IMG/VR virus record: IMGVR_UViG_3300022307_000005
Span: 1-39,181 of that record
Reading direction: 5' to 3' (one strand)
DNA from: a virus
Lineage: Duplodnaviria; Caudoviricetes
DNA length: 39,181 nucleotides
Of this stretch, positions 1 to 39,181 are shown piece after piece. The notes below the pieces were generated by a model. That model had not been told where the DNA came from and did not search any database. It saw only the letters and a program-made list of their open reading frames with translations. Both the position numbers and the translations under genes were made by a program. Numbering within the stretch: position 1 is the first letter of the stretch; each line of letters opens with the position of its first letter.

Positions 1-250
1 GCTGCTCCGGTCTGACCGCACTGCCTGAGCTGCCGAAGTGTGAGAGACTTGATTGTTTCAACTGCACCGGCCTGACCGCACTGCCTGAGCTGCCGGACTG
101 TAAGATACTTAATTGTTCCGGCTGCACCGGCCTGACCGCACTGCCTGAGCTGCCGAAGTGTGAGAAACTTTATTGTTCCGGCTGCACCGGCCTGACCGCA
201 CTGCCTGAGCTGCCGAAGTGTGAGAGACTTGATTGTTTCAACTGCACCGC
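1..250 (+). repeat. Tandem 60-bp repeat, 4 full copies plus a fragment (coding LRR units)
   Basis: Copies begin at 1, 61, 121, 181; only 10 of 60 columns vary. Confidence 0.95.
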
Positions 251-278
251 ACTGCCTAAAGGAGATATTAAACCATGA
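3..278 (+). CDS. Leucine-rich repeat protein (short bacterial LxxLPxLP type), 5' truncated
   Basis: Hand translation of frame 3: CSGLTALPELPKCERLDCFN-CTGLTALPELPDCKILNCSG-CTGLTALPELPKCEKLYCSG-CTGLTALPELPKCERLDCFN-CTALPKGDIKP*, TGA at 276-278; absent from ORF track because the start is outside the window. Confidence 0.88.
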   Translation, partial: CSGLTALPELPKCERLDCFNCTGLTALPELPDCKILNCSGCTGLTALPELPKCEKLYCSGCTGLTALPELPKCERLDCFNCTALPKGDIKP

Positions 279-424
279 AAAAGAAAACAGCGCGAAGGTT
301 TTTAAACCGTAGTAAATGGAAAATCGCTTGCCTTAATATTTGGGGCTGGCCTGATAATAGTTTTACGAGGCGAATTATGAACGCCCGTAAAGCACTTGGG
401 GATATCCGTTTCCGGATATTCTAA
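275..424 (+). CDS. Small basic hypothetical protein (49 aa)
   Basis: MKKKTARRFLNRSKWKIACL...RFRIF*; AAGGAG RBS at 259-264 and ATGA overlap with the LRR gene stop. Confidence 0.6.
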   Translation: MKKKTARRFLNRSKWKIACLNIWGWPDNSFTRRIMNARKALGDIRFRIF

Positions 425-452
425 TATTAACTTCAAAAAGGAGAAGAGAAAG

Positions 453-1043
453 ATGAGTGATCAATTGTTGGAAAGAATTGCGGCGGCTTTGGAAACATTG
501 GTGGAAAAAGGTGTTACGGTTCGTGCGGGTATTGCGAAGAATGCAATCGTCTCGCCCAATACGGGTGTGACTTATCCACCCGATACGAATCGCGAGGCTT
601 GGTTGGCTCTCGCGAAGGCAAGAGGTATCAAGATCAAGACCGGCACTCGGACCCCGACATTGGTGAAGATGGTCAAGGATTTTGATTTGGTTCAACAGGC
701 ATCCAATTCAGAGGTAGAAGCTTCCGAAAAAGTTAATACCATCGAGGACGACGACCCTTTTGGTTTAGAAGCAGAGGAAGATAGCGTGGCCGAAAATGAC
801 TCGTTGGATTTTTTGGAAGAACCCGAAAAAAGCACAGAGCCGGTGCCTTCGATTGAAGAGATCAAAGCGGTCTTCATGGAGTATATCCAAACTTCAAAAG
901 GAACTCCGCACGCCAAAAAAAACGTTGAGACTTCCATTAAAATCATAGGCGAAGCGGATATTCTCAGCAATGTTGCTGAAAACAAGAGGGCGGTATTGAT
1001 GGCCGACGCCAAGAAAATGTTGGCGTCTGCGAAAGGAAATTAA
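453..1043 (+). CDS. Phage replication-module protein with HeH/Rho-N-like motif and acidic linker
   Basis: Start MSDQLL after AAGGAG; REAWLALAKARGIK...TLVKMV resembles a helix-extension-helix DNA-binding motif; position just upstream of DUF2800 is typical of APSE-like modules. Confidence 0.6.
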   Translation: MSDQLLERIAAALETLVEKGVTVRAGIAKNAIVSPNTGVTYPPDTNREAWLALAKARGIKIKTGTRTPTLVKMVKDFDLVQQASNSEVEASEKVNTIEDDDPFGLEAEEDSVAENDSLDFLEEPEKSTEPVPSIEEIKAVFMEYIQTSKGTPHAKKNVETSIKIIGEADILSNVAENKRAVLMADAKKMLASAKGN

Positions 1044-1044
1044 T

Positions 1045-2301
1045 ATGGCGGGTGATCATTCTCTAATAAGCCCGAGTGGTCTTAAACGAGATTTAAAATG
1101 CCCAGGGAATGTTCAGCTCAATAAAGCTGTCGAAGATCAGTCGAATATTCATACCGAAACCGGGACTGCCGTTCATTTTTTAAGTGAACAATGTCTGAAA
1201 AACGAAAACGATTCAGATATATGGTTGGGTGAGAAAGTTGACACCGGGGTTATGGAGATCACGATAACTGAAGAACTTACGGACTGCGCTCAAGTATACA
1301 TTGATTATTGCCGCGGTATTAAGTCCACAGACTTTGCTATCGAGTCTAAATTGGATCTCGGTTTTATAATGAATGGCATGAAAGGGACCGCTGATTTCAC
1401 GACCTGGGAATTCATGGGAAAGTTAGATGTTGTGGATCTAAAAGCTGGTGTCGGTACGGAGTATAACGCTTTTGAAAACGAACAATTGATGGCTTATGCG
1501 TTGGGTGTCATCGGTCCCGAAAACCCAAATATGATCGAAGAGGTATGCTTGCACATCGTCCAACCTCGTTTCAAGTATGGAGAAAATATAACCCAATGGG
1601 CTATAAGTACCAAGGAGCTTTATCAATGGATGAATGATGTTTTAATCCCCGGTGTTAAAAAAGCTCTTTTGCCTGACGCCGAATGTATACCGGGCCCGTG
1701 GTGTAAAGATACGTTTTGTCCTGCGTATAAAAACAATGGCTGCGAGGCCGCCGTTAAGAACATGTTTGAACCCACCGGGCTTGACTACGATACGGCGCTT
1801 GTTCCCATTAACCCAAATCATAGATTGCCGGACGTAACTCAGATGCCCGCTGAGAGATTGGGTAGAGCTGGGCTCATAACATCCGTTTTAAGAGATTGGG
1901 CCGATAGGGTCGATAGTGAGATTCAGCAGCGTTTAATAGAATGTTCAAAAGACGCACCGACAAACTTTAAGTTGGTGGAAGGGAGGAAAGGAAATAAGGT
2001 TTATAAAGAGGGTATTAATGTTTATGATTTTGTTAAAACATTAATACCGAGAGATAAAGTATTCGTGCCGGAAACGTTTGTAACCCCGGCGAAATTGGAA
2101 ACTAATCTTAAAAAACAGAAGGTAGATAAAGCGGTAATTGAAGATGTGATGACGAAATTACTGGCCCCGAGGAAAGAAGGAAAGAAAATAGCAGTTCATG
2201 TTTCTGATCCGAGGCCGGGAGTCAACACCGCAGATTCTATGTTCGAAAAAGGAGAAAACGATGACAATAACAACGTGTCCAGTCCGGATTCTCTATCCTG
2301 A
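1045..2301 (+). CDS. DUF2800-family Cas4-like PD-(D/E)XK exonuclease
   Basis: HSLISPS..CPG, GTAVH, GTADF, VVDLKAG, NEQLMAYALG, PGPWC..FCPA, KLVEGR motifs. Confidence 0.9.
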   Translation: MAGDHSLISPSGLKRDLKCPGNVQLNKAVEDQSNIHTETGTAVHFLSEQCLKNENDSDIWLGEKVDTGVMEITITEELTDCAQVYIDYCRGIKSTDFAIESKLDLGFIMNGMKGTADFTTWEFMGKLDVVDLKAGVGTEYNAFENEQLMAYALGVIGPENPNMIEEVCLHIVQPRFKYGENITQWAISTKELYQWMNDVLIPGVKKALLPDAECIPGPWCKDTFCPAYKNNGCEAAVKNMFEPTGLDYDTALVPINPNHRLPDVTQMPAERLGRAGLITSVLRDWADRVDSEIQQRLIECSKDAPTNFKLVEGRKGNKVYKEGINVYDFVKTLIPRDKVFVPETFVTPAKLETNLKKQKVDKAVIEDVMTKLLAPRKEGKKIAVHVSDPRPGVNTADSMFEKGENDDNNNVSSPDSLS

Positions 2302-2887
2302 AGTTTTTGAATGGGTGGAGTATGAAGGAAACCTTTCGAAATCGGTTAGAATGCTGTTCAACAAAAAAGAAAAAAAGCAGATGGATTCTCTAAAGGCTAT
2401 TAAAGCTGAGTATGATGCTTTTATGGAATCAGAGTATCCGGATTCTGCGAAACGCCCAAGGATTCCGTTTACGGGGCATGCTAAAAGTCCTGTACAAGAT
2501 GTCGATAAAGACACCAACTCAACGGGTGTACCTCTCCTTGAGAAATATCCTGAAGCCGCTGCCGGCCATTTTATGATGAAGGTATCAAAATGGAAAAACA
2601 GCAAGGCAGGGGATTTGATTGTTGTTGATCAAGGAAACCAAAAGATCATGGACAGTTCGAAAATATACAGCGGTTGTTGGTGTGAAGTGAACATCAATGC
2701 CTATAAACGAATGAAACAGGAAAACCCAGGGATATCATTCGGTCTTAACGGTGTTCGGTTTGCGCGGGATGATGAACAAATCGGCGGAACCCCGTCAGCC
2801 GACGCAATGTTTGGGCAGGGCTCCGAAATAGACGAGGGTTTTGGGCAAGAAGATCCGTTCGGAAATGAGGGTGATCCACTACTTTAA
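2261..2887 (+). CDS. DUF2815-family single-stranded DNA-binding protein (T7 gp2.5-like)
   Basis: VRILYP N-terminus, IYSGCW, GISFGLNGVRFARDDEQIGG, acidic C-tail; AAGGAG RBS before ATG 2261. Confidence 0.88.
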   Translation: MTITTCPVRILYPEVFEWVEYEGNLSKSVRMLFNKKEKKQMDSLKAIKAEYDAFMESEYPDSAKRPRIPFTGHAKSPVQDVDKDTNSTGVPLLEKYPEAAAGHFMMKVSKWKNSKAGDLIVVDQGNQKIMDSSKIYSGCWCEVNINAYKRMKQENPGISFGLNGVRFARDDEQIGGTPSADAMFGQGSEIDEGFGQEDPFGNEGDPLL

Positions 2888-2914
2888 ACAGTAACATTTT
2901 AAAAAGGACATGCA

Positions 2915-5086
2915 ATGAATTATTCGGTTATTGATTTTGAAACGAGAAGTGCTTGCGATATTAAGAAACACGGCATTTCGAGGTATGCTAAACACTTTAC
3001 GACCGATGTTCTTTGCATGTCCTTATTTCGATCTGATCATAAATATCCATTACTATGGGTAAATGAAAACATTGAATTAGATACGTTTAATCACACCAAG
3101 TTAAAATACAACCGGGAAAATATAAAATACCCAGTTATCTCTTTTGAAGCAATCTGTCAGCAAACACTTTCGGCCGATTGGGTAATTGCACAAAATTCCA
3201 TGTTTGAATATGAGATTTGGAATGAAATAATGGTTCGATACGGGGCCAAACCACTGCCTGTTGAACAGTTGTTTGATATCAAAGCTCAACTTGCATATCA
3301 TGCCTTACCTCTTAACCTCGAAGACGCAGCTCTGGCTCTCAGGCTTACTCAACAAAAGGATATGACCGGCCACAAGGCTATGCTCAAATGCTGTAAACCC
3401 CGAAATCCAAGGAAAAAAGAGAAAGAAGAAAACCCCAATTGGGAAAATCATATTTACTGGCATGATAAAGTAAAAGACTATGAAATCAATTTTAATTATT
3501 GTTGTCAGGACGTTATTGTCGAAAAGATGATATTTGATAATTTGGGAAAGTTACCGGAACGAGAAATGAAGATATTTCGGCTTGACCAAAAGATAAATCT
3601 TCGAGGTGTCCCGGTAGATACTGAATCCATAGAAGCCATTGTTAACACGATTGAAACCTATAAAATCAGTTTGGAAAAGGAATTTAAAGAAATCGTTGGG
3701 AACGAGGTCAATACACCCAACAGCCATGTCGCCTTAAGGAAATGGGTAGAGAATAAAGTCGGGTATCAATTACCGAGTATCGATAAAAACGCGGTCGCTG
3801 AGTTATTAGAAAAAGGAATTTTGCCGAAAGATGTTGAAAAAGTTCTTGCGATAAGATCGGAAATAGGGAAAAGTTCAGTATCCAAATTCTCAGCGATGAC
3901 GGATAAAGTTGATACCGACAGCAGGGTAAAACATTGGTCTGTCTATCATGGGGCTTCACCGGGACGTTGGGCTGCGTATGGTATGCAATTGCATAATATG
4001 CCCCGAGATTCTTTTCTGCCGGAAGAATACGAATTCGTTACGGATCTTTTTAAGCAAGGCGATATTGATTTTATCAAATTGCTTTATGGGGATATTTTTT
4101 CAACAGCTTCAAAATGTGTGCGCGGGTCAATTTGTGCTGGTAAAGGTAAACAGTTTTTTTGTGTCGATTTTTCAGCTATTGAGGCCATTGGCCTTGCGTA
4201 TCTCGCCGGGGAACAGTGGGTTCTTGATACTTTCGCTCAAGGCATAGGTCTTTATGAATCCTCGGCTGCCGGTGTATTTAATGTCCCGTATGAAGAGGTT
4301 TCAAAAGAGCAAAGGACGGTTGGCAAGGTCGCGGTTCTTGCTTTGGGTTACGCCGGTGGTATCGGTGCCTTTGCGTCCATGGCTAAAAATTATAATGTGG
4401 ATTTGGAAACATTACCCGCTATCGTTCTTCCGACCGCAATGACCGCTGAATTAGATAGAGACTGGGGGGCAAAGTATTTAGCGCGAATGTTTTTAGCGAA
4501 AAACCCCGATTCTATGTCCTTTGATGCTGCTGTGGCATGCGATGTGATTAAGCAAAGATGGAGGGCGGCACACCCGGAAACCATTAAATTTTGGAAAGAA
4601 ATTGAAAAATGCATTTTTGCTGCTATCAGAAATCCTGGACAAGTTTATTCGTATAGAGGAATTAAGTATAAAAAAGACAGTAGGTTTCTAAAATGCTTAA
4701 TGCCAACGCGGAGAGTCATTCATTATTACGATGCTCATATCAAAGAGAAAACAGATGAAGAAAGGTCTTATATTACTTATCAAAGCATGAAGGTGATAGA
4801 AGGGACAACTCAAAGGAAGTGGTCATGGGTAAGAGCAAAAAGAGGAACTTGGACTGAAAATATTGTTCAGGGATTTTGTAGGGATTTATTGGCCGACATG
4901 ATGCTAAGGCATGAAGAGGCAGGATTCCCAATTGTTTTGGATGTTCACGATGAGGATGTCGCGGAGGTCGGCAAAGAAGCGAATTTTGAAGAGTTCTGTC
5001 GTATCGCTGAAATAGTTCCCGGCTACGCTGTGGGCTTACCAATTAAAGCGGTGGGCTGGGAGGGGCGGAGATACCGAAAGGATTAA
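2915..5086 (+). CDS. DNA polymerase family A (APSE/SPO2-type) with 3'-5' exonuclease
   Basis: IDFETRS (ExoI), HGASPGRWA..MQLHNMPR, motif A DFSAIE, motif B RTVGKVAVLALGY, ENIVQG, motif C VHDE. Confidence 0.96.
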   Translation: MNYSVIDFETRSACDIKKHGISRYAKHFTTDVLCMSLFRSDHKYPLLWVNENIELDTFNHTKLKYNRENIKYPVISFEAICQQTLSADWVIAQNSMFEYEIWNEIMVRYGAKPLPVEQLFDIKAQLAYHALPLNLEDAALALRLTQQKDMTGHKAMLKCCKPRNPRKKEKEENPNWENHIYWHDKVKDYEINFNYCCQDVIVEKMIFDNLGKLPEREMKIFRLDQKINLRGVPVDTESIEAIVNTIETYKISLEKEFKEIVGNEVNTPNSHVALRKWVENKVGYQLPSIDKNAVAELLEKGILPKDVEKVLAIRSEIGKSSVSKFSAMTDKVDTDSRVKHWSVYHGASPGRWAAYGMQLHNMPRDSFLPEEYEFVTDLFKQGDIDFIKLLYGDIFSTASKCVRGSICAGKGKQFFCVDFSAIEAIGLAYLAGEQWVLDTFAQGIGLYESSAAGVFNVPYEEVSKEQRTVGKVAVLALGYAGGIGAFASMAKNYNVDLETLPAIVLPTAMTAELDRDWGAKYLARMFLAKNPDSMSFDAAVACDVIKQRWRAAHPETIKFWKEIEKCIFAAIRNPGQVYSYRGIKYKKDSRFLKCLMPTRRVIHYYDAHIKEKTDEERSYITYQSMKVIEGTTQRKWSWVRAKRGTWTENIVQGFCRDLLADMMLRHEEAGFPIVLDVHDEDVAEVGKEANFEEFCRIAEIVPGYAVGLPIKAVGWEGRRYRKD

Positions 5087-5117
5087 GAAAGAAAATTTAT
5101 GAAAAAAGGAGTATGCT

Positions 5118-5393
5118 ATGATTATTACAGAAGAAAAATTCATTATCGTCACAAACGACGAAAAAGCAATCATAAAAAAAAGTCAAAATATGCGAAGTCT
5201 TGCTATGCTGTCTGATAAAGAAGATACTTGGCACATCGCTTTTTATCGCATTGAGCAACAGGCAAAGAATGCCTGTACGAGATTTAAAGTTTATCATCGT
5301 GGGAGAATGGACAGGTATTATACAACCGAGGATTTGAAAGTTATGAAAGTCAAAGTCGTCATTACTGATAACAAAGAAATTATAACAGTTTGA
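5118..5393 (+). CDS. Hypothetical protein
   Basis: AAGGAG RBS, in line with operon; no motif recognised. Confidence 0.65.
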   Translation: MIITEEKFIIVTNDEKAIIKKSQNMRSLAMLSDKEDTWHIAFYRIEQQAKNACTRFKVYHRGRMDRYYTTEDLKVMKVKVVITDNKEIITV

Positions 5394-5408
5394 AAGGAAT
5401 TAACGATT

Positions 5409-5834
5409 ATGGATTTCAACGAAATAGTAGAACGAAGATGCGAAAAAATCCGAAAGGTTCTAACGGCTAAAGCTAAAGAATACGCGACTGATATAAATCG
5501 TTTTCATAATTTCGAAGTTGCCGGTCGTATCGACGGAGAAACCCCCGAGAAAGCTTTGTGGGGGATGTTCAAAAAACATCTGGTGTCTGTAATGGATTTA
5601 ATTGACTGGTGCGAAGGAAAAGAAAATAAGATAACTGAATACCTTATTGATGAAAAGATCGGGGATGCTATAAATTATCTTATTTTGTTGGAAGGAATGT
5701 TACAAAGAAGGGTTTATAGAAGACAAGATGAACCTAATTTCGGGCCAGGAAAAAGATTACATACTGGATTAGGCCTTACTCAAAAACGTTTTGGAGTTTA
5801 TCAAAGCGGCATGGACAAAGGTCCAACTCTTTAA
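5409..5834 (+). CDS. MazG-like all-helical nucleotide pyrophosphohydrolase / nucleotide-modification-associated (Nmad1-like) protein
   Basis: KAKEYA..RFHNF, ALWGMFKKH, EKIGDAINYLILL pattern. Confidence 0.65.
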   Translation: MDFNEIVERRCEKIRKVLTAKAKEYATDINRFHNFEVAGRIDGETPEKALWGMFKKHLVSVMDLIDWCEGKENKITEYLIDEKIGDAINYLILLEGMLQRRVYRRQDEPNFGPGKRLHTGLGLTQKRFGVYQSGMDKGPTL

Positions 5835-6118
5835 GCCGGGGCTACGTCTGAAATAATAGGAGCCCCGTCAGTGCCGGCGTAAACATACCATGTGGACCCA
5901 CCACTATCTTCAAAGGCAAGGTATGTCACGCCGGCACCCGAAGTTGACTCACCCATGGTATGAGTTCTGAAAACCCATTCTCCCGCGGTGTCAGAATCCT
6001 GAACCCCACTTGGCTCTGAGCTGTCATACGCTAATTCGGGATACCCGTCATCGGTTGGGTAAATCCACCAATACCATGTTACCCCGTTTGAGTCTGTCAT
6101 TTCCCAAGTTGTTGTCAT
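5831..6118 (-). CDS. Small acidic Trp-rich putative virion protein
   Basis: Two copies of a D-x-x-G-x-x-W...DG hairpin motif; last gene of late operon. Confidence 0.65.
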   Translation of the reverse strand: MTTTWEMTDSNGVTWYWWIYPTDDGYPELAYDSSEPSGVQDSDTAGEWVFRTHTMGESTSGAGVTYLAFEDSGGSTWYVYAGTDGAPIISDVAPA

Positions 6119-6127
6119 AAAAGAACC

Positions 6128-6289
6128 TTAAGAAACGTAAGTGTAATGAGTCCAAGAGTCGGAAGTATAAGTTTCGTCGGTCCAGTCGTCTATTGAATCA
6201 TCGGTCATTACGATTTCACCATCTGTGTTAACATAGATTCTCCAGACTTTGTTATCCGCGTCGATTAAATACTTGTTTGTCTGACTCAT
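6128..6289 (-). CDS. Small acidic protein (53 aa), same hairpin motif
   Basis: Hand translation MSQTNKYLIDADNKVWRIYVNTDGEIVMTDD...TYVS*; ATGA overlap with upstream stop at 6286. Confidence 0.7.
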   Translation of the reverse strand: MSQTNKYLIDADNKVWRIYVNTDGEIVMTDDSIDDWTDETYTSDSWTHYTYVS

Positions 6290-8829
6290 AGTTCCCGTTC
6301 CTCTGCTGCTATCGCCGGTGCTTGAACAACGAACATTCTACCGAGTATTTTTTGTAACGAACTTTGATTTTTTACGGTTTCCATTTGTCGAGCAATCCCC
6401 CAAAGTTCGTTCGCTTTTGCCGGATCATAGAACGCTTCTATCATGTGACCGGCTATCAATTCTTCATTCCGCTGAAAGAAAGCATCGACAGCTACCCCGA
6501 ATTTATAATAAAGGCGGTTGAAAACCGGAATTGTTCTTAGAAACTTGAGTCCGGCCTGAGAGAGTTCAGCGGTAGGAGAACCGACACCACCGGTTGATTG
6601 TTGTTGTAAAGACATCCGTTTAAGAACATTTAAAACATTGTCATAGGCGGCCATTTCTTTTGAAGAATAAATTTCGTTTAAAACCGGTCTCTTCCGCTTT
6701 ATAAAATTATGGATCTTGGCGCTGCTGAAAATGTTTTCCCCGGCTTTTAAAGGTTCGTGAAGTCCTTCTACCTGTTCTTTAAAAAAGTCTTTCGTAGAGG
6801 CTTTCAGACCGGCGACAGCTTCTGGTGAAGATCGAATTTTTGACATTAAGATTTTTGTATTCTTTACCGGGGAATCACCCTTAAAAATAATCTTCGGGAT
6901 ATTTCCCGGATCAGCGCTTATTAATTTACCAAGGATACCTTTATTGAATTCGTTCACTGACGCCTTGGCTTGAGCGAGCGTTTGAGAAGCTTGTTCCATA
7001 GATGAAAAATTATCTTCTAACCCGAAATTTTTTAATGCAGTTTGATACCGGTATACCCAACGATTAATATCGGCTTCGGTCGGGGTAACGTTTCCCTGTT
7101 TGGTAACCTCGTTGTAAAATTTATTTGATATAAATTCTTTTATGGAGGCTTGGGCTTCCGGATTATTACCAAACGCTTTTTGAAACTGTTGGGCCGCGTA
7201 TTCTCCCCCAGCCCCCGGTTTAAAGTATTGTTCGGGTAATTGTGATGCTTCGACTTTATACTGTCCCCCGTAACGTTCCAAGACCTGCTGGGTTGGTTTA
7301 CTGTAAAATCTTTCAGCATGCATTTTTCGATATGTATCCCAAAAGTTTTTGAGCCGCGTGGCCCCCTCAGCGTTCGCAGGATCGTTCATAGCCTGAGTGA
7401 CCATATCATCGATTCCATCTTTCAGGGAATAAAGCCTGCGGGCAAGGTCACGGTTTTGAGGACCAACTTCCCGGGCTGCCGCCGTAATTGATTTATTGAG
7501 CTCCGCAAGTTCGTTCGTTGTCATATATCTTGGGATGTTTTCCTGCCTTGTTTCAGGGGAGACACTTAATTCTTCAGCCGCCGAAACAAGTTTTCGATCA
7601 AATACCTGAAAACCTTTCTTCAACTTATTGGCGGCTGAAGGAATCTGACTGAGATCACTTAGCATGGTATTGACGTTCTCAAAAACTTCACCTATTTTCT
7701 GTTCTAAAGGACCGGTATCGAATCGAACGTTTTTTGGAACTTTATCCCAGAGTGAGGACATCGATTTGGATGAATCGATTTTTTCGGCTTTAAGCAAGTT
7801 ACGCATGAAATCACCGGTTTCCATTTGGGTTCGAGCGCCTTGCAAAGATTCAACAGCCGCCGTTCCGGCTGTTTCTGCCGCATCTACTTTTCCGGTAAGC
7901 CGAGATTGTTCTTGTTTAATAGCCGCTACGGTCTTATTGATATTTCCTTTTGGGATACTGGTTTCAAGGTAATTATTAAGATCCTTTGTTGTTTTAACAA
8001 GATTAGCGTCAAAGGCTTGACGGGCTTCTGCGCCTAATTGAGATCTTATCATAGCGGCTTCTTTGGAAGTCCCTGACGCGGCGGCTTGATTTAAATTGAG
8101 CCCTGGTATTTCTTCTTGTAATCGAGCGTAGTCATCAAGATTTTGCTGTTTTTGAGGATAAGTAATGTCATCGGGGCCGGTCGTTCCTTTCGTAAATTTC
8201 TGAGCGGCTACTTCTTCCGCTGTCTTAATTTTTCCGGTTAACGCTGATCTGGCAGCCCCAGGGAGAATGCCGGCAATCAATTCTAAAGCCATTTGACTTT
8301 TAGGTCCAAGACCTATTTTTTCTCCGACACCGCCAGCAGAAGCCGCCGCCGCCGCTCCCGCTAACTGGGTTCCTGGTTGTTCCGCGATAATTGTTCCTAC
8401 CGCCCCGGTTACCCCTTTTGCACCGCTTAACATCGCCCCAGCGCCCATGGTCGTCATGGCCGTTGATAAATACCTGGTTACTTTTCCAAGGAGTGATCGA
8501 TCTTCAGGAGATAGTTTATTTAAAACATTACTCAATGCTTTTCGGGAGTCTAAAGGTTTCCTTTTCATTTCTTCAGGAATGCCGATATTCATGAAACTTG
8601 TACCCAATTGAGATAGAGCGTCTACGATTTCGTAAGGAAGAGCTAAACTTCCTTCAATGACATTTCGGGTTCCCCTGGCCAAACCCCCCGCTAAATTCGC
8701 GGGAGCAAAAGACTCTGTAAAAGACGGCGTTCGCGGAATTTGAGTTTGAGGTTCGGTAGTTCGCTCAGCCTGTAATTTTTTAGCTTCGGCGTCCCAATCA
8801 ACTTTTCCCCAATCTATTTTATCATTCAT
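6286..8829 (-). CDS. Large internal virion / DNA ejection protein
   Basis: 847 aa, helical, Gly/Ala-rich hydrophobic stretch near N-terminus, cysteine-free; position after tail genes in a podovirus. Confidence 0.7.
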   Translation of the reverse strand: MNDKIDWGKVDWDAEAKKLQAERTTEPQTQIPRTPSFTESFAPANLAGGLARGTRNVIEGSLALPYEIVDALSQLGTSFMNIGIPEEMKRKPLDSRKALSNVLNKLSPEDRSLLGKVTRYLSTAMTTMGAGAMLSGAKGVTGAVGTIIAEQPGTQLAGAAAAASAGGVGEKIGLGPKSQMALELIAGILPGAARSALTGKIKTAEEVAAQKFTKGTTGPDDITYPQKQQNLDDYARLQEEIPGLNLNQAAASGTSKEAAMIRSQLGAEARQAFDANLVKTTKDLNNYLETSIPKGNINKTVAAIKQEQSRLTGKVDAAETAGTAAVESLQGARTQMETGDFMRNLLKAEKIDSSKSMSSLWDKVPKNVRFDTGPLEQKIGEVFENVNTMLSDLSQIPSAANKLKKGFQVFDRKLVSAAEELSVSPETRQENIPRYMTTNELAELNKSITAAAREVGPQNRDLARRLYSLKDGIDDMVTQAMNDPANAEGATRLKNFWDTYRKMHAERFYSKPTQQVLERYGGQYKVEASQLPEQYFKPGAGGEYAAQQFQKAFGNNPEAQASIKEFISNKFYNEVTKQGNVTPTEADINRWVYRYQTALKNFGLEDNFSSMEQASQTLAQAKASVNEFNKGILGKLISADPGNIPKIIFKGDSPVKNTKILMSKIRSSPEAVAGLKASTKDFFKEQVEGLHEPLKAGENIFSSAKIHNFIKRKRPVLNEIYSSKEMAAYDNVLNVLKRMSLQQQSTGGVGSPTAELSQAGLKFLRTIPVFNRLYYKFGVAVDAFFQRNEELIAGHMIEAFYDPAKANELWGIARQMETVKNQSSLQKILGRMFVVQAPAIAAEEREL

Positions 8830-10354
8830 TGATATAGCCTTCCTGAATTAATTGTTCTGCGACTGCTCTTTTTGTTTGTTCGATAGAAAAGCCCATTTTT
8901 TGATATTCTTTTGCGATTGATTGAGCCCTTTTTGATTTTGCCGGTCTGTTAACGCTTACACCTAAAAGAGCGGAAGGAAGATCATTTTTAAGTTTCCACT
9001 GGTAAGTATCCCGTAAGGATTTCATACGAATACCGCCAAGGTTTCTAAGGGCCTTGAATTGTCTACTTAAGACAGAAATCGGGGCGTCTTCCGTAATAAC
9101 GCTTTGCCAATGTTCTCTCGCGGACACACTGACCTCAGCCGCAGAGGTTGCGCCGCCACCGGCTAATTTTCCGGCCTCACTCGCGAGTTCTGCAATGTAG
9201 AGTTCCATTTCAGCGAGTGCAGGGGTGGCCGCAGCATATCGTCGTAATTGATTCAATGGCACATTTAATAACCGGGCGTCTATATTCCCAAGTTCCTGCA
9301 TGATCTCTTCAGCTCTAATTGTCTGCATGTCGATATTGGCTACTGCACTGCTGGTGGCTGATATTTGTTTGTCAAGTAAAGAAAGACCGGTTTTCTGAGC
9401 TGCGGTGGCATTTCTTAAAGCGGCAATGTTTTCCGGGGGTATCCCTCTGTCTCTGGCTGCTTGATAACCGGCTCTTTGGATACGAGTTCTCTCCGGGCTG
9501 TTTCTCGGTAGTCCAGAAATAACAGATCGATCATATAGCCAATTAACACCCGCGTCTTTTATATCTTGATCCTCAAACTCTCCTCCGCCGTACATACTTT
9601 CAAACCGTTTTTCCAAAAGGTTCGAACGCATAGAAGCCAATCTGGATTGAATAGTGAATTCTCTTTCCTGATTTTCCAATGTAGGCTTTTTAGTTTGAAT
9701 AACCTGAGGGGTTTCTAAGCCTTTCCGGTTATCTTCTTTCATTGCACCGAACACTTTAGCAATTTTCATCATGTTTGCATCGGTTGGTTTTTGGTTATAA
9801 ATTTCCCGAGCGGCCCAATAGGCTTCCGCTAATTTTCCATCGATCTCTTTTTCAATGCTCCCCCCTTCAAAAAAAGAATTCATGATCGAACCGATATTGA
9901 CAGCTTGGCCGATATCGTTTCCAAACGTTTCATTGAACGCCTCGATACGAGCCTGGATAGCATTTTTCTGAGCGTCCGGAGAATTAAAATTTTTGATTTC
10001 TTTAGTAAGAGCTTCTCTTTCTCGTTCACGGATTTGTTGAATTTTCTGAACATTATCCAAACTTTTACCAAAAGCTTCGGTAGCCATTTTTTGATAAGAG
10101 TGTAAACCTAACTGTTGTTTTGCCGGTGTATCTAACCATTCAGGAAAATTAACCTGACCGTTTTTAACTTGAATCCCAATTCCTTTTTCTATCAACTGTT
10201 TTTCGAGCCATTGATTTTGAGATATCTTGGATTGTAAAGCCATGTTAGTTAAAGATTTGGCTTGCGCGAATCCTGTAAAATTGGGGTTTTGCCCGGTAGC
10301 ATCCTCATACCATTGCTGGCCCAATTTAAATCCTTGCGACGGTGATAAAGGCAT
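8822..10354 (-). CDS. Internal virion / ejection protein
   Basis: 510 aa helical/coiled-coil composition; position in ejection cluster. Confidence 0.65.
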   Translation of the reverse strand: MPLSPSQGFKLGQQWYEDATGQNPNFTGFAQAKSLTNMALQSKISQNQWLEKQLIEKGIGIQVKNGQVNFPEWLDTPAKQQLGLHSYQKMATEAFGKSLDNVQKIQQIREREREALTKEIKNFNSPDAQKNAIQARIEAFNETFGNDIGQAVNIGSIMNSFFEGGSIEKEIDGKLAEAYWAAREIYNQKPTDANMMKIAKVFGAMKEDNRKGLETPQVIQTKKPTLENQEREFTIQSRLASMRSNLLEKRFESMYGGGEFEDQDIKDAGVNWLYDRSVISGLPRNSPERTRIQRAGYQAARDRGIPPENIAALRNATAAQKTGLSLLDKQISATSSAVANIDMQTIRAEEIMQELGNIDARLLNVPLNQLRRYAAATPALAEMELYIAELASEAGKLAGGGATSAAEVSVSAREHWQSVITEDAPISVLSRQFKALRNLGGIRMKSLRDTYQWKLKNDLPSALLGVSVNRPAKSKRAQSIAKEYQKMGFSIEQTKRAVAEQLIQEGYINE

Positions 10355-10363
10355 TTTATCCTC

Positions 10364-11125
10364 CTATGCTGCTGCTAAAGCAAGGCTCGTGCCGATACTC
10401 GCGAGCCCTAATCTGTTTTGATAACGGCTTTGTTCACTTACCTGTTTATTAATCGCGTTCTGCAAAGCTGTTTGAGCTTGCATAGATCTGTTTGCCGAAT
10501 AATAGTTCTGGATATTTGAAGACACCGATAGCGCCTGGTTTAACTGATCTTGCATTAACTGGGAAGTAAGTTTATACCCCTGAAGAGACATTTCCTGTTT
10601 CGCTAATTCGAAATCACTTTTGGCTGTTTCACGGGAAAGGCCTAACTCCGAAAGAGAAGAAAGAAGGGCTTGCGATTCTTTTAACTTTGTGTCTCTTTCG
10701 ATATTAACCCCGGTCGTAGTGTCCGCAATCCCTGAAGCTACCTGTTGGGCGTATCTTTTCGCCCCGGCTTGACCAGCCTCAATATTAAATTGCTCCATTA
10801 AAGCTTGCTTCTGTAACTCGTATTCTTGATTAAAAGCAGACTCTTCTTCTGGGCTTAATACCTGATTTTCTTGAAGCTGGTCAAAATATTGTCTCTGCGT
10901 TTTTTCAAGTTCGCTTTCAGCACCTAATTGATTTATCAGGATATCAAGCCACTGAGATTGTTTCTGCATAAGAGTTGTCTCTTCTGCGGTCGGGGCCGGA
11001 TAATTTACATTGACGTTCGTATCGTCCCCACCTCCACCACCAAAAAGATCGATTACAAAATCTGTACTCTGTTTAATCGGCGTGGAATCAATTACATCTT
11101 CGACAAAGCTTTCTACATCACCCAT
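10364..11125 (-). CDS. Small ejection (pilot-like) protein
   Basis: GGGGG near N-terminus, Gln-rich coiled coil, hydrophobic LGLASIGTSLALAAA tail. Confidence 0.65.
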   Translation of the reverse strand: MGDVESFVEDVIDSTPIKQSTDFVIDLFGGGGGDDTNVNVNYPAPTAEETTLMQKQSQWLDILINQLGAESELEKTQRQYFDQLQENQVLSPEEESAFNQEYELQKQALMEQFNIEAGQAGAKRYAQQVASGIADTTTGVNIERDTKLKESQALLSSLSELGLSRETAKSDFELAKQEMSLQGYKLTSQLMQDQLNQALSVSSNIQNYYSANRSMQAQTALQNAINKQVSEQSRYQNRLGLASIGTSLALAAA

Positions 11126-11130
11126 AGCTT

Positions 11131-11889
11131 CTAACCCTCAGTTGTTTGTCCGGCCAAACCTAAATTTTTCAATAGGTCTTGATATTGTTTATCGGCTTTA
11201 ATGGACCCATATTTATTAATACCTACACTTGCCAATGACGTTATAAAATCCATATTAACATCATTTATAAACTGCTGATTACCCATATTTGCCTTGGAAA
11301 CCTCTATATCCATACCTAACTTGGCTTTTCTTTGATTTTGATACCAGTTTGAAAGGCCGGATAACGAATCCGCGTAAAGACGTTTGTTCATTGAATCAAC
11401 AGAAGCTACCACCCCCGCGGTTTGTAGCCCCAATTTTCCTTTATTTATAAAATAATTTCGGGCCATACTAATTCTATTGGCTTCCAATTTTTTATTATAA
11501 ACGGATTTCATGGCACTTACAGCGGCCTGATTTTCAATCTTCATTTGATCCGCTGTTTCTTTACGGATCTGACCGCGTGCGACCATCTGGTCAATATTTC
11601 TGCCGTATGATTTTGAGGCAAGGTCAACCCCGGCTTCCGTTACTTCTTTTTTTATATTGGCGAACTCCATGGTATATTTCGCCAAATCTTTTTCATTCAT
11701 ATCTGTGTGCGGAAGTGAAGAATATATAAGTTCCTTGACAGCCGGGTCACCGATACGAGTTTGCAATTGCTCCACAATATTTAACTGCATGCTCGCAATT
11801 TCCTTTTCCGTCTCTGTTACTTCCGGATATGTAACATCTATATTTTCGGGAGCGCCTAAAACTCCAAGGATATCACTCGCTGTCGCCAT
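11131..11889 (-). CDS. Small ejection (pilot-like) protein, apparent paralogue of 10364-11125
   Basis: Start MATASD after GAGGA; NIDVTYPEVTETE vs NVNVNYPAPTAEE. Confidence 0.6.
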   Translation of the reverse strand: MATASDILGVLGAPENIDVTYPEVTETEKEIASMQLNIVEQLQTRIGDPAVKELIYSSLPHTDMNEKDLAKYTMEFANIKKEVTEAGVDLASKSYGRNIDQMVARGQIRKETADQMKIENQAAVSAMKSVYNKKLEANRISMARNYFINKGKLGLQTAGVVASVDSMNKRLYADSLSGLSNWYQNQRKAKLGMDIEVSKANMGNQQFINDVNMDFITSLASVGINKYGSIKADKQYQDLLKNLGLAGQTTEG

Positions 11890-12334
11890 TGTCTTGATCC
11901 TCATTTAAACGTTTAAAATATCTCACCTGGACTTTCTTTGTGCCTTTTTTCTCAGTCCATTTTAACATTTCTTCACTGCCAGCAAAAGAAATAATTGTGG
12001 CCCCCTGATCCCTCATTTCATTTTCAAAATGATCAAACAGACCGTCAGCAACCCCCTGTTTTCGATATTTCTTTGAAGTGAATATTAATTGGCATATCCC
12101 TATTTTCTCTGCGGGATTAAATAGATAAGGAGCTATTCCCCCTCCAATAAGAGCCCCGCGCATTTCTTCTTCAAAATCAATCCAGGCAAACCCTCGGGCA
12201 ACTATTTCAAATAATCTATCTGAGAAACCGATTTTGTCGCAAGTTAATATACCAAAAACTTCAGCTTCCCTGAAATTCTCGTCAAGCTCCCTTACTAAAA
12301 AAGGGATGTCTTGGATTTCCATTTTTCTGATCAT
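11873..12334 (-). CDS. GNAT-family acetyltransferase (virion-operon type)
   Basis: MIRKMEIQDI start and FTSKKYRKQGVADGL acetyl-CoA motif; sits between tail and ejection genes as in many podoviruses. Confidence 0.85.
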   Translation of the reverse strand: MIRKMEIQDIPFLVRELDENFREAEVFGILTCDKIGFSDRLFEIVARGFAWIDFEEEMRGALIGGGIAPYLFNPAEKIGICQLIFTSKKYRKQGVADGLFDHFENEMRDQGATIISFAGSEEMLKWTEKKGTKKVQVRYFKRLNEDQDNGDSE

Positions 12335-12343
12335 AATTATCTC

Positions 12344-13123
12344 CTATTCATGAAGATATGATAAATAAAAAACAGCATGTTCAAACGTTGGGTCTGAACC
12401 ATCTGTAATACATTGAACTTCTATTCGAAATTGATCACCCGCTTCAGCTTCTATAAATAACGGTAAAGCCACATTGGTGTAATTGTTCGCCCCTGTGGTT
12501 GTAGCACCCTGAACATAGGCTTCTTGTCGTGTTTGAGTTATATTATACACTCGGATCTCAAAATCTTTAGTAGCCAGTCCATAAAATGTCATTGATAAAG
12601 TACCCGCATAATGCCCCGCGTTCGTGATTGTAAGAATATCGCCGGATACAGACATCCCAGCAGATTCAAGACCGGTCCATAAATCGTTTGTCCCGTTCGT
12701 TACCCAAGTCCATGTATCAACTGCGGCGATGGATATAGTTTCAGCTTCGCTCTGAAAACCACCATAGGCATGATACGGTGCGGTCTGTTTTACCAGATTA
12801 AACAAAGGTGATGAACCGGTCGCTATATCTTGCGGTAAAGCTAAAGTAATTGAAGAAGCCGCTATCGTTACGGTTATCTGATCGGTTGTTCCTAAAAGTT
12901 CTTTTAAAGATACTGCGTCCGCCCCATTTCCGACCATTATACTATCGGCTGTCAATGTCGTTAATCCTGTACCACCTTTCGGGACAGTGACTTGTGTAGA
13001 CAACGCCGTATCATTTAACTGTCCGCCACCTCGGACGTTAGAATGGTTATGGTTCGCGTTAGTGAAATCATCGATTGTTAATTTCTTTGATTCCGCGATT
13101 CTTTTTGTCTTTGAATCTCTCAC
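12344..13123 (-). CDS. Tail needle / short fibre with probable TNF/C1q-like C-terminal knob
   Basis: HNH..GGGQL trimer motif, VTVPKGGTGLTTL fibre repeat, beta-rich C-terminus; no signal peptide. Confidence 0.7.
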   Translation of the reverse strand: MRDSKTKRIAESKKLTIDDFTNANHNHSNVRGGGQLNDTALSTQVTVPKGGTGLTTLTADSIMVGNGADAVSLKELLGTTDQITVTIAASSITLALPQDIATGSSPLFNLVKQTAPYHAYGGFQSEAETISIAAVDTWTWVTNGTNDLWTGLESAGMSVSGDILTITNAGHYAGTLSMTFYGLATKDFEIRVYNITQTRQEAYVQGATTTGANNYTNVALPLFIEAEAGDQFRIEVQCITDGSDPTFEHAVFYLSYLHE

Positions 13124-13127
13124 TATA

Positions 13128-14663
13128 CTATCCTAAATATTTAAATCTTGTTCGGTAGTTCATTAATGAATTTTTCATCGTAAAAGTCTGACTTGCTGTA
13201 TTATGCCTTAATTTTAAAAGAAAACTTTTATCGGTCTTTCCGCCTAAATATCCAAATCTTTTATGAGCTGATTTTCCTTTTATATCCCAGGTACTATCTG
13301 TAAGGTCTTCAGTAGACAGGGTAGAATAATTGGCTGTATTTATGATATCCACCCAATCCTGGAAACCCCAACCATGCATTACGGTCAAAGAACAGGCTGT
13401 TGAATAATCAATGTTCAAAATCATTGAAGCGGCATTTACCTGTTTCTCGACATCCCCGAACGCCCAAATCCCAAAAGCATCAATCGCAGTCGAGGTATCG
13501 TTCGTTCCTGTATCCAGCAACCGGACAAACCCGTCAGAGCAACCGGCGTACATTAACATCTTACTGCCGTCCGCAACAGCTCCAAAAGAAATGGGAGTTA
13601 ACCCTGACATTGGGAAAATTGAATAAGGGGGAAGACCAAGTTCTTCTCTCAATTGTCTGTTCGAATAATCAATAACAAACCAATATCTTGTTGAAGCTCC
13701 GGTAGGGACCGAACAATAAATTTGTTCTTTATGCTTGTAATGCCTAAAGTGTGCATTTTGCAGATAATCTTTATCAAGGCCGGCTCCATTTGATGATTTA
13801 AAAAAATCCTTAATATTTCCTATGATAGAAATCGATTCGATATCACCGTATTGAGTAACACCCGATAACCTCTTTATATCAAAACCATCAAGGAAGATAA
13901 GCTCGTTTCCAACTTGGGTAATCGCTGTGGGGGAAGTGAATCCGACCGAATCGTTTTCTTTTGTGTACAGGGGTTGAAGTCTAAAAGTACTGGAATCTGT
14001 TTCCGGCGTACCGAGTAAAACATAAAGCTGGTTCAGTTTCCCAATAATCAAAAGGTCAAAGAAGCTAAAAAGACCTTTAATAACTTGCCCTGTATCACCG
14101 ACCGTTCCTTCCCAATAGCCGATAGCTGTAGTTGAATCAGAATAATCTGTAGGATCTCTCAAAGCAGATCCATAAAGAGTCGCACCAACAGCTACCCAAA
14201 CTCTTTCACCCCATTCAGCAATGCACGAACCCCCGTTCAAAGCATTCGCGTCGGTGGTAAGATCACTTCCATTAGCCCCATCGGTTTTTTTGGCATTATC
14301 GGAGCCATTAACATAGATGGCGTACCCGCCATAATTTAACCATTGTCCATAGGCCCCGGAAGTAAGTTGAGTTATATGATTATTGAAAGCCAAGGAACCA
14401 GAGTCGTATTTACCAATCACTGTTCCTTGAGCTGCGAATTTATATGAAGTCCCGCTCTTTATTAATTCGTGAAACGAGGTAACCAAAGAGCCGTAGACAG
14501 TTGAATTCAATTTGCTGCTACCACCTCTTTTAGTCGCGTAACCCCCTTCAGTCGGTAAAATATTTTGGCTATGAGCCATAAAAAACTGAGGCATCTTTCC
14601 GTAAGCCGGAAAGTTCGAATAATTAACTCCCCCCAAAACATTTCCAAATATCTGTTTATTCAT
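13128..14663 (-). CDS. Tail nozzle / DNA stabilisation protein (P22 gp10 / T7 gp12 position)
   Basis: GGVN..QNI..TKRGGS N-terminus, beta-propeller-like repeats, follows adaptor. Confidence 0.75.
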   Translation of the reverse strand: MNKQIFGNVLGGVNYSNFPAYGKMPQFFMAHSQNILPTEGGYATKRGGSSKLNSTVYGSLVTSFHELIKSGTSYKFAAQGTVIGKYDSGSLAFNNHITQLTSGAYGQWLNYGGYAIYVNGSDNAKKTDGANGSDLTTDANALNGGSCIAEWGERVWVAVGATLYGSALRDPTDYSDSTTAIGYWEGTVGDTGQVIKGLFSFFDLLIIGKLNQLYVLLGTPETDSSTFRLQPLYTKENDSVGFTSPTAITQVGNELIFLDGFDIKRLSGVTQYGDIESISIIGNIKDFFKSSNGAGLDKDYLQNAHFRHYKHKEQIYCSVPTGASTRYWFVIDYSNRQLREELGLPPYSIFPMSGLTPISFGAVADGSKMLMYAGCSDGFVRLLDTGTNDTSTAIDAFGIWAFGDVEKQVNAASMILNIDYSTACSLTVMHGWGFQDWVDIINTANYSTLSTEDLTDSTWDIKGKSAHKRFGYLGGKTDKSFLLKLRHNTASQTFTMKNSLMNYRTRFKYLG

Positions 14664-15333
14664 TATCGCTTCGCCTCATTCTTACGGGGATACGATTAGG
14701 TTTAGGAGCCTGAAGCATCAATATTCTTTTTATGCCGGATATAGCCATTAAAAAAGCATCTTTATTTTCTGCTCTTATTTGAGCGTATTCAGGATCAGGG
14801 TAAAGCTTAAGTGAACCCTGCCAAACACCCCCGAGTTGTAAAGCAGTTTCAAGTTTTGTCCACGTTGGATTTTGGTCGGTAGCAAGATCTGGATGAAACC
14901 TCCGCATTGCCGCGTAAAGCACATAGGCATCGTCCGGAATCGGGGCCAATCGCATTTCATGAACAGCCGACGAAGGGTTATATTCCAATGTTACTTCAGT
15001 CGGAGCATCGGTGTCTTCACTGGAAGGGTCCGGATGCCGTAAGTCAAACTCCGCTCTATCGAGTATTTCAAGTTGCCCATCACCGCTGGTATCGTCTCTT
15101 AAAGTAATAAGATCAAAAAAATCGCTCGGCATAGAATACGTTGCCTGATCGGCAACCGTCGTAATGTAAGATTCAGAAGATTTTAGAAACTCAGCGTTCG
15201 GGATTTCCCCGGTAATGAAATCCATAGCGATGTTCATCCATCTAAGCGCACGGGCTAAAAGAGTGGAACTGGTTGAATCGACTTCTAAATCTTTTAAAAT
15301 ATTTGCCTGGATCGTTGAGGTCGTTGCCATCAT
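14656..15333 (-). CDS. Head-tail adaptor protein
   Basis: RWMNIAM, TVADQATYSMPSDF, RLAPIPDDAY motifs typical of podoviral adaptors. Confidence 0.78.
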   Translation of the reverse strand: MMATTSTIQANILKDLEVDSTSSTLLARALRWMNIAMDFITGEIPNAEFLKSSESYITTVADQATYSMPSDFFDLITLRDDTSGDGQLEILDRAEFDLRHPDPSSEDTDAPTEVTLEYNPSSAVHEMRLAPIPDDAYVLYAAMRRFHPDLATDQNPTWTKLETALQLGGVWQGSLKLYPDPEYAQIRAENKDAFLMAISGIKRILMLQAPKPNRIPVRMRRSDNE

Positions 15334-15833
15334 CGTCTCCTAAGTCGTTCCATATTTTGATGGTCGGTGTTTTCCGGGTCAATTCGGCGCATACAATGAA
15401 GATATGCGTCAACGATCCTTGCGCCTTTAAGTTGAAACCGGATTTGTTTTTCAACAGACCTATTGAAATCCCCATTCTGCAAAGCTGTCCCAACACCTTT
15501 CGGGTATTCATGCCATATTTCATTATTTCTTGGCATGTTTTCCTGAATCCACGCTTTACATTTATTGGCAATTTTATAAAGCCGGTCGGCTTCTTTTCCA
15601 GTAACCTTTACCGGTATCCCTTGGCGAAGCTGATTTTCTTTCATCCGCAATTCTCTTTGAAGCTCCGGTTTTCCACGCATCGCCCATTTAAAATGACCCA
15701 CAGTGCCTTGGTTCTCGCTGCCCCTGTCTTCTCCCTCGATCATTTTTACAAGACTGGTGATATCTGCTTTTATTTCTCGAATTTGAGTAGGAGAAAGATA
15801 TTGCTTTATCGGTTTTGATTTTTTTGTTTCCAT
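15330..15833 (-). CDS. Hypothetical basic protein
   Basis: 167 aa, coupled to adaptor by ATGA overlap. Confidence 0.7.
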   Translation of the reverse strand: METKKSKPIKQYLSPTQIREIKADITSLVKMIEGEDRGSENQGTVGHFKWAMRGKPELQRELRMKENQLRQGIPVKVTGKEADRLYKIANKCKAWIQENMPRNNEIWHEYPKGVGTALQNGDFNRSVEKQIRFQLKGARIVDAYLHCMRRIDPENTDHQNMERLRRR

Positions 15834-15845
15834 AAATTACCTTTT

Positions 15846-15874
15846 AAGAAAGCGGGGAAGTTTCCCTCCCCGCT
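15846..15874 (-). terminator. Intrinsic terminator closing the head-gene block
   Basis: Minus strand AGCGGGGAGG-GAAA-CTTCCCCGCT-TTCTT, GNRA loop, short U tract. Confidence 0.75.
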
Positions 15875-15895
15875 GTTTAATTTAATTTTTGCCGT

Positions 15896-16876
15896 TTAGG
15901 TGGCTTCAACCAGAACAGCAAGACCACTAGTATTGTTGGTGGGCGCTCCGCCGTCAATATAAGTTTTCGCTGACTCCGTGTTAGCCTCCCAATCTGTTGC
16001 CCCGATAAGCGTACAATTTTTCAGAATCAAAAGACCGTCCGGGCTTCCACCACCGGTTACATCAAAAGCCTCTGTCATGGTCGTACCGCTGGCTGTTCCT
16101 GTCGGCATGTTTACAAATAGACAGTTCTCAAAAAGGTTCCACCTGTCCAAACCATTAACAGGTACGAGCAAAAACTGGTGTCCTGCGGCTTCCGCGTAGG
16201 TCGGAAAAATACAATTCCGAAAAATGTTTCTCGTCGCACCACTTGCCAACCGCAATTCACTGTTCGCCGCAGTACCCCGCGCAATGGTATCGAGGCCAAT
16301 AACACAATCTTCGAACAGGTTTTCTGCACCACCCGATATTTGCAGAGAGTAGTTATTCGCGACGTCCTGCGTCGCATTCCCTATTCCTGCAATATGACAC
16401 CGGTAAAAATGGTTCCGGGAACCCGTTACATTGAGCGCTCCGATACTGTTTGCATCGGCAACACCATGAAAAATATGGATATTGGATACAAAACAATTAT
16501 TTGCGGAAAAAGTGATAAGCGGAGCGCATCCGGTTGCGGTAGAAAGCTGGGCGATTCTTGATCGTTGTCCAACCATACCCCCGCTATTTACACCAATAAG
16601 GCGGGTACCATCTTTACTCCAAGTTAATGTTGCGGAGAGATAATCCGTTGTACCGCTCGCACTATTATCTTCTGCGTACATATAAACAGTGTCTTGCTGG
16701 TCAGCACTGATCAATGTATGTGCCTGGGATAAAGTTTTTATGGCGGCGTCCAACGATTTACCGTTATGGCTGTCATTTCCGTTAGAAGGTTTCAGATGGT
16801 AGATATCCCCTTGAGTAATTAAACCCCCGATAGGAACACCCCCCATATGAAACAATTGATCCCCAAAAGTAGTCAT
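15896..16876 (-). CDS. Right-handed beta-helix (pectate-lyase-like) protein, probable head-associated
   Basis: GNDSHNGKS.DAAIKTLSQA cap and repeated N-x-F-x-x-C rungs (RNHFYRC, ENLFEDC, RNIFRNC, WNLFENC). Confidence 0.75.
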   Translation of the reverse strand: MTTFGDQLFHMGGVPIGGLITQGDIYHLKPSNGNDSHNGKSLDAAIKTLSQAHTLISADQQDTVYMYAEDNSASGTTDYLSATLTWSKDGTRLIGVNSGGMVGQRSRIAQLSTATGCAPLITFSANNCFVSNIHIFHGVADANSIGALNVTGSRNHFYRCHIAGIGNATQDVANNYSLQISGGAENLFEDCVIGLDTIARGTAANSELRLASGATRNIFRNCIFPTYAEAAGHQFLLVPVNGLDRWNLFENCLFVNMPTGTASGTTMTEAFDVTGGGSPDGLLILKNCTLIGATDWEANTESAKTYIDGGAPTNNTSGLAVLVEAT

Positions 16877-16889
16877 AGTTCACCCCCCC

Positions 16890-17804
16890 TTAAGATCCGC
16901 TCAGATGCCCATAAATGGGGTGCCAAGCGTAGAAGTCGGCGTTGGATCTCTCGTAAACCGTCCATTTCCGAACAAAGGTATCACTATCCGGGGGAACCAT
17001 GGAAAAATCCGGGGCGATCCGTGTCCAGAACTTAAAGAACAGTTTGGAAATCCGACTATCAAGCATGAACCAGTTGGTTGAAGAACTGAGACGCCGGGAT
17101 ACAACCAGTTTATAAAGGCCCTGGTAGAAGTTGGCGTTGTTGTTCGCTGTCCCTGGTTGTTTGTCGCTTTTGATAACTTCCCAAATTTCGGGTTGTTTCA
17201 GAGGATGAGCAATAATGGTGTCATAGTCAACATCCAACAGCTCGCCCCTGTTGTTGAAAACCGCGGTTTGCCCAATGATCCGCGTTGCCTCCAGAGCGGT
17301 CACAGAAAACGCACTGGTTCCTTTGTTCGACTGGGTTGTTGCGTCGGTCGGGCTGTAGGGATGACTTGCGTTACAAAGAGACAAACTATCCCCCCCGGTT
17401 GTCCCGGTAAAAGCGTTATTCAGCATCGTAACCTTTTTCTTGATCAAAGTACGTGCTGTTGACTGCGCCATAAGCCGGGGAATGTTATTGATGACACCAT
17501 GAAGATCATCTTCGACAAGCATTCGTGCAACCTTCGCACCCAATGCATAGGGAGGAAAATATGTGGTCTTGTCGTACAACTGTTCACTAGTATCATAATG
17601 GACTGTTCCATCGAATTCCTGAAGATCGGTGAAACTGCCAGCACCGCTCATCTTTTCAAAATTCCGATTGGAACTTTCCATTCCATAGACATATTCACCA
17701 ATGTCGTCCTTCATGTACTCGTCGAACTCCATCTGGTAAATTTTTCGGAAAGATACATCGAGTATATCCCCCCAATTCTCAGTAATATGAATTCCTACTG
17801 TCAT
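16890..17804 (-). CDS. Major capsid protein (HK97 fold, Mu gpT-like family)
   Basis: SSNRNFE, YALG...LVEDD, LNNAF..GGDSLSLCNASHP, NNNAN, SSTNWF motifs; GGAGG RBS. Confidence 0.88.
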   Translation of the reverse strand: MTVGIHITENWGDILDVSFRKIYQMEFDEYMKDDIGEYVYGMESSNRNFEKMSGAGSFTDLQEFDGTVHYDTSEQLYDKTTYFPPYALGAKVARMLVEDDLHGVINNIPRLMAQSTARTLIKKKVTMLNNAFTGTTGGDSLSLCNASHPYSPTDATTQSNKGTSAFSVTALEATRIIGQTAVFNNRGELLDVDYDTIIAHPLKQPEIWEVIKSDKQPGTANNNANFYQGLYKLVVSRRLSSSTNWFMLDSRISKLFFKFWTRIAPDFSMVPPDSDTFVRKWTVYERSNADFYAWHPIYGHLSGS

Positions 17805-17822
17805 GTTTCAATCCCTCCTTTT

Positions 17823-18641
17823 TTAGCTGGTCGCTATGCCGTAGGACCAAGCATTGCCGCCTGCGGCTACGCTCGGAATGGTGAATTCGTGAAAAAACCG
17901 GGCATTGGCAATTTTCGTACCGTCAAGATCCCGATTCAACTTTCGCCTTGGCATAGAAGGAGCCTGGATATAATAATCAAGCCCCTGGACCGTTTCACTG
18001 TTGGACCCCGGAACAATCTCACTCTTGATATCCGTATATGTTGCATTGAAATCAAGAACGGGGGTAAGCGGCGGCTGAATAACCAAACAGGTATCGGTGG
18101 AGGCGCCTGCGTACAACGTAGTTGTAGCTAAGGTCGCACTGGTTGAAGTCCCACTATCAGAAATATAATGCAAATAACCTGCATTATTTCCTGTAAGCCA
18201 ATATATCCACCCACCGATAAGCCGATCCGCCGTGGTAAGAGAAGGAACGGTCAGCGTTGTCCCGGCTGAAGCTGTATAAATAGCTGTATCATAATTCGCT
18301 GCTCCTGCTCGATCCGATCGAACATATTCGGCCTCAATCAATGTAGTTGGAAGGATAGGGCAAATCTTCTTTCGAATCAGATTCACACTCGAGGCATCCA
18401 TAAGTTGAGTTCCGCCCCCGGATACGCATTCCTCCATAAGAATACCGACTATGTTTTCAAGCGCAGTCGCGTTACCCGCAAAGGTCACAAACCGCCCATG
18501 GTCGATATCGTCATAATCCATGATTTTGGCAAGGCTCCCCGAATAAATGGTTGTGGACCCAGCCGCGGCCAGATCGGTGTTATAAACCATATCTATCGGA
18601 ATCGGAGCTGTGCCGTGAAATAAATCTCTAACGACTTTCAT
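17823..18641 (-). CDS. Capsid decoration / cement protein
   Basis: Directly upstream of capsid, beta-rich, Thr/Gly-rich; AAGGAG RBS. Confidence 0.55.
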   Translation of the reverse strand: MKVVRDLFHGTAPIPIDMVYNTDLAAAGSTTIYSGSLAKIMDYDDIDHGRFVTFAGNATALENIVGILMEECVSGGGTQLMDASSVNLIRKKICPILPTTLIEAEYVRSDRAGAANYDTAIYTASAGTTLTVPSLTTADRLIGGWIYWLTGNNAGYLHYISDSGTSTSATLATTTLYAGASTDTCLVIQPPLTPVLDFNATYTDIKSEIVPGSNSETVQGLDYYIQAPSMPRRKLNRDLDGTKIANARFFHEFTIPSVAAGGNAWSYGIATS

Positions 18642-18665
18642 CTTTCAATTCTCCTTGTTTAAAAA

Positions 18666-18890
18666 TTAATACGGTTCCTGAGTGCCGCACCATGGGCACC
18701 CACGATTTACCGTGTCATCATAAGGAGCGTTATCAGAAGAAGGCGCCGGGGATAACTGGGCGTAACTCACCCGTCGGGAACGATTACGTTTAGCCGGTTT
18801 ATGAACGGATTTATCTACCCAATGATTACAATTTTTACAGCGAACATAATCATAGTCTTCATTAGTACCGTTCGAAGGATTGTTGCCCAT
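18666..18890 (-). CDS. Small zinc-ribbon protein
   Basis: CKNC ... GCPWCG. Confidence 0.7.
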   Translation of the reverse strand: MGNNPSNGTNEDYDYVRCKNCNHWVDKSVHKPAKRNRSRRVSYAQLSPAPSSDNAPYDDTVNRGCPWCGTQEPY

Positions 18891-18913
18891 GCTTTACCTT
18901 TACCTCTTTCCAA

Positions 18914-19663
18914 TTACACTCCTAATTTCGCCCGTATCCTGGGAGACATAAACGAGATATACTCATCCCGATCTTTAAATGTTCCCTTCTTTATCCCAGT
19001 CTGACAGGCTTCTTCATACTCAGGGGGAAGTTTACCTTTGGAACTCGGTGTTCCTTGGCCTGATCCTTGCCCGAGCATTTCAAAACGATCTGGGGATTCT
19101 TTAACCAACTGATTAAATACAGCTTTCATTCCTTGATTTTCCATTTCTCGCGCTACAGTTTGCACCGCGATAGTGGGATCAATTCCTCTACCGATAAGCT
19201 GCCTGGCCCCCGATTCGATTTCTTTATCTTTACCTCTTAGCCATTGACTTTCGCCGATATTAATCGCGGTCATGGCATCTTTCATTTTTTGGTCTTTAAG
19301 GTTTTGAAGTCTTTGATCTGCCTCAGTTTTCATCGAAGAATATCTATCAAAAGCTTCGGTCACTTGCCCCCCAAGAACCATTGCGTGTAACTCTTCATCG
19401 AAAGTTGAAGGCGGACCGGAAGAAGAAAACTGTTGACTTCCTCGATCCAGCCGGTCGGTTATCTGCTGGAGCATGCTTTTAAATTCACCCATTTGTTTTG
19501 CGGTATCTTTGCTGCCGGCTTCAACTCTACCGAGCCAACTTTTTATCTTTTGTACTTCGTCTGGGGGAAGATTCTGATTTTGAGAACCCACATTAACACT
19601 GGGTGTTCCGTCTTCTGTCCCGGTGCTGCCATTACCATTCTGATTTACATTTTCTTCTGCCAT
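18914..19663 (-). CDS. Capsid scaffolding protein
   Basis: Disordered acidic N-terminus, coiled coil, C-terminal helical motif; between portal and capsid. Confidence 0.7.
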   Translation of the reverse strand: MAEENVNQNGNGSTGTEDGTPSVNVGSQNQNLPPDEVQKIKSWLGRVEAGSKDTAKQMGEFKSMLQQITDRLDRGSQQFSSSGPPSTFDEELHAMVLGGQVTEAFDRYSSMKTEADQRLQNLKDQKMKDAMTAINIGESQWLRGKDKEIESGARQLIGRGIDPTIAVQTVAREMENQGMKAVFNQLVKESPDRFEMLGQGSGQGTPSSKGKLPPEYEEACQTGIKKGTFKDRDEYISFMSPRIRAKLGV

Positions 19664-19693
19664 GATAAGTATCCTTTCTTACACCCAAAGGGC

Positions 19694-20056
19694 TTAATTA
19701 TTATCGGCCCGGCCCCTCGCCTGGACCATCATTTCAGACACCCGGATTAAAAATTCAATACGGAGTTTGATCTCATTTAAAAGACTTAATGATTCTTCTT
19801 TACCTTTCTCACTGGCACGATCTGTTGCGATAGCTTTTAAAACCTTAGCCCGAACATCCTTGGCAAGAGAATCCAAAACAATATTTCCACCTTCTTCCAC
19901 CCAAAGCTCGAGGTTTTCCCTCTGCTGAGATTTCTTTTTATTTACAAAAGCAACGTATCCAGGGTTATTAGGATCAATCTCTTTCTCAATTGTATCCCCA
20001 AAAATAACCCGCATTATCGTATCCCACCGATTTACCGTTTGATTTTGATTTGACAT
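19694..20056 (-). CDS. Hypothetical helical protein downstream of portal
   Basis: 120 aa; conserved slot after portal in podoviruses. Confidence 0.65.
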   Translation of the reverse strand: MSNQNQTVNRWDTIMRVIFGDTIEKEIDPNNPGYVAFVNKKKSQQRENLELWVEEGGNIVLDSLAKDVRAKVLKAIATDRASEKGKEESLSLLNEIKLRIEFLIRVSEMMVQARGRADNN

Positions 20057-20057
20057 T

Positions 20058-21896
20058 TTAAGACCTCATTAACCCCGCAGGCGGAGACACCTGGTTTCTG
20101 ACACTTCTTTCCGATTGACTCATCGCAAGCCCGTTTTGATTGGACGGCGGCGCGTTTCCTGTTCTTATCCCATTAATAGTTTCTTTCTCTGGATTACGAG
20201 CTGCCTGCTGCGCACCGAACTGTTCGTCAAAAAGAGCTGCGATTTTTGGCTCATTCCTATTCCGCAATATATGACCTATAAAATAATTTAACACTTGTGC
20301 TGTATTCGGGTTTGGTACAGTTGATAAAATCTGGATCAACTGAATATCCTGTTGGATTTCAACTTCTTTTTGCTGGTCCAATTTAACCGCCGCTGCTTTC
20401 GGCTCATATTGATATTCCTCTTCCCAAATATCGAAATTAAACGGTTCCCCCAACGTCATAAGAAAAGTAAGAGGGCTTGAGAATTTTTGAGCAAACCGAA
20501 TACTCATTTGAGCTCCGGGGCGTAGCCACGTAAACTCAATCAACTGAACAATTAAATCCATTTTCTCAATAGAAAATTGGCTGTTCAAAACCCCCTGCGT
20601 TGCTGTGTTACTCTTATCCATGCCCTGAAAAGTCGGTGTTACCGAAGAAGTGAGATCCACCTCACGGCTTAACATATCATGCGTAATCCATACATCCTGA
20701 GGGACCGGGGGTAACGACGGAAAAACCACTGTTTCCTGTGGGTTTTCAACAGACCATTTCTGCCCAGGCGCGTGAACAATTGTATCCCAATCAACTTGGG
20801 CGAACTTATCGAAGATAACCGGAGGCATCGCCTCAATGTTTTTCCGGTCGAACGCCATATTCAAATTGTCCTGAATTGCAGTAATCATATCCGCGACGGG
20901 CTCAACCATACCCATTGCCGGCCATCTATCAGGATCAAGAAACAGTTGAGGGTTAATAATATTTATTTCTTTATAAGGATTTTCCTCAAAACGGATAAGG
21001 ACCGGAATATCCAGATTGGCGATAGAAACCACCATTTGTTTGTACTCGATTTTTTCATTTTCTCCAATTTTACGTAAATCAAAAACCGGCTCATCTTTCC
21101 CATCTTTACCCCTCCTTACCGGCATCTTTCCTTGACGTTCATAAATTTCAACCGGTCGGTAGAATTGACTGTCCGGGGGGTCATTCAATTGGTCCTTCGA
21201 TGTTGATAGATTTACCCCTGTCTGACTATCTGTAGTTTTTTGGCCCCGATCCTCTAACATATCATCCACAATATCCAGGTTGATGTAATCAATCTTGGAA
21301 GAATACAATTCGTCCAACCCAATTACTTCGCGATGAATAAAAAACCTTCCTTCCTGAGCTGGTTTCCCCGGTGGTAAAAGCCAATCCGTAATGACATTTC
21401 TATTATTTAAAATCGTATCTTCCGGATAATCTTTAACGGGAATCATTCTCCCGTTGATTTCCTGGAATTCCTGAACCATTGTTTTCTTAATAAAGCATTG
21501 CCCGTAAAGAAGAAGCCCAAGACAACCCAAAACCAATTTTATAAAATACCGGTTTTTACAATACCATTTATCCAGTAATACTTCTCTTTGAAGACAACCT
21601 CTTTTATTAAACCCCTCAACCCCAACAATCGGTGTGGCCCCATTTATCTTTTGAGTTATATAAGACACGGCTTTCCACACGATTTGGAAAGCCTTTCGGA
21701 GAACAACGTTAGATTCATAATCATATTTTTTTTCGGGGCGTTCGCCACGGAACATGTCATAAAGATCCTGATATAAATCCTCCATGCCCCCGAAATGCTC
21801 TTTCCCACGGTCGGCCTCTTCCATCACATACCGGCAAAGATCTTTCTGCCATCGCGGAAGTTTTTCTACCCGACCTGTATAATCTCTATTCTCCAT
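20058..21896 (-). CDS. Portal protein (P22-like)
   Basis: Size and position after TerL; ENPY, GMVEPV..IQDNLN, TATQ motifs; start MENRD after GGAG. Confidence 0.85.
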   Translation of the reverse strand: MENRDYTGRVEKLPRWQKDLCRYVMEEADRGKEHFGGMEDLYQDLYDMFRGERPEKKYDYESNVVLRKAFQIVWKAVSYITQKINGATPIVGVEGFNKRGCLQREVLLDKWYCKNRYFIKLVLGCLGLLLYGQCFIKKTMVQEFQEINGRMIPVKDYPEDTILNNRNVITDWLLPPGKPAQEGRFFIHREVIGLDELYSSKIDYINLDIVDDMLEDRGQKTTDSQTGVNLSTSKDQLNDPPDSQFYRPVEIYERQGKMPVRRGKDGKDEPVFDLRKIGENEKIEYKQMVVSIANLDIPVLIRFEENPYKEINIINPQLFLDPDRWPAMGMVEPVADMITAIQDNLNMAFDRKNIEAMPPVIFDKFAQVDWDTIVHAPGQKWSVENPQETVVFPSLPPVPQDVWITHDMLSREVDLTSSVTPTFQGMDKSNTATQGVLNSQFSIEKMDLIVQLIEFTWLRPGAQMSIRFAQKFSSPLTFLMTLGEPFNFDIWEEEYQYEPKAAAVKLDQQKEVEIQQDIQLIQILSTVPNPNTAQVLNYFIGHILRNRNEPKIAALFDEQFGAQQAARNPEKETINGIRTGNAPPSNQNGLAMSQSERSVRNQVSPPAGLMRS

Positions 21897-22131
21897 TTTC
21901 AAAATTCTCCAAGATAAGGAATTCAATCAATTCCGTACTCAACTCATACTTATATTTTTCATGAGAAAGATACACAAAAATTTCGGTGATTTTATCCTCT
22001 GCCAACCAATCTTGGAGCATCTTTTTTTCTTTACCCCCAAAGACTGGTACCTCGTTCTTCCGAAAAGTCCGAATATAATTGTGATTAAAAACCCTCTGAT
22101 TGCAAGGTGATTTATAATATCCTAAACCCAT
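21886..22131 (-). CDS. Hypothetical protein between TerL and portal
   Basis: Fills the gap, overlapping both neighbours; start MGLGYY uncertain. Confidence 0.5.
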   Translation of the reverse strand: MGLGYYKSPCNQRVFNHNYIRTFRKNEVPVFGGKEKKMLQDWLAEDKITEIFVYLSHEKYKYELSTELIEFLILENFENGE

Positions 22132-23761
22132 ACCTCCGCCTTTCCGGTTTTTCATAAAGCGGCTTGGACCCTCTCCCCGTAACACTGCCTTTCTGAAAAC
22201 CAATAAGATTTAAATCAGGCCTCGAAAACCGTTTCATTCTTTTATCTTTCCCGAATGCTTCAAGAACCATATTATCATGACTAAATTTCTCAATCGGTTT
22301 CTGATTAAGATCGTTTCTCGCTTTAGTAGCAACTCCTATATGCTCTGCAAAACGCCAATTTCGAATAGATTTATCAAACCTTGGGCAGGTCGAACAAACC
22401 CATAGAGTCGGAAGGACTTTTAGTTCGCCGTGGACCAAAGAACGATTATTAAAAGGTTTCCCAACTTTGGCCGCGTTCTTTAATCTTTTCCGAACTTCGT
22501 CTCTCCCCTTTTCGGTTTTAGTATCCCATGACTTAAAATAGCCAGCGGTGCCAATACCATGGTTCTGCCTTAAAGCCAAAAGGTGCCGATTGATATCCTG
22601 AATAACGGTCGTCCCACTGTTTGGTTGTTTCGCAGCCGCTAACGGATCGATAAGATCCACCGTATAATAATAAGCTCCACTTTTTCGGGCAATCCTTTTA
22701 CATATCTCTTCGGTCGTAAAAGCGAAAGCTCCATCTATCGCCGGGTGATCTTCCTGCCATAAAAACCATTCATCATCTTCCGAAGCCCAAAGCCATCCTA
22801 TTGACCATGGAACACGGCTATTATGATAATCTATCCCTCTCCCATGAATACCAGTAAAAGGAACGCCATCTGGAAAATAGGTATTGTAATCAATGAAATG
22901 AACCGCATGATTATAACTCTTATGAATCATTCCTGTCGCAGCTTTAAACACCCCATACCGGGAAGTCATAACCGTGTCCTCATCCTCCCCGGCAAAATTC
23001 TGTTCAATTTGTGCTTCGGTCAATATGGGGTTATCATCAGTCGCGATCTGAATGCATGCTATATTGGGATTCCCCGCTGGAAACTCTTCAAGTTGCTGCC
23101 CCCCTAAAGCCGCAATTATCTTATCGCTTTTATACAAACGGCTTTTGACTTGCCACATATCGTCGTATAAATAACTGATACCGCTCTTTGGTGTAAGCGT
23201 AATGATCAAATCCCCATCGGTCCCAATCAATCTTCTCTTTGATTCTTCGAGGTAAGGAAGCGGGGGCTCCTCATCCGCCCAAAGAGAATCCCTGTTAACC
23301 GAAGCTAAAGTCTGAAGATCCTGCTTCCAAGAAACAAACTCAAAATAACAGATGCCGTGAGTCGGACTTCGCACCGACATCACTGAACTTCGATTTGTGA
23401 CATCTTTTATAATAAGTTCTGGCGGAATCAATTCCTTCAACTCGATATAAGGGGCGCACCGGGATTCATCTTCTTCGTCAGTTAAAGGCCGAACAGCCGC
23501 AAGAATACGAATATGCTTTGCAAGCCTATTTCTCTCTTCCAGCGGGTGCATTCCATTTATTCTGAGCCAATATTCTTTAGCCGCAGAGTGCGTTTTACCG
23601 CCCCTGTTTCCGGCAAAGAAACCCCGTATCTTATGAGGTATATGAGTCATCTCATGAAAAAAATCCGTTGGCTTTGACTTCAACAAACTATTGAAAAGAA
23701 GCAAAGCTTTTTTATCGACGTATTCTAACCTGAGACTTGATTTTAACGCTGCTTGCACCAT
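22112..23761 (-). CDS. terL: Terminase large subunit
   Basis: Walker A AGNRGGKT, Walker B WADEEPP, motif III TLTP, DNP, nuclease GIDY and HD. Confidence 0.93.
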   Translation of the reverse strand: MVQAALKSSLRLEYVDKKALLLFNSLLKSKPTDFFHEMTHIPHKIRGFFAGNRGGKTHSAAKEYWLRINGMHPLEERNRLAKHIRILAAVRPLTDEEDESRCAPYIELKELIPPELIIKDVTNRSSVMSVRSPTHGICYFEFVSWKQDLQTLASVNRDSLWADEEPPLPYLEESKRRLIGTDGDLIITLTPKSGISYLYDDMWQVKSRLYKSDKIIAALGGQQLEEFPAGNPNIACIQIATDDNPILTEAQIEQNFAGEDEDTVMTSRYGVFKAATGMIHKSYNHAVHFIDYNTYFPDGVPFTGIHGRGIDYHNSRVPWSIGWLWASEDDEWFLWQEDHPAIDGAFAFTTEEICKRIARKSGAYYYTVDLIDPLAAAKQPNSGTTVIQDINRHLLALRQNHGIGTAGYFKSWDTKTEKGRDEVRKRLKNAAKVGKPFNNRSLVHGELKVLPTLWVCSTCPRFDKSIRNWRFAEHIGVATKARNDLNQKPIEKFSHDNMVLEAFGKDKRMKRFSRPDLNLIGFQKGSVTGRGSKPLYEKPERRRYGFRIL

Positions 23762-23779
23762 TAATACCTCATGTATTTT

Positions 23780-24172
23780 TTAAGAAAGGACATCCGGGTC
23801 ATCCTCATCTTCATCACCGTTCAGCTTTCTGATATTCGCCCGAGCTTCTGCGGCATAATCTTTATTGCTGTCGAACGTAGTCACCAAATCTCTATATTTC
23901 TGCAAGAAGGATTGAGGTGTAAAATTCCCTCCACATTTCAAGCAAATGTATGTTGAATCTTCTTTGGCATAGAATACTTGATTCATCATTCCGCAGTACG
24001 GACATTTCGTTCCTGAACTTGATTCAACCTTCTTCCGCTTAACGCCAGCAGCACATTTTTTCACATCGGAAAGGTAAGCCTCTTCATTATTGATATTAAA
24101 AGCTCTCTCACAAAAAGGACAATTTATATACTCTGCGGTCCCTTTACTCTCTGTTTTCTTTTTCCGAGCCAC
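23780..24172 (-). CDS. Zinc-ribbon protein
   Basis: CPFC, CPYC, CLKC; GTG start. Confidence 0.7.
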   Translation of the reverse strand: MARKKKTESKGTAEYINCPFCERAFNINNEEAYLSDVKKCAAGVKRKKVESSSGTKCPYCGMMNQVFYAKEDSTYICLKCGGNFTPQSFLQKYRDLVTTFDSNKDYAAEARANIRKLNGDEDEDDPDVLS

Positions 24173-24175
24173 AAA

Positions 24176-24352
24176 TCACCTTTTCCCGTTTCGTTTTTTC
24201 TCCAACTGATTAACCTGATTAATCATGTTCTGCCGACGTTTTTTAACAGCCTTTGCCGCTGTCGGATTCACTATATTCATAAACTGATTTGCGAAATCCT
24301 GAGCGTGCTGAACCTCCGGTGATATTGTCGTTGATTTCTTTTTTTTTACCAT
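24176..24352 (-). CDS. Small basic protein (58 aa)
   Basis: Hand translation MVKKKKSTTISPEVQHAQDF...RNGKR*; fills gap, GGGG RBS. Confidence 0.6.
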   Translation of the reverse strand: MVKKKKSTTISPEVQHAQDFANQFMNIVNPTAAKAVKKRRQNMINQVNQLEKKRNGKR

Positions 24353-24362
24353 AACTGACCCC

Positions 24363-24686
24363 CTATACGTATTTTATAATGACTTTACAATTCGCGGCCG
24401 TATCGAGAGTACACTCGGAAATGTCAATAAAAGGTTCAAACCATTCCGGGGGATTCTGATACTCAATAGATGGGGTTGTGTCCGCCACGGCTAAACCGGA
24501 ATCAAAAATAACTTCCCCCCCAATCATTTTATTCCGAATGATCATTCGATCATTGGCGGCCGAAGGATAAAAAGCAAAACTCTTTATCTTCATATTCCCG
24601 TGAACTGCCGATGCATTCGAATCCCAATCGGCGTCAAGACCGGTGATTGTGATTGTTCTTCTTTTTTCTAAGGTTGTATTGGCCAT
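24363..24686 (-). CDS. Small beta-rich putative virion protein
   Basis: AAGGAG RBS; alternating beta-strand pattern; no signal peptide. Confidence 0.6.
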   Translation of the reverse strand: MANTTLEKRRTITITGLDADWDSNASAVHGNMKIKSFAFYPSAANDRMIIRNKMIGGEVIFDSGLAVADTTPSIEYQNPPEWFEPFIDISECTLDTAANCKVIIKYV

Positions 24687-24738
24687 TAAAACTCTCCTTA
24701 TCGTGAAATTAAATTCATAGTTCTATTTTATCTGCCAC

Positions 24739-25080
24739 CTAATCTTTAAACAACTCTTTACTTTTAACGAGCGATTCAATTATTTTTCCAGGGAGATCGT
24801 TTCCTATTTCTGTTATTCTGCCCTGGAGCGTATCCATTCCTACACGCATTTCGGTCTGCATATCTTTTAGTGTTTTTTCCATACGCTCTTGGCACTTAGA
24901 ACTCTCTGATTTTAATTGCACTCTAATATTTTCGTCCTGGTCAAAAAGTATCTTGTCATGCCGTCTCAGCTTTATAGATGCACGTGTGAACGTAGCAATC
25001 CAGCCGGCCAAGAAAGTTGTAGGCAAAATAAAACTTTTTAGCTTATCCCAAAAATCAGGGTCCAATGATGGATCAGACAT
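24739..25080 (-). CDS. Membrane-anchored coiled-coil protein (lysis-cassette type)
   Basis: One hydrophobic segment FILPTTFLAGWIATF followed by a coiled coil; adjacent to holin-like gene. Confidence 0.55.
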   Translation of the reverse strand: MSDPSLDPDFWDKLKSFILPTTFLAGWIATFTRASIKLRRHDKILFDQDENIRVQLKSESSKCQERMEKTLKDMQTEMRVGMDTLQGRITEIGNDLPGKIIESLVKSKELFKD

Positions 25081-25088
25081 GATGCTCC

Positions 25089-25310
25089 TTATTCTGTTTT
25101 AGGTTTTTCTTTACCCTTCTGAAATGTTTTTAATCCAAGCGCACCCAAGACAAGACCTATTTGTTCGATATCAAGCGGTAATAATTGCCCCTGTTTAATG
25201 CACGTATATGACCACGTAAGCATCACAATCAAACATATTAAAGCCGTTATCATCCTCATTGATGAAGGGTTCCCATTATCTTCTGATAAAATACGCGCTA
25301 AAAAGTTCAT
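25089..25310 (-). CDS. Putative class II holin
   Basis: 73 aa, SSMR motif, two TM segments, Lys-rich C-tail. Confidence 0.7.
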   Translation of the reverse strand: MNFLARILSEDNGNPSSMRMITALICLIVMLTWSYTCIKQGQLLPLDIEQIGLVLGALGLKTFQKGKEKPKTE

Positions 25311-25312
25311 AG

Positions 25313-26866
25313 TTACTCCCTAAAAATTATAGCCTTCCCATTTACAGGGTCACATATACCAACCTTACCATTTGCATTGTAAACGCCTGTTTTGCTGGTT
25401 GCTGCCGCCGCTCCAACAACACCGATTGTAAAACTGTTTGGACTCGGCGTGATGGTTGATCCGTAGGCAGTCGCGTTTGCTGGGATGTCTGCTATTGATA
25501 CTGTCTCCGTTTCTGAGCAATCATATCCGGCTGTTGCCGGAAGAGTTAGCGTTAAAACCGTGTCCGATGTACGGGTTAGATCGGTATACGCAAGAGACAC
25601 TTCAGTATCCCAATATCCGGCTCCGCTTTTATCACCATCAAAGATTGCAAGAAAGTCAGTGGTTATTTGGTTATCTGCCCCAATTGTTGCTGCCCACGTT
25701 GTATTAGTGAGCGTGAAAATTAAGGTGCGACCACCTGTGACTATGTCGTCTTCGTTTAAATCTGTTAGAGCTGTGCCTGTTACTCCGCAAGATATTGCCG
25801 ACAGCTCAAAACCTGCTGACGCGTCTCCATTTTCATCAACGACAAATAGATAAGCACCGTCAAGACTTGCAAAAGATCCTTGATTAACCGTAAAGGTTAT
25901 CTCACCGGCTGCCCATGCTGTGTGATTCTGGATTTCTCGGTGCGTACAGTTTGCAAATACTGCATTATCACCGATTTCCACACGAGCCCTTGAAGATGCA
26001 ATATACACGTCATCTATCCGTCCTGGAGTAAGCGATCCTCCGGTTCCAGGATCTCTGTTAAACTCCCAAAATGTAACCCACTCCCAATGTGCTGTCTCTC
26101 CACTTTCGTTTGTTATAATAGCAGACGGGTCTCTATCAGGACAAGGATCGCCATCATAAGTAGCATCAAGCCCCATTTGCTCGTGAAAAGTATCTCCTAC
26201 GCCGGTTTGCTGTATTTTATAGCTTACTGAACCATCTGCCGTTCCGTCAAATGTTCCTCCAGGCGCATTAGATTCAACAGCGTAAACTTCCATTCTAACC
26301 CACGTTTCGTCCGAAGGCACTAGATTGCTGTTATCATCAGCAAAAATATATCCACAGGTCGACGTCCCGGTTCCGTGAAGTGTTAGTGAAACACCAGGAG
26401 AACTATTTACATAGGCTACTATATACGATGGATAGCCAGTCACAGAATCTGGTCCTATATATAGGTGTTTATTATTATAGCTTTCTCCAAGAGATGCTGC
26501 GAAATCAAAATTTATCCAGTACGTTATATATACAGGTGATAACGTTGACCCATGCTGGTATACCATATCATCAGTTCCTTCGTCTGTATAAGCACACAAC
26601 GAAGATCCTGTTCTTTGGCCAGTGTTAGTATAAATTGGGTGATTATCCGCGTCTACTAATGCCCACCCGTTTCCAATATCATTATTATTTACACCACCTT
26701 CAAAATCATCCCATTTGTGTATAGTTGCGCCAGATCCATTGCTCCCACCAGTAATAACTATAGATTCTCCGTCACTAACTGTACCGCTTATGCTTGATAT
26801 TGTTGGCGCTGAGATCGCTACGGAAGGGATCAATAAAATTAATATGATAATTCTCATTATTCTCAC
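25313..26866 (-). CDS. Signal-peptide-bearing adhesin-like protein (Ig/IPT-like plus lectin-like domains)
   Basis: MRIIILILLIPSVAIS-A N-terminus; APTISSISG..ITG, WDDFE, WVRMEVY, IDDVYI, ARVEIGD; acidic and Thr-rich. Confidence 0.7.
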   Translation of the reverse strand: MRIMRIIILILLIPSVAISAPTISSISGTVSDGESIVITGGSNGSGATIHKWDDFEGGVNNNDIGNGWALVDADNHPIYTNTGQRTGSSLCAYTDEGTDDMVYQHGSTLSPVYITYWINFDFAASLGESYNNKHLYIGPDSVTGYPSYIVAYVNSSPGVSLTLHGTGTSTCGYIFADDNSNLVPSDETWVRMEVYAVESNAPGGTFDGTADGSVSYKIQQTGVGDTFHEQMGLDATYDGDPCPDRDPSAIITNESGETAHWEWVTFWEFNRDPGTGGSLTPGRIDDVYIASSRARVEIGDNAVFANCTHREIQNHTAWAAGEITFTVNQGSFASLDGAYLFVVDENGDASAGFELSAISCGVTGTALTDLNEDDIVTGGRTLIFTLTNTTWAATIGADNQITTDFLAIFDGDKSGAGYWDTEVSLAYTDLTRTSDTVLTLTLPATAGYDCSETETVSIADIPANATAYGSTITPSPNSFTIGVVGAAAATSKTGVYNANGKVGICDPVNGKAIIFRE

Positions 26867-27588
26867 GGGACTATATCCAATACAAGCGCCATTGATGCGC
26901 TTTCATCATTAGCGGACCACACTAATGTTTTTGTGATAGCTCCAGCGTTCCTAAGTTCATAATACCCAGCGATGGCAAGTGAACTAAGTGTTTCAGTGCC
27001 TATTACTGTCACTGAATCTGGAGCGGTATTTACCGTTTTCCCGCCTTCGTTGGCGTATACAACGATCAAAATAGAATCGTCGGTGCAAGTTACTGATCCT
27101 GTAGTTATCGATGATTGAGAATTTGGAATTTCGCTGGTATTTGACGCTTGATCAAGATCCCATGTTCCTCCGGTTTTAGATAACGTGATTATTACTCCCG
27201 CACAATATGTGCCGCTCCCATTTTCATCGAAATCATATGGACCGGACTCAGCAGCAGCAGCAGTTTTTGAAAAAGCGACTAACCCAGGGCCATTACCGAC
27301 AGTGTGCCAATATGAACTCATTTGAGCCCACCCAGAACATGACCATGTTGGCTCAGTTGATTGATCATCAGCGATGATAGCTATCATCTGGTGGCCCTCT
27401 GTCGTACCAACAGGCATTGTAAGCGCAAAGGCATCGGTAGAGTTTGATTGCGCCGAGCTAACGCCAATTATGGATATTGGGCTGCCAGCTTCAGACGTTA
27501 CAGCACCGCCCATAACCATTAGATGGTTAAAGGCACTGGCTTTAGAAACTAAAAACAGTAACATAAATAAGGTGATTATATTTTTCAT
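26863..27588 (-). CDS. Signal-peptide-bearing fibre-tip-like protein
   Basis: Start 27588 (TAATG overlap) MKNIITLFMLLFLVSKASA|; LTMPVGTTEGH..SGW..KTA..ESGPY resembles a common phage tail-tip beta domain. Confidence 0.7.
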   Translation of the reverse strand: MKNIITLFMLLFLVSKASAFNHLMVMGGAVTSEAGSPISIIGVSSAQSNSTDAFALTMPVGTTEGHQMIAIIADDQSTEPTWSCSGWAQMSSYWHTVGNGPGLVAFSKTAAAAESGPYDFDENGSGTYCAGVIITLSKTGGTWDLDQASNTSEIPNSQSSITTGSVTCTDDSILIVVYANEGGKTVNTAPDSVTVIGTETLSSLAIAGYYELRNAGAITKTLVWSANDESASMALVLDIVP

Positions 27589-28946
27589 TAATCTGCTGCA
27601 CCTCCATCGGTCGGTATAGCTCCCACATATCCAGTTACTTTCCAAACCTCAGCCGCAACGCACATCACACATACTTGACTACCGTCAATGTCAAGTTCAT
27701 TCCCTGCTGTCAGGGCGGCATCAATATCACCTATTACAAACTGATTGGAGGCGTCGAGAGAGGTTAGACTGTTTTGGTCTTCATCGTCTGTTATTACACA
27801 CACCCAATTGCCAACGTCTCCAGCGGCGTTACATTCACCGTCTGGGATATCTACGTCGCCGGCACCAGTCATATAAACAACTGATCTCATTTGAGCTGAA
27901 GTTAAAGCGATTCCGTCAGCATCAGTTATAAAATATGGGTTTGCTTGGAGCGTTGAAAACGACTCTGAAGATTGTTTCCCGCCATCCTCATACCACCTAT
28001 CAGTTGAGTAGACCAACGTGATAGTTGCATTTTGTTGCAGTGTTTTTGTAGATGAAAGCTGCTGCTGCCCCTCAACGGTCGCCATATCACATGTGGTCGC
28101 GCCAACAATTACTATTTTAACAGTGTCTCCGTCCTCAGCATTCGTCTCTGACATCTGTAAACTTACGTTAGAAGTATGCGGAGTGATTTCTATTATCTCA
28201 TACTCTTTATTTGCCGTCTTAGCTATCGTGTACGGATCTGCGTCCGTTGTGTAGCCGGTAGTGTAAGCTTGGCTTTCAGCTATATTCGCAACGTTTGTCC
28301 CTACCGCGGTGTCAATTGCAGCGTATAGTTCATTTAATGTATCATCGCCAGCGGCACCGTAGTTAGTATATGTACTCCCGTTATTGAGTCCTATTGCTGT
28401 ACTCCCTGCAAGAGCTCCGTCATCAAGTAAAGTCGCATCGGTCAAGGCTGAATTTAAATTTGCTATTGATGGTGTGGCAAGAAAAGATGCGATATTAGCC
28501 GCGAGCCCACTTACACCGGTAGATATTGGCAGACCGGTTGCATTCGTTAAAGTTCCGCTTGAAGGGGTTCCGAGCGCTCCGTCAAATAAAATAGGCGCTC
28601 CAGCAGAACCGATATTTATACCCAAAGCTGTCTCAACACCTGTACCAAAGCTTATCACGTCCTGAAACGCGCTTGCTTCTTCTCCGTCAAGCAAGTCAGC
28701 ATTTAAGTTCGTAACAACGGTTGTAGATGCAACCTGAAAAGGCGATGTCCCGGTAGCTTGATCAGAGATAAACCTCAATCCGGTTATCGTAAACGGGCCA
28801 ATATCCCAATTGTCAGTCATTTCTACTGTGCCATCTGCTAAAATATCGCCGGTTCCTGAAGATGACGGAGGTATCGCAGGTGGGCCCCCTGCATATACAT
28901 TAAAACAAAAAAACAATAGGAATAAAAAAATAAATAATTTTTTCAT
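27588..28946 (-). CDS. Signal-peptide-bearing tail-fibre-like protein
   Basis: MKKLFIFLFLLFFCFNVYA|; fibre motifs DGTVEMTDNWDIG, VTNLNADLLDG, LGTPSSGTLTNATGLP. Confidence 0.78.
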   Translation of the reverse strand: MKKLFIFLFLLFFCFNVYAGGPPAIPPSSSGTGDILADGTVEMTDNWDIGPFTITGLRFISDQATGTSPFQVASTTVVTNLNADLLDGEEASAFQDVISFGTGVETALGINIGSAGAPILFDGALGTPSSGTLTNATGLPISTGVSGLAANIASFLATPSIANLNSALTDATLLDDGALAGSTAIGLNNGSTYTNYGAAGDDTLNELYAAIDTAVGTNVANIAESQAYTTGYTTDADPYTIAKTANKEYEIIEITPHTSNVSLQMSETNAEDGDTVKIVIVGATTCDMATVEGQQQLSSTKTLQQNATITLVYSTDRWYEDGGKQSSESFSTLQANPYFITDADGIALTSAQMRSVVYMTGAGDVDIPDGECNAAGDVGNWVCVITDDEDQNSLTSLDASNQFVIGDIDAALTAGNELDIDGSQVCVMCVAAEVWKVTGYVGAIPTDGGAAD

Positions 28947-28955
28947 GGTAACTCC

Positions 28956-29420
28956 TTATTCAACCCAACATAAAAAATAAACCGTAACCTGATCTCCTGC
29001 ATCTCCTATATCATTTAAAGCAATGTTAAGCTCTGATACTATCGGTGGGTATGGACCCAAGTCTTCATATAGTTTATGCCATGTACCAGCATTTTGAGAC
29101 ATCCCGGTATCTGACCACAATTCAGCGTCGAATTCATTTGTAATAGTTATGTTTATGGTCGTGTTTGGTATTACCGCACCTGTTCCAGGCAGCACATAAC
29201 AAACCATCAAAGATGATCCCCTTATCGAGCTTAATAATCCACTAAGCCCTGACTCTGCTAATAAATTAGTTGCGGTCAAAGCGTTGCCGTCTGAGGTTAA
29301 AGTAGCGGACCAATAAAGATAATTTTTGTATCTTGACACCTTGGCAGCATCTATTGTCCATGCAGCCCATGCAGATTGGCTAAAAAGCAAAAAACATATA
29401 ATTAAAAATAATCTTTTCAT
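28956..29420 (-). CDS. Signal-peptide-bearing small beta-sandwich protein
   Basis: MKRLFLIICFLLFSQSAWA|; poly-G RBS. Confidence 0.72.
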   Translation of the reverse strand: MKRLFLIICFLLFSQSAWAAWTIDAAKVSRYKNYLYWSATLTSDGNALTATNLLAESGLSGLLSSIRGSSLMVCYVLPGTGAVIPNTTINITITNEFDAELWSDTGMSQNAGTWHKLYEDLGPYPPIVSELNIALNDIGDAGDQVTVYFLCWVE

Positions 29421-29511
29421 TTAAATACCCCCCCCATTTTTACTGTCTCAATATCATTTCTATAAGGTTATATTTTAAACATCTTATCTTTATATCTATT
29501 TACCAACATTT

Positions 29512-31662
29512 TTACGGGAACGAATACCCGGCTGTCCATGTTCCAGGGGTGCCAGCAACAGTACACTGCCAATATGATGGCTGACCACTTGCCGCGCCAG
29601 TATTAAAAACAATATCGCCTTGAGACCAAGCGCCTGCGACAGGCGCGGCAGCCCCAAATTTTATATGGTTGGTTCCCATAAGAATATAATTATCGCCACC
29701 ATTTGCTCCTACTTGAATGTTTTTACCGGCAATTATATCATCAGACGCCCTAAAATTACCATCACTTCTTAAATTTTGGTAATATGTGCAGTTTGTATAG
29801 GTTACAGTCCCAGATACGTTTTTAAAAATAGCAGATGATGATGCACCGATAAAACTTTGGGTACAGTTACTATTTGAAACATTAAGCTTTGTAGTCCACC
29901 AATGCATCGCTCCTGCCGAACCGCCAGAGATATAAACGTTATTAACATCAATAAGATCAGATACCGCAGTAGCGCACTCAATAATGTCTGAATTGGCGTT
30001 AGGGTAGACCCCTAAATTAGATATTTTGCCGCTATACGCACCGTTGAGCTTTATTATGTCTTTATTTAATGTTCCGCTGGTATCTCTAATATAGATACTA
30101 TTTAACTCGAATCCATATACAGGTTGAAAATCAAATATACTTCCAGATGCAGTGCTTAATATTCTCGCTCCATCAACCGTAACATTACGAGTTAGCGTTC
30201 CAGACGAAACAATTTGAAATAGCGATGATGTATTAGCGCATTCCACATTTAAATTTTTAAAGTGGACCCCTTCGATACTCCCTCCAGTTGCATCCAGTTT
30301 AATTAATCCAGTACCGACATAAAAATTATTAAATAAATAGCCAACATTGTATCCAGTCATGTTTAACGTAAAATAACTTGGGTCGTCTAATTCAACAAAT
30401 ATATTACTAAACTCAGAATATCCGGCTGAAGTTGCCCTATAAATTAATATACCGCCAACGCCGGTGATATCTATATTAGAATATGTATTTTCATTCGCAT
30501 ACCAACAATATAGTCCATACCCTGTTGCCCCTGATCCACCCTGATTAATCAGTCGTAAGTCATGGACATTAGCCCTATACGCCTGCACCCTTAAAATATT
30601 CCCATCAAGATCATGCCCATCAATTGTCATATCAGATATTTCATGAGCAGCGAACGACCCTGAAGTTACAACAACATTAGTCCCACTTATTTTATATAAA
30701 TATGTTCCTCCGTTGTCATCAACAGAACGTATCCCAGCACCCTGTAATTTCTGCCCATCTTTTAAAATGGAATGCCCCCCAGTAGTTCCATAATAACCGT
30801 TTCCAAGTTTAACATTTTTGCCGGTATAAAGAGCATGGTCAATCGCATCGGTGCAATCCGTCACAGTCCCAATAGACGCAGCAGATACACATCCCCACTG
30901 TTCTGGCGAAACCTCTGTTATATTGCTGTTCTCTGTTGGATATATTATATGGCCAGTTCCATTTCCCCAATCAAATATTTGTTGAGAATTTTCTGCGTTA
31001 ATAGACCCCCCCCAAGTAAACGATGCGTTATTTGCGTCGTCAACTATTCTTGCGCCAGTTTCAAACTCAAGAGTAATATTGGTATACGCTGAAGCACCCC
31101 ATGTTGTTGAACACGTATAGTCAGTCGTATTCCCGCCGCTTGTATGCCGAAAGATGATTGTGGCTTTTTCAGAAGTCCCAACAGCTACCGCCAAATCATA
31201 AAATGAATCCCCGCTTCCGGCTGTACACTGATCCGATTCCGAAACATCGACCTGATAGACATTTCCTATTTCTAAAACTCCGTTTTGATCTGTAACGTTT
31301 ACTCCGGTCGCGTTTAAATTAGAAACATTGGCCGTTACTATCGTAGCGGTCGTTCCAAGAATTGAAGTGGCACCAACGACATCAACTTGGACCGTCCCAT
31401 GGCTTGAATTTAACGTATTCGCCGTAACTACGTCCCCCGTAACAGAATCAAACGTTCCTGTTCGAACACCCCCGGTCAAATCTATGCAATCCGCCGCCCC
31501 CCCAGAAGTTCGAATTTTAGTTACATCGTCAACATTTCCAGAAGTATCTTTAGTAACTGTAATACGTGTGGCAGATTCTAACCAATTATTATGAAAAAAA
31601 TTTCCGAAGACAAGAAAGCCCAAATATAATAAAGCTACCGAAAGAATAATTTTACTTTTCAC
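29512..31662 (-). CDS. Tailspike-like beta-helix protein with N-terminal signal/anchor
   Basis: Likely GTG start 31662 (MKSKIILSVALLYLGFLVFG); VSPEQWG..DCTDAIDHAL pectate-lyase-3-like cap, beta-helix rungs, C-terminal AP..GAWSQGDIVFN..WQC..GTPGTW. Confidence 0.8.
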   Translation of the reverse strand: MKSKIILSVALLYLGFLVFGNFFHNNWLESATRITVTKDTSGNVDDVTKIRTSGGAADCIDLTGGVRTGTFDSVTGDVVTANTLNSSHGTVQVDVVGATSILGTTATIVTANVSNLNATGVNVTDQNGVLEIGNVYQVDVSESDQCTAGSGDSFYDLAVAVGTSEKATIIFRHTSGGNTTDYTCSTTWGASAYTNITLEFETGARIVDDANNASFTWGGSINAENSQQIFDWGNGTGHIIYPTENSNITEVSPEQWGCVSAASIGTVTDCTDAIDHALYTGKNVKLGNGYYGTTGGHSILKDGQKLQGAGIRSVDDNGGTYLYKISGTNVVVTSGSFAAHEISDMTIDGHDLDGNILRVQAYRANVHDLRLINQGGSGATGYGLYCWYANENTYSNIDITGVGGILIYRATSAGYSEFSNIFVELDDPSYFTLNMTGYNVGYLFNNFYVGTGLIKLDATGGSIEGVHFKNLNVECANTSSLFQIVSSGTLTRNVTVDGARILSTASGSIFDFQPVYGFELNSIYIRDTSGTLNKDIIKLNGAYSGKISNLGVYPNANSDIIECATAVSDLIDVNNVYISGGSAGAMHWWTTKLNVSNSNCTQSFIGASSSAIFKNVSGTVTYTNCTYYQNLRSDGNFRASDDIIAGKNIQVGANGGDNYILMGTNHIKFGAAAPVAGAWSQGDIVFNTGAASGQPSYWQCTVAGTPGTWTAGYSFP

Positions 31663-31667
31663 TTTTT

Positions 31668-31919
31668 TTAAACACCTTTCTTTAAACAAGCGGCTATAAA
31701 AGGATCGTGGGGTTCTAACTGATCTTTCAAATACTCAAGAAAACATTCGGCATCACAAAACAATTTATATTCCGAATTATTATGAACAATACGCCTCTCA
31801 CCGGTTGATTCATCAAGTTCAATAACCAGTTTTACCCGATAGCGCAGTCTATCTTTTTTAACCGCTGCTGTCGTTTCGCTATCGCAGTTATCACAAATCG
31901 GTGTTATTGTAAAACCCAT
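31668..31919 (-). CDS. Small zinc-finger (TRASH-like) protein
   Basis: CDNC ... FCDAEC. Confidence 0.65.
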   Translation of the reverse strand: MGFTITPICDNCDSETTAAVKKDRLRYRVKLVIELDESTGERRIVHNNSEYKLFCDAECFLEYLKDQLEPHDPFIAACLKKGV

Positions 31920-32521
31920 AAATCTTCCTCTTTTTCAGAGGAGTTGTCTTCCTCCAGATTCACATCTATAATCTCTCCCACTTCGCAGTCTGCCATACCG
32001 GACCCACCGGTAACAAACTGAGCAATCGCTTGTAGAGTGCCTCTATCCAATTGAAAATTGGCCCCCTCAGCGTTTAAAATATTGTTCATGATAGTCGTGG
32101 GTTGTTTAGAAGGAGAAATGTTTAAAATAGAATGAAACTCTTGAATGGCACTCAACTGAACTTTTTCGCTCGCCGCGTTTTTACAAAGATTAATAAACTT
32201 ATCGCTTATATCATCTATTTCTTCGGCATACCGAGCAACAACCCCTTGTACGGCTTGCTGGATATCTTTATTCTTCAGCCGAAGATTTGTAGCTGTACGA
32301 ACCGAAAGCCCGTACTGCCCCGCAATAAAGTTATCAATCTCATGTTTGGGTTTCCCCTCCAACATCATCCGGGTTACATCTTTGGCTATATTGGAGTTTC
32401 TTGTCGCAAGATTGGGATGAGTGTTTGTGGCCAGTGCCTTGCCGGTACTGGTAAGAGGTGGATATGTCAAAGTGGAAACAGTCTCTTTATTTTTTTTTTG
32501 GCTTTTCTTCTTCGCCGCCAT
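31904..32521 (-). CDS. Putative terminase small subunit
   Basis: First gene of late operon; HTH-like IAGQYGLSVRTA, SEKVQLSAIQE, acidic EIIDV tail. Confidence 0.55.
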   Translation of the reverse strand: MAAKKKSQKKNKETVSTLTYPPLTSTGKALATNTHPNLATRNSNIAKDVTRMMLEGKPKHEIDNFIAGQYGLSVRTATNLRLKNKDIQQAVQGVVARYAEEIDDISDKFINLCKNAASEKVQLSAIQEFHSILNISPSKQPTTIMNNILNAEGANFQLDRGTLQAIAQFVTGGSGMADCEVGEIIDVNLEEDNSSEKEEDLWVLQ

Positions 32522-32589
32522 GGCTTTTTTTCCTTACATTTTAAAGCTCCGCCCGGTCGATTACAAGTATTAAAAACTTTTATAAATAA

Positions 32590-32619
32590 ATTTTATATCT
32601 AAAATTACATGTTTGTCAA
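32590..32619 (-). promoter_or_regulatory. sigma70-type promoter for the late operon
   Basis: TTGACA (32619-32614)-N18-TAAAAT (32595-32590), about 70 bp upstream of ATG 32521. Confidence 0.65.
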
Positions 32620-32635
32620 GAACTTTCTTTTAAAC

Positions 32636-32680
32636 AAAAAAAAGAGTTTTAAGCTTTTTAGGCCTAAAACTCTTTTTTTT
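32636..32680 (-). terminator. Intrinsic, potentially bidirectional terminator
   Basis: A8-GAGTTTTAGGC-loop-GCTTAAAACTC-T8 on minus strand. Confidence 0.8.
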
Positions 32681-32771
32681 CCTACTCGTGAACCGTTTTA
32701 GCCCCCCAGCCGCAACGGATCTCCATAGAATAATTAATATGTATCTTAAGATTTAGAGTTTGTCAAGAAAT

Positions 32772-33383
32772 TTATATTACATCCCAATAAGCGTCCTTAA
32801 TCTCTTCCTCTTGAACGCAAAGGTAATCAAGAGTTTGCTTCTGGCTGGAATGATTAAACATTGTCATCAGCACCGGCAAACCAACCCCTTTCTGTCTCTT
32901 CATATAACCGAAAGTCTTTCTCAAAGAATGAGACCCAAAATTTCCTTTTATCCCACAAGCCCGAGCCCAACTTTTCACTTTCGCGTTTAACCCAGGCACG
33001 GTCACCCGCCCCCGCTGCCCAAAGAACAAAGCCTCTTCGAGCCCAATACCTCTCCGTTTCCATTTCTTCAGGTTATTTATAACTCTCACCGCATCAGCGT
33101 TCAAAAGAACCACCCTCGGCTTCTGAGTCTTCTTTTCCCGAAGAAGTATCTTAGGCATATCTTTTGAGTTTTTAGGAACCTCAAGATCCTCAACCTGGTA
33201 ATTACAAATCCCCAAAAGATCAACGGCCCTCAAATTGGTATTTATCCCCACGACAAACAACGCCAGATCGAGCGGTTTATCTTTCAGAAAATTCTTAATC
33301 TTCGAAATACTTTTCTCAGTTTTAAAAGGCTCAACTTTAATTATAGAGCCTTTTTTTGGATGATTAGGATTTTTTAGTGCCAT
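32772..33383 (-). CDS. Short tyrosine recombinase (catalytic domain only)
   Basis: R (TNLR), K (EKKT), HSLRK, NHSS, Y (DYL); 203 aa, no arm- or core-binding domain evident. Confidence 0.93.
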   Translation of the reverse strand: MALKNPNHPKKGSIIKVEPFKTEKSISKIKNFLKDKPLDLALFVVGINTNLRAVDLLGICNYQVEDLEVPKNSKDMPKILLREKKTQKPRVVLLNADAVRVINNLKKWKRRGIGLEEALFFGQRGRVTVPGLNAKVKSWARACGIKGNFGSHSLRKTFGYMKRQKGVGLPVLMTMFNHSSQKQTLDYLCVQEEEIKDAYWDVI

Positions 33384-33421
33384 TTTTTCAATATCCTTAA
33401 TCTTTTAAGTGAGATCATTGG

Positions 33422-33571
33422 TTACTCCCACATGTATTTGAATTCTATGAATGCTTCTTCGACAGGGCGGTATCTTCTTCGTGTATCTGGCACAAACAGC
33501 AAATAGTCAAACAGGATCGATATTAAAGCTTCTTCGTCCGAACAATATCCCAAAAAATTAAACCAGGTCAT
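33422..33571 (-). CDS. Small hypothetical protein (49 aa)
   Basis: Hand translation MTWFNFLGYCSDEEALISIL...KYMWE*; GAGGTG RBS. Confidence 0.5.
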   Translation of the reverse strand: MTWFNFLGYCSDEEALISILFDYLLFVPDTRRRYRPVEEAFIEFKYMWE

Positions 33572-33673
33572 ATATTAATCACCTCTGCGTGTTGATATTC
33601 CTCATACCCAAAATCTTTACTATAACCAAGAAACAGCCCATTTTCTAAGATTTGATAATGTTTGCAACCTTTA

Positions 33674-33859
33674 TCATTTGAAGCGAATTTTTCTATACAA
33701 TTCCGCCCCCTCCTCATCGCCGGCCGATTGAACGCAAACATTAAACAAAGTGTCATTATAGACCTCGTAGGCTTTAAAGAACTTTTTCAAAAGATCTGCG
33801 TCCTTTATCTCGTCATGAATAAAATAAACCATTTCCTGCATCGACCTGGCTTTAAGCAT
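33674..33859 (-). CDS. Small hypothetical protein, possibly continuing by frameshift to 33568
   Basis: AGGAGG RBS directly after the consensus promoter. Confidence 0.65.
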   Translation of the reverse strand: MLKARSMQEMVYFIHDEIKDADLLKKFFKAYEVYNDTLFNVCVQSAGDEEGAELYRKIRFK

Positions 33860-33891
33860 ATCGTCCTCCTTATTTTTAAGTTTATGGGTTA

Positions 33892-33920
33892 AGTATACCG
33901 GTTAGTTAATGAGATGTCAA
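33892..33920 (-). promoter_or_regulatory. Near-consensus sigma70 promoter for the recombinase operon
   Basis: TTGACA (33920-33915)-N17-TATACT (33897-33892). Confidence 0.85.
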
Positions 33921-34234
33921 GAACTAATTAAATATTTTTTGAAAAAATTAATGTCTCAGCGAATGTAAGCACGAATCAGATAAACTTTTTATTGTGAAAG
34001 TTAATGAGTGGTTTTGGTTATTGTGTGTTGCGTGTTGGGAGCTGGGGCGACCGGTCGCGGGGCAACGACGATTCGCTCTCCCCACCCCCCGCCGGCACCA
34101 TACCCCCCCCCTGTCAAAACGTCCTGCAAGCCGTATTATACACAATAACAATGGTTTACATAGGAAATAACTCGTTAACTAATACATAATAGTTAACCGG
34201 TTTACCAGTGTAGCCTACCGGACCGGGGAAAAAG

Positions 34235-34270
34235 AGTCGCATTATTGCGACTGGTCGCATTGTTGCGACC
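34235..34270. promoter_or_regulatory. Two abutting 18-bp palindromes, candidate protein-binding sites
   Basis: AGTCGCA-TTAT-TGCGACT and GGTCGCA-TTGT-TGCGACC, each with perfect 7-bp arms. Confidence 0.65.
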
Positions 34271-34368
34271 GTGAGCGCGAAAGCGCCAGCTCCACCGGAT
34301 CGGCAACTCATACATACTAAAACTAACCAATAATAACCATAAACGATAGATACACACAATTGATATTG

Positions 34369-34435
34369 ATTCCTTTGTGTTCAGTTATTGAACACTCAAA
34401 CAATTCCTTTGTGTTCAGTTATTGAACACTCAAAC
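34369..34435. repeat. Exact 33-bp direct repeat x2, each containing a 19-bp palindrome (candidate enhancer sites)
   Basis: ATTCCTTTGTGTTCAGTTATTGAACACTCAAAC at 34369 and 34403; GTGTTCA-N5-TGAACAC at 34377 and 34411. Confidence 0.9.
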
Positions 34436-34440
34436 CACAC

Positions 34441-34482
34441 AAAACTATTAAATAATTTAATAAAACTATAAAATAATTTAAT
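34441..34482. repeat. AT-rich 21-bp tandem repeat
   Basis: AAAACTATTAAATAATTTAAT / AAAACTATAAAATAATTTAAT; a third degenerate copy near 34525. Confidence 0.8.
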
Positions 34483-34568
34483 ATAATAATAATACCAAGC
34501 ATATACAAACAGAATAACCTACCAAACTATTAAATTATTTTATAACCTAAATTACACACACTTAATAA

Positions 34569-34581
34569 AATCAATAGGTTA
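34569..34581 (+). promoter_or_regulatory. IHF binding site
   Basis: AATCAA-TAGG-TTA, exact match to WATCAA-N4-TTR with AT-rich DNA upstream. Confidence 0.7.
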
Positions 34582-34585
34582 CATT

Positions 34586-34602
34586 TTGGCACGGTTGTAG
34601 CA
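34586..34602 (+). promoter_or_regulatory. sigma54 (RpoN) -24/-12 promoter
   Basis: TTGGCACG-GTTG-TAGCA; GG 34588-9, N10, GC 34600-1; one mismatch to TGGCACG-N4-TTGCW; AGGAGG and ATG 34657 downstream. Confidence 0.75.
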
Positions 34603-34656
34603 GTATACATAGGCAGTGGCACACAGACAACCAGAAAAAGAAAGGAGGAATTTACA

Positions 34657-34923
34657 ATGAATTATATTAATAAACTTCCGTGCGAGCCGGAAAGGGGCGA
34701 TGTTATCGAGGTTACACGCCGAAATGTTTCCAACAATAATGGCAGAGACTGGGCAAAACACGTTTGCGTCAGCTACATTAGTGTTGATGCTGCATACCGA
34801 GGGACGAATTTTCACGACGGCCCGTCAATGAGTGTATTTGACGGAAATTGTAATAAAATATATAGCGGCCGGTATGAAACATACTGCCGTAAATGGAGTG
34901 GGAAACGCTGGTTATCTGTGTGA
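34657..34923 (+). CDS. Hypothetical protein, first gene of rightward operon
   Basis: AGGAGG RBS. Confidence 0.65.
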   Translation: MNYINKLPCEPERGDVIEVTRRNVSNNNGRDWAKHVCVSYISVDAAYRGTNFHDGPSMSVFDGNCNKIYSGRYETYCRKWSGKRWLSV

Positions 34924-35060
34924 GTGACACACAGGCAACCGCCGGGCAGTAGAGAGTCAAAATTTGTGCTACCATACAATCCCGTAGCAATTGATGCAAA
35001 AGAAGCATTGTGGCTACATCCTATAAATAAGGACATAAAACATTTACGGGAGGTAACGTC

Positions 35061-35387
35061 ATGAAAAACCGCCGACAATGGCAATTTTCCAGAGCAACGT
35101 GTGACAAAATCCGCACGTATCGAATAGAGCAATGGGTGGAGAACGTTGTGCATCGGCTGAAATGGGAGAGAGAAAACAGGAGGAAACAATTAAATAACAT
35201 CAAACAACGGAAGGATAAAAAAATGGCAAAAGAATACAAAATATGGATCGAAATTGAAGAGTACGACACGGAGACCGAAGAAAGCACGGAGACAATTATC
35301 GATGATATGGTTTGTATCCGAGTTTTCGACAACAAAGAATCCGCACAGGCATTTTTGCATGATTTAGAATTAAAATACGACTTCTAA
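35061..35387 (+). CDS. Hypothetical protein (possible second start at MAKEYK)
   Basis: GGAGGT RBS; basic N-half, acidic C-half. Confidence 0.6.
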   Translation: MKNRRQWQFSRATCDKIRTYRIEQWVENVVHRLKWERENRRKQLNNIKQRKDKKMAKEYKIWIEIEEYDTETEESTETIIDDMVCIRVFDNKESAQAFLHDLELKYDF

Positions 35388-35400
35388 GGAGAATACAATC

Positions 35401-35604
35401 ATGACACTTTCAGCAAAACGAATATACCGAATAAACCGTAAAAACCATACCGAAACATTAACATACAAGACATGCATGGACTGCGTAATAAACGGAAAAT
35501 ACCTGCCGTTAAACGGCATCGTAATAAGCGCGAAACCGGAATTCATAATGGATAGAAATGACAAACCTTTCTGGTGCGCAACATGCGGGAACAAAATAAC
35601 CTAA
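35401..35604 (+). CDS. Small zinc-finger protein
   Basis: CMDC ... CATC; AAGGAG RBS. Confidence 0.65.
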   Translation: MTLSAKRIYRINRKNHTETLTYKTCMDCVINGKYLPLNGIVISAKPEFIMDRNDKPFWCATCGNKIT

Positions 35605-35621
35605 CCAAGGAGATATATAAA

Positions 35622-36557
35622 ATGACACATTCAAAATATTGGGATGATTTTCAACGTAGAGCCCGCGAAACAGTGTATTGTCTTCAAAATAATAAACCAG
35701 TTCCCGTTCGTAGAGTTGCTGTATTTATCACTAACCAGTGTAACTTTAGATGTTCATATTGCAATCACAGTCAGGATAAAAAACAGATGCAGCGAGAAGT
35801 ATTTGAAAAAATTATAGAGGATAACCGGGATGCCATTATTCATATTACAGGAGGGGAGCCTTCTACAGTTTCTTGGTTGTATGACTTTATAGATTCAACT
35901 CCGGGAGTCCGATTTCATTTAAACACCAACGGGTTTATTAAACCACCCAGAAATATTCAAAGATTAAAAGCTTCGTTGGATACAGTATCTCCAAAATATT
36001 TTGATTTCATAACTGGTACGTCAGGTGCATATAATAAAGTTATGCAGCACATTCAAGAAGCAAGTTTATATACTACTGTTAGCATTACCTATACGCTCAC
36101 AAAAGAGAATTATTTACTCGCACCCTCTTTTATGCGCCAAGTTAGAAAAACATTCCCCAAGGTATATGCTACTTTTTTCAGCGTTTATAAGGGAACAAAT
36201 CCGAGATTTATGTTTAATGAAGAATCTGCAAATGATTTTTTTGAAAATGTAAAATACAACCTCGAACTGGAGATGGATGAAGAAAGTTACCGGTTGTTTC
36301 AGGAAACCATAACAGAAAAACAGAGAATTATGCAGGGAATTAGATTCCCAGAAAACAAAATTGAAACCCCGTGTTATCTTTCTATGTCAGAAAGGGTATT
36401 TTCCCCCTCGGGAGAAAAATTTAACTGTTCTCATTTATACCGAGACAGTATTCAACACGTAAGGCATAACATTCAAAGTCGATGCCAATATGGATGTAAT
36501 ACAAGGTTGGCTCAATTTAATCAAGATGTAGCCGCTAAGCTGACTCAAGGGCCATAA
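35622..36557 (+). CDS. Radical SAM enzyme with C-terminal Twitch/SPASM-like cysteines
   Basis: CNFRCSYC, ITGGEP, NTNG, ASLD; CYLS..FNCSH..RCQYGC; AAGGAG RBS before ATG 35622. Confidence 0.92.
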   Translation: MTHSKYWDDFQRRARETVYCLQNNKPVPVRRVAVFITNQCNFRCSYCNHSQDKKQMQREVFEKIIEDNRDAIIHITGGEPSTVSWLYDFIDSTPGVRFHLNTNGFIKPPRNIQRLKASLDTVSPKYFDFITGTSGAYNKVMQHIQEASLYTTVSITYTLTKENYLLAPSFMRQVRKTFPKVYATFFSVYKGTNPRFMFNEESANDFFENVKYNLELEMDEESYRLFQETITEKQRIMQGIRFPENKIETPCYLSMSERVFSPSGEKFNCSHLYRDSIQHVRHNIQSRCQYGCNTRLAQFNQDVAAKLTQGP

Positions 36558-36613
36558 ACAGAAACGGTCAATGCTAACAGCTGCCCCGGAACGGGAATAT
36601 AAGGAGATAAAAA

Positions 36614-36865
36614 ATGAACTCAATTTCACTCTTTACCCAATTTTTCAAAAAATCACATCCACAATTAAAGGAAAAATATATAAAAAATTTCCTTGACTGC
36701 CGGAATTTATCCGACCCCAATACAATAAACACTTTTCTAACCAACACAAAACCGGTAAACTACATTTGGTCTGCTTTCGACTGGGGGACAGACTCGAAAA
36801 CCGACTGGACTGAAATAAACGCTCAGTGGCATAACCTTTTAACCGAAAAAGGACTTTTGATATGA
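36614..36865 (+). CDS. Hypothetical phage protein
   Basis: AAGGAG RBS; AFDW...W..IN..W motif. Confidence 0.7.
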   Translation: MNSISLFTQFFKKSHPQLKEKYIKNFLDCRNLSDPNTINTFLTNTKPVNYIWSAFDWGTDSKTDWTEINAQWHNLLTEKGLLI

Positions 36866-37044
36866 AAACTTACGAAATAAACGGACGTTTTTTCACAATC
36901 GGGCAAAAAATTACTATCCAATATTTCGATGAAACCGTCAAAGGAACGCTCTTATCGGTCACAGAATCGAAAAAAGACTGGTTTCTAAGTATCAAGACCG
37001 GAAAAGCAACAAAACTCGTTCAAATTTACAAATCACGGCTTTAA
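36862..37044 (+). CDS. Small beta-barrel (SH3/Sm-like) hypothetical protein
   Basis: IGQKITI...VKGTLLSV; ATGA coupling. Confidence 0.6.
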   Translation: MKTYEINGRFFTIGQKITIQYFDETVKGTLLSVTESKKDWFLSIKTGKATKLVQIYKSRL

Positions 37045-37424
37045 GACAAGATAAAATCAGATATCTCATACTTTTTAATCCTTGGACTCCAGCGGAGGGC
37101 TTTGCCCCCTCTTTTAACCTTAACCTTGCGCCATCCGATAAGAACGATTTCTCCCCCACACTTCAACCACTCTAAAGCGTTCAAAGCAATTGCGGAGTTT
37201 TCGGTTATCTTTCTATCATGCTCTTTGAAATCTTGACCACAACTTTGCACCGCTACGATACCTCCTCCCCCAATTGCTAAAATATCCATGAACCCGAAAC
37301 AATCCTTTCTGAAACCGCCCCCTGGATGTTTAGGATTAGATATCCACCTTTCAACCATATCGCACTTAAAACCATCTTGCTTAAAGTAAGCTAACGTCCT
37401 TTGCGTGTGACTTTTTTTTCCCAT
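37041..37424 (-). CDS. PD-(D/E)XK-superfamily nuclease (resolvase-like)
   Basis: RKDCFGFMDILAI...VAVQ; GGAG RBS. Confidence 0.7.
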   Translation of the reverse strand: MGKKSHTQRTLAYFKQDGFKCDMVERWISNPKHPGGGFRKDCFGFMDILAIGGGGIVAVQSCGQDFKEHDRKITENSAIALNALEWLKCGGEIVLIGWRKVKVKRGGKALRWSPRIKKYEISDFILS

Positions 37425-37462
37425 TTGTTATTCTCCCAAAAAGTTGGGTCAGTGGCGTGCGT

Positions 37463-37484
37463 GGTATTATTATATAATAATACC
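37463..37484. repeat. Perfect 22-bp palindrome
   Basis: GGTATTATTAT|ATAATAATACC. Confidence 0.9.
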
Positions 37485-37595
37485 CGCGCCCTCCCCTACA
37501 TGACCGGTTGACAGTTCATGTGCATTTCAAGCTTTTTTCATAAAATAAGAGTTACATTTAAATATTTGAAAATTTTGAAAATACTTCATTTTCCA

Positions 37596-37798
37596 AAAAT
37601 TGCACCGCTGCACTATAAGTGCATTTCAAGAAATTTTCAAAAATTGAACGTATTTTTTGTGTTGCACAATGCATTTTCGGATTTTTTTGCTTTTTTATCT
37701 ATTTTACTTGTGTTATTCATTACTTAAAGCTTTCGCATTTTTTATTTCGTAAAAAAAAAATTTCTTGAAATGCACTTATGGTGCAGTGGTGCAATTTT
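37596..37798. repeat. 42-bp inverted repeat (2 mismatches) around a 119-bp AT-rich spacer; candidate replication origin
   Basis: Arms 37596-37637 and 37757-37798; multiple TGCAC/TGCATT units; downstream of primase-helicase. Confidence 0.85.
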
Positions 37799-37973
37799 CC
37801 TTATTTGTCTATAAATACCCCAATATATTCGCTTTACAGTTTTCCCCCGCTCTCCCCGATTTACCCGACTTAACCAGTTCAAAAACCCAATTACGTTTAA
37901 CAGTGTGTTTTTTAAACGACTTTCTGCTAACTTTCTCGTTAACAATTCGTTTTTACCCATGCAAAAACTCCTT

Positions 37974-38219
37974 CTATCTCTCCGCATTAAAAAACAAAGT
38001 CTCACCAATAACAGCGACCTCCCCGCCCGCTATCAACCTCCGCACCGCTTTCGAAAAGTTAGCTTTCCTCTTATAAATCCCCGTCGCTTTACACATACCG
38101 TAAAGACCGCTCTCAGTTAAGCCATTGGGCTCAAAACTCAGCAGTTCGAGCAGTTGTTTTTCTTCAACGACCGTTCTTACTTTCTTTTTTGGATCTATTT
38201 CTTCAACCAGATCCAGCAC
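37974..38219 (-). CDS. Winged-helix-like segment, probably the frameshifted C-terminus of the primase-helicase
   Basis: NNSLVLDLVEE in the -1 frame; GLTESGL...FSKAVRRLIAGGEV wHTH pattern. Confidence 0.6.
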   Translation of the reverse strand: MLDLVEEIDPKKKVRTVVEEKQLLELLSFEPNGLTESGLYGMCKATGIYKRKANFSKAVRRLIAGGEVAVIGETLFFNAER

Positions 38220-39181
38220 CAGACTATTATTCCCGCGCCGCCGGGTAAAGGCACTATAACACTGCTGAACAGCATTGATTTTGCTCGTTCGGCGTCCTTT
38301 TGCTTCGTGTTTGTTACCATCATTTTTCCATCTTCCATTCTACTGACCGAGAAAAGGCAGTCCGCAGCGCCAGTGAGTACGGAGGAGCCTCTCATACGTT
38401 CTTTTGATCCGTGGCCAGTGTGATGGACAAAACCTCTGCTGAAATAATTCCCGAAAATTGAATCGATGTTGGAAATGAGGTTTGCCATGTCTTTTGTTGA
38501 ATTCTCGTCACCGGCCATATTTCTGGAAAGGGTGTCTATTAATACCAGTTGGGGGTGGCCGTAGGTTTTTGAGAGGGCTTCAATGGATTTTGCTATATTA
38601 TAGACATTCTTTTTATCATCTAATTGGGTTGGGGTGGTAGAGACGAAGAAAGGGAGGGAGTTTGCCTTTTGGTTGTTGTGTTGGAGCCAGGCGGATATAC
38701 GTCTACTGATGCCGAATTTTCCTTCCCCGCAGATGTAAAAAACGCTTCCTTGTTTGACGGAATGGCCATACCATGGGATGCCGGCTGCGATACTGAGGCC
38801 TCTGGAAATTTCTAAAAATGATTTGTAGGTTTCCGGATCTCCGAAGGTGGCATAAAACGATTTAGTGGGGAGAATATCTTTTATTTGCCATTCGATAGGT
38901 TTTATATTATTTACGATGTCATTTACATGGATAAATTGGTTATTGCCGCCAGCTTTTTCGTTCCGTTCTATCGGGGCGAACATTGCGTCCGGTGTGGCGT
39001 TTCCTAACGTATCCCGTGCGTAGGTGTAGGCATTTTTTATTTTGTTTTGGAGTTCTGTGGGTGTCCAGGGAGGGAAGGCCTTTTCGTCGTTCCAGCCGAG
39101 CATGAGCTCTAATGTTTTATTTTGGGAGAGGCCAAAATCCCTGAGACGACAGGCTATAGCGTAGGTGGTTTGATCCCCCCC
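38195..39181 (-). CDS. Primase-helicase (PriCT-like plus RepA/AAA_25 SF4 helicase), 5' truncated
   Basis: Frame open to window end (GGDQTTYAIACRLRDFGL); WN..PPW..ELQNKIKNA; Walker A variant GDPETYKS, YICGEG, LIDTL, HHTG, RGSS. Confidence 0.9.
   Translation of the reverse strand, partial: GGDQTTYAIACRLRDFGLSQNKTLELMLGWNDEKAFPPWTPTELQNKIKNAYTYARDTLGNATPDAMFAPIERNEKAGGNNQFIHVNDIVNNIKPIEWQIKDILPTKSFYATFGDPETYKSFLEISRGLSIAAGIPWYGHSVKQGSVFYICGEGKFGISRRISAWLQHNNQKANSLPFFVSTTPTQLDDKKNVYNIAKSIEALSKTYGHPQLVLIDTLSRNMAGDENSTKDMANLISNIDSIFGNYFSRGFVHHTGHGSKERMRGSSVLTGAADCLFSVSRMEDGKMMVTNTKQKDAERAKSMLFSSVIVPLPGGAGIIVWCWIWLKK

Follow-up and report, generated by a model that had tools for sequence, protein, structure and literature searches.

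Five adjacent leader-bearing genes in an uncultured short-tailed phage: a possible accessory host-recognition module exported through Sec

The particles of tailed phages are taught as being completed in the cytoplasm, and a row of late phage genes that all begin with export signals raises the question of where their products go and what they do there. The window studied here, the whole analysed stretch of 39,181 nucleotides from an uncultured, short-tailed phage, contains such a row. Five consecutive genes lie on the minus strand of the late operon, between those for the small and large terminase subunits: g716 (29512-31662, with a GTG start), g154 (28956-29420), g452 (27588-28946), g241 (26863-27588) and g517 (25313-26857, or 26866). 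The upstream border of this cassette is the gene for the terminase small subunit (31904..32521, minus strand; phrog_2538, E 2.7e-4), before which we find a sigma-70-like site (32619-32590) with 11 of 12 consensus positions, in a scan that gave no more sites than shuffled sequence. Directly after the cassette come two small membrane-type genes of 73 and 113 aa (24739..25310, minus strand), holin-like by hydropathy only and with no significant family match, and the large subunit gene (22112..23761, minus strand) is the start of the head-tail block.

The five N-terminal signals quoted in the initial annotation are indeed present in the sequence of these neighbouring genes. A heuristic of our own, which looks for a basic residue, a 9-residue hydrophobic window and an AxA-like site, flagged 5 of the 49 ORFs in the window, exactly the five of the cassette, and 1 of 265 control homologues (terminase, portal, capsid, adaptor, nozzle and neighbouring proteins of related contigs). 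It was also correct that capsid, adaptor, nozzle and similar proteins are free of such signals, as the whole head-tail block (portal, capsid, SU10-type adaptor, nozzle and ejection-type proteins) showed no leader. By the same heuristic, the Sec/SPase I features (basic n-region, hydrophobic h-region, small residues at -3/-1) are clear in g154, g452, g241 and g517 and weaker in g716. The leader of the latter is the least canonical of the five, its c-region being long and its cut site weak, and may stay in place as an anchor. True starts downstream of the hydrophobic segments would undo this picture. In this regard, the start calls of g241 and g517 are backed by overlap with the previous stop and those of g452 and g154 by an upstream GGAG/GGGG, and within the first 60 codons of the five genes no later in-frame start is preceded by a ribosome site. 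Moreover, homologues keep the signal peptides: 19 of 20 close g154 homologues carry one, and the conservation holds at 40-50% identity and across phage types. An artefact of wrong starts, or host-derived leaders carried along unneeded, could appeal to the tolerated loss of the leader in g154 (see below) and to our use of a heuristic, but such conservation together with the coupled starts largely refutes it and leaves it very improbable. Export of the cassette proteins through Sec into the periplasm is therefore likely and well supported by the sequence, the leaders being real and conserved and natural leaderless relatives beginning at the predicted cut.

The attribution of fibre or spike motifs to all five proteins stood for g452 and for g716, in the latter at its C-terminus, and failed for g154, a predicted jelly roll, as well as for g241 and g517, with no significant family. 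After its leader, g452 shows a Pro-Pro N-terminal arm, fibre shaft repeats, an XD1-type beta-sandwich at about residues 227-328 and a second C-terminal beta domain. Its shaft motifs recur in Thermus phage proteins named 'distal tail fiber', in tail proteins of other phages and in at least 6352 database proteins, with a leader in 5 of the top 119. A model of residues 225-452 (pLDDT 68) matched 6o38 (Z 10.8), the tailspike of phage Solidus (Z 9.2) and the Pa223 capsid spike (Z 7.1), with matches of only Z about 3 for the last domain; in this same model of pLDDT 68, the XD1 domain aligned with residues 78-181 of CBA120 TSP4 at Z 7.7-7.9 and rmsd 3.4-3.6, with 93-95 residues aligned. As described in the available text of PMC8825819, the XD1 fold is common to virion tailspikes, baseplate and capsid spike, which we count in favour of a virion part, and occurs as well in CpaA and StcE, two proteins that bacteria secrete, which counts against it, CpaA being the top fold match of g452. 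The tailspike-like body of g716 ends in a fibre-type motif, as its last 82 aa match the tail fibre family phrog_23059 (E 4e-7) and SPO1 gp18.1-type proteins (E 5e-3 to 9e-3). Residues 267-349 weakly match a Klebsiella tailspike (E 5e-3), residues 132-230 are common to leader-bearing proteins of two related cassettes (L021 and L024), and the beta-helix is a by-eye call only, with no Pfam match and no PDB sequence match. The N-terminal parts of the proteins found no match in PHROGs, where leaderless fibres of relatives match phrog_1640; g452 has only its short Pro-rich arm there, and g716 may have a particle-binding domain of an undescribed kind.

The conserved marker gene of the cassette is g154, whose 154-aa product is predicted as a single jelly roll after the leader (AlphaFold2 model, pLDDT 90). 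Its fold matches are generic jelly rolls (best Z 8.6), and the nearest among predicted folds are those of phage proteins without a name, 125-141 aa long (TM 0.63-0.66). The cement or decoration proteins KHP40, GP4 and BPP-1 Bbp16 share a single jelly roll of the same size with the model (Z 6.8-7.2, with 7.2 for KHP40), at values not above those of unrelated jelly rolls, and Bbp16 was also a weak Atlas lead (score 0.79, 15% of members); to our knowledge, the known cement proteins have no leader, unlike g154. Genes of the family mostly adjoin tail or lysis genes and sometimes head genes. A profile that included the leader, and hence biased the counts toward leader-bearing rows, collected 117 family rows, 93 with a leader and 24 without. 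The leaderless ones begin with M-x-W-T or nearly so, matching a cut between AxA and xW that dominates the family and keeps the cleavage register conserved, and such starts at the cut suggest that the leader is cleaved. In 22 of these 24 rows the evidence comes from protein databases; the other two, L004 and L030, were checked in DNA, where a ribosome site directly precedes the short start, no in-frame leader is present and the next fibre genes retain their leaders although the g154 homologue is leaderless. On a quick tree of the family, with few columns, many open forks and four truncated or ambiguous rows left out, the leader state switches 11 times, at least 6 of them forced by well-supported branches. 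A protein working from either compartment fits a task performed after the compartments mix. Single-query searches of viral contigs with TerL or g154 gave no matches, alignment searches with the distant leaderless relatives recovered no loci, and g107 (24363-24686), tried as a leaderless g154 paralogue, was rejected for want of a match.

Homologues of g154 head leader-bearing cassettes in unrelated phage types, including a phage with a P22-type coat (L010), one with an S49 head protease (L009) and several with a phrog_1640-type tail fibre (L004, L007, L014 and L051). In several other phages the cassette supplements an ordinary leaderless tail fibre and does not make up the adsorption apparatus as a whole. 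The phage of the window itself keeps two leaderless fibre-like genes, g326 after the capsid gene and g259 after the nozzle gene, and the cassette may consequently not be needed on the particle. In 23 of 27 distinct loci, what follows the g154 homologue is a leader-bearing gene; a Pro-x(0-3)-Pro at the cut of this following gene likewise occurs in 23 of the 27, and in 3 the gene there is leaderless and unrelated; genes in the g452 position show the Pro-Pro motif directly after the cut. The leader-bearing fibre of L014 has a shaft segment in common (E 1e-22) with two fibres from L092, a TerL relative; these two lack a leader, carry a long N-terminal domain in its place and occupy the same pre-TerL slot. 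A second family was found in both leader states (L099 versus L044/L050). In relatives, beta-helix and polysaccharide-deacetylase domains occur among the partners within the cassette, and in L008, L036 and L047 the genes behind it encode cell-wall hydrolases. The location between TerS and TerL turned out not to be a fixed trait, as, of the 10 TerL relatives whose upstream DNA covers at least 7 kb, only one has such a cassette there. A leader-bearing gene also follows the capsid gene in L059/L060, a slot where 3 of 30 distinct genes carry leaders; its interpretation as a leader-grafted head fibre was dropped, because a profile of five leaderless slot genes missed it and the likeness is one of position only. 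As for the host, matches of the recombinase spread over several phyla at 46% or less, and bins with homologues were of mixed taxa and were not trusted. The sequencing runs listed as containing the sequence comprise one of DNA, possibly its source, and none of RNA.

After its leader, g241 has a short hydrophobic strand, a Gly linker and a further domain, making it a candidate tip adhesin; it found no family at E <0.01 and no homologue in the fetched loci, and, judged by eye, the third genes of L004, L014, L021, L036 and L047 have a mature start resembling its own. The multidomain protein g517, a candidate glycan-binding or glycan-cutting part, has domains in common with leader-bearing cassette proteins of L053 (E 3e-19) and L135. 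Its Atlas matches scored below 0.9 and are leads only, and neither g517 nor P0332 had a match in GenBank phages.

Why should such proteins be exported at all? Oxidative folding had been suggested from their cysteines. The five mature parts contain 1.2-1.6% cysteine, below the 2.15% of the leaderless g326, the count is odd in four of the five, and homologues do not keep the two cysteines of g154 together; an even, non-zero number is seen in 25 of 42 leader-bearing proteins from related loci. With cysteines neither enriched nor paired, oxidative folding is unsupported in this window. An enrichment of N-x-S/T sites as the motive was likewise rejected, since these sites, like the cysteines, show no excess over the leaderless fibre-like genes of the same phage. 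The benefit of export could be periplasmic folding or modification, or the keeping apart of sticky or sugar-cutting parts until release.

Altogether, we consider it somewhat better than an even bet that the cassette is a swappable accessory host-recognition module whose products leave the cytoplasm through export, lose their leaders and join the particles at lysis, addition to virions being the fate that we favour. In such a scheme, the five genes would be co-transcribed with the terminase genes and their products would pass through Sec to the periplasm and lose their leaders there. The mature proteins would then assemble into a branched fibre-and-spike appendage, able to dock on the cytoplasm-built particles once the compartments mix at lysis. 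The jelly-roll protein g154 may be the adaptor on the side of the particle, and the Pro-Pro arm of g452, once freed, may act as a docking tag replacing the usual particle-binding domain, while g241, g517 and g716 would form receptor-binding or glycan-cutting tips. A complex prediction of three copies of g154 with three of g452 residues 20-55 scored 0.07, where the mark is 0.32, and weighs neither for nor against such a contact. Attachment to finished particles in vitro is established for the long fibres of T4, the tailspikes of P22 and capsid decoration proteins, which we count for joining at the lysis stage. A broader proposal, for which we see the chances as evenly balanced, is that assembly in tailed phages can also follow a second route, divided between two compartments. 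A portable module (a jelly-roll adaptor with a free xWT start, a fibre with a freed Pro-Pro docking arm and variable tips) would be put together in the periplasm and would attach to heads or tails of any type at lysis and not before, gain or loss of the leader shifting a virion part between compartments with its mature start unchanged. If this were true, host recognition would hinge on export by the host and on folding and modification in the periplasm, with an extra step after lysis, and some uncultured phages without a recognisable tail-docking domain would be explained. Moreover, 'secreted carbohydrate enzymes' of phages that are tallied as metabolic genes may belong to the virion, and the expression strategy for such receptor-binding proteins would have to change. 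A literature search confined mostly to the main texts of freely accessible papers gave no description of Sec-exported virion appendages in tailed phages.

Other fates of the exported proteins have to be weighed. They could be freed at lysis as a soluble complex that works apart from the particle, a depolymerase or lectin assembly clearing a way through capsule or biofilm for the progeny or soaking up receptors on debris. The absence of an anchor and of any recognised particle-binding domain in the cassette proteins would fit, as would the beta-helix and deacetylase partners in relatives, the frequent proximity of lysis genes and the frequent presence of a normal tail fibre beside the cassette. 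Such a complex leaves unexplained, however, the conserved jelly-roll gene, the Pro-Pro arm and the detection by mass spectrometry of leader-bearing proteins in virions of Cellulophaga phage phi18:3 (see below), and we regard it as unlikely.

Less probable still is that a host system such as type II secretion takes the proteins onward, to act as mask, decoy or adhesin on the infected or lysogenic cell surface. The secreted CpaA as top fold match of g452 (PMC8825819, in its available text), the signal-peptide-bearing, phage-fibre-like MAT proteins displayed by Bdellovibrio (PMC10769870, likewise) and the tyrosine recombinase of the phage speak for it. Against this, a lipobox, a Tat motif, a second hydrophobic helix and LPxTG were absent from all five proteins, and a lipobox-like pattern occurred in 3 of 79 leader-bearing proteins of related loci, none of them a cassette fibre. 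This lack of a lipid or membrane anchor after the leaders disfavours the surface display that the initial annotation had contemplated, and none of the five proteins has the anchoring features of a lipoprotein or surface-anchored moron of the Llp, Cor or Lom type. Moreover, leaderless g154 versions could not function outside the cell, and the genes sit inside the late operon, where no separate promoter for them stood out. Slightly lower again we place the possibility that the leaders are membrane tethers or signal anchors, so that particles collect the parts at the inner membrane before or during its breakdown with no free periplasmic assembly. The long c-region and weak cut site of g716 and the small membrane genes after the cassette would suit a tether, but four leaders have canonical AxA-like ends and the leaderless relatives beginning at the cut suggest cleavage.

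Among known systems, the pIII and pVIII proteins of filamentous phages (M13, fd) have a Sec leader, and the virion adsorption protein folds on the periplasmic side. These proteins, which are not of a tailed phage, are membrane-anchored and added during extrusion without lysis; the likeness to the cassette lies in the leader, and the difference in its lack of a C-terminal anchor. Branched tailspike complexes (CBA120 TSP1-4, G7C gp66/gp63.1, T4 gp9/gp10) resemble it in the XD1-type domain of g452 and in several spike-like genes in a row, one a likely scaffold, but they are not known to have leaders and anchor by an N-terminal domain. In the available text of PMC8825819, XD1 is described as a spacer of such tailspikes; their docking XD2/XD3 domains were not detected in g452. 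The Bdellovibrio MAT fibres, chromosomally encoded bacterial surface adhesins, have a conserved 130-aa domain after the leader according to the available text of PMC10769870, where the cassette, in a phage late operon, has a short Pro-Pro arm. The natural pairs with and without leader, together with a cultured phage sharing the trait, make our favoured reading directly testable. In this phage, phi18:3, three adjacent genes (gp085-gp087; GenBank KC821620) have basic-hydrophobic Sec-type N-termini, a trait shared with the cassette for which we claim no homology, the host belonging to the Bacteroidota and the cut lying before Gln. The GenBank record notes their products as structural proteins by MS/MS, a method that on purified virions may include co-purifying material, and leaves the leaders unremarked; PHROGs places them with virion, tail-fibre and pectate-lyase families.

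The leader-bearing cassette of five minus-strand late genes (25313..31662; g716, g154, g452, g241 and g517, named by protein length in aa), lying between the small and the large terminase (TerL), is a real feature. The five N-termini quoted in the initial annotation as Sec-type leaders are present as it stated, and our own heuristic rule for basic-hydrophobic-AxA N-termini flagged 5 of the 49 window ORFs, exactly the cassette genes, and a single one of 265 homologues of core head and tail proteins; across 80 terminase-related loci it picked out 31 of the 725 ORFs that reach 120 aa. Cassette starts are backed by stop-start overlaps or ribosome sites, no better start was found for these genes downstream of the leaders, and the leader is kept in 19 of the 20 close g154 homologues (41-53% identity), so that neither start sites nor homologues refute the leaders. 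Cysteines in the cassette proteins, odd in number in four of the five, are not enriched versus the leaderless g326, and across related loci they make up 1.26% of leader-bearing proteins versus 0.53% of others.

The fibre or spike likeness initially proposed for the whole cassette stands for g452, through shaft motifs and fold matches, and for g716, with a tail-fibre motif at its C-terminal end and a putative, unconfirmed beta-helix, and no assignment was obtained for g241 and g517. The g452 shaft motifs are typical of mostly leaderless phage proteins (leader flagged in 5 of the best 119 matches), named tail fibres among them. When g452 residues 225-452 were modelled (six rows, pLDDT 68), the first domain matched 6o38 (Z 10.8), the Solidus tailspike (9.2), residues 78-181 of CBA120 TSP4 (Z 7.7-7.9), the Pa223 capsid spike (7.1) and also T4-type baseplates, these listed matches being well above unrelated rows. 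In the available part of PMC8825819, that TSP4 domain is named XD1 and described as a spacer, and 6o38 and 4dny are the secreted CpaA and StcE; since the XD1 fold occurs in virion proteins as well as in these secreted ones, the modelled g452 fold would suit an appendage of the virion as much as a secreted protein that binds glycans. The g154 protein is a predicted single jelly roll (model pLDDT 90), with generic structure matches only and unnamed phage look-alikes.

Scans with an alignment of the close g154 homologues gave 52 loci, the window itself included as one, where the g154 homologue mostly opens a group of two to four leader-bearing genes. Of 27 distinct loci, 23 have a flagged leader on the following gene and 23 encode a Pro-x(0-3)-Pro motif there at the cleavage position, the remainder of the protein being freely variable; in three loci this gene is leaderless and unrelated. 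Partners elsewhere include beta-helix and deacetylase domains. The phages that carry such cassettes differ in type: L010 has a P22-type coat, L009 an S49 head protease, L036 (by our own reading of a 1200-aa gene) a tape measure, and L004, L007, L014 and L051 a phrog_1640-type tail fibre. In these last four, the gene immediately upstream of the cassette encodes a leaderless fibre, and the cassette is thus an extra there. Small leader-bearing proteins of 108-133 aa, fibronectin-like by eye, recur beside cassettes (L053 75-401; L009 4043-4384 and 13590-13946; L099 1772-2173).

The location between the terminases, whose conservation in homologues the initial annotation asked to have tested, turned out not to be fixed: of the 80 TerL-related loci compared, 10 had at least 7 kb of upstream DNA, and a leader cassette precedes TerL only in one of them, the closest relative L053 (48%), which holds a g517 homologue and a remote relative of g154 (hhalign probability 93.8 with the leader included). 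Three leader-bearing genes lie directly ahead of TerL in L099, and leaderless fibres plus lysis-type genes fill this slot in L092; the contents of these three loci indicate that fibres can occupy it in this lineage. Immediately behind the capsid gene, most TerL relatives have a leaderless, head-fibre-like gene; 3 of the 30 distinct genes at that position carry an export leader (L059 8147-8914, the same as L060 15835-16602; L065 6893-7680; L110 7805-8278), and for these no homology to the leaderless ones was detected. In L060 (16697-17407) and L059 (9009-10004), the next gene after the leader-bearing one encodes a multi-pass membrane protein that by eye resembles an O-antigen ligase. In the window, the leaderless fibre-like g326 (15896-16876), conserved in relatives, follows the capsid gene, and the leaderless fibre-like g259 (12344-13123), with a weak tail-fibre match, follows the nozzle.

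A g154-family profile search of a representative library returned 149 proteins, from which those of 120-180 aa scoring 38 bits or more against a mature-only profile were kept, earlier hits added and four truncated or ambiguous rows left out, giving 117 rows; 93 bear a leader and 24 none, under a search profile that favoured leader-bearing rows. Leaderless members start with M-x-W-T or close to it, as expected from cleavage between AxA and xW, so the cleavage position is fixed. A quick tree built on few columns has 11 leader-state changes versus a shuffled mean of 22, at least 6 of them forced by branches with support of at least 95. In L004 and L030, the only leaderless cases checked in DNA, a ribosome site precedes the short start, no in-frame leader exists, and the next fibre genes retain leaders. 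All this suggests that g154 is functional whichever membrane side it is made on. A second protein family also occurs in both leader states (L099 versus L044 and L050), and a leader-bearing L014 fibre has a shaft segment common to two leaderless L092 fibres, which carry a long N-terminal domain in place of the leader.

The observations, then, are leaders, cut register, modularity, fibre-type parts and lack of anchors. We propose that the cassette genes would be expressed late and their products exported via Sec with cleavage of the leaders, to assemble into a fibre with variable tips that would dock by way of g154 and the Pro-Pro arm set free by cleavage, the appendage joining particles at lysis. 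Finished particles can take up fibres, tailspikes and decoration proteins in vitro. Export itself is highly probable and, once exported, the proteins rather probably join particles. Their free release at lysis is unlikely; somewhat less probable still are display on the cell surface and, slightly behind, leaders acting as membrane tethers. Inspection of all five proteins for a lipobox, a Tat motif, a further membrane helix or LPxTG gave nothing. With the starts supported and leaders kept in homologues, an artefact is very improbable.

A cultured precedent is the Cellulophaga phage phi18:3 (GenBank KC821620), whose gp085-087 start, on inspection, with Sec-type leaders as in the cassette and are all marked structural by MS/MS in the record, where the leaders go unremarked; six other MS-annotated structural proteins examined have no such leader. 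Our literature search found no published description of a Sec-leader, lysis-joining route for tailed-phage virion appendages. Outside tailed phages, M13 pIII is a mechanistic neighbour. So are the Bdellovibrio MAT fibres, as described in the available part of PMC10769870. What the window newly offers is a marker family that can be named and has lost its leader repeatedly, together with a Pro-Pro arm that is conserved; two-compartment assembly, if shown, would be categorically new.

The window, a single entire contig, belongs to a short-tailed phage with a family A polymerase, exonuclease and ssDNA-binding protein on the plus strand, and a tyrosine recombinase, small terminase, cassette, large terminase, portal, capsid, SU10-type adaptor, nozzle-like protein, GNAT protein and cysteine-free ejection-type proteins on the minus strand. 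The two ends share no overlap and the primase-helicase is seemingly cut, so several kb may be absent; the late operon appears complete. Family searches recognised no endolysin in the whole contig, and its gene may sit in the missing part; holin-like genes come right behind the cassette, where relatives encode cell-wall hydrolases. Judging from sequence, sigma-70-like sites and GGAG ribosome sites point to a bacterial host, and relatives encode lipoproteins as well as the cell-wall hydrolases. The short tyrosine recombinase (203 aa; 32772-33383, minus strand), just upstream of the late operon, is a candidate integrase or resolvase. The GNAT acetyltransferase (11873-12334, minus strand) lies within the tail block ahead of the ejection-type genes, and GNAT-like genes occupy the equivalent place in L004 and L007. 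Among the small early genes, a Radical SAM gene with a QueE-like match (35574-36557, plus strand) has a possible DNA-modification or metabolic role. Finally, several TerL relatives of 650-950 aa (P0199, P0211, P0213, P0223-P0226, P0258) contain intein or homing-endonuclease domains.

What the first reader, a model, noticed from the sequence alone, without database searches (positions are those of the whole stretch)
34235..34656. Complete sigma54 enhancer architecture driving the rightward phage operon
Seen, in order: paired palindromes GTCGCA-N4-TGCGAC (34235-34270); paired GTGTTCA-N5-TGAACAC 34 bp apart (34377, 34411); an AT-rich tract; an exact IHF consensus AATCAA-TAGG-TTA (34569); TGGCACG-GTTG-TAGCA with GG-N10-GC spacing (34587-34602); AGGAGG and ATG 34657. 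Established: sigma54 promoters stay silent until a bacterial enhancer-binding AAA+ protein bound at tandem upstream palindromes is looped over, often by IHF. No such activator, and no CI-like repressor, is encoded in this window. Inference: the phage ties these genes to one or two host signal-transduction activators, a host-state-sensing switch set back-to-back with a constitutive-looking sigma70 promoter for the recombinase operon.
Basis: partly seen in the sequence, partly recalled or inferred. Interest (0 to 1): 0.85.

Follow-up and report, generated by a model that had tools for sequence, protein, structure and literature searches.

The report
Phage promoter reading host redox sensor
A sediment phage carries, ahead of a small gene block, a bacterial sigma-54 promoter box that most close relatives share, plus palindromes matching the DNA sites found beside an iron-sulfur redox-sensing activator and a surface-sugar regulator in sulfate-reducing bacteria, so the host's redox state likely decides whether these phage genes switch on.

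Summary
The elements are all there. The -24/-12 box is the only one of its kind in the window (1 vs 0.02 by chance). A box at the same place and orientation is found in 13 of 20 close terminase relatives, so it is likely a real sigma-54 promoter. No activator gene was found in the contig or in 2 complete relatives.

New here are the candidate binders. GTCGCA-N4-TGCGAC is the de novo top motif downstream of OrpR-type redox activator genes in Desulfobacterota (11 of 11 loci). TGTTCA-N5-TGAACA is the operator-like site of MarR_EPS regulators heading LPS/EPS clusters (22 of 29 loci), so it is probably not an enhancer.

Caveats: the OrpR-type pair sits three times farther out than in hosts, and phage CI/Cro proteins use the same palindrome. 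The contig is incomplete, so a repressor may be missing.

The scan has noted sigma-54 phage promoters on other DNA before (14 and 24 notes); none held all my OrpR search words. No RNA or binding data.

The parts
32772..33383 (-). 203-aa tyrosine recombinase, catalytic domain only, catalytic residues invariant in the family; second gene of the leftward (late) block
   Evidence: PF00589; named homologs are mostly Desulfobacterota; alignment; no hit in 146 terminase-relative loci
33892..33920 (-). sigma-70-like promoter (TTGACA-17-TATACT) for the leftward block; a half-site like the recombinase arm lies in its spacer at 33904-33915
   Evidence: 11 of 12 consensus matches; the half-site is read directly from the sequence and did not score as a full site
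34080..34112 (.). C-rich tract, possible packaging-start region (inference from recalled phage layouts)
   Evidence: sequence; function untested
   Evidence: top PWM hit in the window, 28.3 bits vs 14.0 next; a site of 15 bits or more lies 60-330 bp upstream of 36 of 57 homologous genes examined
34235..34270 (.). two abutting 18-bp palindromes, consensus sites of the OrpR-type (PAS-[4Fe-4S]) sigma-54 activator of Desulfobacterota; predicted upstream activator sites
   Evidence: 23.8 and 21.3 bits vs 11.0 next best in the window; de novo top motif in 11 of 11 host loci found by protein; 16-mer identical to a host site in L410
34369..34435 (.). exact 34-bp tandem duplication holding TGTTCA-N5-TGAACA (34377-34395, 34411-34429); matches the operator-like site of MarR_EPS regulators, second candidate a TGT-N11-ACA class activator
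   Evidence: 18.6 bits each; host range 12.7-23.6; ZraR-like DVU3381 sites in PMC4641369 supplement
34446..34544 (.). three 17-bp AT-rich palindromes (34446, 34467, 34528), binder unknown
   Evidence: two other contigs of the same run match 34441-34482 with 4-6 mismatches
34569..34581 (+). IHF consensus at about -44
   Evidence: exact WATCAANNNNTTR but not above chance alone; same position as the functional -43 site of D. vulgaris orp2 (PMC3897727 passages)
34586..34602 (+). sigma-54 -24/-12 box; start site predicted near 34613
   Evidence: best site in the window for a matrix trained on relatives only, 19.2 bits vs 16.7
34643..34659 (+). ribosome-binding site and start codon of the first gene
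   Evidence: sequence
34657..37044 (+). six-gene accessory block: five small ORFs of unknown function and a radical SAM (4Fe-4S) protein at 35622-36557; convergent on the replication arm

Best explanation
This is likely a working sigma-54 promoter that starts a six-gene accessory block of a phage predicted to infect a Desulfobacterota host, and it is likely fired by the host's OrpR-type redox-sensing activator bound at the distal palindrome pair. Shown from sequence: the box, its conserved position in relatives, the lack of a phage activator in the records searched, and the match of the distal pair to the site beside OrpR-type genes. Inferred: under reducing conditions the activator's [4Fe-4S] PAS domain would leave it active; it would loop about 340 bp to sigma-54 polymerase with IHF help and switch on the block, which includes an iron-sulfur radical SAM protein. 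The middle pair would bind the host's MarR_EPS regulator of surface-polysaccharide genes and likely dampen or gate the loop. Across the phage family the promoter core is kept while the upstream sites are swapped, each lineage likely borrowing a different host activator.
For: Box: 1 vs 0.02 expected. In 83 dereplicated terminase loci, boxes with at most 1 mismatch upstream of terL number 13 on the anti-late strand vs 1 on the late strand in 188 kb; 13 of 20 close relatives with at least 2.4 kb upstream have one in the junction, most followed by an RBS and ATG. No PF00158 in 5 of 5 records, 2 complete. Distal pair: host hits lie just after PAS-AAA-Fis genes with C-x8-C-x3-C, before a sigma-54 box and orp-type genes; 14 of 15 such genes with helix G[IMV]HK[ST]TL[FI]R have the site, vs 1 weak case in 16 with other helices; de novo top motif in 11 of 11 (shuffle best 7). 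OrpR is a redox sensor working with sigma-54 and IHF (PMC8359166; PMC3897727). Relatives L174 and L177 carry DVUA0057/DVU0110-type sites and L243 DVU2894-type sites (compared by eye). An unrelated phage fragment has the same palindrome and a lone sigma-54 box in its junction (G443).
Against: Geometry differs from hosts: sites 18 bp apart and 333-351 bp from the box, vs 32-34 bp apart and about 100-150 bp; no 18-bp tandem in 401 genomes. The same palindrome lies in CI/Cro regions of 6 of 14 dereplicated viral loci, and 0 of 14 have a sigma-54 box within 600 bp. None of 13 relatives' promoters has the OrpR-type site (best 5.5 bits). The only characterised OrpR binds a different 17-bp motif (PMC8359166), and DVU2827 has a similar 16-bp motif, so the binder's identity is inferred from gene context. 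An IHF consensus was seen in only 3 of 11 relatives' promoters whose rows were visible. Three relatives reach the junction without a box, one with a sigma-70 promoter instead. The host is not identified.
Confidence: 0.5

Rival explanations
1. The promoter is real, but the activator that fires it binds the nearer sites (the TGTTCA-N5-TGAACA pair or the AT-rich triplet), and the OrpR-type pair is a back-up input or idle.
For: TGT-N11-ACA is a known activator site class, with 32-34 bp spacing in DVU2394 and DVU3381 sites, one differing from the phage arms by one base (PMC4641369). The pair lies 175-209 bp from the box, a usual distance; two host loci have a single site 194 and 209 bp from a box (L316, L332).
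Against: The motif is the de novo top one upstream of MarR_EPS genes (9 of 12 over cut-off, 13 of 17 below; shuffles 0.05), where 0 of 22 loci have a sigma-54 box. No 34-bp tandem in 201 genomes. The 34-bp spacing comes from one duplication.
Confidence: 0.2
2. The distal palindromes are operators of the phage's own XRE-family repressor, encoded in the missing part of the genome, which keeps this block off in a lysogen.
For: GTCGCA-W4-TGCGAC lies in the CI/Cro region of 6 of 14 dereplicated viral loci whose HTH helices read STIFRY or STFYRK. The contig lacks its central control region, and relative G408 has CI/Cro there.
Against: No sigma-70 promoter overlaps the pair, unlike loci L482 and L484. 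G408's own repressor helices are of another type and its junction repeats do not recur in its CI/Cro gap. No HTH_3 in the window. It does not explain why the second pair and the relatives' repeats also match host-type motifs.
Confidence: 0.12
3. The junction is a decoy array: near-perfect sites that soak up host regulators (OrpR, MarR_EPS) and park sigma-54 polymerase on incoming DNA, changing host Fe-S or surface-sugar gene expression, with little transcription.
For: The sites are closer to consensus than most host sites, duplicated, and far from the box (333-351 bp here, 808 bp in G443); G443's junction is packed with tandem copies of several motifs. An earlier unchecked note proposed parking (e1-10208529).
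Against: The box points into an RBS and gene block here and in most relatives, and one relative has a sigma-70 promoter at the same place, which argues for a promoter. Two sites per genome are a small sink before replication (inference).
Confidence: 0.1
4. The palindromes and IHF site are accessory sites for the adjacent recombinase core site or for terminase binding at a packaging start.
For: The distal pair begins 31 bp from the recombinase site; a C-rich tract and the terS gene are near; a terS-like protein of a relative has an HTH. Lambda cosB and Xer sites use IHF or host accessory proteins (recalled).
Against: No exact copy of either palindrome in 161 recombinase loci; relatives lack the recombinase but keep the box; the repeats match host regulator motifs.
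Confidence: 0.06
5. The arrangement is chance in an AT-rich gap.
For: The IHF match is at chance level; the second pair is one duplication; the left copy of the first pair also reads as a terminator-like hairpin on the minus strand.
Confidence: 0.02

Closest known systems
OrpR (DVU2106)-IHF-sigma-54 control of the orp operons in Desulfovibrio vulgaris Hildenborough (PMC8359166: parts 1-2 of 7 and 12 passages read; PMC3897727: 12 passages read)
   Same: Order of activator site, IHF site near -43/-44 and -24/-12 box; the host genes beside the phage-type site have OrpR's domains, three cysteines and orp neighbours; Fe-S-related genes downstream.
   Different: Here the promoter is on a phage with no activator gene; the site is the 16-bp motif of a Desulfobacterota subfamily, not the 17-bp GGGCGYRTTTTGCGCCC; the pair abuts and lies about three times farther out; other regulators' sites lie in between.
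Sigma-54-like promoter P015 of Pseudomonas phage YuA (PMC10914365: one passage read; the 2008 primary paper was not read)
   Same: A phage promoter assigned to host sigma-54.
   Different: The passage names no activator, upstream site or IHF site; here candidate host binders are named and the box is shown to be syntenic across a phage family.
MarR_EPS family (TIGR04176) regulators at LPS/EPS clusters
   Same: The same palindrome lies upstream of 22 of 29 such genes in Desulfobacterota; neighbours of 4 loci checked are sugar-nucleotide and polysaccharide genes.
   Different: In hosts the sites flank a sigma-70 -35 element, often 48-50 bp apart; in the phage they are 34 bp apart inside a sigma-54 upstream region. 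I found no paper describing the operator, so binding and repression are inferred.
Tyrosine recombinase core sites of loxP/dif type (recalled; P1 Cre-loxP near pac)
   Same: Inverted arms around a short variable spacer, linked to a recombinase gene and near the packaging genes.
   Different: The enzyme lacks the core-binding domain (about 200 aa); in the phage the site is about 790 bp from the gene rather than about 180 bp; activity untested.

Membership tests
Enhancer-dependent sigma-54 promoter | GG-N10-GC -24/-12 box near consensus, above chance | tested here: met
Enhancer-dependent sigma-54 promoter | Box conserved in position and orientation in relatives, ahead of an RBS and gene | tested here: met
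   13 of 20 close relatives; 13 vs 1 by strand
Enhancer-dependent sigma-54 promoter | Upstream palindromic site of a known activator class | tested here: met
   OrpR-type motif
Enhancer-dependent sigma-54 promoter | Functional IHF site between activator site and box | tested here: inconclusive
   exact consensus at -44 but at chance level; seen in 3 of 11 visible relatives
Enhancer-dependent sigma-54 promoter | Start site 12 bp past the GC; dependence on rpoN and activator ATPase | not testable with these tools
   no RNA holder listed
OrpR regulon | Cognate activator has PAS, C-x8-C-x3-C, AAA+ with GAFTxA and a Fis HTH, beside orp genes | tested here: met
   host loci; cysteine spacing from PMC8359166
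OrpR regulon | The D. vulgaris 17-bp site GGGCGYRTTTTGCGCCC | tested here: not met
   the phage has the 16-bp subfamily motif
OrpR regulon | Host geometry: tandem 32-34 bp apart, about 100-150 bp before the box | tested here: not met
   18 bp apart, 333-351 bp away
OrpR regulon | Binding and redox-dependent activation | not testable with these tools
   needs EMSA and reporter
MarR_EPS operator | Match to the motif upstream of TIGR04176 genes | tested here: met
MarR_EPS operator | Overlap with a sigma-70 promoter as in hosts | tested here: not met
   no sigma-70-like site over 34377-34429; TTGAC within 220 nt in 19 of 22 host loci
Phage CI/Cro operator | Adjacent divergent XRE genes and overlapped sigma-70 promoters | tested here: not met
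Phage CI/Cro operator | A cognate repressor elsewhere in the genome | not testable with these tools
   contig incomplete
Tyrosine recombinase core site | Conserved inverted arms with variable spacer linked to the recombinase family | tested here: met
   36 of 57 loci (matrix built from 31 of these sites, the window not among them)
Tyrosine recombinase core site | Strand exchange by the encoded enzyme | not testable with these tools
   needs a resolution assay

The most novel reading that the evidence does not exclude
A family of sediment and groundwater podovirus-like phages runs its first accessory genes from a conserved sigma-54 core with a swappable cassette of host regulator sites. This member integrates two host signals, redox state through a [4Fe-4S] OrpR-type activator and surface-polysaccharide state through MarR_EPS, so that it expresses an iron-sulfur enzyme only in a reduced host, while relatives read the EPS/biofilm or flagellar activators instead.
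Probability: 0.3. Interest if true: 0.85.

Novelty: new variant of a known kind. Interest (0 to 1): 0.68.

Why it matters
Sigma-54 promoters cannot fire without an activator, so a phage that uses one without encoding an activator ties its genes to a host signal. Ten literature searches (open-access library only) gave one phage example, YuA, with no activator named in the passage read. Here a specific host activator family is named, and it senses redox, the main variable for anaerobic sediment bacteria. The claim is directly testable because OrpR, IHF and sigma-54 have been reconstituted in E. coli (PMC8359166, PMC3897727). The borrowed sites also act as host-prediction tags for uncultured phages. 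As by-products the work gives candidate binding motifs for a Desulfobacterota OrpR subfamily, for MarR_EPS regulators and for a widespread short tyrosine recombinase.

Tried and rejected
No RNA holder listed for the region; the one DNA run is contigs only and may be the source, so it shows no ends or start sites. Single-protein scans found no close relatives for the radical SAM or TerL in viral contigs and only 25% TerL matches among named phages; alignments were needed. The tandem 18-bp pattern was not found in viral contigs or in 401 Desulfobacterota genomes at 3 mismatches; the 34-bp tandem was not found in 201 genomes. Multi-copy GGGTCGCATATATGCGACCC hits in G280, G130, G252 and G192 are repeat elements (REP-like, label recalled) and were set aside. 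The first whole-record sigma-54 pattern (TGGCAC-N7-GCW, 13 of 37 records) was no better than its reversed control; the signal appeared only with strand and position. The leave-one-out matrix ranked another site above the junction box in L180 and L242. The 5' leader and first ORF fold no better than shuffles (z -0.89). The first ORF has no family (atlas score below 0.9). The radical SAM has only weak viperin and MoaA domain hits and no constant neighbours, so its job is open. A third MarR_EPS-like site at 37633 (17.3 bits) lies in a repeat-rich gap, and such scores occur about 6 times in 650 kb, so it was not counted. No binder was found for the AT-rich triplet. No MarR_EPS gene in 5 phage records. 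A DNA search of the phylum for prophage relatives or spacers was not run, so the host rests on motifs, the recombinase family and one terL hit in 401 genomes. No structure or complex prediction was run: the claim is protein-DNA. Part 6 of 6 of the PMC4641369 site table and the supplements of the other papers were not read and could hold closer motifs.

Full report
Setting. The window is one linear phage contig (G000) held by one sediment metagenome run. It begins and ends inside genes; CheckV gives 54% and two complete relatives are 49 kb, so the control region between the replication arms is missing. Replication genes (exonuclease, SSB, polymerase A) run rightward to 5834, a late block (tyrosine recombinase, terS, terL, portal, capsid) runs leftward from 33859, and six genes run rightward from 34657 to 37044. 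The finding is the gap between the last two blocks.

Observation. Every element is present at the stated coordinates. The gap holds 6 spaced palindromes with arms of 7 or more against 0.77 in 300 shuffles. The -24/-12 pattern occurs once against 0.02 expected. The IHF consensus is exact but at chance level (3 vs 3.87). The second pair is one exact 34-bp duplication; node depths in the one run hint at 2-3 copies (weak).

The box is conserved. A TerL alignment fetched 146 loci besides the window's own record, which I dropped; they collapse to 83. Boxes with at most one mismatch upstream of terL number 13 on the strand pointing away from the late genes and 1 on the other in 188 kb; downstream the counts are 8 and 1 in 464 kb. 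One of the 13 (L242, -326) lies in a coding region. Of 20 close relatives (43-49% TerL identity) with at least 2.4 kb upstream, 13 have a box in the junction: 11 at one mismatch or fewer, L242 at two, and L163 after extending its record. Of the 7 misses, 3 reach the junction (L268, L299, L197; L299 has a sigma-70 promoter there) and 4 probably end before it, judged by eye from ORF lists. None of 3 distant loci (33-36%) has one. An RBS-ATG follows at about +28 to +49 in 9 of 13 relatives by script. A matrix trained on relatives alone ranks the window's box first. No sigma-54 activator domain was found in 5 of 5 records, 2 of them complete.

The distal pair. The exact palindrome occurs in 21 of 301 Desulfobacterota genomes, no more than its reversed control, and many hits are repeat elements. 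But five hits lie about 90-150 bp before a sigma-54-like box and orp-type genes (L410, L413, L382, L393, L412), and in four of them the gene just upstream is a PAS-AAA+-Fis activator with C-x8-C-x3-C, the cysteine spacing of OrpR (PMC8359166). A PAS-domain search matched 102 of 201 genomes; I examined the 30 best loci plus L382. Of 15 with recognition helix G[IMV]HK[ST]TL[FI]R, 14 have the site before a box, mostly as a 32-34 bp tandem; of 16 with other helices, 1 has a weak site (only 420 nt downstream were read; one locus is cut). Because that search was seeded with the phage motif, I ran an unseeded search on the 11 loci of that helix type found by protein alone: GTCGCA-N4-TGCGAC came first, in 11 of 11, against 7 for the best motif in one shuffle. 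The phage's sites score 23.8 and 21.3 bits, the next window site 11.0, and 1 position in 650 kb of relatives' DNA reaches 18 (4 of the training loci were found with the motif). D. vulgaris OrpR is active only at low redox potential, needs sigma-54 and IHF, and its orp2 IHF site lies at -43; the phage's lies at -44. Against: the phage sites abut (18 bp) and lie 333-351 bp out; D. vulgaris OrpR binds another motif; DVU2827 has a similar one; and 6 of 14 dereplicated viral loci with the palindrome are CI/Cro regions with similar HTH helices, none of the 14 having a box within 600 bp. One of the 14, an unrelated phage, has a lone box 808 bp away in the same kind of junction.

The middle pair. TGTTCA-N5-TGAACA occurs in 71 of 301 genomes; tandem copies led to MarR_EPS-like genes in sugar-nucleotide clusters. 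In a family search not seeded by the motif (38 of 121 genomes, 30 loci fetched, 29 with enough upstream DNA), the site is present at 2 mismatches or fewer in 9 of 12 loci over the cut-off and 13 of 17 below it, against 0.05 in shuffles, and it is the de novo top motif. None of those 22 has a sigma-54 box within 400 nt and 19 have TTGAC. In the tandem loci the sites flank a -35 element, which suggests self-repression (inference); no paper on it was found. The phage copies score 18.6 bits (host 12.7-23.6). An activator of the TGT-N11-ACA class stays possible: such sites are spaced 32-34 bp in the PMC4641369 table, and 2 of 46 host loci examined have a single site about 200 bp from a box.

Relatives swap the upstream sites. 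None of 13 relatives' promoters has either of the window's motifs. L174 has four and L177 two or three sites of the DVUA0057/DVU0110 type (exopolysaccharide and biofilm), L243 has copies of the DVU2894 type (flagella), and L180, L166 and L172 have other repeats (matched by eye, not scored). L177, L245 and L188 show no repeats above shuffles by my repeat count.

The left part. A site at 34168-34203 matches a conserved element 60-330 bp upstream of 36 of 57 homologous short tyrosine recombinases (57 of 161 loci, chosen as the closer ones with upstream DNA). It has inverted arms and a variable centre, like loxP or dif (recalled), and likely serves genome circularisation or multimer resolution (inference). 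Relatives lack this recombinase (0 of 146), so it is a separate cassette. Relative G408 has CI/Cro and an integrase in the region that is missing here; G407 has none detected. The sigma-54 block is therefore an accessory block, not shown to be the developmental switch. In G407 it holds a DNA methyltransferase-like gene; here it holds a radical SAM protein of a family seen almost only in metagenomes and phages.

Mechanism and odds. A real sigma-54 promoter needing a host activator: about 0.85. OrpR-type activation from the distal pair with MarR_EPS gating: 0.5. A nearer activator: 0.2. Phage repressor operators: 0.12. Decoy array: 0.1. Recombination or packaging accessory sites: 0.06. Chance: 0.02. 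Nothing here shows transcription or binding.

Prior knowledge. Papers seen: PMC4641369 (main text parts 1-3 of 7; supplementary file 3 parts 1-5 of 6), PMC8359166 (parts 1-2 of 7 and 12 passages), PMC3897727 (12 passages), PMC10914365 (one passage, on YuA); all others as search listings only. Ten searches listed no paper on a phage promoter driven by a named host sigma-54 activator; the library lacks most subscription journals. The scan itself has noted sigma-54 phage promoters on other DNA (14 and 24 notes; unchecked), none like this sequence, none on this genome and none holding all my OrpR search words. I rate it a new variant of a known kind, interest 0.68.

Noticed in passing
window 34168-34203 and loci L002-L094: Conserved core site (TTAACT-N10-AGTTAA with extended arms) upstream of a large family of about 197-aa tyrosine recombinases in Desulfobacterota, cyanobacteria and others; in some phages displaced by 0.6-4 kb.
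   Followed up: partly
loci L340-L343, L445-L474: TGTTCA-N5-TGAACA is a candidate operator for MarR_EPS (TIGR04176) regulators; both the short form and a 200-aa form below the cut-off share it.
   Followed up: yes
loci L415-L444: OrpR-like paralogs split by HTH recognition helix; only the HK[ST]TL[FI]R type has the GTCGCA site downstream. XRE phage repressors with an STIFRY helix sit beside the same palindrome, a possible convergence.
   Followed up: partly
window 37596-37637 and 37757-37798: 42-bp inverted repeat (95%) 119 bp apart downstream of the primase-helicase, plus a perfect 22-bp palindrome at 37463-37484; possible replication origin and terminator.
   Followed up: no
window 34615-34632 and 34923-34940: 18-nt direct repeat flanks the first ORF, and 34620-34634 is complementary to 34908-34922; possible cassette seam or alternative RNA pairing, but folding is not above shuffles.
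   Followed up: partly
window 34441-34482: Two other contigs in the same run carry a similar AT-rich palindrome pair with different flanks; binder unknown.
   Followed up: partly
window 38231: The run's contig has one more base here than the window, so the primase-helicase C-terminus in the window may be an assembly frameshift.
   Followed up: no
window 1-278 and L372:8190-8807: Leucine-rich-repeat-like protein (LPELP repeats) at the contig start; a similar repeat reads on the opposite strand in relative G407.
   Followed up: no
L543:3085-3910 (G443): Unrelated phage junction about 900 bp long, filled with tandem copies of several different motifs between a sigma-54 box and the endonuclease/terminase genes.
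   Followed up: partly
G408:4405 and 26788; L166; L250: Extra sigma-54-like boxes: a perfect one antisense inside G408's integrase, a divergent pair in L166, and repeated half-boxes in L250.
   Followed up: no
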